From the NCBI GenBank assembly GCA_963695545.1, contig OY968796.1, positions 2,048,001-2,112,000 of the forward strand: a stretch of 64,000 bases of DNA, in the 5' to 3' direction. The notes under the pieces were generated by a model. It searched no databases. It saw only the letters and a list, made by a program, of their open reading frames with translations, and had not been told where the DNA came from. Each line of letters begins with the position of its first letter. Within the stretch, counting starts at the first letter, position 1. The stretch comes from Terriglobia bacterium (GTDB lineage Bacteria > Acidobacteriota > Terriglobia > Acidiferrales > UBA7541). The position numbers were made by a program, and so were the translations under genes. Shown here piece after piece: positions 1 to 64,000 of the stretch.

Positions 1-377
1 GCGTCGTAGTAGCGAGCGACTTCGCCGGGATGGGTGCGCGGGTAGCGGGCGGCGACGTCGGCGAACTTGCGTTCCGCGTCGGTGTCGCGGGTTTTTTCGT
101 CGCCGTAGGTGAGTTCGCCGGGCGTGGCGGGCTCGCTCGGTGTGGCGATGGGCGCTTCGTAAGTCTTGAGAGCGTCGCCGAGGCTGGCTTCGGCTTTCAC
201 GGTCTGCCGCTGCGTATAGAATCGCCAGCCGAAGATGCCCAGCGCGATGAGCAGCACGATGCTGCCGACGGTCCAGGCGGTTTTCTGGTGAGTGGCCACG
301 GCTTCGGCGCCGTGGACGATGCCGTCGCGGAATTCGTCTCGCTTCAATTCTTTGCGCGAAATGTAGTGCTGTGGCAC
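1..377 (-). CDS. Membrane-anchored TPR protein (YfgM-like), runs off window start
   Basis: Not in the ORF track. GTG at 377 with GAGGAG RBS; reads MPQHYISRKELKRDEFRDGIVHG...TAWTVGSIVLLIALGIFGWRFY (one TM), then a helical domain. Confidence 0.75.
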   Translation of the reverse strand, partial: MPQHYISRKELKRDEFRDGIVHGAEAVATHQKTAWTVGSIVLLIALGIFGWRFYTQRQTVKAEASLGDALKTYEAPIATPSEPATPGELTYGDEKTRDTDAERKFADVAARYPRTHPGEVARYYD

Positions 378-762
378 GAACCGCTCCTCAATTGTTAAGT
401 CCGGCCGTCATCGTATCATACCGGGCAGGCGAGTGCCGGAACGCGACGATTCCATGCGGATTGGCTGTTTTCTAGTGATCGGATACTGATGGCCGAGACA
501 GGGTATATATACCCCCGTACCAAAAACGTAAAATGATGATTGCAAAAGGTTTGCAGGGAAAGAGTGCGGATGAGTGTGAAAATAAATGTTTTGATATTGC
601 GTTGTTTCAATGAGATGCGCACTCTTTTGTAATTGATTGAAAACAAATGGTTTGGAAGGGCGATTCGATGCAGGGAATTGCAGTTTTTGCGGAGGGATCC
701 TTCGAGTCGCCCGACGCGCGGCTCGCCTGCCACGGCGGGCAGGCTCAGGACTCGAATGGTTG

Positions 763-788
763 GAAGCAATGCGCTCCGCGCAGACCGG
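763..788 (+). repeat. Single copy of the 27-bp repeat GAAGCAATGCGCTCCGCGCAGACCGG
   Basis: Identical over 26 nt to the tandem units at 29644-29751 and to 20456-20481. Confidence 0.9.
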
Positions 789-943
789 CGCCGGATGCTC
801 AAGTCGTGGAGATTGCGACAAAGCGCCCTTCGCGGCGCGTTCTGCGGAGGCGATCGGAGCAGACGGGAACAGGTAGCGCGGGCGAGCGGCGTGCGTTGCC
901 CGCAGTTTTGGCGGCGCAGGTGTGCGTTTCGAGGTCACACCCA

Positions 944-973
944 AGGTTAGCACGAACAATACTATGCTGTCAA
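944..973 (-). promoter_or_regulatory. Sigma70-type promoter TTGACA-N18-TAACCT with extended -10 TG
   Basis: Perfect -35 (968-973) and TGnTAACCT; conserved in the second copy at 51828-51857. Confidence 0.65.
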
Positions 974-1091
974 CATATATCTATGGGGTATTCGAATAGG
1001 GCATTCGAATGGAACGGATGGAATGGACCCACGCTTCGCTCGAGTATGATCCGACGGGAGTCGAACGCAGGTCAGGGCCCGCTCTGAGCAA

Positions 1092-1475
1092 TCACCAATC
1101 GAGGCGACGGAGTCCGGAGACGAGATCGAAGTGCTTGTCTCGGCTGAGGAGAGGCAGCGAATGCTGGCGGCAGGCCGCAGCGATCCACAGATCATTGGAG
1201 GGAATCGGCTTGCCTTTCTTTTTCAGGTCCAGGGCGATGGCCGCGTAGGAGTGCGTGGTTTCTTCGTCGATCTCGAGCACGTCCACTGCGGAGATCCATT
1301 CGCGGAGCCAATCCTGGTAAAGCGCGCGGTGGCGGGACTGGGCGATTCCGAGGCGGTATTCGCCCAAGACAATCACGGGAACGGCCAGGCGGCCGGCGCG
1401 CTCGGCGACGTCCATTGCGGACGCTTGGCCGTCGGCAATCGCGGACAGCGCGTTGGTGTCCAAAATCAACGCCAC
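1092..1475 (-). CDS. vapC: PIN-domain toxin, VapC family
   Basis: LILDTN start, conserved E, NDLWIAA and LLSRDKHF PIN motifs; 127 aa; overlaps the upstream small gene. Confidence 0.93.
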   Translation of the reverse strand: MALILDTNALSAIADGQASAMDVAERAGRLAVPVIVLGEYRLGIAQSRHRALYQDWLREWISAVDVLEIDEETTHSYAAIALDLKKKGKPIPSNDLWIAAACRQHSLPLLSRDKHFDLVSGLRRLDW

Positions 1476-1711
1476 ATCTCCGGATCGATTTTCTCGGAAT
1501 CCTGATCGATCAGGCGGTTGATGCGGACAGTCTCCTTATGCAAACGTTTCAGTTTGCCCATAAGCTTCACCCAGGGTTTTCCGCCGGTGTTGGGCGCCAG
1601 TTTATCCTTCACCGCTTCGGTTACAAATTCACGGAGTGGAATCCCCCGTGAGGCCGCCGCCGATTTTGCGCGTCGAAAGACAGGATCGGGAATTTCCAAT
1701 GTGGTCTTCAT
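1466..1711 (-). CDS. vapB: Ribbon-helix-helix antitoxin, VapB-like
   Basis: MKTTLEIPDPVFRRAKSAAASRGIPLREFVTEAV RHH pattern; 81 aa; directly upstream of vapC. Confidence 0.85.
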   Translation of the reverse strand: MKTTLEIPDPVFRRAKSAAASRGIPLREFVTEAVKDKLAPNTGGKPWVKLMGKLKRLHKETVRINRLIDQDSEKIDPEMWR

Positions 1712-1781
1712 GAGGCTATCCTCCCATATTTATGGGAGGGCGTCAACCGGCACGCAGCCTTGGACACGGAAAAGGGGCGCG

Positions 1782-1854
1782 AAAAAAGGCGACGGAGAGG
1801 TCCCGCCTCCTCGGTCCCGCTTTCGCCACGTCGGTGGCGGGCAGGCGGGATGAC
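1782..1854 (-). repeat. GTCATCCCG-type REP-like palindrome
   Basis: Minus strand GTCATCCCG...GGGACCTCTCCGTCGCCTT; the last 19 nt are identical to 51737-51755. Confidence 0.75.
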
Positions 1855-2039
1855 GACGTGCGAGGGCAGAGTCGAGACGGGTAAGGCGTCGTGTCACACG
1901 AACGCGCGCGACGAATGCCTCGTGCCTGGACGACGGCGGGAAGCCTTCGTCTCTCACGCTCATGTGCCTCGAGCGTCTTGGGACACGACGGAGTGGCGGC
2001 GGGGCGTTAGCGGCGATTGCGGTGAGAAACGGCGAGGAT

Positions 2040-2062
2040 GGAAGCCTGAAGGCCTCCGCTAC
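2040..2062 (-). repeat. GTAG-tagged REP-like palindrome
   Basis: GTAGCGGAGGCCTTCAGGCTTCC; the same GTAGCGGAGGCC head occurs at 52700. Confidence 0.7.
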
Positions 2063-2082
2063 AGGCGCTCGGAGTGCGTTGC

Positions 2083-2128
2083 GGCGACAGAGAGGACACT
2101 CCCTCCTACGGCGGGCGGTCGGGACGAC
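2083..2128 (-). repeat. Degenerate GTC(A/G)TCCCG-type REP copy
   Basis: GTCGTCCCGA...CCTCTCTGTCGCC, with the same ends as 51314-51358. Confidence 0.6.
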
Positions 2129-2178
2129 AGCGCGGGGAATTGGCGAGTGGCTGGCCCTGATTGCGGGCGCGTGTGCAG

Positions 2179-2216
2179 AAAAAAAACCTTCCGGGCGGGA
2201 TGCCGCCCGGAAGGTT
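2179..2216 (-). terminator. Rho-independent terminator of the TonB receptor gene
   Basis: 14-bp perfect stem AACCTTCCGGGCGG/CCGCCCGGAAGGTT with 4-nt loop, then a T run on the minus strand, ~15 nt after the stop. Confidence 0.9.
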
Positions 2217-2230
2217 GGTTTGGCGTTCGG

Positions 2231-5200
2231 TTAAAAGTTGAAGCGGAAGGTCATCTGTCCGATTCGTGGATCGTTGGCTTGGCCGGCTGAGATAGGGATG
2301 TTGCCAAACTGAACGTTGCCCGGCGTGGTGCTGCCGTAGGCAAAGTGGGGAGTATTGAAAACGTTGAAGAACTCCATACGAAACTCGAAGTTGTAGCGCT
2401 CTCGGATTTCGAACTTCTTGAAGACCGAGAAATCGAAGAGCGGAGTCTCCGGTTCGCGGATGTCCATGTAGGGGAGAATGGTGTTCGGAGTAAACGGAGA
2501 CTGTGCCTGGAATGCAGGTGTTCCCGTGCCGCCGCAAGCTGTGGCCAGCGTGCCGTTGGGGGCGGTTGACGATGGGGCGGTCAGGTAGCAAGGATTCCAG
2601 TAGCTACTCAGCGTTGGATTGGCGACGGCCGGATTGGCCAGCGGATTCCAACCGAGGCCGTTGTCACTGTTCTGACCAGGAGTAACCACGCCAGTGGAAC
2701 TGCCCGGATTCGGGATCAGCAGTCCGTTCTGCCAGCGCATCACGCCGTTGACCTGCCAGCCGCCAAGGGCAGCGCGTTCCCATCCGTTAAAACTACCGGG
2801 CACGGGAACCGCGTAGGTGACCACCAAATTGAAAATGTGATTCGGCTGTTGGTCCTGGTAGCGCGTGAGTTGGTCAAAAGTGTTATAGGGGTTTATGTAC
2901 CAGTTCTTGTCCATGATTTTGGCAAACGTGAAGTTGGCATTCACGCTGAGGCCATGGGACAAGCGCTGGATAACCGTTGTCTGGAGGGAGTTGTAGGAGC
3001 TCTGGCCGACGGGAACGTCATTCTCCTGGACAGTTCCGAATTCAGGATAAGGAAGAAGCAGTTCCCAGTAAGGAATCGTGGCTCCGTTTATACTGCCGCC
3101 GGGCACGAGCCCTGCCATGGGATTTGTCACCGAAGCCGTCAGCTTGGCGGTGTTCGCGGCGCTGGTCGCGTTGTACGTGGCGCTGGTGGGATTGTAAAAT
3201 TGCGCGGGGAGCGCGTTGATATCCTTCGAAACCTGGAGGCGGCGAGCGGCGTTCGCCACATATCCGATTTCGAACACGGTATTCGGCGCAATCTGGTACT
3301 GAAGGCTCAAGGAGCCGGCGTATCCGTAAGGAACGGTGCGCAGCGGGTCCTCGAAAGTTACGTTTTGGCCCAGAAAAGTCTCAAGGCCGGCCGAACTGCC
3401 CGTAGGAGCGATAAACCCGTTTGGATACGGATTGGTGAATGAACCCGCGCCATTGGGTGCACCCGCGGGCGTCTCGCCGCCGTTGGTCGAAGCATTAAAC
3501 GAGGTGCTCGAACTGAAACCCGAAAGTAGCGCATTGTCGTCGATGGTCGGGATATACATGATGCCGACGCCACCGCGGAGAACCATTTTCGGAGTTACCT
3601 GAAGGGCCAGGCCAAAGCGTGGCTGCCAATCTCCAAAATCTTTCTTGAAGGGATAGCGGTTCGTGGCGCTGGCGAAGGTCAGGCCGCCTTCAACGGGCAG
3701 GCCATTCGGAAATTGGGTGGTCGAGACGAAGCTTGCCCCGATTGGATTCGAGCAATCGAGGCAAAAACCGTCGTTGATACTGTTTCCACGCGCCGTGAGG
3801 GGTTGTTCATAATCCCAGCGCAAGCCAAGATTCAGCGTAAGCTTGTGCGTGACGCGCCAGTCATCCTGCAGGAAAACACCATAGTAGAGCTGCTGGTAGG
3901 ACGGGAAAGCGGCGTTACTAGCGGCCGAGGCAGAGGACGGATAGCCCAGCAGAAACGATGCAATGGGATTGCCCTCGATCAGACCGTCGGAAGGATTCGG
4001 GGTGGAACCTGCTGCACCGGTGTAATTCTGCTCCGTGAACCCTTCGTTGAAGCTGAAGGTTCCGAGGTTCGACTCCGAGCTAATTACGCCGTAATTTAGG
4101 CTATCGAACTCGAAGCCGATCTTTAGCGTTTGCGTCGCCAGGCTTTTCGACAGAATCGCCGCTTCGGAGGACTCGACCGCGTCACTTTGCTGGCCACCTC
4201 CGCCGTTCTCCAAACCGACATAGTTGGAGTCAAAGCTGAGCCCCGGAAATGACGAGGCGGGCGCGGATGAGCCGACCATCGGCCCGGAAAAGCCCAAACT
4301 CGATAGGGGATAGGTGACGCCGGGATATTGAAGTGAGAACGGATGCTTGAGGAAACTCGCCCTGGTATCGAGAACAAGTGTGGGCGAAATCACGCTGACC
4401 CAATCGAGTTGAGCGCCCAAGTCGTTGCGGGTGTCGTAGTAACCGAAGCCGGGGCTGCCACCCGTGGGCGCGATTAGACCAGGAAACGGATTGGGAAGTT
4501 GCTGATCGCGATAGCTGCGGAAGAAAAGGACATTGAACTTTTCCTTGTCGTTGAGTATTTGGTCCACACGAGCAAGGAACGAGTAGTACTGGTCGTTGGT
4601 CGAGAGGGTTGGAGAGGTGAAGTTATTGGTCCCGCCGGTGGTGGTGGACGGGAAATACATCTGCAGAATCTTCTGCGCCACGGGGTTAATCATGCTGGTG
4701 GGGATAATATTTTCGTTGGTCGTGGTGCACACCGTTTGGCCGTCACAAATTTGGGTGCGATTCAATCCATTTGCACTCGACGTCGGATCGTAAATATCGT
4801 CCACGCCCTGGAAATTGCCGGCGATTTCGGCCTGCGTGGGTATGGTGTTCGTGGCTGGGTCAATCTGGTTGTTTGAGACCCGCTCGTAAGCGACGGTGAA
4901 GAAGGTCTTGTCATGTCCGTTGTAAAGTTTGGGTATCCAGACGGGGCCGTCAATGACGAAACCGGGCTGGTTCCAGTGGTTCACGCCGCGAGCAATCACG
5001 GCCCGGGAGGTCACACCTCCTGAGGTCACGGTGTGATCGTTGTTTTGGAATGAGTTCGCGTCAAAATCGGTATTCTGGAAAATGTAGTAGGCCGCGCCGT
5101 GGAATGTGTTCGTGCCGGTTTTGATGACCGTGTTGATTACGGCGCCGTCGGTGTGTCCGTACTGCGCGTCGTAGAGGGCGGTCTGCGTGGTCACTTCTTC

Positions 5201-5914
5201 GACCGCTTCCGGCGAAGGAACGAAATCGGTGTAGATGACGGCGGAATTGCGCTCCGGCGCATCGTCCGGGATTCCATCCAATTCGAGTCGATGTAGGTCA
5301 GAGATTCCGTTGATGACCATCTGCGAGGCAACACCACTGAAGGGCTGAGTGAACTGGCTGGCCGCGCGGTCCATGTAGGCGTTGGAATACGTGCCCGCTG
5401 ACAGATCGCCGTCGATAAACGGATTGCGACCAATGTTCGGCAGATCGGCAACTTGAGCTGCGTCGAGCGTCTGGCCGATGGCTGCCGTGCCGGGGGTCAG
5501 CAGCTGTCCTGTGGCTTGCACGGTGACCGTCTGCGACGCTGCCCCGACTACGAGTTGGAAGTCCACCCGCGCTTTGCCGCTGGCTTGGAGAACGATTCCA
5601 GTTTTCACCGCGGGTTTAAATCCCTGGTCGTCGACCTCGATTTTGTAGTTGCCAGGCACCAGGAATGGTATCGAATAGGTGCCGTCCTGATTGGTCGTGC
5701 CTGGGGTCACGACGTTGGTGTCGGTGCTCGTGACTTTGACATTCGCGCCGCTCACAAGCGCGCCGGCGGGATCGGTGACCGTGCCGGAAAGCGTGGCGAG
5801 GTATTCCTGAGCGGACAGACTCGGCGCATGAATCAGCAGAAGCGACGCACAAAGCGAAAACAGAACTGCCAAACCGCACGCGCGCGTGCGCGGACCTTTC
5901 AACATCGCAGTCAT
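2231..5914 (-). CDS. TonB-dependent receptor with carboxypeptidase-like regulatory N-domain (Oar-like)
   Basis: Signal peptide, GTVTDPAGA..GTYSIPFLVPGNY, KTGTNTFHG, QDDWRVTHKLTLNLGLRWDY, C-terminal FRFNF; AGGAGG RBS. Confidence 0.93.
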   Translation of the reverse strand: MTAMLKGPRTRACGLAVLFSLCASLLLIHAPSLSAQEYLATLSGTVTDPAGALVSGANVKVTSTDTNVVTPGTTNQDGTYSIPFLVPGNYKIEVDDQGFKPAVKTGIVLQASGKARVDFQLVVGAASQTVTVQATGQLLTPGTAAIGQTLDAAQVADLPNIGRNPFIDGDLSAGTYSNAYMDRAASQFTQPFSGVASQMVINGISDLHRLELDGIPDDAPERNSAVIYTDFVPSPEAVEEVTTQTALYDAQYGHTDGAVINTVIKTGTNTFHGAAYYIFQNTDFDANSFQNNDHTVTSGGVTSRAVIARGVNHWNQPGFVIDGPVWIPKLYNGHDKTFFTVAYERVSNNQIDPATNTIPTQAEIAGNFQGVDDIYDPTSSANGLNRTQICDGQTVCTTTNENIIPTSMINPVAQKILQMYFPSTTTGGTNNFTSPTLSTNDQYYSFLARVDQILNDKEKFNVLFFRSYRDQQLPNPFPGLIAPTGGSPGFGYYDTRNDLGAQLDWVSVISPTLVLDTRASFLKHPFSLQYPGVTYPLSSLGFSGPMVGSSAPASSFPGLSFDSNYVGLENGGGGQQSDAVESSEAAILSKSLATQTLKIGFEFDSLNYGVISSESNLGTFSFNEGFTEQNYTGAAGSTPNPSDGLIEGNPIASFLLGYPSSASAASNAAFPSYQQLYYGVFLQDDWRVTHKLTLNLGLRWDYEQPLTARGNSINDGFCLDCSNPIGASFVSTTQFPNGLPVEGGLTFASATNRYPFKKDFGDWQPRFGLALQVTPKMVLRGGVGIMYIPTIDDNALLSGFSSSTSFNASTNGGETPAGAPNGAGSFTNPYPNGFIAPTGSSAGLETFLGQNVTFEDPLRTVPYGYAGSLSLQYQIAPNTVFEIGYVANAARRLQVSKDINALPAQFYNPTSATYNATSAANTAKLTASVTNPMAGLVPGGSINGATIPYWELLLPYPEFGTVQENDVPVGQSSYNSLQTTVIQRLSHGLSVNANFTFAKIMDKNWYINPYNTFDQLTRYQDQQPNHIFNLVVTYAVPVPGSFNGWERAALGGWQVNGVMRWQNGLLIPNPGSSTGVVTPGQNSDNGLGWNPLANPAVANPTLSSYWNPCYLTAPSSTAPNGTLATACGGTGTPAFQAQSPFTPNTILPYMDIREPETPLFDFSVFKKFEIRERYNFEFRMEFFNVFNTPHFAYGSTTPGNVQFGNIPISAGQANDPRIGQMTFRFNF

Positions 5915-5985
5915 CGTGGACTCCTCCTAAGTAACTTCCGAACGCGATTGGGCAGACAGACCCCGTGCCACCCGATGGGGCGGCT

Positions 5986-6041
5986 GGTTAACACGGCGGC
6001 GAGTGGCGGCGGAAGTAGGTTAACGGTTAATTTACGGTTAA
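5986..6041. promoter_or_regulatory. Putative regulator boxes (GGTTAA x4; ACGGTTAA direct repeat, 11-bp spacing)
   Basis: GGTTAA at 5986, 6018, 6025 and 6036 in the divergent intergenic region between the receptor and the malectin regulator. Confidence 0.4.
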
Positions 6042-6277
6042 GAGCCCGGAGGCGCGGGCATGCGCAACACTAAGAACTCGTTAGAGATGAGGCAGTTAGG
6101 TTTATCCGTGACATTCGTCGCGGCGCGCCGAGGCGTATGCAACATCGAGCCCCAGCGGCGGATCACCCGAGTGAATATCGACGCGCGGAACCATTCCTGG
6201 AACCAATCCCGCCTCAGAATTGATGTATACTGCCGTTCAACAGCAGCGGTTGGGGCGACCTCTGCAGGCATCTTGGG

Positions 6278-7895
6278 GTGTGGTCCGTGGAATCCACAGT
6301 TACCAAATTTGAGGCCGAGCGCGCCGAACTCGATTCGCTCCTTGGTTCCGAGACATTCGGACGCATAAACAATCTGGCCAAAATTCTGAGCTTTGTCTGC
6401 GAGAAATACTTTCAGGGATCCACCGGCGAAGTCAAAGAGTACGACATCGCGGTTCATGCTTTGGGGCGCCCCAAAGATTTCGATCCTCAAATCGACGCGA
6501 TCGTGCGAGTGACGGCGCACGCTCTTCGCAAACGGTTGGAACAGTACTACCGCACGGAAGGTGCGGAGCACGCGGTACAGATCTACCTGCCCTCGGGCCA
6601 CTACATTCCCAAGTTTGTGCGCAGGCCAGAGCTGAAGACAGAAAAACTTCAGCTGGATTTAAAAGAGGATGTCGAGGCTCCGCCAGCTACTGAAGATTCC
6701 CTTGCGGCCGCGGGATTTTTGCAAAATGCGTCGGGTCGTGAACCGGCCGTTCTTGACCGCGAGGAAAGTAAACGTGAACTTGAGCCGGCCGTTTCTGCGC
6801 CGCGCGCCGTAGTTGGACGCCCGATCGAAACGTGGGCCATGATCGCCGTGGCGCTGGTATGTCTATGCGGGCTCGCCGCAGTCACGGTATACGTGCGCAT
6901 GCGCGCGCGCTCCAGAGAGGCCCAAGCGCAGTCGGATTCGCTGGTTTCGTTACCGGCTGCCAGCGCCCCCGCGGGCACCGTCCGCACTTTGATTGGAGAC
7001 GGCCGGGAGCCTTATGTGGATCGTGCCGGACAAACGTGGGGCAGCGATTCTTTTTGCACCGGCGGAAGCACCTTCAGTGCCCCAGCTCGACCGGTACTTG
7101 GGACATTCGATACTCAATTATTTCTCGGGGGACGCAGCGGGCTGTTCCACTGCGCCTTTCCGGTGCCCTCGGGGACCTACGAAGTGCATCTTCTGTTCGC
7201 CGAAACGACCAGCGTCGAAGAAACCGGCCGCACGGTCGATTACTCTCTGAACGGCGGGCCTACGAAGGGATTGGATGTGGTGGACGACGCCGGTGGCAAC
7301 GACACGGCAACCGAAAAAGTATTCACCAACGTTCAGCCGCAACAAGATGGCAAGATCCACCTCGATTTTACGTCCAATCAATCCTATCTGAATGCCATTG
7401 AAATTCTGCCCAGCGTTCCGGATCGAATGCTGCCGGTTAGAATTTATGCGGGAGAAACTCCTTACCGCGATTCCGAGGGCAATGTTTGGCTCCCCAACCG
7501 GGATTATTTCGGCGGGCGGGAGAGCCATTACGAGGTTGTGGATGCGGCCAGTCTTCCGGATGGCGGTCTATACGCGTCACAGTGGATCGGCCATTTCCGC
7601 TACGTGATCCCGGTTGCGGCGGGGGAGAAATACACGGTGAAGCTTTATTTTTCGGGAATCTTATTTCGGCGGCCAGGACGGCGGAGGCGGCGTGGTGGGC
7701 AGCCGGGTTTTCGACGTGTGGTGCAACGGTAGCGTGGTGTTGAAAAATTTCGATATCCTGAAAGAGGCGGGCTCCGCGCCGCTGACAAAGACCTTCGCCC
7801 ACGTCGAACCCACGGGTCAGGACAAGATCGAGATCTACTTCGTGCCTGTGGTCAATTATCCCTCGCTGAATGCCATCGAAGTGACTGCGGAATAG
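6278..7895 (+). pseudogene. Membrane-spanning regulator (putative HTH, TM, two malectin domains), split by a +1 frameshift
   Basis: N-terminal VKEYDIAVHALGRPKDFDPQIDAIVRVTAHALRKRL; TM; YEVHLLFAE and YTVKLYFS malectin motifs. Removing one G at 7654-7656 gives KLYFSESYFGG...SRVFDVWCNG...LNAIEV, joining ORFs 6278-7732 and 7692-7895. Could be a sequencing error. Confidence 0.8.
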
Positions 7896-8074
7896 ATTGG
7901 CGCGCGCCGCCGGGCGACTGGGAATTCGGTTCGTAGCGCGCGTCTGGTCCAACTCTAACGGCTCGCCCGATTCATCCGATGGCGGGAGTAAATGCGCGGG
8001 AGAGGACGCTTAGCGCGCACCCGGGCCTGCGGGTGAAAATTGCCGCACAGGCCCGGAAAACCTCGATCGGCGGG

Positions 8075-8281
8075 TTAGACTGCGGTGACGTTCTCGGCCT
8101 GGAAACCCTTGGGCCCCTGGCGGACTTCAAATTCGACCAGTTGTCCTTCGTTCAGGGTCTTGTAGCCGTCCATCTGGATCGCGGAGAAGTGCACGAAGAC
8201 ATCTTCGCCCGACTGGCGCTGAATGAATCCGTACCCTTTGGAAGCGTTAAACCACTTCACCACACCTTGTTCTCTGGCCAA
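8075..8281 (-). CDS. Cold-shock protein (CspA family)
   Basis: TTG start; [25 protein letters not shown] motifs; 68 aa. Confidence 0.96.
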
Positions 8282-8530
8282 CTTCCTGACTCCCTTCGAT
8301 CTGAGATGTTCCCACTTGACGGGATGTAACGCCTGTCGGTAGCAAGACCAAGCCCGCCTAAATGACGCCCCAAGCACGGCCCCGTTCACCAAACGGGATT
8401 ACAAAACCCCCCAATGCCGCGATACTCTAGATAAAAAGTGAAAGTTTGTCCAGCGGATACGGAGCCTTCGGAGTTCACGATGTGGGACGCGACGAAAGGC
8501 AGTCGCGCGGCGCGTGGGCGCGGGTGGCGG

Positions 8531-8986
8531 CTATTTCCCGGTCTTGCCGCCGGCGTTATTCGAGGCCGGAATTCGCTTGGACATCACGAGTTCCGCGCCC
8601 CCCGAGCGCCCTCGGCGCACCTCGAATTCGTCCATGAACGTGCGCATCAGGAAAATTCCGCGCCCGGAGGTTTTCAGCAGGTTTTCGTCGGTGAGCGGAT
8701 CGGGTACGCTTGAGAGATCGAAGCCGGTGCCCTGATCGAGAACGTGGATCACCAGCTTTTCGGGGCTGCGCACGAACGTCAAATGCACTTTTTTCGCGCG
8801 CTCGAGGCCGTTGCCGTAGTTGACCGCGTTGATCACGCCTTCGCGCACGGCCATGCTGATTTTGTAGCGCTCGCCGTCGTCGAAGCCGGCGGCCTCGGTG
8901 ATGCGCATGCAGATCTCTTCGGCCAGGGAAACGCTGTCGATTAACGATTCGAGCGTCACTTCGACGTGTTGAAGGTCCGAGGGCAT
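8531..8986 (-). CDS. Anti-sigma factor / Ser kinase, RsbW-like (HATPase_c_2)
   Basis: EGVINAVNYG N-box, DQGTGFD, SGRGIFLMRTFMDE; ATG at 8986. Confidence 0.9.
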   Translation of the reverse strand: MPSDLQHVEVTLESLIDSVSLAEEICMRITEAAGFDDGERYKISMAVREGVINAVNYGNGLERAKKVHLTFVRSPEKLVIHVLDQGTGFDLSSVPDPLTDENLLKTSGRGIFLMRTFMDEFEVRRGRSGGAELVMSKRIPASNNAGGKTGK

Positions 8987-9087
8987 GGGCGCCGCTCCGG
9001 GAGGCCGGGCGCGTATCCGTAGCACAGCCGAATGAGGCGAGTCAATACGGGAAGATACGGGTAAGATCGGCCAAGCCGGGACCAGCG

Positions 9088-9621
9088 CTACGGTTTGGGT
9101 TGCGCGGCCGGCTCTGGGCTCGCAGGTCCGGTGGGCGAAGCGGACGCGTCCTCCGGCTTTGGCCCGAATGCTTTGTGGATCGAGAAGAGCACCAGGGCCG
9201 CCAGCGCCCCGGCCGGCGCTGCCAGCCACGCCGCTTCGCGTTCGACGATCATCGGCGCGAGCACGAAAAATGACCAAACGCTCGGCATGTTGCCCGGCTG
9301 CCAGAGCATGGCGTCGCCCCAGCGCGCGAAGGCGTAGATTTCAAGCGGCGCCAGCACCGCTCCGGCCGCGGCCCACTGCCAGGCGCGGGCGAAGTGCGCG
9401 ACGATCGCCACGCGCCGCAGCAAAAATCCGCCGATGATCGAATCGAGGAAACCAAATATCAGGCTGAAGAAATATACGGTGAGCAGATTGCTCGCGCCGC
9501 TTGACCCGTGCAGCGGCGAATGGCCGCCGGTCGCGGCGTGGGCCCACACGGCGAGCGCCAGAAAAAAACAGCCGCAAATCCAAGAGGCCAAATAGTAGGC
9601 CAGACTTCCGCTGCGCGTCAT
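9088..9621 (-). CDS. Hypothetical membrane protein (~4 TM)
   Basis: ATG overlaps the thyX stop (ATGA); four hydrophobic segments. Confidence 0.7.
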   Translation of the reverse strand: MTRSGSLAYYLASWICGCFFLALAVWAHAATGGHSPLHGSSGASNLLTVYFFSLIFGFLDSIIGGFLLRRVAIVAHFARAWQWAAAGAVLAPLEIYAFARWGDAMLWQPGNMPSVWSFFVLAPMIVEREAAWLAAPAGALAALVLFSIHKAFGPKPEDASASPTGPASPEPAAQPKP

Positions 9622-11201
9622 ATGCGGCGCTGCGTGTTCGGAAAATCCACCCAGACTTTCACGCCGCAGAAGTGCGAGCCTTCCGTGCAGATCGGCGAAG
9701 CCACTCCCGCGCGCAGCGCGCACGGCGGACCGAGATGCCGCCCCAGCGCCGGCAGCGCCGCCTGCACCTGCGCGATTTCTTCCATCGAGGCTTGGTAAAT
9801 TTCTTCCTGCGCGTTGAAGCAGGTGCGCATGGTCCACTTGTGCAGCAAGTGCAGCAACGAGCCCGATTCGACCAGGCGAATCGAAGTGGCATTCGGCAGC
9901 AGGTAGAGCGCGTATTCCGCGGGAACTCCGCGCGCCATCAATTCATTCTTTGCCGTCCACGCATCGGCCATCGCGCGCTCGAAAATTTCGCGCGCGTGCG
10001 CATTCGCCGCAATCAGCATGGGCACGATGAAGTCGGGCTCATCCGCTCCGGCGAAGGCCAAAATCGGACGCGAGCCGGGCACCATGCGGTGGCGCTGATC
10101 CTGGCTATCGGCCGTGTGGCTAATTTTTTTCGCGAAAGTGAAATGCGCGTGTTGCAGCGCGCGCATCATCGGCGCGTGCACACCGACGTTGAGCGTCTCA
10201 AGGCGATATGGATTGCGCGCGGGATTCAGCAGGCGGTCGAGCGCTTCCGAGTCCGGGCAGTCCGATTCCGTGAGGCCCAGCACGGCGCGATACGCCGCGG
10301 CCACCACGTGCGGCGCTGACGGCGAATAATCCACGAGCTTCGAGGTGCGCCCCGCGAGATCGGCGTCAAATTCGCGCGCGAACGCGCCATCGCCCGCGCG
10401 AGCTGGCGCGATCGCGCTCCACTCGGGCGGCTCGTCCATCGGCTCGGTCTCAAAGCGATCGAAAAATTGCGGATCGACTTCGCGCACGCGCTCCACCATT
10501 TCGCCGATCACGCAGCGCGCCTCGGTCGGCGCGTCCGAAGCCGCGGCCATGCGCCACAGCCGATGCAGCACGATGCCCGAAAGCGTGTGCACCATCGTGG
10601 TGGCCGCAGCCACCGGCAGAACGTAGCGCGCCACTTCAATCGAACGTTTTTCGGCTTGCCGCTCGACTTTGTCAACGCGCTTCGGGTGCGAGATGGAGCT
10701 GAGGTGCCAGATGTCGCCAAGAATCGCGCGCGCGTCATCCACCAGCAACGCGCTCAGGTCGCGATAGCTTTGCCAGGCGCGTTCAACCGCGCGGCGATAA
10801 ATTTCTTCTTCCGCCGCGCCGAAGGCGGGCCCGGAAGCGGGAAGATAGGCCGACGCGTGGTCCAGGCGAACGTAGCGCTGGCTCTGCTGTTCGGAATTGT
10901 AGAAAGGATGCGCGTGCAGAAACGACCACACGAATTGCCGGCTGACGTTCTCCAGGCCAAATTCAAAGTGCGCGTGCTGATAGACGGTGTGATGACCGGC
11001 GAAAAAAGTGGCCGCGCCGATCATCACTCGCTGCTTGTCGGTGATTTCTTCTGCGCCGATCAGTCGCGGCGCGTAGCACGTGCGCGCGGCGGCGATGGCG
11101 GAATCGTAGGGATGTGCGAACCAGTTGCGCAGCGTCACGCGAGGTGTCGCCGCCTCGAACGTTACCGGTGCGACCGCTCGCCGCGTGGACTCGATGGCCA
11201 T
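9618..11201 (-). CDS. thyX: FAD-dependent thymidylate synthase, tandem-domain form
   Basis: Domain 1 GHHTVYQH, NVSR, QQSQRYV, ARYVLP; domain 2 SQDQRHR, ALYLLPNA, AQEEI; 527 aa. Confidence 0.85.
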   Translation of the reverse strand: MAIESTRRAVAPVTFEAATPRVTLRNWFAHPYDSAIAAARTCYAPRLIGAEEITDKQRVMIGAATFFAGHHTVYQHAHFEFGLENVSRQFVWSFLHAHPFYNSEQQSQRYVRLDHASAYLPASGPAFGAAEEEIYRRAVERAWQSYRDLSALLVDDARAILGDIWHLSSISHPKRVDKVERQAEKRSIEVARYVLPVAAATTMVHTLSGIVLHRLWRMAAASDAPTEARCVIGEMVERVREVDPQFFDRFETEPMDEPPEWSAIAPARAGDGAFAREFDADLAGRTSKLVDYSPSAPHVVAAAYRAVLGLTESDCPDSEALDRLLNPARNPYRLETLNVGVHAPMMRALQHAHFTFAKKISHTADSQDQRHRMVPGSRPILAFAGADEPDFIVPMLIAANAHAREIFERAMADAWTAKNELMARGVPAEYALYLLPNATSIRLVESGSLLHLLHKWTMRTCFNAQEEIYQASMEEIAQVQAALPALGRHLGPPCALRAGVASPICTEGSHFCGVKVWVDFPNTQRRI

Positions 11202-11291
11202 GGCCCGTTCGGCATTCTACACCGGGCAAGCTCGGGCGCGGGTCCTACTTACTTAGTGTCCGCCAAATTTTTTGCGCAGGGAACGACGCGC

Positions 11292-11537
11292 TTATTTTTT
11301 CTTGGCGTCGGCGGCGGCCTTCACGGCTTCCGCGGCCTTTGCGTATTTGCGGGTGAAGCGTTCGACGCGCCCGGCCGTATCCAGCAGCTTTTGCGTGCCG
11401 GTGAAAAACGGATGGCAGCTTGAGCAGATTTCGACTTTCAGCAAATCGCCCTTGATCGTCGAGCGCGTCTTGAATGTCGCGGCGCAGGCGCAGTGCACGG
11501 TCACTTCGTGGTAGTCGGGATGAATGCCGGGTTTCAT
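11292..11537 (-). CDS. rpmE: 50S ribosomal protein L31 (Zn-binding type)
   Basis: [29 protein letters not shown]. Confidence 0.97.
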
Positions 11538-11821
11538 GGGGAGTGCTCCTATGTGCGGGCCGGTCTGCACGGCGTCCGATTAGGTCGGCACAGCCGCGTC
11601 GCTAGGTCCGCTGACAATCGTTAAGCTTACGCGAAACTTGAGCGCTTGCCAATTAGATAGGTTCAGGACAGCTTTGGATTCTGTTTATGACTTCCTCGAG
11701 GCGCCAATTCACAACCGGGCCAAGACCGGCGTTCCACTCAAAGCTCAAAAACCATTCCGAGCGCGCCGAACGCGCCTTGAATCCGCTAAAATAAAGGTTT
11801 CGCGCGATTCTCAGGAGGATC

Positions 11822-12511
11822 GTGATGCCGCACGGCGCAGGCTCGTTCGCGCAAATTCGCGCGCTGGTGTTCGATCTCGATGGCACGCTGATCGATTCTA
11901 AGCTCGATCTGGCGCTCGCCGTGAACGCCACGCTGGCCGCGGCGGGGCGCGCGGAGCTGCCGCACGAGCGCGTTTTCAGCTACGTTGGGCAAGGGGCGAT
12001 GCGCTTGGTGGAAAGGGCCCTGGGCGATGGCGCGTCCGTGGAAGAAATCGAAGGCGCGCATGATTTTTTTCTTTCCTACTATCGCGCGCACATGCTGGAC
12101 AACACCGTGCTTTATCCCGGCGTGCGCGAGTGTCTCGAAGCGCTCGGGGATCGGCCCATGGCCGTGCTCACCAACAAGCCCTGGCGCTTCAGCCGAGAAA
12201 TTCTCGAAGGTCTGGGCATCGCGCGATACTTCAAGGAAATTTATGGCGGTAACAGTTTTGAAACGAAAAAGCCCGATCCCTTCGGCATGCTCGCGATTCT
12301 CGAAAAATTCGGAATCGCACCGAACCACGCGATGCTGGTGGGTGATTCCGACGTGGACGTGCAGACCGCCCGCAACTCCGGCTCGTGGGCCTGCGGCGTC
12401 AGCTACGGATTCGGCGCTGAGAGTTTGAAAGGTTGTCCGCCCGACATTCTGCTCGATAGCCTGGCCGAGCTGCCCGCATATCTCGATGATCCGGCCGAGC
12501 AGGGCGGTTAG
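11822..12511 (+). CDS. HAD hydrolase, phosphoglycolate phosphatase-like
   Basis: FDLDGTLIDS, TNK, KKPDP, VGDSDVD motifs I-IV. Confidence 0.9.
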   Translation: MMPHGAGSFAQIRALVFDLDGTLIDSKLDLALAVNATLAAAGRAELPHERVFSYVGQGAMRLVERALGDGASVEEIEGAHDFFLSYYRAHMLDNTVLYPGVRECLEALGDRPMAVLTNKPWRFSREILEGLGIARYFKEIYGGNSFETKKPDPFGMLAILEKFGIAPNHAMLVGDSDVDVQTARNSGSWACGVSYGFGAESLKGCPPDILLDSLAELPAYLDDPAEQGG

Positions 12512-13455
12512 GGCGTGCCGGTCTGGCCCTGGGCCGCGAACCACTCCCACGTTCGGCGCAGTCCTTCCTCAAATCCGACCGTCGGCTCGTATCCGAGTTG
12601 CTGCCGCGCCAGCTCAATGTCCGCCTGCGAATCGCGAATGTCGCCCGCTCGCGGCGGCCCGTACTGCGCGCGCGCGGGTCGGTCCGAGATTTTTTCGAGC
12701 AGCTTCAGCGTCTGATTGAGTGTGTAGCGATTCCCCGTGCCCACGTTGAAGGCCAAGCCCGAGGCTGCCGAAGCTTCGCAGGCGCGGAGATTCGCCTGCA
12801 CGACATTCTCGACGTAGGTGAAATCGCGCGATTGTTCTCCATCGCCGTAGACGATCGCGGGCTTGCCGTCGCGCAGCGCCGCGCAAAACAGAGACAGCAC
12901 GCCGGAATACGGCGAGCCGGGGTCCTGCCTCGGTCCGAACACGTTGAAGTAGCGCAGCGACACCGTTTCAAGACCGTAGCTTCGCGTGAAAACCTGCGCG
13001 TAGAGTTCCGTCGTCAATTTCGAGGCGCCGTAAGGGGAGATCGGCGCCGTCACCATCGATTCGGATTTCGGCAACGTCGGCGATTCGCCGTACACGGCAG
13101 ACGAGCTCGCCAGAACCACGCGCGAAACTTGCGCATCGCGCGCGGCCACCAGCACATTCAGCGTGCCATCCACATTGATGCGATTGGTCTTGATCGGATC
13201 TTTCACGGAGCGCGGCACGGAAACGCGAGCCGCGAGATGAATCACGAAATTCGCTCCGCGGAATGCTTCGCGTGCCGACTCGAGGTCGGCGACGCTGCCT
13301 TTGCGCAATTCGACGGCGCCGCCGATTTTCGCCAGGTTTTCCTGATGACCCGAAGAGAAATCGTCGAACACCACGACGCTGTGGCCGCGCCGGATCAATT
13401 CCTGCACGGTATGCGAGCCGATGAAGCCTGCTCCGCCGGTCACTACATAACGCAT
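12508..13455 (-). CDS. NAD-dependent nucleotide-sugar epimerase (extended SDR, WbpP-like)
   Basis: TGGAGFIG, SSSAVYG, YGASK, RYFNVFGPRQ, QSRDFTYV. Confidence 0.93.
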   Translation of the reverse strand: MRYVVTGGAGFIGSHTVQELIRRGHSVVVFDDFSSGHQENLAKIGGAVELRKGSVADLESAREAFRGANFVIHLAARVSVPRSVKDPIKTNRINVDGTLNVLVAARDAQVSRVVLASSSAVYGESPTLPKSESMVTAPISPYGASKLTTELYAQVFTRSYGLETVSLRYFNVFGPRQDPGSPYSGVLSLFCAALRDGKPAIVYGDGEQSRDFTYVENVVQANLRACEASAASGLAFNVGTGNRYTLNQTLKLLEKISDRPARAQYGPPRAGDIRDSQADIELARQQLGYEPTVGFEEGLRRTWEWFAAQGQTGTP

Positions 13456-13644
13456 CGCGCAACTCCCGATTTACGCTGGTCCGAAATTTTTCCGGGCAAC
13501 GAGCGTTTCATCTCACGCACGTCGCGCCGCGAACACCTGAGAGGTCTCGTGCCGCGTTCTGGTACGCTTCACTATAGCGCGGCGAAAGCTCCGCGAGTCG
13601 CGCGCCACGCGGCGCGTTGCGAAAACATCAGGATCGCGCGGAGG

Positions 13645-14481
13645 ATGATCGTTCGCCCCGACATCATGCTCAGGAAATCCGTCAACGCGAACGCGGGATA
13701 CTTGCTGGCGCTGCTGCTGTTGTGGCCGGCGCAAATTCCCGCCGCACCACGGCAGACTCGCCCAAAGCAGATCAGCACGAAAACCAAAACCGCTGCCCAG
13801 CCGCCCGACGCGCCGGTTCCTTTTGCGGTCGGTGAGACGCTCCAGTACCAGGTTCTTTGGACGCAATATCACGTGCATGCCGCGACGCTCGCGTTCTCCG
13901 TTGTCGAGAAACGCGATTTTTTCGGTCGCGCGGCGTGGCACTTCCGCATTGTGGTGCACACCATCGATACCATGGGAACCGTTTATCCCCTCAACGACCA
14001 GTTCGATTCCTATTCGGATGCCGCGAAGCTTGTGAGTTTGCAGTACGAAATGTATTTGCGCGAAATGGGCACAGTGGAGAATACCGTCGATCACATGTCG
14101 GACGCTGGAACGCCCGCGCCGGCCGGCGTGCACGTCTCGCAGGTTCCACCGGGCACGCGCGACGCAGTCGGCTTTCTTTATGCGCTCCGCGCCAACGACT
14201 GGCAGCGCACGCCGGAGTTCGATGCGCCGGTCTTTGACGCGCACAATCTTTACGATGTTCACGCGCGACTCGAATCGGCGACCGATACCGTGCAGGTTCC
14301 GGCCGGGCAGCTTGCGGCGACGCGAATCGCCGTGAACGTCTTCGCGAACGGAAAGGCAAGGCAGGACATCAGCTTCCATGTGTGGCTCGGCCATGACGCC
14401 GCGCGCACGCCTCTTCTGATCGTGGCCGAAGTTCCGATTGGCAACGCGCGCGTCGAATTGTTGACTTTGCCGAAGCGCTGA
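13645..14481 (+). CDS. Exported protein, DUF3108-like
   Basis: Signal peptide; PFAVGETLQY...TVQVPAG...VWLGHDAARTPL pattern; start uncertain (13645 or 13666). Confidence 0.7.
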   Translation: MIVRPDIMLRKSVNANAGYLLALLLLWPAQIPAAPRQTRPKQISTKTKTAAQPPDAPVPFAVGETLQYQVLWTQYHVHAATLAFSVVEKRDFFGRAAWHFRIVVHTIDTMGTVYPLNDQFDSYSDAAKLVSLQYEMYLREMGTVENTVDHMSDAGTPAPAGVHVSQVPPGTRDAVGFLYALRANDWQRTPEFDAPVFDAHNLYDVHARLESATDTVQVPAGQLAATRIAVNVFANGKARQDISFHVWLGHDAARTPLLIVAEVPIGNARVELLTLPKR

Positions 14482-14536
14482 TCGGCGATGAGCACCGAGG
14501 TTTGCGACGAGTATGACTGCGGTGAAGTCCGGGATA

Positions 14537-14923
14537 TTACCGAGTGCGAGGCTTGCGATCAACTGCATCCGGCGAGGCCGCCGGCTCCGGCGGAAAACTG
14601 ATGTGCCAGAAGTCCGGCGCGGATTCGAGGAATTCGAGGCCGACCTGAATTTTTCCGGAGGACACCGGCCCGAGGTAAACCACGCGGCAGGCTTGTTCTT
14701 GCTGCGTTGTGCGGTTTACGATGCGCAGAGTCTGTCCTTCTTTCATGGTTGCCGCGAGCGCGAGCAACGCGCCGTGCGCGTTGAGAACCAGACTTGCGGT
14801 AGTTTCTTCGACTTCCTTGCCGTCCGGGCCCTTCCACTTCACGGTGACCGGGATGCTCATGACCACGCGCTGACTTCTGCGGCGGGCAGCGGCGGGATCG
14901 TGTGAGAAGCTTGGTTTTTTCAT
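14537..14923 (-). CDS. Stand-alone PilZ-like protein
   Basis: RRRSQR, VLNAHG, VGLEF. Confidence 0.75.
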   Translation of the reverse strand: MKKPSFSHDPAAARRRSQRVVMSIPVTVKWKGPDGKEVEETTASLVLNAHGALLALAATMKEGQTLRIVNRTTQQEQACRVVYLGPVSSGKIQVGLEFLESAPDFWHISFPPEPAASPDAVDRKPRTR

Positions 14924-15038
14924 CGGAACACCGTAAGTTACCGTAAAGCGTCCGCGTCGATGCGGCAAGCGGTCACAGCAAGAATTCTCTCAATCAGTAA
15001 CCCTTTGCGACTGTTGCTCACTTGCAGCGCGCGGCGTT

Positions 15039-16388
15039 TCAGCACAGTACAATTTTTTGGCGGTGGCGCGTCACGCGGCGCGTGGCATTGCGCGCGTCCA
15101 CGACCAACTGCGCCGACTCGACGATCCCACTGTAGTCGTACACCGAGTGGTCCGTGGCGATGAGCACGCAGTCGTAGCTGGCGAGCACGCCTGCGTCGAG
15201 CTTCACCGAGCGTTTTCCTGTGTAATCGTAGTGCCGCATCTTGTGCAGCTCGGGGAAATACGGGTCGTTGTAATCGGTCTTCGCGCCCCGCCCTCCAAGC
15301 AACTCCATGATTTTCAGCGAGGGGGATTCCCGCAGATCGTCGACGTCTTTTTTATACGCGACTCCCAGCACCAGGATGCGCGCGCCCTTCAGCGTCTTGC
15401 CGCGGTCCTTCAGCGCCGCAGCCATGGCGTCCACCACGTGATCCGGCATCGCCGTGTTGATCTCACCAGCCAGCTCGATGAAGCGCGTCGAAAAATCGTA
15501 TTCCCGCGCTTTCCACGCGAGGTAGAACGGATCGACCGGAATGCAATGCCCGCCGAGCCCAGGTCCGGGAAAAAACGGCATAAATCCGAATGGCTTGGTG
15601 GCCGCCGCGTCAATCACTTCCCAGACGTCCATGCCCATTTTCTGGCACAGCAACTTCAGTTCGTTCACCAGCGCGATATTCACGCAGCGGAAAATATTTT
15701 CGAGCAGCTTGGTCATCTCGGCGGCCCGCGTCGAACTCACCGCCACCACGCGAGTGACGATTTGTCCGTAGAGCGCCTGCGCCGCGCGGCTGCTCGCGGC
15801 GTTGACGCCGCCCACTACTTTCGGAATTTGCGCCAAACCGAAATTTTTGTTGCCGGGATCTTCCCGTTCGGGCGAATACGCCAGAAAGAAGTCCGGACCT
15901 TTTCCCCCGTCCTCGGCGTCCGGCGGACACCGCAGGCCGGTCTCGGTCAGAATCGGCAGCACAAGTTCTTCGGTGGTTCCAGGGTAGGTCGTCGATTCCA
16001 GCACCACCAGCTGGCCGCGCGTCAGGGTCGCCGCGATGGCTCGCGTCGTCTGCTCAACGTATTGCAGGTCCGGCTCGCGCCGCTCGTCGAGGGGAGTCGG
16101 CACGCAGATCATGATCGCGTCCATCCGGGCGAGTTCGCCAAAATCCGACGTGGCCCCGAAATGCCGCGACCTCACGTACTGCTGAATTTTCACCGTGGGC
16201 ACGTGGCCGATGTAGCTGTGTCCGCGATTGAGCGCGTCGACTTTTTTCTGATCCAAATCGAAACCGGTCACGCGATGGCCCACTTCGGCGAATCGCAGCC
16301 CGAGTGGCAGACCGACGTAGCCGCAACCGACCACGCCGACGCGCAGCTGCGCCCCTTTGAAAAATTCCGGCTTGCGGTCTACGGCCAT
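15039..16388 (-). CDS. UDP-sugar 6-dehydrogenase (WbpA/WecC type)
   Basis: GCGYVG, ESTTYPG, SPEREDPG, GGHCIPVDP, DLRESP. Confidence 0.95.
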   Translation of the reverse strand: MAVDRKPEFFKGAQLRVGVVGCGYVGLPLGLRFAEVGHRVTGFDLDQKKVDALNRGHSYIGHVPTVKIQQYVRSRHFGATSDFGELARMDAIMICVPTPLDERREPDLQYVEQTTRAIAATLTRGQLVVLESTTYPGTTEELVLPILTETGLRCPPDAEDGGKGPDFFLAYSPEREDPGNKNFGLAQIPKVVGGVNAASSRAAQALYGQIVTRVVAVSSTRAAEMTKLLENIFRCVNIALVNELKLLCQKMGMDVWEVIDAAATKPFGFMPFFPGPGLGGHCIPVDPFYLAWKAREYDFSTRFIELAGEINTAMPDHVVDAMAAALKDRGKTLKGARILVLGVAYKKDVDDLRESPSLKIMELLGGRGAKTDYNDPYFPELHKMRHYDYTGKRSVKLDAGVLASYDCVLIATDHSVYDYSGIVESAQLVVDARNATRRVTRHRQKIVLC

Positions 16389-16517
16389 GGCAGAGTTTTA
16401 TCTTTCATCCGGCGGACTCGTGACTATAGCAATTTCCATCGTGCGTCCAAAGCGGGTGCGGGCCCATCGCCTCGCGCCATCTATCAGGGCTGGGACAATA
16501 AGCTAGCGGTGCCGGGA

Positions 16518-17309
16518 TCAGGGCGTCCCGCTGTGCTTCTGGAAGCACAGCAGTATCAAATCGGCCCGGCGCCGCACACCGAACTTGCTGAGAAGATTGG
16601 ATACGTGGAATTTAACCGTGCGCTCGGAAATATTCAAATGGTTCGCGATTTCTTTGTTGGCCTGGTTTTCGAGCAGGGCGTCCAGCACTTCCTGTTCGCG
16701 ACGACTCAGATCGCTGTAGCCTTCCGCCTTGATGCGCCGGCTCGCGGCCCCGCTCAGAACCGATTCCACAAAGCCGGCCAGCACCGCGCGCGGCACCCAA
16801 TAGCCTCCGAATTGCGCTTGCGATACGGCATGCGCCAATTGGTCTCGAGCTTCGGAGTAAGTCAACAGGCCCTTGGCTCCCAGGCGCAGCAGCGAGTGGC
16901 CTTCCTGCGCGCTGAATTTTTCGGCCACGACGAGGACGCGCGCGGTCGGGTATTTTTCAAGAATGTTCGCGAGCAGTGCGCCCGTCGCGGGGCGCGCCAT
17001 GTTGGCGTCCACGACGTACACGAGAGCCCGCGGCATGGTCAGCTTCCTGAGATCGGGTCCGAGCGTGGATTCGAGCGTTCGGGAGATCAGGCGGAATTCC
17101 GGACCGGCGAGCACTCGCTCAAATTCCGAGAGCACCAGCGGGTGCGATGAGAGCAAGCACACCGGCACCGTTCGCACGCGAGGTGATTGGGCCACGTTTT
17201 CGAGGGTATACGAATCGCTGGGGACGGGCAAGGAAACCCCGACGAGCGTAGTGACAATCAGGTAACGCGGTTGCGCGCGCGATTTAGCCCCTGTTGTCCG
17301 TTGGGACAA
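16518..17309 (-). CDS. LuxR/NarL-type regulator with degenerate receiver domain
   Basis: LSRREQEVL...NKEIA..LNISERTVKFHVSN HTH; acidic pocket reads LLSSHPLV instead of DDH; start uncertain. Confidence 0.85.
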   Translation of the reverse strand: MSQRTTGAKSRAQPRYLIVTTLVGVSLPVPSDSYTLENVAQSPRVRTVPVCLLSSHPLVLSEFERVLAGPEFRLISRTLESTLGPDLRKLTMPRALVYVVDANMARPATGALLANILEKYPTARVLVVAEKFSAQEGHSLLRLGAKGLLTYSEARDQLAHAVSQAQFGGYWVPRAVLAGFVESVLSGAASRRIKAEGYSDLSRREQEVLDALLENQANKEIANHLNISERTVKFHVSNLLSKFGVRRRADLILLCFQKHSGTP

Positions 17310-17361
17310 TGGGATTCTCGGCGCCCCGCATCCTCTCGCGGCTTTCCGGCAAAATCTCAGG

Positions 17362-17682
17362 ATGACCTCAGTCTCTCGACCGCGACGCTACCCGCGCCTG
17401 GGCCTGCCGAAGGGCATGCTTGTCGCCTGGCAGTGCGGCGGTCAAAGAACGGTTTCTCGCGTCGCCACGCTCGCGCTAGGGGGAATTTTCATCACTACCA
17501 AGAATCCTGCGTCGGTCGGAGAAGTCTTGAGGCTGATTTTCGACGTACCGGCAGGCGAGGTTCGTGCTCGCGCCGTGGTGCGGGATTCGCAGCCGGGCCG
17601 GGGCATGGGAGTTGAGTTTACTGCGATGTCCTCAGAAGCGCGGGCGCGCCTGGATCGCGTGCTGCGCCGCCTATTGAAATAA
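17362..17682 (+). CDS. Stand-alone PilZ protein
   Basis: RRYPR, LALGG, GMGVEF. Confidence 0.8.
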   Translation: MTSVSRPRRYPRLGLPKGMLVAWQCGGQRTVSRVATLALGGIFITTKNPASVGEVLRLIFDVPAGEVRARAVVRDSQPGRGMGVEFTAMSSEARARLDRVLRRLLK

Positions 17683-18024
17683 ACGGTTCATTCTGCTGTC
17701 CCCGATCGATGACAGCCATGGCAGCCACGAGTTGACCGCCAGATGTCCGCCCACGGTCGATCAGGCTACATGGCTGCTCATAAGCGGAAATCGATTTCCT
17801 ACGATTCCCGCCGCGCTGCATGCTGCGCAACACGCCCAGCACGGGAGTCTCTATGTCTTTTTCATTAAGTCGTTTACGGAGGGTTTGCGCGCGCGGGAAT
17901 ATCCACAGCCGGAAGGCGCCGCGCCGCCGCTGGCTATAAAAGTGCACTATCAATTAACGCACAGGGGAAGTTGGCCTCCACACCTAAAGGGCAAATGCTG
18001 GGGAAACGGTAGCTCGGCACACAT

Positions 18025-19104
18025 ATGGCTGAAGCCGGCGTCGCACGAAGTGCATACGCACCGCGGAACGAGCAACTGCCCCCCGAACGAATCATCTTCG
18101 GGCGGTCGGCGGCGATGCTCGCCATACGACAAAAGATCGAACGAATCGCTTTGACCGGCGTTCCGGTGCTTATTCAAGGCGACAGCGGAACCGGCAAAGG
18201 AGTTCTGGCGCGCTACATTCACGAGCGATCGGGCGCGGCGCCGCGGCCGTTTATCAAAGTGAATTGCGCGGCGATTCCCGGCTCGCTGCTTGAAAGCGAG
18301 CTGTTCGGCTACGAAAAAGGCGCGTTCACCGGAGCATATGCCACCAAGCCGGGCCGCGCGGAGCAAGCCGAGGGTGGCACGCTTTTTCTAGACGGCATCG
18401 ATGAGATCGACCGCTCGCTGCAAGCCAAGCTTTTGCAACTACTGCAAGACGGGCAATTTTCACGTATCGGTGGGCAAGAAGACCGGCACGTAAACGTGCG
18501 CGCACTGTGCGCAACGCATCGCGCTCTGGAGCGCGAAATCGAAGCCGGTCGCTTCCGCCAAGACTTGTTTTACCGCATCAACGTGGTCAACCTGCACTTG
18601 CCGCCGCTTCGTTCGCGCCGCGAAGACATTCTCGATCTAGCGCACTATTTCCTGGAGCTACATCAGCGCCGCCACAACACCCTGGCGCGCGCGTTTTCCG
18701 GCACGATGCTGCAACTTCTCGCGAGACATCCCTGGCCGGGCAACATCCGCGAGCTTGAAAACCTGGTCGAACGCTACGTCATCCTCGGTTCGGAGGACGC
18801 CGTGACCACCGAACTGCTCCACTGGGAGCAGACTCATCTATCGTCGGAATTGCCTACCGATGGGCCGATTCATTTGAAGAAGATCACGCGCCAGGCCGTA
18901 CGCGATCTGGAAAAGAAAATCATTCTGCGCGTGCTGGAAGCCAACCGATGGAATCGCAAGCGCGCCGCGGTTGAGCTGAAAATCAGTTATCGAGCGTTGC
19001 TCTATAAGATCCGCCAAGCCGGCCTTCCACCGAAACGCTCCCTGCGGCACAAGGAAGAACCCGGGCTGGATTCGGCGGTGGACGCAAGGAATCGCGCGCT
19101 ATAA
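18025..19104 (+). CDS. Sigma54 enhancer-binding protein without receiver domain
   Basis: GDSGTGK, ESELFG, GAFTGA, WPGNIREL, C-terminal HTH; Walker B reads LFLDG. Confidence 0.92.
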   Translation: MAEAGVARSAYAPRNEQLPPERIIFGRSAAMLAIRQKIERIALTGVPVLIQGDSGTGKGVLARYIHERSGAAPRPFIKVNCAAIPGSLLESELFGYEKGAFTGAYATKPGRAEQAEGGTLFLDGIDEIDRSLQAKLLQLLQDGQFSRIGGQEDRHVNVRALCATHRALEREIEAGRFRQDLFYRINVVNLHLPPLRSRREDILDLAHYFLELHQRRHNTLARAFSGTMLQLLARHPWPGNIRELENLVERYVILGSEDAVTTELLHWEQTHLSSELPTDGPIHLKKITRQAVRDLEKKIILRVLEANRWNRKRAAVELKISYRALLYKIRQAGLPPKRSLRHKEEPGLDSAVDARNRAL

Positions 19105-19409
19105 CTCGCAGTGTTCGTGAGCCGTTCGCCGCGCGGATTGCCTCGGCTCGCCCGTAATAAGCCCAACTAAAACATAAGCTTGCGTCCGCCAGGGGTGATT
19201 CCTTCGCATGGTAAATGTTTGCCACATAGTGTAATCGCTTTGGAGTCAAGTAGTACCTGGTTCGACGATTTCTGGTTGGGCCCAAGATGTCCGTAAATGC
19301 ATGTAAAAAAGGAACTTGTCCGGGCCGCGGCGCGTCGTTTGGATCATTTTCGATAACGGTCACGGCCTTGCTCCTATGGTTCCGCTCGTAGACTGACCAC
19401 GAGACCACC

Positions 19410-20414
19410 ATGAAAGCAACAGACCAGGCACCGATCAACAGTTTGGCCGCTCAAAAGGCAGCCGCCCGAGGCTACTTCATGGGGGCCGCAAGTCCTGCCA
19501 TGCGACTGATCGAACGCACGATCGCAGACCTGGCACCAACGAATATCCCCGTGCTTCTGGTCGGAGAGAGTGGCACGGGCAAGGAAATCGTAGCGCTCGA
19601 GCTGCATCGCCTCTCTCGGCGCGGCCACCTGGCTTTCGTGAAATGCAGATGCGGTGCGATGACGGAGCAGGCTTTGCGCGCGTGCTTGCGGGGCGACGCC
19701 AGCGGCGTGGCAACAGCGGACAGCTCCGAGTGCGGGACGCTCCTGCTCGATGAACCCACTCAGCTGAATCCAGAATCCTGGGGTTCGCTCTTGCACCTTC
19801 TGCCGGACGCCGACGCCGCGGTGGAGCCAGTGTCCGGCGTACGCTTGGTTTCCGCGACGTCCCACAACATCGAAGAAGAAGTGCGAACGGGTCGTTTTCC
19901 GCGCGAGTTGTACTATCGATTGAATGGCGTGACGCTGCGGTTGCCTCCGCTGGCTTCGCGCAAAGAGGATATCGCGGGCCTGATGGATTATTTCCTGAAG
20001 AAGTATTCGGCTCTGTTCGACAAAGCGGAACCCGTCCTTGAACCCATCGCATGGGATATCCTGATGCGACATTCCTGGCCTGGAAACGTCCGCGAACTAG
20101 AGAACGTGGCGCGTAAAATCATAGCGTTGGGCGACAGCGAACTGGCGCTCGCGGATCTTGAAGCCGGTTTAAACGCGGTCGAACCAGTGAAATCCCTGGA
20201 AGGAGTCTCCGCAGCGGCGCGCCCGTCGGGCATGCGTCCGCTGAAAGAGGCGTCTCGCGAGGCTTCGCGGCAGGCGGAACGGGAATTGATCGCGCGAGCT
20301 CTTGATCGTACACACTGGAACAGGAAACGCACCGCGCGTGAGCTACAGATCAGTTACAAGGCCTTACTTTACAAACTCAAGCAGTTGGGGTTAAGCGATC
20401 AGGAAAGTGAATAA
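19410..20414 (+). CDS. Degenerate sigma54-activator-like AAA+/HTH protein lacking GAFTGA
   Basis: GESGTGKE, LLLDE, LYYRL, WPGNVRELEN, HTH; no ESELFG or GAFTGA. Confidence 0.85.
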   Translation: MKATDQAPINSLAAQKAAARGYFMGAASPAMRLIERTIADLAPTNIPVLLVGESGTGKEIVALELHRLSRRGHLAFVKCRCGAMTEQALRACLRGDASGVATADSSECGTLLLDEPTQLNPESWGSLLHLLPDADAAVEPVSGVRLVSATSHNIEEEVRTGRFPRELYYRLNGVTLRLPPLASRKEDIAGLMDYFLKKYSALFDKAEPVLEPIAWDILMRHSWPGNVRELENVARKIIALGDSELALADLEAGLNAVEPVKSLEGVSAAARPSGMRPLKEASREASRQAERELIARALDRTHWNRKRTARELQISYKALLYKLKQLGLSDQESE

Positions 20415-20436
20415 TCGAATTCTGAGGAGAACTGCA

Positions 20437-21129
20437 ATGAAGGAAACGGTTGATCGAAGCAATGCGCTCCGCGCAGACCGGCTCAGCAACGCACTCCGCG
20501 CCGACGGGCGGAACCTTGCGATGTTGGTTTTGCTGATCATGTTTGTGGGCCTCCCGCTCGCCGCTCAGGATCAGGCGTCGGGCAAGGCCGCACAAAGCCC
20601 GGCATCCGCCCCAGACGCTTCCGTCCCGCAGACGGCCGCGTCGGATCCGACGTACATCATTGGCTCCGACGACGTGTTGGACATCAGTGTCTGGAAAGAG
20701 CCGGACGTTTCTCGCGTCGTGCCGGTGCGACCTGACGGCAAGGTATCGCTGCCGCTCGTGAGCGACGTGCAAGCCGCCGGCCTGACGCCGAGCGAACTTG
20801 CCGCGGACCTCACCACGCGTCTGAAAAAATTCCTGAACGATCCGCAGGTCACGGTGATCGTCACGCAAATCAACAGCCGCCGTGTGTACATCGTTGGAGA
20901 AGTGGCCCGGCCGGGAGCGTTTCCGCTGCTGCCCGACATGACGGTTCTGCAGGCGCTGGCGGACGCCGGCGGGTTCACGACGTTCGCGAACACCAAGAAA
21001 ATCCACATTCTGAGAACGATCAACGGCAAGCAGACCGAATTCCCGTTTGAATACCACGAAGTCCTTGAGGGAAACAAGACTTCGGAAAACATCAAGTTAT
21101 TGCCGGGCGATGAAATCGTCGTCCCGTAG
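20437..21129 (+). CDS. Polysaccharide export protein (Wza/Poly_export + SLBB)
   Basis: YIIGSDDVL, VRPDGKVSLPLV, VGEVARPG, LLPGDEIVVP; GAGGAG RBS. Confidence 0.92.
   Translation: MKETVDRSNALRADRLSNALRADGRNLAMLVLLIMFVGLPLAAQDQASGKAAQSPASAPDASVPQTAASDPTYIIGSDDVLDISVWKEPDVSRVVPVRPDGKVSLPLVSDVQAAGLTPSELAADLTTRLKKFLNDPQVTVIVTQINSRRVYIVGEVARPGAFPLLPDMTVLQALADAGGFTTFANTKKIHILRTINGKQTEFPFEYHEVLEGNKTSENIKLLPGDEIVVP
20456..20509 (+). repeat. Two 27-bp repeat units (one perfect, one degenerate) in the export-protein N-terminus
   Basis: Period 27; translated SNALRADRL-SNALRADGR. Confidence 0.85.
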
Positions 21130-21143
21130 GGGGTATTGATTCG

Positions 21144-22610
21144 ATGAAGCGCATCTCACTCGCCGGATTGCTTCTCGCCGCGCTTTTTTGCGTGCCGGCT
21201 GCGAGGAGTCAGCAGTCGACTCCGGATCAAGGGACCAGTACGCCTGCCGCTCCCGACCAACCGCTGCCGGCACCGAACACGACGCCCTCCAGCGGCAGTA
21301 CAAACGATGCCGGCGCCGCGCCTGCGGGGCGCTCGCTTTTGGGTTCGGACGCAGCCGACCAATCCCCCGCTGATACGTTGCCGCTTTCCGGCGCCCAGCA
21401 ATTGACGATTCCCGGTACGACTGAGCCCACGAATTTCTTCGACGCGAGCGCGCTGTTTTCGGGAAGTGGGGATAGCGGCGTGATCAACGCTCAGAAGTTG
21501 CCGACGTGGGGAGCGAGCGAGGTCGCGGGAGGTGAGATTACGGTCGATCGTTCCTGGAACGCCGATCGCTTTGCGTTGTCTTATTCGGGCGGAGGCTTGT
21601 TTTACCAGCCGAGCGCGTTGTATCCGGACGCGATGTTCCACACGCTTTCCGTAGGACAACAATTTGCCTGGAAACGATTGACACTCCGCTTGATGGATCA
21701 ATTCTCGTACTCGCCGACCTCCTTATTCGGCGGAGCGGGCCTCGGCGGACCGGGACTATTGGCCGAGACGGGGCAGACGACGACCCCGCTCAGTCCGATT
21801 TATGGCGTCAGCGACACGATTCTGACGGGCGAATCCCGAGTCGTGAACAACTCCGCAGTCGGTGAAATTCAGTACAACTTTTCTCTGCGTTCCTCGTTCA
21901 CCGTTACAGGCTCCTACGGGGTGCTCGACTACGAAGGCGGAGGTTACATAAGCAGTCACGACTACGTGGTAAGCGCGGGATACAATTACGCGCTGACCCC
22001 GAAAGACGCATTGGCCGCCACTTACAGCTTTACCCAGACGCAGTTCACCGGAGCGCCCGAAAACCTGAGCTTCGAGGCGGTGAATCTTGCGTACTCGCAC
22101 CAAGTGAGTGGCCGCTTGGTATTTCAAATCAGCGCGGGGCCTGAGTTCACCGAGTTTCACAATTACACGCCGAGCGTAGGAAATGCCGTGGGATTTAGCG
22201 TGGATACCGGACTGCAGTATCGGCTGCGCCGCAGTTCTTTCGGTGCGGCTTTCTCGCGCGGTGACAACGCCGGGTCCGGTGTTTTCTTCGGCTCGGTCAG
22301 CGATTCGGTCACCGGTAACGTGAGTCACCAGTTTTCACGATTCCTGACGGGCGTGGTGTATGTCGGATATTCGAAGAGCGGAAGTTTGGTGAGCGTGCCG
22401 GGAGTCGCGAATGAATTTCACGATTGGTTCATCGGAGCCAGTTTGGGGCGCCAGTTCGGGCGCTACACGCACTTGAGTTTCAATTACGGAGCGGAACAAC
22501 AGCCTTCGGACGGAATCTGCCCGGTGACGAGCTGCGGCACGAACCAGGTGGTTCAAACCATCGGCGTCGCGCTTGACTTGCACATACATCCGATTGGCAC
22601 TGTCGAGTGA
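21144..22610 (+). CDS. Exported outer-membrane beta-barrel-like protein, EPS-associated
   Basis: Signal peptide, many amphipathic aromatic beta-strands, directly after the Wza-like gene. Confidence 0.7.
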   Translation: MKRISLAGLLLAALFCVPAARSQQSTPDQGTSTPAAPDQPLPAPNTTPSSGSTNDAGAAPAGRSLLGSDAADQSPADTLPLSGAQQLTIPGTTEPTNFFDASALFSGSGDSGVINAQKLPTWGASEVAGGEITVDRSWNADRFALSYSGGGLFYQPSALYPDAMFHTLSVGQQFAWKRLTLRLMDQFSYSPTSLFGGAGLGGPGLLAETGQTTTPLSPIYGVSDTILTGESRVVNNSAVGEIQYNFSLRSSFTVTGSYGVLDYEGGGYISSHDYVVSAGYNYALTPKDALAATYSFTQTQFTGAPENLSFEAVNLAYSHQVSGRLVFQISAGPEFTEFHNYTPSVGNAVGFSVDTGLQYRLRRSSFGAAFSRGDNAGSGVFFGSVSDSVTGNVSHQFSRFLTGVVYVGYSKSGSLVSVPGVANEFHDWFIGASLGRQFGRYTHLSFNYGAEQQPSDGICPVTSCGTNQVVQTIGVALDLHIHPIGTVE

Positions 22611-22700
22611 GTGCGATTATCGGGCCTCCGCGTAGCGATGCGGCATGAAGAGCCGCCAAGATCAAGCGGGCTTGCGCAGGAGATCACAGAAGCGGCGCGC

Positions 22701-23441
22701 TCAGCCCAATAAGTTGTAGCGGAGAATGCACCACAGAGTGCGGAAGCCGTCTTTCCATGTGATTTTCTTGCCGTCCGCGTAGGTGCGGCCGGAATAGGAA
22801 ATCGGCACCTCGTAAATGCGCCATCTTCCCTTGGCAACTTTGGCGGTCACTTCCGGCTCGAAGCCGAACCGATTCGACCGCAGTTCCATACCCTCGATCA
22901 CCTCGCGCCGGAAAACTTTGTAGCAAGTTTCCATGTCGGTGAGCTTCAGATTCGTCATGATGTCTGAAAGCAGCGTCAGAAATTTATTGCCGACGTAATG
23001 CCAGAAATAGTGGACTCGCTGTGGTCCGCCGAGGAAGCGCGAACCGTAGACCACGTCGGCGCGACCGTCGAGAATCGGCTTGAGCAGATTGCCATATTCC
23101 GCCGGGTCGTATTCTAGGTCGGCATCCTGCACGATAAAAATCTCGCCCGTGGCGGCCTTGAAACCGCGGCGCAGCGCCGCGCCTTTGCCGCGATTGCGCT
23201 CCTGGAAGAGGAAACGAACGTTGTGGAGCGCGAGACTTGCGGCGCCGTCGAGCACGGCGGCGGCCGGCTCACCCGCGGTCTGCGCCCGGCAAAGCGCTTC
23301 GAGGAGTTGGCGCGTGCCATCGGTTGAGCCGTCGTCGATGACAATAATTTCCTTGTCGATCGAAGCGGCCTGGACGCGCAGCAAGACGCTCTCCACGTAG
23401 GCGCGTTCGTTGTATACCGGGACGATGACGGACACGATCAT
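22701..23441 (-). CDS. Glycosyltransferase family 2 (DPM1-like)
   Basis: VPVYNE, DDGSTDGT, GKGAA, QDADLEY, DMETCYK. Confidence 0.93.
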   Translation of the reverse strand: MIVSVIVPVYNERAYVESVLLRVQAASIDKEIIVIDDGSTDGTRQLLEALCRAQTAGEPAAAVLDGAASLALHNVRFLFQERNRGKGAALRRGFKAATGEIFIVQDADLEYDPAEYGNLLKPILDGRADVVYGSRFLGGPQRVHYFWHYVGNKFLTLLSDIMTNLKLTDMETCYKVFRREVIEGMELRSNRFGFEPEVTAKVAKGRWRIYEVPISYSGRTYADGKKITWKDGFRTLWCILRYNLLG

Positions 23442-23594
23442 CGGGTGACGAATCTCCGAATCGGATTCATTTCGCGCGTTCCCGGGCTACACATGGGATG
23501 TTTCAAGCGCAACATCATGCGGGAGCTTGTGCGTGAACGCAATTGCTTTGCGCGACGCCGCGCCGTCGGCGTCACGGGCACGCGTGGCGCTGCG

Positions 23595-24464
23595 TCATTT
23601 CCCCGAGCCAGCCGGCGCCTCCGCCGGGCCCGGCGCAGCCGAAACTGATGGATAACGGCCGAGCAGGCTGTTCCATCGAATCACGGCGAGATCTCCGACC
23701 ATCTGCAGGCCGTCGCCGAGGACGTGCACCCGCGTGGCCGGGTCGTGAGCCCATCGCACGGGAACTTCGACGACGCTTAATCCATGGCGGCGCGCCAGGA
23801 ACAACAGCTCGGGATCGAAGCCGAAGCGCTCGATTCGTTGTTGCTCAAACAGGATTTGCGTGCGCTCGCGGCGAAAGGCTTTGAATCCGCACTGCGTATC
23901 GGCGAACGGCACGCCAATGAGCGCCCGGACGGCCCAATTGAAAGATTTCCCGGCCATTTCTCTGACGCCGGATTGATGCACTTCGATCAGGCCGCGATTG
24001 AGCGCGCGCGAACCAATCGCGACGTCGGAATTTTCGAGCGCGGCGAGCAGCTTATCGGCTTCCTCAATCGGCGCCGAAAGATCCGCGTCGGTGAAGAGCG
24101 CGACGTTTCCCTTGGCCTCACGCATACCGTGGCGCACGCTGTAGCCTTTGCCGCGATTGCCGGCGTTCGAGACGAGACGCAATCCGGCGATTCGCGAGCG
24201 CAAGCTTTCTACCACCTGCGCAGTTTGGTCGCGGGAACCGTCGTCGACCACCAGAATTTCCCAGGTCAACGGACGTGCGGCGAAATACTCCTCGATCCGC
24301 GCGAGTGTCGGCGGCAGGCGCTTTTCTTCGTTGTAGGCCGGAATAATTACAGATACGTCCGGAGATGTTGGAGTGGATTTCTGCCCGGATTCCGGAGTTT
24401 GGGAATCGACAAAGGGAAAAGTTGCTGAAGTGCCGCGCCCCGAATCAGGCGGTGCGGGGCTCAT
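23595..24464 (-). CDS. GT2, dolichyl-phosphate beta-glucosyltransferase-like
   Basis: IPAYNE, DDGSRD, GKGYSVR, TDADLS, DTQCGFK. Confidence 0.92.
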   Translation of the reverse strand: MSPAPPDSGRGTSATFPFVDSQTPESGQKSTPTSPDVSVIIPAYNEEKRLPPTLARIEEYFAARPLTWEILVVDDGSRDQTAQVVESLRSRIAGLRLVSNAGNRGKGYSVRHGMREAKGNVALFTDADLSAPIEEADKLLAALENSDVAIGSRALNRGLIEVHQSGVREMAGKSFNWAVRALIGVPFADTQCGFKAFRRERTQILFEQQRIERFGFDPELLFLARRHGLSVVEVPVRWAHDPATRVHVLGDGLQMVGDLAVIRWNSLLGRYPSVSAAPGPAEAPAGSGK

Positions 24465-24783
24465 TGCGGATGATCTCGTAGCGTTCGATCACCGCGGCCA
24501 CACCCACTCGGGTGGATCCATTGTCCGGCCGCCGATCGACGCGCACTACTTTCCCCATGGCGCGTATAAAGACTTCCGAACCACGGGTGACCTCGGCGGG
24601 CAATGTGAGCGTGATGTCCAATTCGCTGCCGGAATTCAAATCTTCTTCCAGCGTGAAATAGACGCCGCGCGTCGAGATGTCTCGCGTCTTGCCATTGCGA
24701 GCCGAGACTTCCTTCTCGATGGGAAGCCGGATAATGACCGGTAGTGCAAGGTCGTATCTTCGAGCCGTACGTCTGTCGGTCAT
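24445..24783 (-). CDS. Stand-alone PilZ protein
   Basis: DRRTARR (RxxxR) and DISTRG (DxSxxG). Confidence 0.88.
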   Translation of the reverse strand: MTDRRTARRYDLALPVIIRLPIEKEVSARNGKTRDISTRGVYFTLEEDLNSGSELDITLTLPAEVTRGSEVFIRAMGKVVRVDRRPDNGSTRVGVAAVIERYEIIRNEPRTA

Positions 24784-25140
24784 CAAAACCAATCCCCCGA
24801 ACCATCCCGGACGCGCGCTAAGCACGCCTCACGCTCCTAGTAGGGAGCACTTGCCATTCCAAAGAGCGCCCGCAATTCAAGAATCGCAAAAGCCGGCTCA
24901 GAAGCGGCGGAACTCACTCGCGGTGCCAAATTGCGGCGCGACGAAAATAACTCATTTACAATAAGCACAATAGACCGAATTCGCCGACCCCAATGTTTTC
25001 CCACAAAGGGATAACTTCGGGGCGCCCGTCTGCGACCGGCTCGGGCCCGGATTGTAGCCCCAGTTGCAGGGTAAACGCTAGGCCCAGTTGCGACAGGAAT
25101 GCCTTGAATAGGCAACAGGTTGCAGCTTTTCCGGGCACGC

Positions 25141-26613
25141 CTATTCGACGTTGCCGGCCGGAACCGCGGGTATTTTAGGTTGAGCTGCTGCCGGTTCGGG
25201 GGTCGCCGTGCTGCGTCCAGACCGCCCGGAATCCAGATTGAATTGGCGGATCTTGTAGAGCAGCGCCTTGTAGCTGATACCGAGCATCTTGGCTGCGTCC
25301 TTGCGGCACCAGTGCGTTTTCTGCAGCGCGTCAGAGATCGCTTCCATTTCCGCTTCGTCCTTGAGTCCGCGCACGAGGGCTTTCAGTCCCTGCGCGCGCG
25401 CGGGAACCGGCTCGTCGCGCGGAGCGGTGCGCTGCTGCGTGGCGGACATCTCAAGCAACTCACGCAGACCGCCTTCGTCATCTTCGAGGATGACGTAGCG
25501 CTTGACGAAATTTTCGAGCTCGCGCAAATTTCCCGGCCAGGGATAGCGCACGGCCGCCTCCAGCAAGTACTCGGACGGCGCCGGCGCGGTCTTCTGAAAC
25601 TTCACGCTGTACTTTTCAAGAAAATGCCGGAACAGCAGGGGGATTTCTGAAGTCCGCTCGCGCAGGGGCGGCACATTTATGGAAAGTACGTTTAGGCGGT
25701 AGTAGAGATCCTCGCGCAGACGGCCGGATTTCATGGCTTCTTGTACTTCCATGTTGGTCGCCGCCAGAACGCGGACGTCAACCTCGATCAGATGCCGTCC
25801 GCCGAGGCGCGAATACTGGTGATCCTGCAAGACGTGCAGCAGCTTGGCCTGCAGATGAGGGCTCATCTCTGCGATTTCGTCGAGAAAAATCGTGCCCTTG
25901 TTGGCTTGCTCGAACTTGCCGGGCTTGGAGCGCACGGCTCCCGTGAACGCGCCTTGCTCATATCCGAACAGCTCGGATTCGAGAAGCTCGCCGGGCAGGG
26001 CCGCGCAGTTAACTTTTATGAAAGGCTGGGTGCGCCGGTTCGAGCGAATGTGGATCATGCGCGCGACCACTTCCTTGCCCACGCCGCTTTCGCCGCAGAT
26101 GAACACCGGTACGTCCACCGGCGCGATTTGCAGCACCTGCTGGCGGATGCGAACCATTTGCGGGCTGGCGGCCAGGAAGGTCATGTCTTCGGTCAGTTGG
26201 TCGCAATATTCGGTGAGTGCCTTGTTTTCGTTACGCAGCTCGCGTTTCTGGCGGCACTTCAGCATGGCCACGTCGAGCTCGCCCTTCTCAAACGGCTTAG
26301 TCAAATAGTCGTGCGCGCCCAGGCGAATCGCCTCGACGACCGTGCCCACTTCGTTTGAGCAGGAAAGCATGATCACGCTGAGCGAGCGGTCAACGTTCAT
26401 GATCTGCTTGAGCGTGTCCAGGCCGTTCAGCTCGGGCATGAGCACGTCCAGAATTATGAAATCCGGCCGCTGGCCGGTCTTTAGCAGTTCGATCGCTTCC
26501 GTGCCACTACCGATAGTTTCGACGTCGTAGCCATCGACTTCGAGCAGCGTTTGCAGGTATTTCCGAATACTCGGTTCGTCGTCGACGACAAGAATTCTTT
26601 CTCGATTAGCCAT
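25141..26613 (-). CDS. NtrC-family sigma54 response regulator
   Basis: VVDDE/LDVLMP receiver, GESGVGKE, GAFTGA, FLDEI, HTH. Confidence 0.96.
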   Translation of the reverse strand: MANRERILVVDDEPSIRKYLQTLLEVDGYDVETIGSGTEAIELLKTGQRPDFIILDVLMPELNGLDTLKQIMNVDRSLSVIMLSCSNEVGTVVEAIRLGAHDYLTKPFEKGELDVAMLKCRQKRELRNENKALTEYCDQLTEDMTFLAASPQMVRIRQQVLQIAPVDVPVFICGESGVGKEVVARMIHIRSNRRTQPFIKVNCAALPGELLESELFGYEQGAFTGAVRSKPGKFEQANKGTIFLDEIAEMSPHLQAKLLHVLQDHQYSRLGGRHLIEVDVRVLAATNMEVQEAMKSGRLREDLYYRLNVLSINVPPLRERTSEIPLLFRHFLEKYSVKFQKTAPAPSEYLLEAAVRYPWPGNLRELENFVKRYVILEDDEGGLRELLEMSATQQRTAPRDEPVPARAQGLKALVRGLKDEAEMEAISDALQKTHWCRKDAAKMLGISYKALLYKIRQFNLDSGRSGRSTATPEPAAAQPKIPAVPAGNVE

Positions 26614-26648
26614 GGTCCTTCCTTCCTCAAACTCTGCGAAAAATTTTC

Positions 26649-27887
26649 TTATGCGGCGTCCAGCGGCAGCAGAAACGTGAAAGTGCAGCCGCGGCGGGGT
26701 TCGCTATCCACCCAGATTTTCCCGCGATGCGCCTGGACCAGCCGCTTGGCGATTGCCAAGCCCAGCCCCATGCCGGACGAGGAGCGATCCACGCGCACGA
26801 AATCTTCGAAAATTTCCTGATGGTGTTCGGCGGCGATTCCTGGGCCCGTGTCCGAGACCGCGACGCGCACGCTGTTGGCCCGCTGATTGCGCTGGGAGCG
26901 GCGCTCGGTGGGGGGAAGCTCCTCTGCCGCGCGGCGCTCCCAAAAATGCGGCTCGGCGCGCAGCGTGACTGTGCCGCCGGCCGGAGTGTGCTTGAGCGCG
27001 TTGTCGAGCAGATTGGCCACGGTCTGCTGCACCTTCTGATAGTCGAACGCGAGCGCCGGCATATCCGGCGCAAAGAAAGTATCGAGACGCACATTCTTGC
27101 GAACAAACGCCTCGCGCCAGCGCGTCTCGATTTCGGTGAGGCAATCGCGAAGATCGTTTTCGCGCAGATGCATCACCAGTTTGCCGCTCTCGAGCGCCGA
27201 ATAATTCAGGAACATCGAAACCAGACGCACCAGACGTTCGCAACTTTCTTTCGATTCTTGCAGGATATCCTGCTGCTTCGCAGTGAGCTTGCCGAGCGAT
27301 CCCGAGAGCAGCAGATCGTAGTATCCCTTGATTACCGCCAGCGGCGTCTTCAGTTCGTGCGCGGCCGAGGCCAGAAACACCGTCTTCTGTCGATTCACTT
27401 CCTGAAGCCGGAGATACGCCGCCAGAAGATTGCGGTAGGTAATCTCGCGCTCCTGCAACAATTCCTGAACCGTGCGCTGCATCTCGGTGTCGCTGTCCGC
27501 AGGTTCGTGAGAAGAGGGTTCGGACTCGAGGCGCACCACCAGCCAATCCGGCTCCGGCAGCCATTGGATGCGAGCTTGAGCGAGTCCGTTCGGACACTCC
27601 ACGCGGAGCTTCACTTCGCTCTCGCCACTTTCCATTTGCTCGACGATCACCTTCGGATCCACGCGGAGCAAATTGGAAAACAAATTCGAGTGCATCTCGG
27701 CGGCGACGCCGCGAGCCGCCAGATACTGCTTGGCATGCAGATTCGCCAGGATCACGCGTCCATCGCGCTCGGCGACCAGAATGGGCTGCTCCAGCAGATC
27801 CAGAAGGCTGGCCATCATGCCTAGCGGCAGACTTTCTTTGGGTCGATTCTCGACAGCGGTGCCGTGCTTCAAGTGAATTCCCCTCAC
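26649..27887 (-). CDS. Cytoplasmic sensor histidine kinase
   Basis: AHELKTPL H-box, NLLDNALK, DTGPG, GMGLGL; no obvious TM; PAS-like N-terminus. Confidence 0.94.
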   Translation of the reverse strand: MRGIHLKHGTAVENRPKESLPLGMMASLLDLLEQPILVAERDGRVILANLHAKQYLAARGVAAEMHSNLFSNLLRVDPKVIVEQMESGESEVKLRVECPNGLAQARIQWLPEPDWLVVRLESEPSSHEPADSDTEMQRTVQELLQEREITYRNLLAAYLRLQEVNRQKTVFLASAAHELKTPLAVIKGYYDLLLSGSLGKLTAKQQDILQESKESCERLVRLVSMFLNYSALESGKLVMHLRENDLRDCLTEIETRWREAFVRKNVRLDTFFAPDMPALAFDYQKVQQTVANLLDNALKHTPAGGTVTLRAEPHFWERRAAEELPPTERRSQRNQRANSVRVAVSDTGPGIAAEHHQEIFEDFVRVDRSSSGMGLGLAIAKRLVQAHRGKIWVDSEPRRGCTFTFLLPLDAA

Positions 27888-28007
27888 AAGAACTGAACCG
27901 CCGGGACGCTTCGGAAGGATGCTCGAAAGCCTTGCGTCGTCTATGCGGTTTTATTTTGCGGGACCGGGTGGATAGTCGCAGAAGGGCTCAGAGGTGTCAA
28001 TGGTAAA

Positions 28008-28023
28008 TGGGTTCCATCTTGCA
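28008..28023 (+). promoter_or_regulatory. Possible sigma54 -24/-12 promoter
   Basis: TGG-GTTCCATCTT-GCA has the GG-N10-GC spacing and TTGCA, but a poor -24 context. Confidence 0.25.
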
Positions 28024-28246
28024 CAATTGTAGTAAAGAAGTGGACCGTTTTTCCCCAGACCAGTGAAGAAAACTTTTGCATGTCACTTTCGCAGCTTGGC
28101 GATCACGCTTGTTTTCAATTACTTACACGGTTGAGCGGGGACCGCTTAACGTGGACTCAAATATGCTACCTTGGTCCGGGTACTAGAACGAAGGTACCAG
28201 CAGCGTCAGGAGATTTACCCCGAAAATATCGGACGTTACCGTTCGT

Positions 28247-28570
28247 ATGCGCTTACCCCCGACCGAGCGCCGACGCTCTTCCCGTATCCATTTGCAAATC
28301 CCCGTTTTCGTTCGCGGTGTTGACAGCTCGGGCGCCGCCTTTCTGGATCTGACGAAAACGCTGGATATCAGCGCCACAGGCGCGTTCATCGCCAGTTCCC
28401 GCGCGCTAAACTCGGGTCATCTGGTTTATCTAACCGTGCCGGCTCCTTCGCCTTCGACCACGGGCACCCTGCCCGCGGAGACGCCTCCGATCCAGGCGCG
28501 GATATGTCGCCAGCAAATTGCCGGAGATATGCATTTAATCGGCTTGGAATTTCTGACGCCCTTGGACTGA
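28247..28570 (+). CDS. Stand-alone PilZ protein
   Basis: ERRRSSR, DISATG, IGLEF. Confidence 0.88.
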   Translation: MRLPPTERRRSSRIHLQIPVFVRGVDSSGAAFLDLTKTLDISATGAFIASSRALNSGHLVYLTVPAPSPSTTGTLPAETPPIQARICRQQIAGDMHLIGLEFLTPLD

Positions 28571-28830
28571 ATTCAGGGCGAACGTACAGAGCATGAATGA
28601 TTTAGCTCCGAGTGTGAAAGATGTTGCCACTTCTAGGTATTGTGGCGTCCTACCGCGCAGCGCCTCTGGTGCAACCAGAGGCTTTGTCCTTCTAAACAAA
28701 ACACATAGATGACCAGGATAGGAGCAGAGCGCCCCATAGCGGTCGATGGCAGCCGGCGTGCTACTTTATCAGAGCTTCTCTCTGCAATCCCCCAAACCGC
28801 AGTGGGGGTGAGCTGGAGTTCTGGACCATA

Positions 28831-30183
28831 TTGATGCCCAGCCCGGCTGACCCACCCAACCCGCGCGTGCAGGCCGACGACGGCTTTCTTCAGTTACTCC
28901 TGGAGACCCTCGAAAGCCTGGAGAATCCCGCGCGCGCGCAATTCCTTCAGCGCTTTTTCAAAGCCATCGCTCAGGTTGAGTTGAGCGAATCGGTCAGTTC
29001 GGAATATTGGGAACGCATTCGCACGCGCATGCGAGAGACGAGCGAGATTCCGGGAAGTCCGGTTTCGTTCAAGCGCGCCATCATGGACGTGCTGATCAGT
29101 TCGGAATCGCTGCGCGTTCCGATTCTGATCGAATACGAGGAGCTCAAGAAATTACAGGTGAATGCCGCAACCGATCCGCTGACGGGTCTCTACAACCGGC
29201 GCCTGTTCGATGAATATTTCGACAAGGAACTGAATCGCTCCGCGCGCTACAACCACCGGCTTGGCCTGGTGGTTTTCGATATGCACGTTTTCAAGCAGAT
29301 CAACGACCGCTACGGCCATCCGCGCGGCGATCAATTGCTGCGCGCCGCGGCGCAAACGCTGCGCGAGTCGCTGCGAACTTCCGACTATGCGTTCCGAATC
29401 GGCGGAGACGAATTTGCGTTGCTGCTGCCCCAGACCGATGCCGAGCAAGCGCTCGCCCTCGCCCGGCGTCTGCGCGCCGCGTTCTCGGAGCAGATCGAGC
29501 CGATGCGCCTGGGCGTCGCGGTGGGTCTCGATTACGGCGTGGCAGTTTATCCCGAGGACGGCGGCCAGAAGGAATCGCTGCTGGGCGTCGCGGACGAACG
29601 TCTCTACCAGTGGAAGACCTATCGCCGCCCGGATCGGTCTGTTGAAGCAATGCGCTCCGCGCAGACCGGTGAAGCAATGCGCTCCGCGCAGACCGGTGAA
29701 GCAATGCGCTCCGCGCAGACCGGTGAAGCAATGCGCTCCGCGCAGACCGGTGAACCGACGCGCACGGCGCAGACCGGTGAAGCAACGCGCGCCAGACCGG
29801 CTGGAGACCAATCTACGGAACCGCCCGCGCCGCCGGCGGCGGCTTCAGCGGGGCGCAACGTACCCGCCGCGCCCGCGAAGCCCGTGGCGCCGCAAGATTC
29901 ACGCGAAACGATCGAAGAGCGCCGCAAATCGGAGCGCGTGGCGCTTTCCGGAACGACAGCCTATGCGCAATTGGCCGATGTGGCGGATCGCACTGCGCGC
30001 GTCGTGGATCTCAGCTCTGGTGGCGTCGCGCTCGAGATGGCGCGCCCCGAGGAGGTTGGCGCAACGTTCTCCGTCGTGCTGCACGTGCCCATTCTTCCTC
30101 CTGTGCGGGTGAGCCTGCGGCGAATCTATTTTCGCGCGGGGATTGGCGAAACGGCGCGGATCGGCTGCGCGTTCGTCACGTAG
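28831..30183 (+). CDS. Diguanylate cyclase with C-terminal PilZ domain
   Basis: DPLTGLYNRR, RTSD I-site five residues before GGDEF; C-terminal ERRKSER/DLSSGG. Confidence 0.93.
   Translation: MMPSPADPPNPRVQADDGFLQLLLETLESLENPARAQFLQRFFKAIAQVELSESVSSEYWERIRTRMRETSEIPGSPVSFKRAIMDVLISSESLRVPILIEYEELKKLQVNAATDPLTGLYNRRLFDEYFDKELNRSARYNHRLGLVVFDMHVFKQINDRYGHPRGDQLLRAAAQTLRESLRTSDYAFRIGGDEFALLLPQTDAEQALALARRLRAAFSEQIEPMRLGVAVGLDYGVAVYPEDGGQKESLLGVADERLYQWKTYRRPDRSVEAMRSAQTGEAMRSAQTGEAMRSAQTGEAMRSAQTGEPTRTAQTGEATRARPAGDQSTEPPAPPAAASAGRNVPAAPAKPVAPQDSRETIEERRKSERVALSGTTAYAQLADVADRTARVVDLSSGGVALEMARPEEVGATFSVVLHVPILPPVRVSLRRIYFRAGIGETARIGCAFVT
29644..29802 (+). repeat. In-frame 27-bp tandem repeat (4 perfect + 2 degenerate units)
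   Basis: GAAGCAATGCGCTCCGCGCAGACCGGT at 29644, 29671, 29698 and 29725; encodes EAMRSAQTG. Confidence 0.97.
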
Positions 30184-30194
30184 AGCAATCCGCG

Positions 30195-30755
30195 CTATTC
30201 GACTTCGCGCAGCTTCAGGCGGATCTGACGCGAACAATAAAGCAGGGCCTGCTGCACGCGTGCCAAGCCGAGTCCCCAACGCACGCGAGCTTGTTCGGCG
30301 GTCTCGGCGCGCGCCAGCAACGCGATTTTCAGGCAATGGCCTGATTTTGATTCGGCGGGGAATTCGCAGCCAGCGACGGCCAGTTCGCACGTAAGCGCTT
30401 CGGCCGGTTCGCGCAGAAGCAGTCCCGAGAGTTGTACGGCAAGATGCTCGTAGCGGTCGCGTTGATGGTTGAGCGTGGGATCGGCGAACACAAGGATCAC
30501 CGATGAGCCGAAGCCGGCGGGCGCGGGAGTTGCGGGCTGCGCCGGAGTTTCGCCGGCCTTTGCGGCAAAGCTTGCGAACAGGGACTCGGCTCCGTTGATG
30601 ATTTCAAGGAAGCGCCCGAGCGGAGGGTTCGCATCTGCCGCGCAAACTTGTTGGAAGGCCTGAGGCTGCTTGCGCAAATTCACGTAGCCTTCGGCAGGCG
30701 GGAAAACCTTGCGCTTGGACGGCCCCGCGCCGTCCACTTGGAGTTCGACACGCAC
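30195..30755 (-). CDS. Hypothetical protein
   Basis: Globular-looking C-terminal 186 aa of ORF 30195-31076; GTG start assumed. Confidence 0.6.
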   Translation of the reverse strand: MRVELQVDGAGPSKRKVFPPAEGYVNLRKQPQAFQQVCAADANPPLGRFLEIINGAESLFASFAAKAGETPAQPATPAPAGFGSSVILVFADPTLNHQRDRYEHLAVQLSGLLLREPAEALTCELAVAGCEFPAESKSGHCLKIALLARAETAEQARVRWGLGLARVQQALLYCSRQIRLKLREVE

Positions 30756-30934
30756 GGACGAGACGCTACACCGCGGCGCGCGCAGGCTCAAGCTCAAAAC
30801 GCGCCAAGGGGCCGGCGGCGCGACCTCTCGATCAAAGCGCCCGCGCGGATCGAGCGGCGATGCTCGCTTGCCGCGCGAACAAATTCTAAGGTACGCTGCG
30901 TGACTCGACGCGCGTGTCCACGGGGTGTTGGCGC

Positions 30935-31372
30935 ATGATCTGCCCGAAGTGTTCCGGCGAGGAATGCAGGCGATCCCATCGCGAAGATTCGCGCGATTTC
31001 GCTTTCGGCGTGACGGGCCTGCGCCCCTGGCGCTGCCGCGATTGCCAAGAGCGCTTTTACGCGTGGTCCGTGCCAATTGCGTACGTGCACTACGCGCATT
31101 GCCTGCGGTGCGGCAATCTCGCAGTGAAGCGCATCTCTCCCGATTACGTCGCGGGGTCCTTCGCGTGGTTGTTCCGCATCATGCGTTTGCCCGCCTATCG
31201 CTGCGCGCCGTGCCGCAACAAATTCTTTTCGATTCGCCGCCATCTTCGCGTGGTTCCGACGCCGCAAACGCCCGCGGTTCCCGGAACCGGATCGGCCCCT
31301 GCGCCGGCGAACGAATCGGCCCGCGACCTCGCGGCACGTCGCCTTGACGCCGCCAACGTGCGCAAGCTATAA
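30935..31372 (+). CDS. Double zinc-ribbon protein
   Basis: CPKC, CRDC, CLRC, CAPC with a repeated (W/Y)RCxxCxx(R/K)F pattern. Confidence 0.75.
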   Translation: MICPKCSGEECRRSHREDSRDFAFGVTGLRPWRCRDCQERFYAWSVPIAYVHYAHCLRCGNLAVKRISPDYVAGSFAWLFRIMRLPAYRCAPCRNKFFSIRRHLRVVPTPQTPAVPGTGSAPAPANESARDLAARRLDAANVRKL

Positions 31373-31400
31373 CCGATCGAAGCCGTCACGATTCTTCTGC

Positions 31401-31475
31401 GGCGATATCGTCTAAAGGTTAGGACGCGGCCCTCTCAAGGCCGAAATCCGGGTTCGAGTCCCGGTATCGCTACCA
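31401..31475 (+). tRNA. tRNA-Glu (CTC)
   Basis: Acceptor GGCGATA/TATCGCT-ACCA, anticodon arm CGGCC-CT-CTC-AA-GGCCG, GGTTCGAGTCC T-arm. Confidence 0.96.
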
Positions 31476-31496
31476 TTCAGCCGCCCGCTTCGGGTT

Positions 31497-32558
31497 CTAA
31501 TGACGAACGATCCATCCGCTGAGGCTGTCGATTATTTCGGGCGACTCGGCATTGGCCAGAAGGGAATGCTGCACATTGGGGTAGGAATCGTATTCTTTGT
31601 CTTGAGTGTCGAGAAGAGCGAACATCTTGCGCGCGCTGCCTTGCGAACCGACGCTGTCCAGGTCGCCTTTCATTACCAACGTTGGGACACGAACCATTGG
31701 CGCCACGGCAGTCCAGTGAGCCCTGTTGCGGCGAAGTTCCAGGATGTAATTCACGCTGATCTTGTCGTAAACGAGCGGATCGGGAAGCGCCGTGGACACG
31801 GATTCGACAGCTTGTTTGTCGTGGCTGGAGCCGCGGCCGACCAGATTGATATCCGGCCGGTCTCGCAAGAATAGTAAATCGGGCAGATAGAGCCACATCT
31901 TGAACTGCTCATATTGCTTCCGATTCACTCCGAACACGGGGGAGAGAAGAATGAGTCCGGAAATATCCTGTGGATTTTCTTTCGCGTAGTTCAGCGCAAA
32001 AATTGTGCCCATGCTTTCGCCCATCAAGAACAATTCCGCGTGGGGATATTTCTGCCGGATGGTTCCGAGCATGCTGCTGATGTCGCTGGTTTCCGTGGCG
32101 GGATCGGGAACGTTGCGCCGTTTGCCGCATGACAATCCGTGGCCGCGCGTATCGAGAGCATACACGGCGATGCCGGCTTTATTGAGTCGTACTGCGGTGG
32201 ATTTGTAGACTCCGCTGTGGAGTCCGATGCCGTGGAGCACGAGCACGACGTCCTTGGGCTGCGCATCGCCGGCCGGCATCCAATACCTGTAGAAGAGACA
32301 CGCCCCATCTGGGGACGCAGTGAATCCGTGCTTGTCGGACATCGCTTTCAGAATTGACGACTCGTCGCTGGGTGCGTCGGGATTGGCGGGTTCGGCCTCT
32401 GCGGCGCCGACGTCGGGCGGGCGGCTCGATCCTCGAAAACTAGATAGGGATTGGCTTGATAGCCTGGCGGCAAACAAACAGACGAGCAGCGCGACGACGC
32501 AAATCCGGCCACTTTTCACTGGAACTCCACTTCTGAATCCAAGGACGGGAGCTGGCAT
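31497..32558 (-). CDS. Alpha/beta hydrolase, lysophospholipase-like, probably exported
   Basis: LHGIG, DTRGHGLS, GESMG nucleophile, D and H; N-terminal hydrophobic stretch. Confidence 0.88.
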   Translation of the reverse strand: MPAPVLGFRSGVPVKSGRICVVALLVCLFAARLSSQSLSSFRGSSRPPDVGAAEAEPANPDAPSDESSILKAMSDKHGFTASPDGACLFYRYWMPAGDAQPKDVVLVLHGIGLHSGVYKSTAVRLNKAGIAVYALDTRGHGLSCGKRRNVPDPATETSDISSMLGTIRQKYPHAELFLMGESMGTIFALNYAKENPQDISGLILLSPVFGVNRKQYEQFKMWLYLPDLLFLRDRPDINLVGRGSSHDKQAVESVSTALPDPLVYDKISVNYILELRRNRAHWTAVAPMVRVPTLVMKGDLDSVGSQGSARKMFALLDTQDKEYDSYPNVQHSLLANAESPEIIDSLSGWIVRH

Positions 32559-32777
32559 CTAATACGTGTAAGCAGCGAACAGCATGCAATGTACGCCCGA
32601 ACCGAGTGCAAGTCACGCTCGAATTCGGCTTGGGCTGTGGCGTGTGCTGCAAGCGAAAACGGTTGAGGCGGTCGGCGCCGGCCCAGCGCGCCTCCAAGAT
32701 TCCGATGTACATGAAACCGGATTTATGAGACAATGGGTCTGCGTTTGTTGCTCTTGTATAACCTTTGGATTCGTTTA

Positions 32778-32811
32778 AAGGGGCTGCAAGTCCAAACTTG
32801 CGGCCCTTTTT
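32778..32811 (+). promoter_or_regulatory. Terminator-like hairpin in the csp leader
   Basis: 11-bp stem GGGCTGCAAGT/ACTTGCGGCCC then TTTTT, 60 nt before the csp start; TATAAC just upstream. Confidence 0.55.
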
Positions 32812-32870
32812 ACGTCAGGCCGAGGGCGCTCGAGAAGCACAAATAGCTTCAAAAAGAAAAGAGAAATCAA

Positions 32871-33077
32871 TTGGCAAAGGAACAAGGAACGGTAAAGTGG
32901 TTTAACGCGAGCAAGGGCTTCGGATTCATTCAGCGCCAGTCCGGCGAGGACGTTTTCGTCCACTTCTCCGCGATTCAGGCGGATGGGTATAAGTCGCTGA
33001 ACGAAGGGCAAGCTGTCGAATTCGAGGTTACCTCAGGCCCCAAGGGTCTCCAAGCATCGAACGTGACCAGCCTCTAG
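32871..33077 (+). CDS. Cold-shock protein (CspA family), second paralog
   Basis: TTG start; [22 protein letters not shown]; 68 aa. Confidence 0.97.
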
Positions 33078-33084
33078 CCTCGGT

Positions 33085-33122
33085 GGGCGAGCCGGCTTCA
33101 CGCCGGTTCGCCCCCTTTTTGT
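33085..33122 (+). terminator. Rho-independent terminator after csp
   Basis: GGGCGAGCCGGC/GCCGGTTCGCCC stem followed by TTTTT. Confidence 0.8.
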
Positions 33123-33172
33123 TGGCTCATCGTCCTGCTCGTAGCGGTCCGGGGGAAATCCGCAGGTGTCAG

Positions 33173-33496
33173 GTGAGTGATCCCATGATCGTCAAGTACG
33201 TTGGATTTGAGGCTAAGGCCCAAGTCCGTGAATACACGTTCGTCGTGCGGGGGGAAACGAGCGATCCGCTCGAATACACGATGAGCATTGCAAACGAAGC
33301 GTTCGAATCCCATCGAGCGCGGTATCAAGATGCGCCGGATATCTGTTCGCTGCGGCTACACCGCGAATTGGCATTGGTCCCGAACGATCCTCCGACAACG
33401 CACTTTAGCGTCACCGACGCGGAGCTGGCTGAGTATCACGAAGCGCGCAGGCCCAAGCCCTCGCGCAGCTTTCAACCACCGCATCGGGCCGATTGA
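33173..33496 (+). CDS. Small hypothetical protein
   Basis: MIVKYVGFE...REYTF...YQDAPDICSLRL; fills the csp-rpoD gap. Confidence 0.65.
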   Translation: MSDPMIVKYVGFEAKAQVREYTFVVRGETSDPLEYTMSIANEAFESHRARYQDAPDICSLRLHRELALVPNDPPTTHFSVTDAELAEYHEARRPKPSRSFQPPHRAD

Positions 33497-33544
33497 TCGG
33501 TCCGAAGCCGCTCTCGCGAATTCGCTCTGGACGGGGAGAATCTT

Positions 33545-35263
33545 GTGTCGCTGGCGATTGAAGAAAAATACGAGCAGGTCCGCAACCTTATCACGCTAGG
33601 CAAGGAACGCGGATATCTGCTCTACGACGATGTAAACAACATGCTTCCGCCGGAAATCCATTCGGCCGAGGACATGGAAGATCTGCTTTCGACCTTCGAG
33701 CGGTACGGCATCAGCATCTATGAAGACTTGTTCAGCGCGAAGGCCGCGCTGGCCGCCTCTGGGGAAGTTGAGGTCACCGAAGCGGAGCCCAAGGAAGAGA
33801 TCGCGCCTTCTGACGACGCGGAACTCGACCTGACGCCGGGCACGCTTTCGAAAACCGAAGATCCGGTCCGGCTATACCTGCGCGAAATGGGTTCGGCGCC
33901 GCTATTGAAGCGGCAGGGCGAAGTCGCGCTGGCGAAGCGCATCGAGCGCGGACAATTGATCGTGCTCAAGACGATTTCCCGCTCGCCCATCGTGCTCAAG
34001 AATCTTCTGGCCGCGGGCGAGGAGTTGCGCAAGGGCACGCGCTCGATCAAAGACATCGTCCAGTTCGATCAGGAAGAATTGACCGACGAGATTGTCGAAG
34101 AGCGCGCGCGCCAAACACTGCGCATCATCGGCAAGATCGAAAAACATTTTGACATCGGGCGCAAGCAGGCCGCGCGATTGCTGCGTACGCCGCGCCTGAA
34201 GGCGCGCGGCATGATGCGCGCCAAGCGCCAACTGGCGCGCACGCGAATCGAGATGTCGCTGCTGGTTCGCTCGATCGGATTCAATCCGCGCGAGCGCAAG
34301 CGTCTGATCGATATCGTGCGCCAAACCGTCGAGCGCCTGCACACGCTCGAGCGCGAAGCCATTCGCCTCGAACGCCGTGTGGACGCATCGCGCGGTGACG
34401 TGGCCGCTGGAGCGCGTGAGGAATTGCGCGCGCGCCGCGCCGAAATTCGCGAGATCGAAGAAGCCAGCGAGGTCGGTTTGACCGGCCTGAAGCGCACGCT
34501 CAACTTAATTCTTCGCGGCGAAGCCGAAGCCGAACAGGCCAAGAAAGAACTCACCGAAGCGAACCTTCGCTTGGTTGTGTCCATCGCCAAGAAATATACG
34601 TACCACGGCTTGCAGTTCCTGGACTTGATCCAGGAAGGCAACATCGGCCTGATGAAAGCCGCGGAAAAATTTGAGTGGCGGCGCGGCTACAAGTTTTCGA
34701 CCTACGCCACCTGGTGGATTCGCCAGGCCATCACGCGCGCGATCGCCGATCAGGCGCGCACCATCCGCGTTCCTGTGCACATGATCGAAACGATCAACAA
34801 ACAGGTGCGCACCAGCCGGCAACTCGTGCAGGAACTTGGCCGCGAGCCGACTTCGGAAGAAATCGCCAAGCGCATGAGCGTTCCGGTCGATCGCGTGCGC
34901 AAGATCAAGCAACTGGCGCAGCAGCCCATTTCTCTCGAAACGCCCATCGGCGAAGAAGAAGATTCGCACTTGGGCGATTTCATCGAGGACAAGGCCGTGG
35001 TGTCGCCCGCGGAAGCCGTGATCAGCTTGAACCTCAAGGAACAGACGGCTTCGATGCTCAAGACGCTGACTCCGCGCGAGGAGCGCATCATCAAGATGCG
35101 CTTTGGCCTCGACGGCGGCAACGAGCGCACGCTCGAAGAAGTCGGCCAGTCCTTCGCCGTCACGCGCGAGCGCATCCGTCAGATCGAAGCCAAGGCCCTG
35201 CGCAAGCTGCGCCATCCTTCGCGCTCGAGCAAGCTCCGCGTTTTCCTCGAAGGCTCGATGTGA
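33545..35263 (+). CDS. rpoD: RNA polymerase sigma factor, RpoD-type (probable secondary paralog)
   Basis: Region 1.1, [56 protein letters not shown]. Confidence 0.93.
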
Positions 35264-35426
35264 GTACGCTGGCGTACACACTGGCGCTTGGCCGCTGTGC
35301 GCGAAGCGCATGCCTTCAAATAATGCTAGACTCCGGGGCAGTTCGAGGCTCGAAATAAATTACTTGGGACTGAAAGTCTTTAAGGCAAGGATCGTGAGAG
35401 TTGTGGCTCAGGCTTAAGGAGCGGAA

Positions 35427-35813
35427 ATGAAGAATCTGTTTGTCGGCAACATGAGTTTTCAGACCACCGAGAGCGATTTGCAAACGCTCTTTCAGCCGTT
35501 CGGTCAGGTGACGCGCATCCACATCGTTATGGACCGCGAGACTGGCCGCGCGCGCGGCTTCGCGTTCGTCGAAATGCCGAACGACGACGAAGCCACCAAG
35601 GCTATTGCCGCGCTCGACGGCAAGGATTTCGGTGGACGTAATCTGAAAGTGAACGAGGCGCGCCCCAAGACCGAAGGCAGCGGCAGAGGCCCGCGCAGCG
35701 GGAGCGGCGGCCCTGGCGGCAGCGGCGGTGGCGGCGGACGCGGTCGCGGCGGCGGATTCTCGAACGAGGATTACCGCGGCGCGGCGCGCGCACCGCGCGA
35801 ACCGCGCTGGTAA
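35427..35813 (+). CDS. RRM RNA-binding protein with Gly-rich tail
   Basis: LFVGNM (RNP2), RGFAFVEM (RNP1), LKVNEARP. Confidence 0.95.
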   Translation: MKNLFVGNMSFQTTESDLQTLFQPFGQVTRIHIVMDRETGRARGFAFVEMPNDDEATKAIAALDGKDFGGRNLKVNEARPKTEGSGRGPRSGSGGPGGSGGGGGRGRGGGFSNEDYRGAARAPREPRW

Positions 35814-35912
35814 CGGCGTCTAGCTTATTTTATTTGCCGGACGCGGCGCTTGCTCGTCCCGGCGTTTTCAGGTCGCGGCTGTGTCACGCCCATTCCGATA
35901 TAAGGAGGCCCG

Positions 35913-36110
35913 ATGGCTATCACATTTCAGAAGCGCCAAAAAGAAATGAAGCGCCTTGAAAAGGCGCGCGCGAAGGCCGAGCGCCGCGCGCAGAAAAAGG
36001 TCGCCAAGCGCGATGGAACAGACGTTTCAACGACCGACGAGCTGATTCCGCTCGAACCCTTGGATGGCCCGCTCGAACCGCTCGAGCCGTACGACCCGCC
36101 GCAAATCTAG
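35913..36110 (+). CDS. Small basic/acidic hypothetical protein
   Basis: AAGGAGG RBS; TFQKRQKEMKRLEK basic helix and acidic tail. Confidence 0.75.
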   Translation: MAITFQKRQKEMKRLEKARAKAERRAQKKVAKRDGTDVSTTDELIPLEPLDGPLEPLEPYDPPQI

Positions 36111-36206
36111 GCCGCTTCCGAGTGGTCGGTACACCAGTACCCATAATCGCCCATCGATACCACCTCTCGGGTATTGGTGTGTCCGCGAACGGCGAGACGT
36201 GAACGG

Positions 36207-36554
36207 CTAGCCCAGCGACGCTTCGGCCAGCTCGACGCTCGGGTACGAGGGCAGCAGCTTGCGCACGTTGGTCATGTCCATCAGAGCGTTGACGCGCTCG
36301 TTTGCGCCAGCCAGCAGAAACTTACGGCCGGCCTTTTGGCTGGAAAGCATCGCACCAACAATCGCGCCCAGCCCCGCCGAGTCCACGTAGGACACGCCGC
36401 TAAAATCCAGAATCAGCGCGGACGCAGTTTCGGCGCGCACCGCGGTCTGAAAACTGAAAAGCGTGTGAATGGTCAGCACGCCCGCTAGGCGAATCACTTG
36501 TTCGGCGTCTTTCGATCCCGGTTGGCTTAGAATTTCGAGGGTTTCGTTGATCAT
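36207..36554 (-). CDS. STAS anti-sigma factor antagonist (RsbV/SpoIIAA-like)
   Basis: LILDFSGVSYVDSAGLG with phosphorylatable Ser. Confidence 0.92.
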   Translation of the reverse strand: MINETLEILSQPGSKDAEQVIRLAGVLTIHTLFSFQTAVRAETASALILDFSGVSYVDSAGLGAIVGAMLSSQKAGRKFLLAGANERVNALMDMTNVRKLLPSYPSVELAEASLG

Positions 36555-36656
36555 GGGGCGCGATTCTAGCGGAAATCCCCCATGCCCCGCTGTTAAAATT
36601 CGGTTACATTCTCGCCGCTGGGAAGCGCGGCAGGACGCCGTTCTTCCCCCGCGATC

Positions 36657-37271
36657 CTAGGAACTCCCTTGAAACGCCATCGAGCCGATTCCGCTCGAAG
36701 CCTCAAGCCTCTGCCGCAAGTGCACACGCGTGCGGAAGATGCGCGACTTCACCATCTCCTCGGTGATGCCCATGGCGTCGGCCACTTCGCGATTGGTCCA
36801 CCCAGCCCCCTTGTGAAGCAGGAAGGCCTCTTTCAGCGACGGCGCCACGCCGCGGAAGGCCACCGCCACCAGATCCTTCGCGATGCAGGCGCGCTCGGGA
36901 CTCGGCCGTGCGTCGCGGATACGTGCAATTTCACTTTGTTCGTCCTCATCGGAGCGGGAAATTTCACGCCGCGTCGCGGCCAGCTCAGTCCGGCGCGACC
37001 GCAGCATCATCAGCCCCTCGTTTATTGCGATGCGCACAAGCCAAGTGGAGAATCGCGAGTTGCCCTCAAATTTTGCGAGGTTCACGTACGCTTTGCACAA
37101 AGCGTTCTGCAGGTTGTCCTTGGCGTCCTCGGGGTCTTTGAGAATTCGCAACGACATGCGATAGATCTGCTCGGAGTGTTTTTTGACCAGTTCTTCAAAC
37201 GCCTGATCGTTTCCCGATTGCGCTTCCGCAATCAGGGCTCGCTCGATATCCACGGATTCCTTGTCCGCCAC
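36657..37271 (-). CDS. ECF sigma factor
   Basis: AFEELV, FSTWLVRIAIN (region 2), EVADAMGITEEMVKSRIFR (region 4). Confidence 0.9.
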   Translation of the reverse strand: MADKESVDIERALIAEAQSGNDQAFEELVKKHSEQIYRMSLRILKDPEDAKDNLQNALCKAYVNLAKFEGNSRFSTWLVRIAINEGLMMLRSRRTELAATRREISRSDEDEQSEIARIRDARPSPERACIAKDLVAVAFRGVAPSLKEAFLLHKGAGWTNREVADAMGITEEMVKSRIFRTRVHLRQRLEASSGIGSMAFQGSS

Positions 37272-37583
37272 GGCACGCCCTCCCTGAACGATCGCTTTCC
37301 TACTGCTTCCTGCTCAACTAGGCCTTATCTGCCAGATTCAACTTCAACTGGTATACGGTGCGCGCCCAAAACGAACAATACTGGGGAGTCTGTAGCCTGT
37401 GACGTAGAGTCCTGTATGCGAAATGCCGATCATGAATGGAGACGGGACGCCTGAATCGGTCGGCTCTGGAAACGGTGTGTCGGAGGGAAACACCTTCGGC
37501 CAGTCTGCCCAACTCCGTACCGTGGGCGTGCAGCCCGAGAAATCTCGGTGCGCGGGAGCGATCGAGCGGGATCGGCAATCCAG

Positions 37584-37805
37584 CTAGCCTCCGCGCTTCC
37601 CGAGCGCGAGCACCGCAACGCCGCCGATCAGCGCAACGATGCCGATGACCGGCGGCAGTGGAATCGTATGATGGTGCTCCACGGTGGCTTGAATCGGCCC
37701 CATATCGAGGACCTTCTTGTGCGTGGTGTAGTCGATCCCCTGATATGCGAGCGAGATGACCCCGATCACGATCAGTACGATTCCGAGGATTGTGGCTCCC
37801 CTCAT
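37584..37805 (-). CDS. Small two-TM membrane protein (DUF3185-like)
   Basis: LGIVLIVIG...KVLDMGPIQAT...TIPLPP..G pattern. Confidence 0.75.
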   Translation of the reverse strand: MRGATILGIVLIVIGVISLAYQGIDYTTHKKVLDMGPIQATVEHHHTIPLPPVIGIVALIGGVAVLALGKRGG

Positions 37806-37857
37806 ACGCTCCGCAGTCCGGCGGCAGCCCGCATATCGCGCGAGCCGCGGGCGCGCC

Positions 37858-38022
37858 TCAAGCTCTTCGAGCCACGTGGCCGATCAAGCTGATCACGAAC
37901 AGAACCAGGAAGAAGAAAAACAAAATCTTCGCGATCCCTGCCATGGCCACGTAAATTCCCGTGAAGCCCAGGAGTCCCGCAAGAATCGCAACGACGAAGA
38001 AAACAATCGCCCATCGAAGCAT
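37858..38022 (-). CDS. DUF1328 (UPF0391/YtjA) small membrane protein
   Basis: Below the ORF-track cutoff: [62 protein letters not shown]. Confidence 0.9.
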
Positions 38023-38314
38023 GTCGACCTCCCACGGTCAGATTCCGATCTCGCCCGGTTCTGAAACTTGGATGTATCTCGCGTGCCGGCCGAAACTTTG
38101 CCGCTCAGGCTTTCGGCGACGCTACGAACCGCCTTCCGTTTTAGACCACACGCACACAAAGCTCCATCGGGGAGAAACGGTAGGCGGGGGCAATGCTTCC
38201 TGTAGGGCTCTGAGTGGCTCGAAAGACTTCCGGCGCATTGAATTTCGCACCGGGCCGCGCTTCTACGCAATCGCGCGCTTCCGGTAGCGCGCCCGTGCCG
38301 TCGCGAATGGAAAT

Positions 38315-39268
38315 CTACTGTTGCTGCTGGTCTTGGTACGCTTCGACGGAAGTCGGCGCGTGAGCCACGCGGCGAATTACCGTCGCCGGCCGCAAATCCT
38401 GCGGCTCAGGTGAGTCCGCGGGAGTCACGGTCACCAGCACGGATAGCTCGCTTTCACCGCCGCCTTTGTATACGCCGCGCGTCGGCGGCACGTCGCCGTA
38501 GTCGCGGCCCAGCGCCACGGCGATATGTTTTTCGGTGCCCGTCAGATTGTTTGTCGGATCGAACGCCACCCAGCCGAGATCGGGCAGAAACGCCTCGATC
38601 CACGCATGCGTCGCGCCTTCCACCGAGCGATGCTGCTTCTTTTTTTTGTCCGCGCGATGGAGATATCCGCTCACATAGCGGCAGGGAATCCGCAGGCCGC
38701 GCACGATCGCGGTCATGATGTGCGCGAAATCCTGGCACACGCCGCGCCGGCTGCGCAGCGCGTCGTCGATCGGCGAATCCACCTGCGTGCTGTTCGGCGC
38801 ATACTCAAATGACCGGTAGAGCGCCGCGTTGAGATCGAGCAGCGTCTCGATCGGCGTCTTGCGCCGCTCGACGCCCAGATCGAGCTCGAACTCGCGCAGC
38901 AGATCGGTCGGTCGGGCGTAGCGGCTCGGCAGCAGCATGTCCCAGTAATCGCCTGCGGCCACGCGCGCATCCAGACCATCCCAGTTTAGAATTTCTCCCC
39001 ATTCGATCGGCGGCGGCTCGCGCACTTCGACAATAGCTTGCGCGGTGATTTGGATGTGCTTTTGGCGTCCAGGAATGTCGAAGTGATGCACGGTGTTCCC
39101 CAGAAAATCCTGATAGGACATGATGTTGGCTTGCGGAGTCACATCCAGAGAAAACGCGAGGCATCGTTGCCGCGCGTCGCTGCGCGGCTGCATGCGCACT
39201 TCCATCAGGCTCTCGCGCGCCTCTGGCTCGTAGCGGAAATCGGTGACGTGTTTTATGGAGTAGGCCAC
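38315..39268 (-). CDS. Transglutaminase-like protein with bacterial N-terminal domain
   Basis: IKHVTDFRY, GVCQDFAH, THAW, FDPTN, GRDYGDV; C-terminal QDQQQQ. Confidence 0.93.
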   Translation of the reverse strand: MAYSIKHVTDFRYEPEARESLMEVRMQPRSDARQRCLAFSLDVTPQANIMSYQDFLGNTVHHFDIPGRQKHIQITAQAIVEVREPPPIEWGEILNWDGLDARVAAGDYWDMLLPSRYARPTDLLREFELDLGVERRKTPIETLLDLNAALYRSFEYAPNSTQVDSPIDDALRSRRGVCQDFAHIMTAIVRGLRIPCRYVSGYLHRADKKKKQHRSVEGATHAWIEAFLPDLGWVAFDPTNNLTGTEKHIAVALGRDYGDVPPTRGVYKGGGESELSVLVTVTPADSPEPQDLRPATVIRRVAHAPTSVEAYQDQQQQ

Positions 39269-39311
39269 GTTCCGCTCCTGTATTCCGCGCGGCCGCTTGC
39301 GTCCGCCGCGC

Positions 39312-40271
39312 TCACGAAGCCAGCTCCGCTTCCACCGGATAATCGAAATAGATTTGGTGGATGGCCGCGTGCAGCTCTCCGCATTCGCGCGACACGGATT
39401 GCAAAAATTGCGGCGCGCCCGCGGCGAGAATCTCGTCGATCTCGCTGAAACTCAGTTGCGCGCGCAGCCTGCCGGCGATCCGCGCCGGCATCCCTGCCTT
39501 GCGATCGGTCAGATCGGCAATGGTTTTTAGCGCCGCCTCCATGCGATCCACCGAGAACCGCACCGAATGCGGGAAATCGGGATCGAGCAGCAGGAACTCC
39601 GCCACTTGTACCGGTCGAATCTCCGCCGTGTAGGCTTTGCAGTACGATTCAAACGCGCCGCAGCCCTTGAGCAATCCGATCCATTCCAGATATTCGGCCG
39701 TTTCCACGGCCTGGTCGGGCGCATGCGGCAGGCGCGCGAAATGAGCGCCGATCAGCAGTGCCAGCGTCACGGTGCGCTCGACGTACCGCCCGAGCTGGAT
39801 GTATTGCCAGCCCTCGCCGTGGCTCATCGTGCCGTCCGTGATGCCTTGAAACAGGTGAGCGCCGTCGCGCACGCCGCGCAGGAAGGCGTGCGATCTCAAG
39901 TTTCGAGACTCGTCGATCTGCTCTTCCATTACGCTGAGATACAAACGATTCAGTTGCTCCCACATCTCCGAGCTGCACTGTTCCCGCACGTGCCGCAGGT
40001 TTTCGCGCGCCGACGCGATTGAGGAGACCAGCGACGACGGCCGCGATCGGTTGAACACCAGCGCTTCGACCAGGCTCGTCGCGCCGACCGGTCCATCTTT
40101 GGCCGGAGCCGCTTGCAGGGCCTCGAGCAAAAATCGCCAGCGTTCGGCCCCGGCGCGGCGCGCTTGGTCGAGCCACAATTCGAGCTCCACGTCCACCAGG
40201 CGAGCGGTGTGCTCGGCCCGCTCGAGGTAGCGGCTCATCCAGTAGAGATTGTCCGCGACGCGCGATAGCAT
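39312..40271 (-). CDS. Alpha-E domain protein
   Basis: MLSRVADNLYWMSRYLERAE and second GRYVER repeat, FPHSV. Confidence 0.93.
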   Translation of the reverse strand: MLSRVADNLYWMSRYLERAEHTARLVDVELELWLDQARRAGAERWRFLLEALQAAPAKDGPVGATSLVEALVFNRSRPSSLVSSIASARENLRHVREQCSSEMWEQLNRLYLSVMEEQIDESRNLRSHAFLRGVRDGAHLFQGITDGTMSHGEGWQYIQLGRYVERTVTLALLIGAHFARLPHAPDQAVETAEYLEWIGLLKGCGAFESYCKAYTAEIRPVQVAEFLLLDPDFPHSVRFSVDRMEAALKTIADLTDRKAGMPARIAGRLRAQLSFSEIDEILAAGAPQFLQSVSRECGELHAAIHQIYFDYPVEAELAS

Positions 40272-40318
40272 TCCCGTATCTCGCTTGGCCGCCGGGAAAT
40301 TTAACGTCCCCGTCGGCC

Positions 40319-41914
40319 TCACTGCGTAATCTTTCCGCCCGGACGCCGTGCGCGCTCAACGGGCGCCGCGGCTGCGGCGCGCGGCTCGCTCTTTTGTGAG
40401 GCTTTCTGACCAGGTTCTGGTTTCGGCGCCGGTTCGGCGCGCAGCACCCAAGTATCTTTGCTGCCGCCGCCTTGCGACGAATTGACGACTAGCGAGCCCT
40501 TCGGCAGCGCCACGCGCGTCAACCCGCCCGGCACGATCGTGACTTTTTCTCCGAACAGGATGTACGGGCGCAGATCGATGTGCCGCGGCTCCACTTCCTC
40601 ACCGATCAGGCACGGCGCAAGCGAGAGCGCCAGCGTCGGCTGCGCGATATAGTTTCGCGGATCGGCCAAGATGCGCTGGCGAAATTCTTCCCGCTGCTCC
40701 GCGGTGCTCTGGGGACCGATTAGCATTCCGTATCCGCCGGATTCTCCCACCGCTTTCACCACCATCTGATCCAGCTTTTCGAGCACCATCGTGCGGCTGG
40801 ATTCGTCGGTCATCAAGTAAGTGGGAACGTTCGGCACGATCGGCTCTTCGCCCAGGTAATACTTTATGATCGCCGGAACGTACGCATACACCGCTTTATC
40901 GTCGGCTACGCCTGTGCCGATCGCATTCGCCAGCGTCACGTTGCCCGCGCGATAGGCGTTGAATAGACCCGGAACTCCCAGCGACGAATCTGGACGGAAG
41001 CACAAGGGATCGAGAAAATCGTCGTCCACGCGGCGGTAGATCACGTCAACACGGCGCAATCCGGCCGTGGTGCGCATGTAAACCACGTTGTCATGCACCA
41101 GCAGGTCGCGACCTTCCACCAATTCGATTCCCATTTGCTGCGCGAGAAAGGTGTGCTCGAAATATGCCGAATTGGCGACGCCCGGCGTGAGTAGCACCGT
41201 CGCGGCGTCGTGCTGCGTCGACCAATTCGCGGGCGCAAGGCTCCGCAGCGTGGCCAGCAGCGCTTGCGGATAATGGTCGATGGGACAAACGTTATAGTCG
41301 CGGAATAACCTCGGGAACACGCGCTTGAGCACCTTGCGGTTCGCCAGCATGTACGAAACGCCGCTCGGCACGCGCAAGTTGTCTTCCAGTACCGCGAATT
41401 CGCCGTCCGGCATGCGCACCAGATCCGTTCCGCAGATGCTCACGTAGACGTCGCGCGGGATGCGCAGCTCGCGCATCTCGCGCCGGAAGTGGCGGCAACT
41501 GTAAATCAGCTCGCGCGGCACCACGCCGTCGGCCAGAATTTGTCCCCGGTGGTATATGTCGTTCAGAAACAGATTGAGCGCGGTGATCCGCTGCGTCAGG
41601 CCCTTTTCGATCTTGCTCCATTCCTGCTCGGTAATGATTCGTGGCACCAGATCGTTCGGGAAAATTTTCTCCGTGCCCTCCTTGTTGCCGTACACCGTGA
41701 AGGTGATGCCTTCGTGCAGAAAGGTCAGATCGGCTGCCTGCTGGGTGCGGCGCAATTCCTCCGGTTTCATCCCGAGCAGCGTCTTGTGCAGGGTTTTGTA
41801 ATGCGCCCGCGGCACGCCGGGCGATACGAACATCTCGTCGTACGAACTGTCGAGTTGATAGTTCACGAACGACGAGTATGCATCACTTTGAAGGCGTGTG
41901 GGCGTGGCGCTCAT
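40319..41914 (-). CDS. Circularly permuted ATP-grasp protein (type 2)
   Basis: [46 protein letters not shown]. Confidence 0.95.
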
Positions 41915-42105
41915 GGGTGTGTCCCACTATCCCCGCGCGCACTGCGGGCGAGCGTCCCGTGGCCGCGAAGGACAGGGCCAATAAATTTAGGCGGCCCAGT
42001 TTGGCAAGTCCAATCGAAAGTCTCAATACAACCGATGCTTTTTGTGCGGGAGTGTGTCCCTGAAACACACCCGAAAACGCCTCTTTCCGGCTCCTCCGCT
42101 CCTGC

Positions 42106-42987
42106 CTACTTCGAGTCGCCGCCTCCCGCGCCCATCGCGCGCGACTCAAATTCGAGCGATGCCGGCAAATGTGCCGCGAAGTAATCCCAGTTATGCCCGC
42201 CCGGGTAGAGGTGGAATTCGTGCGGAATGTGCCGCGCCGTCAGCACGCGGTCGAGCGCGCGATTCCCGGCATCCAGGCCCAGATCGTCCTGCGCGCCGCA
42301 ATCGAAGTAAATCGCAAGACCAGAAAGGTTCGCCGTGCGCGCGATCGTGATCGGACTTTCCCGGTCCCAAAACGCGGGATCGGGCGGCGTACCGAATGGC
42401 CGCTCGAGAATCCGTCCGATTCCCGGATCGTCGCCCGTGTTGGCCGGCAATTTCTCGATCAACGCAGCGCTGTGCGACGCGACCGAACCGAAAAGTTCCG
42501 GATGCCGGAATGCCAGATGCAGCGCGCCATATCCGCCCATGGACACGCCGGAAATTCCCCGGCTCGCGCGGCCGGGCCGCACGCGGTAATGTTTTTCGAT
42601 GTACGGCAGAAATTCCCGCACCATGAAATCTTCGTAGCGCGTTCGGCCGTCGCGCGAATTGATATAGAAGCTTGAGCCCGCCGCCGGCGTCACGATCACG
42701 AATTCGCCGAGCTGCTTCGTCTCCCACAGTTGTTCGACCAGCGAAAGGCCGCCCGAGCTGATCAGGATCTGCTCGTTTTCGCCCAGGCCGTGCAGAAAAT
42801 AAAGCACCGGATAGCGGCGCGTGGTTTGAACGTCGTAACTCGGGGGCAGAATCGCGCAGTAGGCCACTTGCCGTCCCAGAATTTCGCTGCGCACCGAAAG
42901 GCATTCCGCTCTGCCCGTCGCGCGCGCGGGGCGCGCCACAGCGATGCAGCAAAGAAGAGCTAACGCCGCAATTCCGAGCCGATTCAT
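42106..42987 (-). CDS. Exported esterase (alpha/beta hydrolase)
   Basis: Signal peptide, YPVLYFLHG, GVSMGG, GGHNW. Confidence 0.9.
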   Translation of the reverse strand: MNRLGIAALALLCCIAVARPARATGRAECLSVRSEILGRQVAYCAILPPSYDVQTTRRYPVLYFLHGLGENEQILISSGGLSLVEQLWETKQLGEFVIVTPAAGSSFYINSRDGRTRYEDFMVREFLPYIEKHYRVRPGRASRGISGVSMGGYGALHLAFRHPELFGSVASHSAALIEKLPANTGDDPGIGRILERPFGTPPDPAFWDRESPITIARTANLSGLAIYFDCGAQDDLGLDAGNRALDRVLTARHIPHEFHLYPGGHNWDYFAAHLPASLEFESRAMGAGGGDSK

Positions 42988-43117
42988 TCCGTAGCCGTCA
43001 CCTTTCGCCGCGCCCACTTGCGCGCTCTCTTATTATGGACGATGCGCGACGCCGGCCGCCCGGGATTCGTGAGCCGCCGTGGGCCTGGCGTATACTCGCG
43101 CGACGCCCGGAGCGCGA

Positions 43118-44215
43118 TTGAAAATCCTCTACGTCGATCTCGAAACAGAATGGCGCGGCGGCCAAAGCCAGGCGCTCGAAGCACTCCGCGGACTCCTGCG
43201 CCGCGGCCACGAGGCACAGCTGCTCGCCGTTGCCGGCGGAGCGCTCGCCACGCGCGCTCGCGATGCCGGCGTGCGCGTGATCGAAATCGAATCGCGGCGC
43301 AAACGCTGGGGCGCAGCGGAAGCGCTCCGGCGTCTGTTGCGCGATGCGCCGCCCGACGTGGTCCACGCCAACGAATCCCATGCGCTCACGGCCGCGTGGC
43401 TCGCGCGCACGCATCGCCGCACCACACTGGTTGCAGCGCGGCGCCTCGCTTATCCCATTCAGCGGAATCCGATTTCGCGCGCGCGTTTCCGAGCCGCGCA
43501 TCGCATTTTCGCGATATCCGATTTCGTCGCGCGCAGCGTAATCGCCTCGGGCCTTCCCGCCGAGCGCGTCGTAATTGTGCGCGAAGGAATCGAGATTCCG
43601 CCGCCGCTCACCCCGGCGCAGCGCATCGCCGCGCGGCACATCTGGAATCTTGCGGACGACGAATTCGCGCTCGGCTGCGTGGGCTATCTCTTGCCGGAAA
43701 AGGGCCAGGAATTTCTGGTCTGCGCCTTGCCGGCAATTTGCGCCGCCGCGCCGCGAGTCCGCCTGATCCTCGCCGGCGACGGTCCGCTGCGCGATCATCT
43801 TCAAGAGCTGGCCACCAAATTGAACGTGCGCGACCGCATCGTGTTCGCAGGTTTCGTTGAGCGCATCGCTGACGTTTACGCAGCCCTCGATGCCTTCGTC
43901 TTTCCCTCGCTTGCCGAGCCATCCGGCACATCGCTGCTCGCCGCTATGGCATGGGGTTTGCCTGTCGCGGCGGTAGCACGCGGAGGCGTGCCCGAATACG
44001 TGGAGGACGACGTCAACGGCTTGCTGATTTCTCAGCCTGCGCCGCAAGCCATCGCCGCCGCCGTGAATCGCTTGCTCGCCGACGCAGAATTGCGTCAGCG
44101 CCTCGGCGCGCGCGCTCGCGCCGACATTTCCGAGCGCTACGCTACCGACGTCATGGTGGAACACCTGCTTCGTGCTTGCGCTGCAGCCGCGCAAGCGCGC
44201 GCAGCTCGCGGCTAG
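43118..44215 (+). CDS. Glycosyltransferase family 4
   Basis: WRGGQ, EKGQ, FVFPSLAE...AMAWGLPV, GGVPE. Confidence 0.9.
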   Translation: MKILYVDLETEWRGGQSQALEALRGLLRRGHEAQLLAVAGGALATRARDAGVRVIEIESRRKRWGAAEALRRLLRDAPPDVVHANESHALTAAWLARTHRRTTLVAARRLAYPIQRNPISRARFRAAHRIFAISDFVARSVIASGLPAERVVIVREGIEIPPPLTPAQRIAARHIWNLADDEFALGCVGYLLPEKGQEFLVCALPAICAAAPRVRLILAGDGPLRDHLQELATKLNVRDRIVFAGFVERIADVYAALDAFVFPSLAEPSGTSLLAAMAWGLPVAAVARGGVPEYVEDDVNGLLISQPAPQAIAAAVNRLLADAELRQRLGARARADISERYATDVMVEHLLRACAAAAQARAARG

Positions 44216-44356
44216 ACATTTCGATATTTGAAAGACGCGAGGACAGGCGTGACCCACCCGCAATCGCGCCCATGATTTTGATAGAATTTATTTTGTCTGC
44301 GCGTCGAAATGACTCGCTGCGATTCGGAATCACGTGAGTATTGCCGAGGAGGCAAT

Positions 44357-44872
44357 TTGGCATCGGAGAGTTCGTTCCGCGCGGAGCGCGGTGCTTCACC
44401 GGAACGCGCGGAGCGCGGTGCTTCAAACGTCCGGTCGCCTGGGCGATCGCTGTTTTTGTGCGCACTTCTTCTGGCCGCAATTGCTTGCGCTGTGATGGCC
44501 GCACCCTCACGCGGTCTCGTCGCCCAGACTCATTCCCAATCGCATCATCCGCTCCCTCCTCCGCCTCCGCCGTACACACCGCCGCCGCCCGGCGCGAACC
44601 TCGATTCCATCGGCGCGAAAAAATTGCCCGACGGCCCAGGCAAACAAATTGTTGAGGCCTCCTGCAAGGATTGCCATAGTTTCGACCGCATCACCATGGC
44701 CCATCACTCGCTCGCTCGCTGGCGTGCCGTCGTGCGCCTGATGCAGCAGCGCGGCGCCGACGTCGAACCCGGCGATCTGGACCCTTTGGTGCACTATCTG
44801 GCACAAAATTTCGGGTTGCGGCACACCGTCGCAAAGCCGTCGAGTCCCGCGCCGCCTCCGCCGGCGCAATAG
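44357..44872 (+). CDS. Exported monoheme cytochrome c with Pro-rich linker
   Basis: LPDGPGK..CKDCH, WRAVVRLM, YLAQNF; TTG after GAGGAGG (start uncertain). Confidence 0.8.
   Translation: MASESSFRAERGASPERAERGASNVRSPGRSLFLCALLLAAIACAVMAAPSRGLVAQTHSQSHHPLPPPPPPYTPPPPGANLDSIGAKKLPDGPGKQIVEASCKDCHSFDRITMAHHSLARWRAVVRLMQQRGADVEPGDLDPLVHYLAQNFGLRHTVAKPSSPAPPPPAQ
44378..44425 (-). repeat. Two divergent 27-bp repeat units, reverse orientation
   Basis: Reverse complement TGAAGCACCGCGCTCCGCGCGTTCCGG, 22/27 to the consensus; period 27. Confidence 0.75.
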
Positions 44873-44892
44873 TCAAGTAAGGAGTCGCATCG

Positions 44893-45384
44893 ATGAACCG
44901 CACGCGGCGCGCGCTGTTTGCTTCGGCCGGATTGGTGCTCATCGCGTCCCTCGGTTGCTGGGCCGCGCAAAGCTCCGGTCCGCTCACCTACCGCTTGGTT
45001 GTGAAGCCGGGAGACCTCACGCTGGCCGCCAAGGCCGCCGCCGGAAATCCCGCCCCGCCGCACGAAGAATCGATCGCATTCACCGTGATCAATTCCACCG
45101 ACACTGATTACGAAGGCATCGCGCAGTCGTGCCAAATCTTCGACGTCGAAATTTTCCTGCTCGGCCCCAGCGGCGAAAAATCCGTTTGGAGATGGTCGCA
45201 CGGACAAATGTTCTGCCAGCACGTCACCACCGTCGTCATTCCCGCCGGCCTCACCTGGGAGCAGACCGTGAAGTGGGATTTCATCCCCGCCAATGTCCAG
45301 GACGGCAAATACCGAGTCGACGCGACGTTCATTCCCTCGAACGCCGTGGCCTCCGCCGATTTTGAGATTCACTCTCCCCACTAA
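44893..45384 (+). CDS. Exported Ig-like protein, BsuPI proteinase-inhibitor-like
   Basis: Signal peptide; FDVEI...VWRWSHGQMFCQ...W...GKY pattern. Confidence 0.65.
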   Translation: MNRTRRALFASAGLVLIASLGCWAAQSSGPLTYRLVVKPGDLTLAAKAAAGNPAPPHEESIAFTVINSTDTDYEGIAQSCQIFDVEIFLLGPSGEKSVWRWSHGQMFCQHVTTVVIPAGLTWEQTVKWDFIPANVQDGKYRVDATFIPSNAVASADFEIHSPH

Positions 45385-45465
45385 TGTCCCTGCTATCTGC
45401 CATGCGCGTCGGAGTCGCCCGCGCCCGTTGACAACCCCGTCCCCGCGCGCACATTCTATTCCGCC

Positions 45466-47451
45466 ATGACCACGCCGACGCCGCCCGACGAGAAGCCCTC
45501 CGGCAACACGCTCGACGCGCTCCTGCACGAAAAGCGTCTCTTCCCGCCCCCCGAAGATTTCGCGCTGCGCGCCAACGCCTCCGACCCCGCCATCTACGAT
45601 CGCGCCGCGAAAGATTTCGAATCGTTCTGGGCCACCGAATCGAAGCGCCTCAGTTGGTCCGAGCCATGGCAGACTGTTCTCGAGTGGAAGGCCCCGTGGG
45701 CCAAATGGTTTCTCGGCGGCCGCCTCAACGTCGCGCACAATTGCGTCGATCGCCACGCGCAATCGGCGCGCCGCAACAAAGTCGCAATCTTCTGGGAAGG
45801 CGAGCCCGGCGACGCGCGCGCCCTCACCTTCGGCATGCTCGAGCGCGAAGTCAATCGTTTCGCGAACGTTCTACGCAGCCTCGGCGTGGAAAAGGGCGAC
45901 CGCGTCGCCGTTTACATGGGCATGGTGCCCGAGCTCGCGATTGCGCTGCTCGCCTGCGCGAAAATCGGCGCGCCGCATTCCGTCGTCTTCGGCGGCTTCT
46001 CGAAAGAAGCTCTCCGCGAGCGCATCAACGACGCGCAAGCCAAAATCCTGATCACCGCCGACGGCGCTCGGCGCCGCGGCGCCGTCGTGCCACTGAAATC
46101 CGCCGCCGATGAAGCCCTGAAAGCCACGCCCAGCATTCAGCATGTCGTCGTCGTCGAACGCGTGGGCCGCGCCGCTGCCGGCGCCGCCATGCAGCCCGGC
46201 CGCGACGTCTGGTGGCACGAAATCATCAAGGACGCCCCCGATCGCGCCTGGGGCGAAATGATGGACGCCGAGGATATGCTCTTCATCCTCTATACCAGCG
46301 GCACCACCGGCAAACCCAAGGGCGTCGTGCACACCACGGCCGGCTATCTCGTCGGAGTCTCCACCACGCATCGATTAATTTTTGACGTCAAGGAAGACGA
46401 CGTCTATTGGTGCACGGCCGATCTCGGCTGGGTCACCGGCCACTCCTATGTGATCTACGGCCCGCTCGCCAATGGCTGCACCACCGTGATGTACGAAGGC
46501 GCGCCCGATTTTCCCGATCGCGGCCGCTTCTGGCAGCTCATCGATAAATACGGCGTCAATATTCTTTACACCGCGCCCACCGCCATCCGCACCTTCATGC
46601 GCTGGGGAGCCGAGTGGCCCGCGCAATCTTCGCTCGAGTCGCTGCGCCTGCTCGGCACCGTCGGCGAGCCCATCAATCCCGAAGCCTGGATGTGGTATCA
46701 AGAACATATTGGCCACGGCCGCTGCCCCATCGTCGACACTTGGTGGCAAACCGAAACCGGTATGATCCTCATCTCGCCGCTCCCCGGCCTCACGCCCACC
46801 AAACCCGGCTCCGCCACGCGCGCCTTCCCCGGCATCGCTGCCGAAGTTGTCGACGCCAAAGGCGACGCGGTCGGCCCCGGCGCCGGCGGATATCTCGTGC
46901 TCTCGCGCCCCTGGCCCGCGATGATGCGCACGATTTACGGCGATCCGCAGCGTTACGTCGATAATTATTGGTCGCGCTATCCCGGCCGCTATTTCACCGG
47001 CGATGGCTGCAAGATTGACGACGACGGATATTTCTGGCTGCTCGGCCGCGTTGACGACGTGATGAACGTCGCCGGCCACCGCATCTCCACCTACGAAGTC
47101 GAAAGCGCTCTCGTCGACCATACCGCCGTCGCCGAAGCCGCCGTCATCGGCAAAACGCACGAGATCAAAGGCCAGGGCATCTCCGCCTTCGTCACGCTCA
47201 AAGAAGGCGTCCCCGCGAACGATGCGCTCAAAGACGAACTCAAGCGCCACGTCGCCGAAAAAATCGGACCCATCGCCCGACCCGACGATATTTTCTTCGC
47301 CGCCGAACTCCCCAAAACCCGCAGCGCCAAAATCATGCGCCGCCTCCTCCGCGATATCGCCGAAGGCCGCGTCCTCGGCGACACCACCACACTCGCCGAC
47401 CCCGCCATCGTCGCCAAACTAAAATCCCAATACGAAAGCGAAGAGTCTTAG
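45466..47451 (+). CDS. acs: Acetyl-CoA synthetase
   Basis: [38 protein letters not shown]. Confidence 0.97.
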
Positions 47452-47497
47452 TACGCGAAATATTGTCGATGCGCGGGACGACGTTCTTTTTCGGCGT

Positions 47498-48835
47498 GTG
47501 CCCCACACGTCGGATTTACGTGTGGGGATTTTGGTCGTTCTCTCGCTGCTCACGCTCGCCGCCAGCGCTCAAACCGCCCCGTCCGTTCCCGCACCGCCGC
47601 CAGCGACAATTCCGCTAACGCCCCCCATCGACACCACCGACGGCGCCGGCGCCTTCGCCACCCATCGCTACCGCAATCTCTTCGCCGAATCCGGCCACTC
47701 GAAAAAGGAAATCTCCCAAAAAATCAGCGCCGCCTACAAACAACTCTTCTACGGCGATCCCCAAACCCAATCCGTCTTCTTCTACACCGGCAAAAATTCC
47801 AACGGCCCGCTCGCCTATCTCACCGATTGGAACAATCACGACGTGCGCACCGAAGGCATGTCCTACGGCATGATGATTTCCGTCCAGCTCAACAAGAAAA
47901 AAGAATTCAACGCTCTCTGGAACTGGGCCAAGACCTACATGTACATCTCCGATCCCAAGCATCCTTCCTACGGCTATTTCTCCTGGTCCTGCAAAACCGA
48001 TGGCACGCCCAACGAAGAAACCGCCGCTCCCGATGGCGAAGAATATTTCGTGATGTCTCTCTATTTCGCCGCCGCAAGATGGGGAAATGGCGCGGGAATC
48101 TACGATTACAAATCCGAAGCCGACGCCCTGCTAACCACTATGCGCCATCGCGCCGAAATCGCTGGGCCGACAAAATTCGGCCCGCGCACCGTAGCCAGCG
48201 AAGTCGATGAACAATACAAAATGATCCGCTTCGTCCCGGTCGTCGCGCGCGGCGATTTCACCGATCCTTCCTATCATCTCCCGGCGTTCTACGAACTCTG
48301 GTCCCGCTGGGGCCCCGAGCCCGACCGCGAATTCTGGGCCGAAGCCGCCGCAGCCAGCCGCGCGTTCTTCGTAGCCACCACGAATCCGGCAACCGGCCTC
48401 GCCCCCGACTACGCCAATTTCGATGGCACCCCGCACCTCACGCGCTTCCCCCAATCCGGCATCTTCGGCTACGACGCCTGGCGCACCGCCAGCAATTGGT
48501 CCGTAGATTGGTCCTGGTGGCAAAAATCTCCGCCAGAGCAGCAGCTAAGCGACCGCATCCAATCTTTCTTCTCGTCTCAAGGCTTGTCGACTTATGGCGA
48601 CGTCTTCACTCTCGATGGCAAACCACTCGACGCAAATCACTCCACAGGTTTAATCTCCACAAACGCCGTAGCCAGCCTCGCCGCCACCAATCCCGCCTCC
48701 AAAGATTTCGTAGCCGCCCTCTGGAACGCCCCCATCCCGTCCGGCCAAAAGCGCTACTATGACGGCATGCTCTATCTCCTAAGCCTCCTCCACTGCAGCG
48801 GCAGATTCCGCATCTACATCCCGCACGGACTATAA
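47498..48835 (+). CDS. Glycoside hydrolase family 8 (Rex-like exo-oligoxylanase/xylanase), exported
   Basis: DVRTEGMSYGM, APDGEEYF, FTDPSYHLP, YDAWR, RYYDG; start uncertain. Confidence 0.9.
   Translation: MPHTSDLRVGILVVLSLLTLAASAQTAPSVPAPPPATIPLTPPIDTTDGAGAFATHRYRNLFAESGHSKKEISQKISAAYKQLFYGDPQTQSVFFYTGKNSNGPLAYLTDWNNHDVRTEGMSYGMMISVQLNKKKEFNALWNWAKTYMYISDPKHPSYGYFSWSCKTDGTPNEETAAPDGEEYFVMSLYFAAARWGNGAGIYDYKSEADALLTTMRHRAEIAGPTKFGPRTVASEVDEQYKMIRFVPVVARGDFTDPSYHLPAFYELWSRWGPEPDREFWAEAAAASRAFFVATTNPATGLAPDYANFDGTPHLTRFPQSGIFGYDAWRTASNWSVDWSWWQKSPPEQQLSDRIQSFFSSQGLSTYGDVFTLDGKPLDANHSTGLISTNAVASLAATNPASKDFVAALWNAPIPSGQKRYYDGMLYLLSLLHCSGRFRIYIPHGL
47501..47527. repeat. Palindrome CCCCACACGT-N7-ACGTGTGGGG
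   Basis: 10-bp perfect stem after acs, overlapping the GH8 start region. Confidence 0.55.
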
Positions 48836-48900
48836 GAATTCGCGTCAAACAAACCTCTGTGAAATGACCCAACTTGGATGTAGCATTTATATGTGACGTC

Positions 48901-49200
48901 ATGGCAGTGAAACTAAATTCTCGATTCGCCACCGCACAGGACACCGCTCATGTCCTCGGCGTACCGCCCCGCAGGGTCAAAGAATTAATGAAACTCGTTT
49001 ATTCCACGAAGGTTCGGGCTGCCGACGGCCGCCATTGGACGGTGTCCGCTGCAAGATTGAAGTCTATGTTCGCAGGAAAAACCTCTAAGGCGTTCGCAAA
49101 AAAGTCGTCGTCCGTTTCTTTAGGGACGAAATCCACCCGGAAACCTAGATCTCCTCGAAGGACCCAACCGCGTGGCAAAAAGTCGAAAAGCGCTCACTAA
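48901..49200 (+). CDS. Small basic protein with putative N-terminal HTH
   Basis: TAQDTAHVLGVPPRRVKEL helix-turn-helix-like; lower GC; overlaps the next gene. Confidence 0.55.
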   Translation: MAVKLNSRFATAQDTAHVLGVPPRRVKELMKLVYSTKVRAADGRHWTVSAARLKSMFAGKTSKAFAKKSSSVSLGTKSTRKPRSPRRTQPRGKKSKSAH

Positions 49201-49795
49201 GGTCTTCTTAAATATCCCCTACGACAAGAAATTCGAAAATCTGTTCCTCGCTTATATTGCGGGTATCAGCGCCTTCGGGCTCGTGCCGCGAGCGACGCTG
49301 GAGATATCCAGCAGCTCGCGTCGTCTTGAAAAAATACTTGGACTGATAGGCGCATGTCGTTATTCGATTCATGATCTATCCAGAGTCGAACTCGATTCGA
49401 ATGCACCGAGAACCCCTCGATTCAATATGCCATTCGAACTCGGCCTATCGGTCGCGTACCACAGGAACTTGAGGACCAAAAAGCACAAGTGGTTCGTCTG
49501 CGAGTCACGTGATCGCAGGCTATTGAAGTCATTGAGCGACCTGAACGGCACCGACGCCCACATTCACAACGGCAGGATCGTGGGAGTTTTCCGGGAACTG
49601 TGCAATATCTTTCTGCCATCTGATAGGAAGCCTACCGCGCAGCAGATGGGGAAAGTCTATCTGAGGATGCGGCGCAGTCTCCCGGAAATTCTTCACAAGT
49701 CGGGCGCCAATTCCGTGTATACGGCGAGGGTGTTTAAGGAATTGAGCGTCTTGGCAATCGCTTACGCCGATGAATTCGTACCTGTCAAGACGTGA
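49172..49795 (+). CDS. Hypothetical protein with TIR/nucleoside-deoxyribosyltransferase-like signature
   Basis: VFLNIPYD, KILGLIGACRYSIHDLS, NMPFELG, SDLNG resemble the NDT/TIR-like strand/helix pattern with the conserved Glu. Confidence 0.65.
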   Translation: MAKSRKALTKVFLNIPYDKKFENLFLAYIAGISAFGLVPRATLEISSSSRRLEKILGLIGACRYSIHDLSRVELDSNAPRTPRFNMPFELGLSVAYHRNLRTKKHKWFVCESRDRRLLKSLSDLNGTDAHIHNGRIVGVFRELCNIFLPSDRKPTAQQMGKVYLRMRRSLPEILHKSGANSVYTARVFKELSVLAIAYADEFVPVKT

Positions 49796-49800
49796 TCGGC

Positions 49801-49917
49801 GCCCTCTGGAACGCCCCCATCCCCAGCGGCCAAAAGCGCTACTATGACGGCATGCTCTATCTCCTGAGGCTCCTCCACTGCGGCGGACGATTCCGCATCT
49901 GGATACCAAGATCGTAG
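49801..49917 (+). pseudogene. Displaced second copy of the GH8 3' end
   Basis: Codon-aligned with 48716-48835; 8 mismatches in the first 99 nt; own stop codon. Confidence 0.92.
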
Positions 49918-49936
49918 GTCAAGGGGAAATCCGGCC

Positions 49937-51271
49937 ATGAAAATCCACGCCAGTGATTCGCACAAAACAAAATCGCTCTTCGCCGCGGGCGTCCTGGCGA
50001 TTTTCCTGTCTGCACTCCTACTTTGTGCTTCCACGCCTCTCCGCCCCCAAGCCCCCACCCCGCCGCCCGATCCGGTCATCACCGTTGACAATCCCCCAAA
50101 CACCCCCGCCCAGCAATCGAAGCACTACGTCATCCTCGTCTCGCTCGACGGCTTCCGCTACGACTACGCACAAAAAGACGGCACGAAAAATATTCTGGAT
50201 ATCGCCGCGCATGGAGCTACCGCGCCCGACGGCATGATCCCCGCCTACCCGTCGATCACTTTTCCCAATCACTACACCATCGTCACCGGCCTCTATCCCG
50301 AGCATCACGGCATCGTTGCCAATAGATTTTACGATCCCGCGCGCCAGGCCACCTATTCCATGAGTGATCAGAATGCGGTCGCCGACGGCTCCTGGTACGG
50401 CGGCGACCCGCTCTGGTCGCTCGCCGAGCAGCAGGGCATGCGCAGTGCGTGCTTTTTCTGGCCCGCTTCGGAAGCCGAAATCGGGGGTAAGCGTCCCTCC
50501 TACTATCTTCACTACCAGGATGCGTACCCCGATCCGCAGCGCGTCGATCAGGTAATCGCCTGGCTCAAGCTCCCGCCCGACCAGCGTCCCCACTTCATCA
50601 CTCTCTACTACCCCAACGTCGATCACAACGGCCACGAATTCGGCCCTGATTCGCCGCAGACCGCCGACGCCGTCCGTCACGTCGACGACATGATCGGCCT
50701 CCTCGTAAGCGATCTGAAAACGCTCAATCTCCCCGTCGATCTAATCGTCGTCGCCGACCACGGCATGATCGCCGCGCAAGGCGACTGGATCAATCTCAGC
50801 GCCTATGCCGACCTCTCCAATTTCGTCACTGACGGCCCGCTGCTCTACGCGAAAACCGATGCCGACGCCGAGCGCGCCTTCATGCAGCTCCAAGGCAAAA
50901 GCGACAAGTTTCAGGTCTACCGCCGCAAAGATGTCCCGCCGCAACTTCACTTCAACAACAATCCCCGCATCGGCGACCCAGTCATCATCCCCACCGGCCC
51001 CTACTACATCCGTGCCGTCGTGCCCACCACCGGCAATCCCGCCCACAAAGAAATCGGCGAACATGGATACGATCCCTACACCATGAAAGAGATGCACGCC
51101 CTCTTCGTCGCCGAAGGCCCAGACATTCGCCCCGGCGTCACCGTGCCGCCATTCGATAACGTGAATCTCTACCCTCTCATCGCCAAGATCCTGGGATTGC
51201 ACATCCGCCGGGTTGACGGCCGCTTGTCCGTCCTCAAGGGAATCCTGCGGAAACCGCCGCCCGCCCGCTAG
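49937..51271 (+). CDS. Nucleotide pyrophosphatase/phosphodiesterase (alkaline phosphatase superfamily), exported
   Basis: SLDGFR, TFPNH, DHNGH, ADHG, GEHGYD. Confidence 0.93.
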   Translation: MKIHASDSHKTKSLFAAGVLAIFLSALLLCASTPLRPQAPTPPPDPVITVDNPPNTPAQQSKHYVILVSLDGFRYDYAQKDGTKNILDIAAHGATAPDGMIPAYPSITFPNHYTIVTGLYPEHHGIVANRFYDPARQATYSMSDQNAVADGSWYGGDPLWSLAEQQGMRSACFFWPASEAEIGGKRPSYYLHYQDAYPDPQRVDQVIAWLKLPPDQRPHFITLYYPNVDHNGHEFGPDSPQTADAVRHVDDMIGLLVSDLKTLNLPVDLIVVADHGMIAAQGDWINLSAYADLSNFVTDGPLLYAKTDADAERAFMQLQGKSDKFQVYRRKDVPPQLHFNNNPRIGDPVIIPTGPYYIRAVVPTTGNPAHKEIGEHGYDPYTMKEMHALFVAEGPDIRPGVTVPPFDNVNLYPLIAKILGLHIRRVDGRLSVLKGILRKPPPAR

Positions 51272-51313
51272 CTCGACGCGAAACCCACATCGCGATTCCG
51301 GCCTCCCTCACTG

Positions 51314-51358
51314 GTCATCCCGAGGAGTCCTCGACGAGGGATCTCTCTGTCGCTTTTT
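51314..51358 (+). repeat. GTCATCCCG-type REP-like repeat upstream of GIY-YIG gene
   Basis: GTCATCCCGAG...CGACGAGGGATCTCTCTGTCGCTTTTT. Confidence 0.8.
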
Positions 51359-51387
51359 CCCCGTCTCATGCGCAGTACAATCTCCGC

Positions 51388-51681
51388 GTGTCCTCGGATC
51401 ACACCTTCTACGTCTACATCCTCGCCAGCAAATCCGGAGTCCTCTATACCGGCATGACGAACGACCTGGCCCGCCGCATCTCTCAACATGAGGCCGGCGA
51501 AGTTCTTGGCTTCACTCAGCGATACCATGTAAACAAACTCGTCTGGTTCGAGGTGCACGGCCATCCCGCATCCGCAATCGCGCGCGAAAAAGAAATCAAA
51601 GCTTGGCGCCGGGCCAGGCGAGTCGCTCTGATCGAAGCCAAGAACCCGCAATGGCAAGACCTGACCGCGACACTTACGTGA
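51388..51681 (+). CDS. Small GIY-YIG nuclease
   Basis: FYVYIL, LYTGMT, R..QH, AIAREKEIK, NPQW; 97 aa. Confidence 0.92.
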   Translation: MSSDHTFYVYILASKSGVLYTGMTNDLARRISQHEAGEVLGFTQRYHVNKLVWFEVHGHPASAIAREKEIKAWRRARRVALIEAKNPQWQDLTATLT

Positions 51682-51710
51682 GCTGTCGCCTGGCTTGCTT
51701 CGTTCAGCTG

Positions 51711-51755
51711 GCCATCCCGAGCGAGCGCAGCGACGAGGGACCTCTCCGTCGCCTT
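51711..51755 (+). repeat. GTCATCCCG-type REP-like repeat downstream of GIY-YIG gene
   Basis: GCCATCCCGAG...CGACGAGGGACCTCTCCGTCGCCTT; direct orientation with 51314. Confidence 0.8.
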
Positions 51756-51799
51756 GCCCAACGCCCCATTCCGCCAAAACCCTGGCACCTTTTTACCCA

Positions 51800-52054
51800 C
51801 CCTATTCGAATACTCTATAAATTATCGTTGACACTGTAGTACTCTTCGTGCTAACCTCCTCTATGTTCCGCGATCGCCCATCCTCGCTGCCGAATATTTT
51901 CCGCGATCAGGATATTTCCGCCCGCAACTCTTCCAGAATCAACACTTCTGAAAAATCGCATTTTAAACCTTTTAGAATCACCAGTTCTGGCGCAAAGGAC
52001 TTAAAGTCGAGCAGAATCAACACTTCCAAAAAACCCCCGGGGGGTAGGGGGTAT
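51800..52054 (+). repeat. Dispersed promoter + AT-rich box element, copy 2
   Basis: CCCTATTCGAATAC, TTGACA (51828)-N18-TAACCT; AGAATCA at 51935, 51974 and 52013 (period 39); ends GGGGGGTAGGGGGTAT. Confidence 0.85.
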
Positions 52055-52114
52055 GCCGCCCGCCATGTATCGGTTTTTTCGATCGTAGCCCTGTCGAGAT
52101 TTCCCCGAGGAGGC

Positions 52115-52666
52115 CTAGGAATGCCTCTGACTGCGATGCGCGCGCCACTCATCCGCGGTAATTTCCCAAATTTCGCTCGGAAATCGCCCGCCCACATAAT
52201 CTTGTTCTTCCACGCCGACCAGGCGCATCCCCGTCTTCTCGGAAATTCTCCGCGACGCAACATTCCCCACCGCCTTCGGCACGCGCAGCACGGAAAATCC
52301 GAGCACATCGAACCAATAATCCGTCACCGCCTCCACTGCTTCGGTCATCAATCCCTTGCCTTGCCATTCCAATCCCATCCAGAAGCCGCGATTGTGTCCC
52401 TCTCTCTTCCTCAGCGAAATCAATCCGATGTGCAGCCGCGGATCGCTCTTCAGTCGCAGCGTCCAGTGCCACTCTTCGCCGCGCTCGATCGCCGGAAGTG
52501 TCACGTCGCGGTAGTGCGTGAAAGCGCCGTCCTCCGGATACGGCCACGGCGTGCGATCGTTCAGGAACCGCACGATCTTCCACTTTGGAAAAATCCGCTG
52601 CGTCTGCTCCGCGTCCGCAAGCTCCAGCGGCCGCAAGATCATCCGCGCAGTTTCAAGCGCAACCAT
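52115..52666 (-). CDS. GNAT N-acetyltransferase (RimJ/RimL-like)
   Basis: LETARMILRP, WQGKGLMTEA, NVASRRISEKTGM. Confidence 0.9.
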   Translation of the reverse strand: MVALETARMILRPLELADAEQTQRIFPKWKIVRFLNDRTPWPYPEDGAFTHYRDVTLPAIERGEEWHWTLRLKSDPRLHIGLISLRKREGHNRGFWMGLEWQGKGLMTEAVEAVTDYWFDVLGFSVLRVPKAVGNVASRRISEKTGMRLVGVEEQDYVGGRFPSEIWEITADEWRAHRSQRHS

Positions 52667-52699
52667 TCGCACATACTAGCAAACGCCCATCCCGGTTTC

Positions 52700-52743
52700 G
52701 TAGCGGAGGCCGGAGCTTGTCCCGACTCGGTCGGGAGGCCTCC
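52700..52743 (+). repeat. GTAG REP with nested hairpin
   Basis: GTAGC-GGAGGCC...GGCCTCC arms enclosing TCCCGACTCGGTCGGGA. Confidence 0.7.
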
Positions 52744-52819
52744 ACGCCTTGCGCCCGTCACACCGCCGCGGTTGACGCATCGAACGGTGAACCCTAGGAT
52801 GGAACTCTCGTCACGCCTT

Positions 52820-53860
52820 ATGAGCACTCCATCTGATAATCCGACTCTCGATTCCTTTGGCCGCCCGCTGCGTTCGCTGCGCGTCTCCGTCACCGATCGC
52901 TGCAATCTGCGCTGCCGCTACTGCATGCCGCTCGAGGACTATACCTGGTTGCCGAGCGAGCGCCTGCTGAGCGCCGAAGAAATCGCGCGCGTCGTCGGAG
53001 TCTTCACCGCCGCCGGCGCCACGCGCGTCCGCCTCACCGGCGGCGAGCCGCTGCTGCGGCGCGAATTGCCGGACATCGTGCGCCGCCTCGCCGCGAATCC
53101 CGCGATCGAGGATTTGGCGATCACCACCAACGGCGTCCTCCTCGCAGCGCAAGCGCAAACCCTGCGCGACGCCGGCCTCGGCCGCGTCACCGTCAGCCTC
53201 GACACATTGCGCCCCGACCGCTTTGCAATCATCACGCGGCGCGATGAACTCGATCGCGTCCTCGAAGGCATCGCCGCCGCCGGCCGCGCCGGATTCGCGC
53301 CGCTAAAACTCGATGCCGTAATCATGCGCGGCGTGAACGACGACGAATTGGCCGACCTCATCGAATTCGGCAAACGCGCGCGCGCCGAAGTCCGCTTCAT
53401 CGAGTACATGGACGTCGGAGGCGCCATCGAGTGGGCCCCGCAGCGCGTCGTCAGCCGCGCCGAAATGCTGGCCTCGCTCGCCGCGCGCTACGGCAAGGTC
53501 ACTCCGCTCGATGAAGGCGGCTCCGCTCCTGCCGAGCGATTTCGCTTGCCCGATGGCACGGTGTTCGGCGTGATCGCGTCGACCACCACGCCGTTCTGCC
53601 GCTCGTGCGATCGCAGCCGCCTCACTGCCGACGGCATGTGGTTTCTGTGTCTCTACGCCACGCAGGGCGTTGACTTGCGCGGTCCGCTGCGCAGCGGCGC
53701 CTCGCCCGCCGAACTCGCCGCGCAGATCGCGTCGGTTTGGCGCGCGCGCGCGGACCGCGGCGCCGAGCTGCGACTCGCGCAACGCGATCGCGGCGTTTTC
53801 GTCCCGCTCGAGCAATTGCGCCGCGATCCACACCTCGAAATGCACACGCGCGGCGGCTAA
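52820..53860 (+). CDS. moaA: GTP 3',8-cyclase
   Basis: LRVSVTDRCNLRCRYC, LTGGEP, RFIEYM, FCRSCDRSR, C-terminal GG. Confidence 0.96.
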   Translation: MSTPSDNPTLDSFGRPLRSLRVSVTDRCNLRCRYCMPLEDYTWLPSERLLSAEEIARVVGVFTAAGATRVRLTGGEPLLRRELPDIVRRLAANPAIEDLAITTNGVLLAAQAQTLRDAGLGRVTVSLDTLRPDRFAIITRRDELDRVLEGIAAAGRAGFAPLKLDAVIMRGVNDDELADLIEFGKRARAEVRFIEYMDVGGAIEWAPQRVVSRAEMLASLAARYGKVTPLDEGGSAPAERFRLPDGTVFGVIASTTTPFCRSCDRSRLTADGMWFLCLYATQGVDLRGPLRSGASPAELAAQIASVWRARADRGAELRLAQRDRGVFVPLEQLRRDPHLEMHTRGG

Positions 53861-54007
53861 TCACCTCGCCGCGCGGCGACTGAACGCCGCGCCCACGCGC
53901 GGAAGGAGGCCATTCGCAGTTTTCGGCACACGCTGGGAGAAAGCGCAAAGCTCGCCCGTAGCTTCCGCTAGAATCAAGCGGACTTTGTAGCCACGACGCC
54001 GACTCTC

Positions 54008-56701
54008 ATGCCTTTCCCCGACACCTCCGAACACCGCCGCCTGCACGCGCCCGATAAAGCGCCCGTGCCCGCCTGGGCCAAGTGGGGCGCTTACGTCAGC
54101 GACCGCGCCTGGGGCACTGTGCGCGAAGATTACAGCGCCGATGGCGACGCCTGGAATTTCTTGCCGCACGATTTGGCGCGCAGCAAAGCCTATCGGTGGG
54201 GCGAAGACGCCATCGGCGGTTTCACCGATCGCTATCAGATTCTCGTTTTTGGTTTGGCGCTGTGGAACGGCCGCGATCCAATCTTGAAGGAGCGTCTTTT
54301 CGGCCTGAACTCGAATGAAGGCAATCATGGCGAAGACGTCAAAGAATATTATTTCTATCAGGACGCCACGCCGACGCACAGCTACCTGCGGATGCTATAC
54401 AAATATCCGCAAGCGGAATTTCCATACGCTCGAATCGTCGAGGAAAATCGCCGCCGCGGCCCCGGCGATCTCGAATTCGAGCTCATGGACACAGGCGTTT
54501 TCGACGACGATCGCTACTTCGACGTCGTAATCGAATACGCCAAGTTTTCTCCGGAAGATATCGCGATTCGCATCGAGGCATTCAATCGCGGCCCGGATTC
54601 AGCCGTGCTGCACCTGCTGCCGCACTTGTGGTTCCGCAACACCTGGGCGTGGAGTGATCCTGTCGGCGCCGAACCTGTGATAGCGCCGGGAGCCGCGGCG
54701 AAAGATTCCGTGAGCCTGGTTGCCGACGACACCGCAGCCAGTCAACTCGCGGGCCTGCCGTTTGCGTACAGCTTGGGTCGTCGCATTCTGTACGCGCCCG
54801 CGGGGGGCGTGCTGCTCTTCACCGATAACGAGACGCACGCCGAGCGCGTCTTCGGCCCGGGGCACGCGAGCAGAAGACCGCATGTGAAGGACGCGTTTCA
54901 TCGCCATATCATTCACGGCGAGGCGTGCGTGAATCCGGAGCAGCGCGGCACGAAAGCGTGCGTGAAGTACCGCATGGAAATTCCGGCCGGCGGCTCGACA
55001 GTTCTGCGGCTGCGCTTGGCGCCGGAAGACATCGCGGCGAAAGGAAGTAACGCGCCGCTTGCCGGCGTCGATGCTATCGTCGCGGAGCGGAAAAAGGAAG
55101 CCGACGAATTCTATGCCGCGATTCTGCCGCCGCGCGCGACGCTGGAAGAACGCGGCATTGCGCGCGCGGCGTTGTCGGGCATGTTGTGGTCGAAGCAAAG
55201 TTATTTGTACGACGTGTCGACCTGGCTCGACGGCGACAATCGCAATTCGCCGCCGCCGGAATCGCGCCAGCGCATCCGCAACACACATTGGCGCCACTTG
55301 AACTCGATGCGCGTGATGCTGATGCCGGACAAGTGGGAATATCCGTGGTTCGCCGCGTGGGATTTGGCGTTTCACGCCGTGGCGCTGGCTCTGGTCGATC
55401 CCGTCGCGGCTAAAGAAAATCTGTGGCTGCTGCTCTTCGAGCAATTCCAGCATCCGAACGGGCAAATTCCGGCGTATGAGTGGGAATTCTCTGATCTGAA
55501 TCCGCCGGTGCAGGCGTGGGCGTGCTGGCGCGCTTACGAAATCGAGCGCAAGCGCAGCGGATCGGGTGACCGCGAATTTCTCGAGCGCTGCTTCCACAAG
55601 CTGCTCATCAATTTCGCGTGGTGGGTGAACAAAGTCGATAGCCAGGGCCTGAACGTTTTTGAAGGCGGCTTTCTCGGCCTCGACAACATCACCGTGGTGG
55701 ATCGCAGCGAAGCGCTCTCGGGCGGCGCGATCCTCGAGCAATCCGACGCGACGGGCTGGATGGGTTTCTTCTGCCTGGCGATGATGCGCATGGCGCTCGA
55801 ACTTGCGCGCGGCAATCCGACGTACGAAGGACTGGCGACGAAATTCTTCGAGCACTTCATCTACATCGGCGCGGCGATGAAGCACATGGGCGGCCGCTCG
55901 TATCAACTTTGGGACGAGTCGGCCGGATTTTTTTACGATGTGATGCGCTATCCGAATGGCGACTTCCACCATTTTCGCGTGCGCTCGCTGGTGGGCTTGA
56001 TTCCGCTGTATGCCGTCGAAGTGCTGCGCGAAGACGAACTGGCGCAGCATCCGCAGTTTCTCGCGAATGTGGAATGGTTTCTGCGCAACCGTCCGGATCT
56101 CGTCGGCAGCGCGTGTTACACCGAGCGGCGCGACGGCGTGGCCTGCCACGTTCTTTCGATCGTGGACCGGTGGCAATTGCGGCGCATTCTCGAGCGCGTG
56201 TTCGATCCGGATGAATTTCTTTCGCCGCACGGTTTGCGCAGCTTATCGAAATATCACGAGCAACATCCATTTCATTTCGCCGGGCGCGAATTGCGCTACG
56301 AGCCGGCTGAAGCGGAAGTAAAGTTAAAAGGCGGGAATTCCAATTGGCGCGGGCCGGTGTGGTTTCCCACGTCGTTTCTGTTGATTGAATCGCTTTGCAA
56401 ATTTAGCGAGGCGTTCGGCCCTGAATTCACGGTGGCGGCAGGGAGCCAAGGGCGCGCGCTGACGCCGCGCGAGATGGCGCGGGAACTTTCCGAGCGCATG
56501 ATTGGTCTATTTCGCCGCGGCGCCGACGGGCGCCGGCCGGTGTACGGCGGATCGCGAAAATTTCAGCAGGATCCGCACTGGCGCGATCTGCATTTGTTCT
56601 ACGAATATTTCCATGGCGATAACGGCGCGGGATTGGGTGCGAGCCATCAGACAGGATGGACGGCCCTGGTCGCGAATTTGATCGACGATTGGCGCAAGTA
56701 A
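54008..56701 (+). CDS. MGH1/GH63-like glucosidase
   Basis: [47 protein letters not shown]. Confidence 0.9.
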
Positions 56702-56759
56702 CGGCGCGCGCCCGAGCGAGAGCACGAAAGAAATAGACGGCGAAGCACGGAGGCCGGCG

Positions 56760-58175
56760 GTGGGAACAGCGGCGGAGCAATTCGATTTGATTGTGATTGG
56801 TTCGGGTCCCGCGGGAGAAAAGGCCGCTGCCCAGGCTGCCTATTTCGGCAAACGAGTGGCTTTGGTCGAGCGCGGCGCGCTGGGCGGAGCGGGAATCAAT
56901 ACCGGCACGGTGCCGAGCAAGACGCTGCGCGAGTCGGCGCTCTATTTTTCGGGTTTGCGGCAGCGCGGCCTCTACGGCATCGATTATTCGTTGCGCGAAG
57001 GGCTGACGGTCGAAGGCTTTATGCATCGCAAGGACGCGGTGGTCGCCTGGGAGCGCGAGAAGATCGCGCTAAATCTCGAAGCTCATAAGGTCACGCTGAT
57101 TCGCGGAGAAGCCAGCTTTGAGGATGCGCGCACGATCTCCGCGCACGCCGAAGGCACGGAGCCGCGCATGCTGACCGCCGAGGTGATCCTGATCGCCACG
57201 GGCTCGCGCCCGCACCGCGCGCCGGAAATTCCGTACGACGACCAATTCGTTTTCGATTCCGATTCGATTCTGAAAATGGATCGCATCCCGAAGAGCATGG
57301 TGGTCGTCGGGGGTGGGGTGATTGGATGCGAGTACGCTTCGATCTTCACCGCGCTGAGCGTGCAGGTTGTTCTGGTGGATGGGCGAGACCGGCTGCTGCC
57401 GTTTCTCGATTCGGAAATTTCCGAGCGTCTGGCTGAGCGGCTCGCGGGACTCGGCTTGGAATTTATCGCGAACGAGCGCATGGCGTCGCTCGAACGCACA
57501 GCGGCGGGCGTGCGTATGACACTGAAATCGGGCAAGGTGATCGAGCGCGAAACCGCTCTATTCGCCGCGGGGCGCCGAGGCGCGGTAGAAGGTTTGCATC
57601 TCGAACGCGCGGGCTTGGAGCTGAACGCGCGCGGCACACTCGACGTCGACGCGAGCTACCAGACCGCCGTGCCGCACATTTACGCCGCGGGCGATGTGAT
57701 CGGTTTTCCGGCACTGGCCTCGACTTCGATGGAGCAGGGACGCTTGGCGATCTGCCACGCATTCAATTTCCCTTACAAGAAGCGCCTCGCGTCTACGCTG
57801 CCCATGGGAATTTACACCATCCCGGAAATTTCAGCGGTAGGCGAGAGCGAGGAAAGCTGCCGCGAAAAGGGAATTCCATGCAGCGTGGGGCGCGCGCGCT
57901 ATTCCAACAACGCGCGCGGGCAAATCACGGGCGATTCAACCGGCTTGCTGAAGCTCGTCTTTCGCCGCGACAACAAACAATTAGTCGGCGTGCACATCAT
58001 CGGCGAAAGCGCCACCGAGCTGATTCACCTGGGCTCGGCCGTGCTCGAATCCGGCGGCACAATCGATTTCTTCATTGATCTGGTTTTCAACTATCCGACG
58101 CTGTCCGAGATGTATAAGTACGCCGCGTACGACGGCCTCGGAAATCTTGCGGGGCACAAATTGCGCGAGGGTTAG
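56760..58175 (+). CDS. sthA: Soluble pyridine nucleotide transhydrogenase
   Basis: GSGPAG, TGTVPSKTLRE (no redox disulfide), GGGVIGCEY, FNYPTL. Confidence 0.88.
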   Translation: MGTAAEQFDLIVIGSGPAGEKAAAQAAYFGKRVALVERGALGGAGINTGTVPSKTLRESALYFSGLRQRGLYGIDYSLREGLTVEGFMHRKDAVVAWEREKIALNLEAHKVTLIRGEASFEDARTISAHAEGTEPRMLTAEVILIATGSRPHRAPEIPYDDQFVFDSDSILKMDRIPKSMVVVGGGVIGCEYASIFTALSVQVVLVDGRDRLLPFLDSEISERLAERLAGLGLEFIANERMASLERTAAGVRMTLKSGKVIERETALFAAGRRGAVEGLHLERAGLELNARGTLDVDASYQTAVPHIYAAGDVIGFPALASTSMEQGRLAICHAFNFPYKKRLASTLPMGIYTIPEISAVGESEESCREKGIPCSVGRARYSNNARGQITGDSTGLLKLVFRRDNKQLVGVHIIGESATELIHLGSAVLESGGTIDFFIDLVFNYPTLSEMYKYAAYDGLGNLAGHKLREG

Positions 58176-58193
58176 CTGGGCGCGCGACGGCTT

Positions 58194-59756
58194 CTAGAGC
58201 GTCGGGTTGCGCGGAAATAGTTGATAGGGCAGCGTGACGCCGTCGATTGAAATTTGGTCGGCGCGAATCGCGGCGGGCGCTTCGTAGCCTGCGCCGCCGC
58301 CCGCGGCGACGTAGTCGTCCTGATCCACGCCATCGCCGCTAACGCCCAGCCCGCCGACGAGCACGCCATTCAGATAAAGCGGCACGGAGCCGGGGAAAAA
58401 AACCACGCCGCTTTGGTGCGGACCAGGCGCTTGAAAACCTTGCGTGCATGGATGCGCCGTGTCCTGCTGAAATAAATTGAAGAATGGCCCGGGGTTCGTG
58501 CCGTCGATGCCGGGCGGAAACAGCGGCTGTGCGCCGTAGCCGATGGTTCGACTGGTGACGGCGGTGCCGATCGGCACGCCTTCGAGATCCGCGGCGGTAC
58601 GCGTGGCGCTGTTGAAATAAACCATGTTGCGCGCTTTGGTCGCGGCGACATCGATGCTGAAGACGGTGGAATCGGGCATGCGGTAGAGACCGATGATCGT
58701 GCCGTCGAGATCGGCGACTGCGATGACCATTTCGGCTGCCGAATTTTCAGGGATACGAAGTACGGCGCGCGTGGTGTTGGCGGTCGCGACGGCGTTCATG
58801 ATGATTTGATTTACTTCCGACGCGGAGAGCCCGCCGAGCGGTCCGGCATTCGGCCCAACGAGATAATTCTCGGGCGGTTGCGCGGGGCTGGCGGTGGGGC
58901 CGACGAAGAACGCGCCGTCGGCGGCTCCGGTGGTTGTGCCCGCTGGCTGCGTGGTTTGGTCCACGAACGGCACGGTGATGCCGCCGATCACGACGGCGCC
59001 GGGCGGGGCCGGAGTCGGACCGAAGCCGTTCGACGTGGCCGCGGTGTAGGCGGCGAATTCGGCGACGTCGGTTGAAACGCCCGCCACGCCGATCCCGCCG
59101 ACCACGACTCCGCTTTCAAAAATCGGCACGCCGCCGGGATCGACCACCGTCGGATCGCTGTCGTAGAGATCGGCTTTGCCGGTGGCGATGCCCAGACTTG
59201 GGGAGACGCCGTCAAGCGCAGTCGGCGGCGCAATGGATTGTCCCGGCAGGAAATTCGACGAAAGCGCGCAGCCGCGATTGCTGTTTTCAATGGCGTAGAG
59301 CGGGGCGTTCGACGCTCCGGCGACGCCGGGCGGGAAATGAACGCCGCTCAAAAAACGCACGCTGCGCGAGGAAATGGGCGCCTGATCGTTGCTGAAAAAT
59401 GCGGCGGTGCGAGCGAGAGAAACCGCAAGTTCGTTTGTGTCGACCGCGGCGCCAAAATTGCCGGGCGTGGTCGCGGGCGCGGAGGGTTTTCTATAAACCG
59501 CGAGGACGCGGCCCGCGCGATCGGAAACTGCGATGACCATCGTTTCGACGTTCGCGGCTTGCGCCGCGGCCACCACGAGCGATTGAACCTGGCTGGCCGT
59601 AAGATTCGGCGATGACGCGGGAGGAGGAACCTGCGTGACGGATGGAGCGCCGGTCGCTCCGCCGCACGCTGAAAGTGCGAGCGCCGCGGCGAGCGTTAGC
59701 GCAAACGCCAGCGGGGCGCGCTGTGGACGACGGCTGCCGTGCGAAGTCTGGTTCAC
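58194..59756 (-). CDS. Lipoprotein with two GlcG/HbpS-type heme-binding domains
   Basis: LALSAC lipobox; IAVSDRAG...GGVPIF..GVVVGGIGVAG and IAVADLDG...GSVPLY..GVLVGGLGVSG; start uncertain (59756 or 59780). Confidence 0.8.
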   Translation of the reverse strand: MNQTSHGSRRPQRAPLAFALTLAAALALSACGGATGAPSVTQVPPPASSPNLTASQVQSLVVAAAQAANVETMVIAVSDRAGRVLAVYRKPSAPATTPGNFGAAVDTNELAVSLARTAAFFSNDQAPISSRSVRFLSGVHFPPGVAGASNAPLYAIENSNRGCALSSNFLPGQSIAPPTALDGVSPSLGIATGKADLYDSDPTVVDPGGVPIFESGVVVGGIGVAGVSTDVAEFAAYTAATSNGFGPTPAPPGAVVIGGITVPFVDQTTQPAGTTTGAADGAFFVGPTASPAQPPENYLVGPNAGPLGGLSASEVNQIIMNAVATANTTRAVLRIPENSAAEMVIAVADLDGTIIGLYRMPDSTVFSIDVAATKARNMVYFNSATRTAADLEGVPIGTAVTSRTIGYGAQPLFPPGIDGTNPGPFFNLFQQDTAHPCTQGFQAPGPHQSGVVFFPGSVPLYLNGVLVGGLGVSGDGVDQDDYVAAGGGAGYEAPAAIRADQISIDGVTLPYQLFPRNPTL

Positions 59757-59945
59757 TGTTGTCTTGTGTACGTAACACATCGCTTGCGGGGGCTCAAGGA
59801 GCGCGGTGATAGCGAGCGCGAAAGAATGAATTGCGGCCGGTGGCACCCACCGTGTCGATTTTCGTTTCAACCGGCGGCTGGTCGAGGCAAAATCCCTGCT
59901 GTCGAAGCGGCGCCGATTTCTGAGCCGGCGTCCGAGGCGAGGCGG

Positions 59946-62240
59946 ATGCGCCGAGCATCCCTGCGAATCAAAATCGATTTGCTTTTGGCTGCGCTGGCGT
60001 TGCTCGTGGCGGCGACTGCCGCGACTGCCGCCACTGCGGCCACGCCGCGGCGCGCGAGGCATTCGCGCGGCGCGCGACATACGCATCACGCACAGCAGGC
60101 TGGCGCGCATCACGCGCAACACCCCGCGCCGCGCAAACGGCCGCGAGTTGAATCTCACCCACGACCGAAAACGAATTTCCGCGCTCTTCCGCAGCAGCAA
60201 ACTTCTACTGCCGAATTCCAAGGACAACGATTGCCGCGACAGACGGCGCCGCGTACGGCGGCGATTGAAGGCGAAGTGCGCGACGCGAGCGGGCGCGCGG
60301 TGGTTGGCGCAACGGTGCGCTTCGATTCCACGGAAGTGAACACGAGCGCGGACGGCGTTTTTCGCATACGCGATCTTGCGCCTGGAAATTATTCGCTCAC
60401 GATTGAGAGTCCGGGATACGCGGCGGAAGTGCGCTCTGATGTGTCGCTCGCGGCGGGCGATGTTTTCATTGTCGAGTTGACGCTCGCGCCGTCGGAGATG
60501 GCGAGTGCTCCGCGATCGCGATTGCCGCGGCAGCCGGAGCTTGGTCCTCCGACGCCGGCGATTGCAGTGGCGATGCTGGGTTCCTACCACGTGTTGCCGC
60601 GACGACCAGACGCCGATCCGAATTGGAGTGAGCCGCAACCTGAGTCGCTGCCGCCGGCGCAGGAAGTTTTCGCCGCGGCGGCGGACCGTTGGGACATTCC
60701 GATGCCGAATGCGCGGCGCTACGGTGACGGCGGCGAATATCCTTACGTCAAATCGCACTGGTACGATCCATTCGATCGCAACAAATTGAAGGGCGATCAG
60801 CCGATCATCGGCCAGCAAACGTTTTTGAACTTGACGGCGAAAAGCGAGACGGATGCCGACGGCCGATGTTTGCCGACGCCCACAAACGTGAGCCCGGCGC
60901 GGCCGGGCAGCAGCGAATTTTTCGGGCAGTGCGATCAGTTCGGGTTGAGCCAGACATTTTTCTTCACGGCGGATTTGTTTCACGGCGATACATCGTTTCG
61001 CCCGGTGGACTGGCGGATTCGCGTGACGCCAGCGGTTAACGTGAATTATTTGAAGGTCGAAGAGCTGGGCGTGGTGAACGTCGATCCGCGCGACGGCACT
61101 ACGCGCTTGGACGCACATTTTGGATTGCAGGAAGCGTTCGTCGAGGTGAAGCTGCACGATCTCGATTCCGATTACGATTTTGTTTCAGTGCGCGCCGGGA
61201 TCCAGCATTTTCAGAACGATTTTCTGGGATTTATTTTCGCGGACGATCAGCCCGGCGTGCGCTTTTTTGGCGATTTGCATTCGGATCGTTGGGAATACAA
61301 CGCGGCGTACTTCGATCTGCTGGAAAAGGATACGAACAGCGATCTGAATACGTTCAATGCGCGGCATCAGCAAGTGATCGTGGCCAATTTATACATGCAG
61401 GATTTCGGGCGGCCTGGTTACACCACGGAATTCAGCGTTCTCTACAATAAAGACGACGGCAATCTGCATTACGACGACAACGGATTTCTGGTGCGGCCGG
61501 CGGACATTGGCTCCGAGCGGCTGCACAATGTGCGCGCCGCGTATTTGGGCTGGACGGGCAGCGGGCACTTTGGGCGATGGAACGTGAGCCATGCGTTTTA
61601 TCAGGCGCTGGGCGAGGACGATTTCAATCCGATTGCCGGGCGGCCGGTGACCATCGACGCGCAGATGGCGGCGCTGGAGATTTCGTGGGATCGCGATTGG
61701 ATGAGAATTCGCGCGTCGGCGTTTTACGCGTCGGGCGACGCGAATCCGCGCGATGGGCGCGCGACCGGTTTCGATGCGATCGTCGATCAGCCGGATTTCG
61801 CGGGCGGCGATTTCAGTTTCTGGAATCGCGAAGGCATTCCGCTTACCGGCGCAAACGTTTTCCTGACCACGCCGGGCAGTTTGCTTCCGGATTTGCGCTC
61901 GAGCAAATTCGAGGGGCAGGCGAATTTCGTGAATCCGGGAATTTTTCTGGCGAATGGCGGCGCGGATTTCAATTTGACGACCAAACTGAAGGGTGTGGTG
62001 AATGTGAATTTTCTGCGATTTGAGGATACCTCGCCGCTTGAATTCGTGCTATTTCAAACGCCCATTCGCAATACGATCGGCGAGGATTACAGTCTGGGAG
62101 TTGTCTATCGGCCGCCGCTGACGGAAAACATTGTGGTCACGGGCGGCGCCGCGGCGCTCGATCCGGGCGCGGGGTTTCGCGATATTTACACGGGCCACTC
62201 GCTTTTTTCTCTCTTTGGCAATGTTCGCGTTCAATTCTAA
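59946..62240 (+). CDS. Outer-membrane beta-barrel protein with carboxypeptidase-like regulatory N-domain
   Basis: Signal peptide, [23 protein letters not shown], amphipathic strands, terminal NVRVQF; start uncertain. Confidence 0.75.
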
Positions 62241-64000
62241 TTCGGGGCGGCGCCGCGGCGTGGCTCGCGTAAGGCGGGCTGCACCGTGCGCGGCGTTAGC
62301 CGCGATGTGCGCTTTTCTGGTGGCGGGCGCGTACGTCGAGGGCGCGAGCGGTCGTCAGGGCGGCGACGCGGCTGCGGAATCGCGATTGCTGCAGCAGACC
62401 GAAGACGACGTGGCGCGAAAAAGCGCGGGCTGCGTTTCGTGCCACACGCAAACCGACGAGCCCACCATGCACGCGACAGGTACGGTGCGATTGGGTTGCA
62501 CGGATTGCCACGGCGGGCGCGCGGATTTGCTGCTGCCGGCTGGAGCGCAACCGGGTTCGGCGGCATACGAGCAGGCTAAGCGCACGGCGCACGTTTTGCC
62601 GCGCGATTCGCAGGATGCCGATCGCTCGGCCGAACCTGTGCGCGCGTACGCGGCTTGGCTGCACGAAACCACGGAATACGTGCGCTTCGTGAATCCGGGA
62701 GATTTGCGCGTCGCAGCGCAAACGTGCGGCGAGGCGGGGTGCCACGCTTCGGTGGTGCGCAATGTTGCGACGAGCATGATGACTACCGGCGGAATGCTGT
62801 GGGGCGCGGCGCTTTACAACAACGGCGCGTATCCTTACAAGGACTTGCGATTCGGCGAAAGTTACGCCGCCGACGGCACGCCGCAGACGGTGCGCACGAT
62901 TCCTCCGCCGACGCCGGAGGAAACGCGCGAGAAGGGAATTATCGCGGAGGTGACGCCGCTCGAACGCTGGGAAATTTCGCAGCCGGGCAACGTGCTGCGC
63001 GTTTTCGAGCGCGGCGGCGGGAAAAAAGGCGAAATCGGGTTGCCCTCGCCCGATGAGGAACCCGGCAAGCCGGACGACAAATTGAGCAGCCGCGGATTCG
63101 GCACACAACTGCGCACCGATCCGGTTTTTCTGGGACTGCAGAAGACGCGGCTGCTCGATCCGATGCTTTCGATGCCGGGGACGAACGATCAGCCGGGCGA
63201 TTATCGCGCGAGTGGCTGCACGGCGTGCCATGTGATTTACGCGAACGACCGCTCGCCGGAGCATTCGGCGCAATACGCGCAGTACGGCAACATGGGATAC
63301 AGCGCGTCGAATGATCCGACGATTCCGCACAATGAATCCGGACACGCAATTCGCCATGTTTTCACGCGCTCGATTCCATCGAGCCAGTGCATGGTGTGCC
63401 ATATTCATCCGGGCACGAATATGGTGGCCACGTATTTTGGGTACACGTGGTGGGACAACGAATCCGACGGTAAGGAGATGTATCCGGCGGCGCAGCGAAA
63501 TCCGAGCGACGAGCAGCGCTTTGAAGTTGCCACGCGAAATCCCGAAGGAGCGGCGGCGCGCGGGTTGTGGGGCGACGTGAATTTCTTGTCGCAGACGGGC
63601 AGCGCAGAATTCAACGCCAAGCTGAAGCAAACGCAGTTCGCGGATTTCCATAGTCACGGGTGGTTGTTTCGCGCGGTGTACGCGCGCGATCGGCAGGGAC
63701 GCTTGCTGGACGCGGGCGGAAACGTTGTGCCGTTCGACGATCCGCTGAAGTTCAGCAAGGCCGTGCACCTGGAGGACATTCATCTTGAAAAAGGAATGCA
63801 GTGCGTGGATTGCCATTTCGAGCAAGACGCGCATGGCACCGGTTCGCTGTACGGCGAATCGCGCGCGGCGGTCGAGCTTGATTGCGTGGATTGCCACGGG
63901 ACAATTTCCGGGCGCGCGTCGCTGGTGACGTCGGGCCCGGCGGCGCCGCCGGGCGGAACACATCTCGAGGGATTGCGCACACCGTGGGGGCAGCGGCGAT
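62221..64000 (+). CDS. Large exported multiheme c-type cytochrome, runs off window end
   Basis: Not in the ORF track. Frame from ATG 62221: CVSCH (62431), CTDCH (62497), CGEAGCH (62725), CTACH (63217), CMVCH (63388), CVDCH (63802), CVDCH (63883). Confidence 0.9.

Follow-up and report, generated by a model that had tools for sequence, protein, structure and literature searches.

The window, the whole 64,000-nucleotide stretch of DNA that was analysed, carries two copies of a cassette and belongs to the study genome, a single 4.16-Mb contig of 60.6% GC (G000; other G-numbers denote relatives). In copy 1, on the minus strand, TTCGAA boxes at 1009-1004 and TATTCGAATA at 998-989 (feature 989-1009), likely the operator of some regulator, precede a sigma70-type promoter (944-973) with a -35 TTGACA at 973-968 and an extended -10 TGCTAACCT at 952-944. 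A leaderless stop-free frame of 176 amino acids (408-938) runs through the boxes and the terminal G-tract GGGGGTA (510-516), and the variable linker holds a GC-rich REP-like insert (722-753; REP label given by eye) that keeps the frame. The core (531-653) is of type B, with an inverted-repeat organisation: boxes at 653, 591 and 552 and inverted arms at 627-605 and 569-559. Copy 2, on the plus strand, is of a different subtype, type A, with 39-bp direct repeats. Its TATTCGAATA box (51803-51812) and sigma70-type promoter (51828-51857; -35 at 51828-51833, extended -10 at 51849-51857) are followed by a leaderless stop-free frame through the core (51863-52053), which stays open as far as 53860, antisense over a GNAT gene. 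The core (51926-52025) has three boxes at 39-bp spacing (box cores at 51935, 51974 and 52013) and a palindrome at 51997-52008, and ends in a double G-tract (52040-52053).

The 58-nt blocks of the two copies align without gaps at 46 of 58 identical positions, as the initial annotation had claimed, and the motifs it had listed (TTCGAA-type box, TTGACA and extended -10) were recovered in place in both copies, together with the start codons after the -10 (GTG 938 in copy 1, ATG 51863 in copy 2) and a GGGGGTA that starts 27 nt past the last box core (516 and 52040). A common 39-bp phasing of the boxes held for copy 2 (39+39 bp) but only in part for copy 1 (62+39 bp, one 39-bp interval). Likewise, a small-nuclease gene does neighbour both window copies (PIN, E 4.7e-16; GIY-YIG, E 2.8e-15), but the association does not extend to the family, in which the upstream gene is co-directional with the cassette in 54/110 copies and is toxin-antitoxin or nuclease-like, by eye, in ~14/110. 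REP-like repeats flank the GIY-YIG gene (51332-51356 and 51731-51755) and also lie upstream of the vapBC-like pair (~1790-1860). Elsewhere in the window, the 3' end of a glycoside-hydrolase-like gene is duplicated over 121 nt at 86% (48702-48822 and 49787-49907); the two repeats flank two small genes (48874-49795) with no Pfam match, and 48702-49907 looks like a small cassette integrated into the end of that gene.

A dispersed cassette family

About 110 copies of the cassette are present in G000, one per ~38 kb, so that promoter block and box array co-occur far beyond the two window copies. The promoter pattern has 68 matches in G000 and 0 in the reversed genome, and the family is therefore not a product of chance; ATG or GTG stands five bases past the -10 in 65 of these 68 matches. 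A profile search of G000 yielded 100 promoter blocks and 96 type-B plus 23 type-A core matches, and overlap removal left 110 cores; later locus counts are 108, with two transposase-split halves merged, or 112, with four promoter-only or weak loci added. The parts follow in the order TTCGAA box, sigma70-type promoter, leaderless start, variable linker, AT-rich box array and G-tract. Within type-A cores 32/34 intervals are 39 bp, and the termini of types A and B are alike in having a related last box, an A-run and the G-tract. IHF-like sites occur in 68/110 cores vs 16 in shuffles. Two type-A cores (G000 245,225-248,063 and 343,318-346,919) are interrupted at an identical palindromic position, in each case by a segment with an IS1595-like transposase gene, labelled by eye. 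Cassettes sit just upstream of co-directional genes in 77/110 cases, and they are more evenly spaced than chance, with a coefficient of variation of 0.57 (108 loci) vs a mean of 1.01 and a minimum of 0.69 in 10,000 intergenic-region draws.

Translation through the cassette was assessed from the leaderless frame, which is stop-free to the G-tract in 84/87 G000 copies with 33 expected, a count that omits 23 copies without a located start or G-run. In relatives the frame is open in 19/22 copies vs 7.0 expected, with 7/29 skipped. Stops are rarer just past the G-tract too (11/87 within 60 nt vs 61/174). All 17 type-A copies use one frame; the frame used for the type-B motif varies from copy to copy and its stop position is not conserved, which counts against the leaderless-peptide reading put forward in the initial annotation. 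A homologue search with the copy 2 peptide gave four candidates, none at E<=0.01. The other suggestion of the initial annotation, a non-coding RNA, lost ground as well: an Rfam search of the window returned a tRNA alone and no family for the cassette, and consensus folds were weak, with type-B arms lacking clear compensatory change. Translation through the boxes thus appears to be selected and its product not, and the open frame, the non-conserved peptide and the lack of covarying pairs together make the boxes look like DNA sites. Membership of a LexA regulon was considered and rejected, since lexA carries TTCGCC-N5-TTCGCC, a different motif from the cassette TTCGAA; this candidate LexA box lies at lexA (L001 1440-1475) and has 5 such matches in G000.

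Among 40 relatives the promoter pattern is present in 9 and the end pattern in 19; about nine of the latter exceed the control level, and these all belong to the same family. A type-A box pattern, whose strictness keeps it from demonstrating absence, matched a single time in 1/200 other genomes of the phylum. Twenty copies in G003 and G004 were picked by the promoter pattern; 8 of them share a G000 site by the downstream flank and another 2 by the upstream flank alone, and types A and B interchange at several orthologous sites. The shared sites, together with presence/absence and type swaps, suggest that the cassette is inherited but turns over. An empty site was found in G004, as sought in relatives. 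The site of copy 1, upstream of the gene at window 3-377 (L014-L018), is occupied by type B here and type A in G003, holds none in G004, and has other small genes in G001, G002 and G005. Logan contigs from four soil DNA runs, where the copy 2 region is in pieces, gave no empty site among the joints listed. As regards the terminal inverted repeats and target-site duplication expected of a MITE or an IS-derived element, cassette flanks resembled each other no more than shuffled pairs did in a coarse comparison with approximate ends. Copy number and presence/absence at orthologous sites support a dispersed and mostly non-autonomous mobile unit, along the lines proposed earlier.

Strand asymmetry around the cassettes

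The cassettes are an oriented family of ~110 copies that predicts the local strand asymmetry of the chromosome. Skew was measured at fourfold sites, corrected for gene strand and expressed on the cassette strand in 1-kb windows. The resulting kernel is -0.34 upstream of the cassette, reaches zero at ~+3.5 kb and peaks at +0.22 near +11 kb. Cassette position and strand account for local synonymous GC-skew variance with an R2 of 0.46, vs 0.014 (max 0.033) for shifted cassettes and 0.22 (max 0.23) for strand-shuffled ones (60 each). An up-flip lies at -1.5 to +8 kb in 74/112 cassettes and upstream in 2/112. Conversely, the nearest cassette points at the flip within 10 kb for 69/88 up-flips, with 22 expected; among 2,000 random shifts the maximum was 70/88, which was taken as a near-zero shift. 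The kernel is equal for genes on either strand, types A and B, both replichores and all 12 printed codon contexts, and is weaker in intergenic DNA. T/A skew in G000 is opposite to GC skew, and the G-rich strand is therefore purine-rich. No flip was called within 12 kb of 32/112 cassettes, including window copy 1 (-0.15, -0.05; no clear switch), and 14/88 flips have no cassette. Downstream of copy 2, an origin-like GC-skew switch lies at approximately 54000-55500 of the window (genome 2,102,750, window ~54,750), with skew of -0.58 upstream and +0.31 downstream. The even spacing and the oriented flip support a further suggestion of the initial annotation, that of protein-binding boxes with a chromosome-scale role, in which binding is a prediction.

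The best fit of a two-replichore model has an R2 of 0.002, so no oriC-ter skew is left. KOPS-like octamers nonetheless keep one ori-ter axis, with a peak at 3.385 Mb (3,384,861) and a broad trough near dnaA, which argues for a sound assembly. Mis-assembly as the source of the sawtooth was rejected on this intact polarity, and because the flips lie kilobases from repeats and up-flips alone follow repeats. Genes are biased to the global leading strand at 55.5%, and dnaA is intact. No host motif, gene-end or operon-end or junction type was found at flips in G000, no Chi-like word tracks the local flips, and no dif site was identified in G000. Consensus DnaA boxes number 81 in the genome, no three within 400 bp; the cassettes were accordingly dismissed as oriC, there being no DnaA-box cluster anywhere in G000. 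The sole 23S and 16S primer matches (G000 1,242,700 and 1,601,800) lie ~360 kb apart, which suggests that the rRNA genes are unlinked.

Six relatives, sampled over 290-400 kb with home-made gene calls, also exhibit sawtooth skew and no lasting switch at dnaA. Flips lie at -1.5 to +8 kb from 15/24 cassettes in four relatives vs 4.5 expected. Of these 24, seven are G023 sites of a second box family, and one in G015 was placed by estimate from its zinc-finger gene. The second family, of unrelated paired boxes (G023 C1 and C2; G010), has 33 strict matches in G023 and 4 in G010; the G023 boxes lie upstream of skew flips with cassette-like geometry at 4/7 sites. Across orthologous DNA in which a same-direction cassette is present in the relative but missing from G000, the relative carries C in place of G 1512 times vs 924 (28 blocks: 16 more, 10 fewer); with so narrow a split between blocks, a few loci weigh heavily in the pooled count, and the count at shared sites (830 vs 1038, 31 blocks) is not balanced either. 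At two collinear loci the cassette is reversed, and the counts are 146:28, 64:8 and 105:24 (L196) and 139:35 and 42:11 (L205). The skew is thus reversed in the same genes where the cassette points the other way, which ties it to the cassette and not to the genes.

Linked proteins and a phage-like cluster

A gene encoding a zinc finger and a helical bundle follows four G000 cassettes, belongs to no known family and is present in 22/40 relatives. A Foldseek search with its model gave no match at E<=0.001, the best (Z 7.6) being a plain helical bundle. A protein atlas places the protein near unnamed Acidobacteriota clusters, and named homologues of two family-linked proteins come from Ca. Acidiferrales, on which ground G000 probably belongs there as well. 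Three of the four G000 zinc-finger genes share a tail (best 13/14 residues) with a 93-aa gene of a phage-like cluster, and among 13/20 loci parsed the tails match the genome's own version in G003 and G020. The tail is absent from the type-A zinc-finger protein and from both readable G015 copies. The 93-aa gene has no family match; its product lies in the atlas near unnamed viral clusters and DUF5681 at 0.92, which is a lead only, and we infer that it may be a small terminase.

The phage-like cluster contains TerL (E 4.6e-41) and a head protein, both single-copy, at 55-92% identity in 13/40 relatives. The capsid is present in many cassette-poor genomes. TerL and Terminase_6N were not found in the cassette-rich G014, G018 and G022 (98-100% complete), and G022 keeps its flips (5/10). 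The portal family PF04860 gave no match. Head, terminase and initiator genes (G000 3,384,000-3,419,000, L035-L037) lie at the KOPS-like polarity peak, and an IS3-like element sits between the portal-like and capsid genes. The initiator-like gene beside the cluster matches phrog_1408 (E 2.9e-4), as do 32/38 homologues. Its model is winged-helix-like (best Z 5.5, rmsd 3.7, 83 aligned), and a fold search gave nothing at E<=0.001. It is present in 8/10 cassette-rich genomes vs 3/31 others, counts in which kin are not independent, and was not found in cassette-rich G018 nor in G023; in G014 it abuts a DnaB-like helicase gene. No box match was found in or near it, and a lambdoid or P22-type iteron origin was rejected, there being no cassette boxes in or beside the gene.

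Possible roles of the cassettes

The leading strand of bacterial replication is usually G-rich, and if this is assumed here the flips have the polarity of origins. The cassettes could then be mobile, transcription-driven zones of local replication start, many in place of one origin; this is the favoured reading from sequence, though one that we consider evenly poised between right and wrong. The regulated promoter would fire through a protein-bound box array, translation of a junk peptide would protect a C/U-rich RNA from early termination, and the transcript, acting through an R-loop or through activation by transcription, would start forks a few kb downstream, perhaps assisted by the phage-type initiator kept beside the phage-like cluster. 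Such forks would go both ways and meet those of neighbouring cassettes, giving an N-shaped skew. A start that is primed by a transcript or activated by transcription is consistent with the promoter, the G-tract and a frame that is translated into a meaningless product. The cassette may be of phage-satellite origin and slow-moving, the zinc-finger product encoded on a few complete copies would bind the boxes, and the cassettes could be evenly spaced because coverage by origins is selected for or because a resident copy excludes others nearby. Against origins stands the flip itself, which lies kilobases from the boxes, unlike in iteron origins.

An N-shaped skew is described, in work on mammalian genomes (PMC3320577), as a gradient of fork polarity between initiation zones; those domains share the shape but are megabase-sized and chromatin-defined, whereas the present ones are ~40 kb, sequence-defined and bacterial. 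The account of DnaA-independent, multi-origin cyanobacteria (PMC7198777) is alike in an irregular global GC skew and several origins, putative in our case. The portion used here names no cis element, whereas the putative starts of G000 are linked to a single repeated cassette, and this genome retains dnaA as well as KOPS-like polarity. The Bartonella run-off origin and BaGTA, as outlined in PMC2697382, resemble the present system in that phage-derived genes for replication and packaging are conserved on a bacterial chromosome and that replication is bidirectional from a non-oriC site (again putative here), but comprise one origin beside phage genes in place of ~110 dispersed, oriented, mobile cassettes and no oriC-ter skew.

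The cassette spacing of ~38 kb comes close to a P22-type headful and is one of several features that would suit pac-like sites of a host-kept, gene-transfer-agent-like phage head cluster, with the zinc-finger protein as small-terminase adaptor and the skew as a by-product of cutting, transfer and repair. This is unlikely on the sequences at hand, though it explains the tail mimicry best: the tails resemble that of the 93-aa gene, with genome-specific matches, and TerL and the head cluster are kept in single copy. Small terminases bind TerL by the C-terminus and gene-transfer-agent versions lack a DNA-binding domain, according to a review (PMC11841831); the small protein here likewise has no evident DNA-binding domain and accompanies a host-kept head cluster. 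Skew and terminase-free genomes are explained poorly, as a one-way process would hardly yield a two-sided skew or erase the oriC-ter skew, no terminase was found in three cassette-rich genomes of which G022 still flips, and the capsid is common where cassettes are few. The tailless type-A and G015 proteins and the lack of a family match for the 93-aa gene also tell against it. Phage satellites (SaPI/PICI) similarly bear an element-borne protein with the same tail, but here integrase, primase and att sites are lacking and four genes serve ~110 cis copies. Origin and packaging roles may coexist, and we tentatively entertain a fuller scheme, which is possible although doubtful, in which ~100 mobile, promoter-driven cassettes of phage descent at ~40-kb intervals would run routine replication, oriC-ter would be just a segregation axis, and the cassettes would also recruit terminase through the tail-mimicking zinc-finger protein and so spread origins between cells.

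The skew polarity could instead be reversed: forks would start diffusely and converge a few kilobases downstream of every cassette, the incoming one being halted there by bound boxes and by transcription that runs head-on. Long operons favour the C-rich strand by 49 to 26 and genes as a whole by 1600 to 1400, as do the highly expressed rpoBC, rps/rpl and atp operons, and this would fit flips as fork meeting points; the cassettes point at the flip and would then be co-directional with the fork, and the offset of kilobases would equal transcript length. Such fork traps are improbable given the usual G-richness of the leading strand, and the operon bias may stem from the position of cassettes just upstream of co-directional genes (77/110). 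Clusters of parS in G021 and G015 also lie within 3 kb of up-flips, unlike the weaker parS sites of four other genomes; in G021 the strongest flip of the sample is ~2 kb from a cluster of six. Fork traps, too, would require many initiation zones.

Less probable again is a selfish passenger that inserts in one orientation near pre-existing host initiation or boundary zones. Sawtooth skew does occur in G021 and, weaker, in G027, where no cassette was detected, which argues against the cassette as sole cause; three cassette-free G000 flips match cassette sites at orthologous positions in G003/G004, and a given site may carry type A in one genome and type B in another. However, within an unchanged set of collinear genes the skew changes sign with the direction of the cassette (L196, L205), the flips are not marked by any host motif, gene-end or junction type, and 5/9 non-rearranged sites occupied only in the relative have no matching flip in G000. 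A family of structured non-coding RNAs or leaderless peptides, favoured by the conserved promoter and start codon (65/68), the open frame (84/87) and the single type-A frame, appears largely refuted by the frame and pair counts and is very improbable, as the type-B frame and stop vary, the copy 2 peptide has no homologues, no Rfam family or compensatory change was found, and spacing and skew would be left unexplained.

Judged by sequence, then, the cassette family fits none of a non-coding RNA, a LexA regulon, an oriC or a self-iteron origin. RIP/RIB of E. coli (BIME-1 with an IHF site) are likewise dispersed intergenic repeats with IHF-like sites, and we know of no promoter of their own, open frame, G-tract or skew switch. 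A literature search, with subscription papers and supplements outside its scope, found no account of the cassette, in line with the earlier remark that the family was not recognised; the prophage and repeat passages of a comparative paper on Acidobacteria (PMC5900883), which reports prophages, do not contain this element. The family is real and chromosome-scale, and its mechanism is what we infer. The general view is that a bacterial chromosome replicates from a single origin; in G000, strand asymmetry is predicted every ~40 kb, at exact coordinates, by an oriented element that can be counted. Should the packaging reading be the true one, there would still be novelty in a gene-transfer system that has an adaptor of its own and ~110 programmed sites. 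In such soil bacteria, skew may mislead when it is used to call origins or to estimate growth rates.
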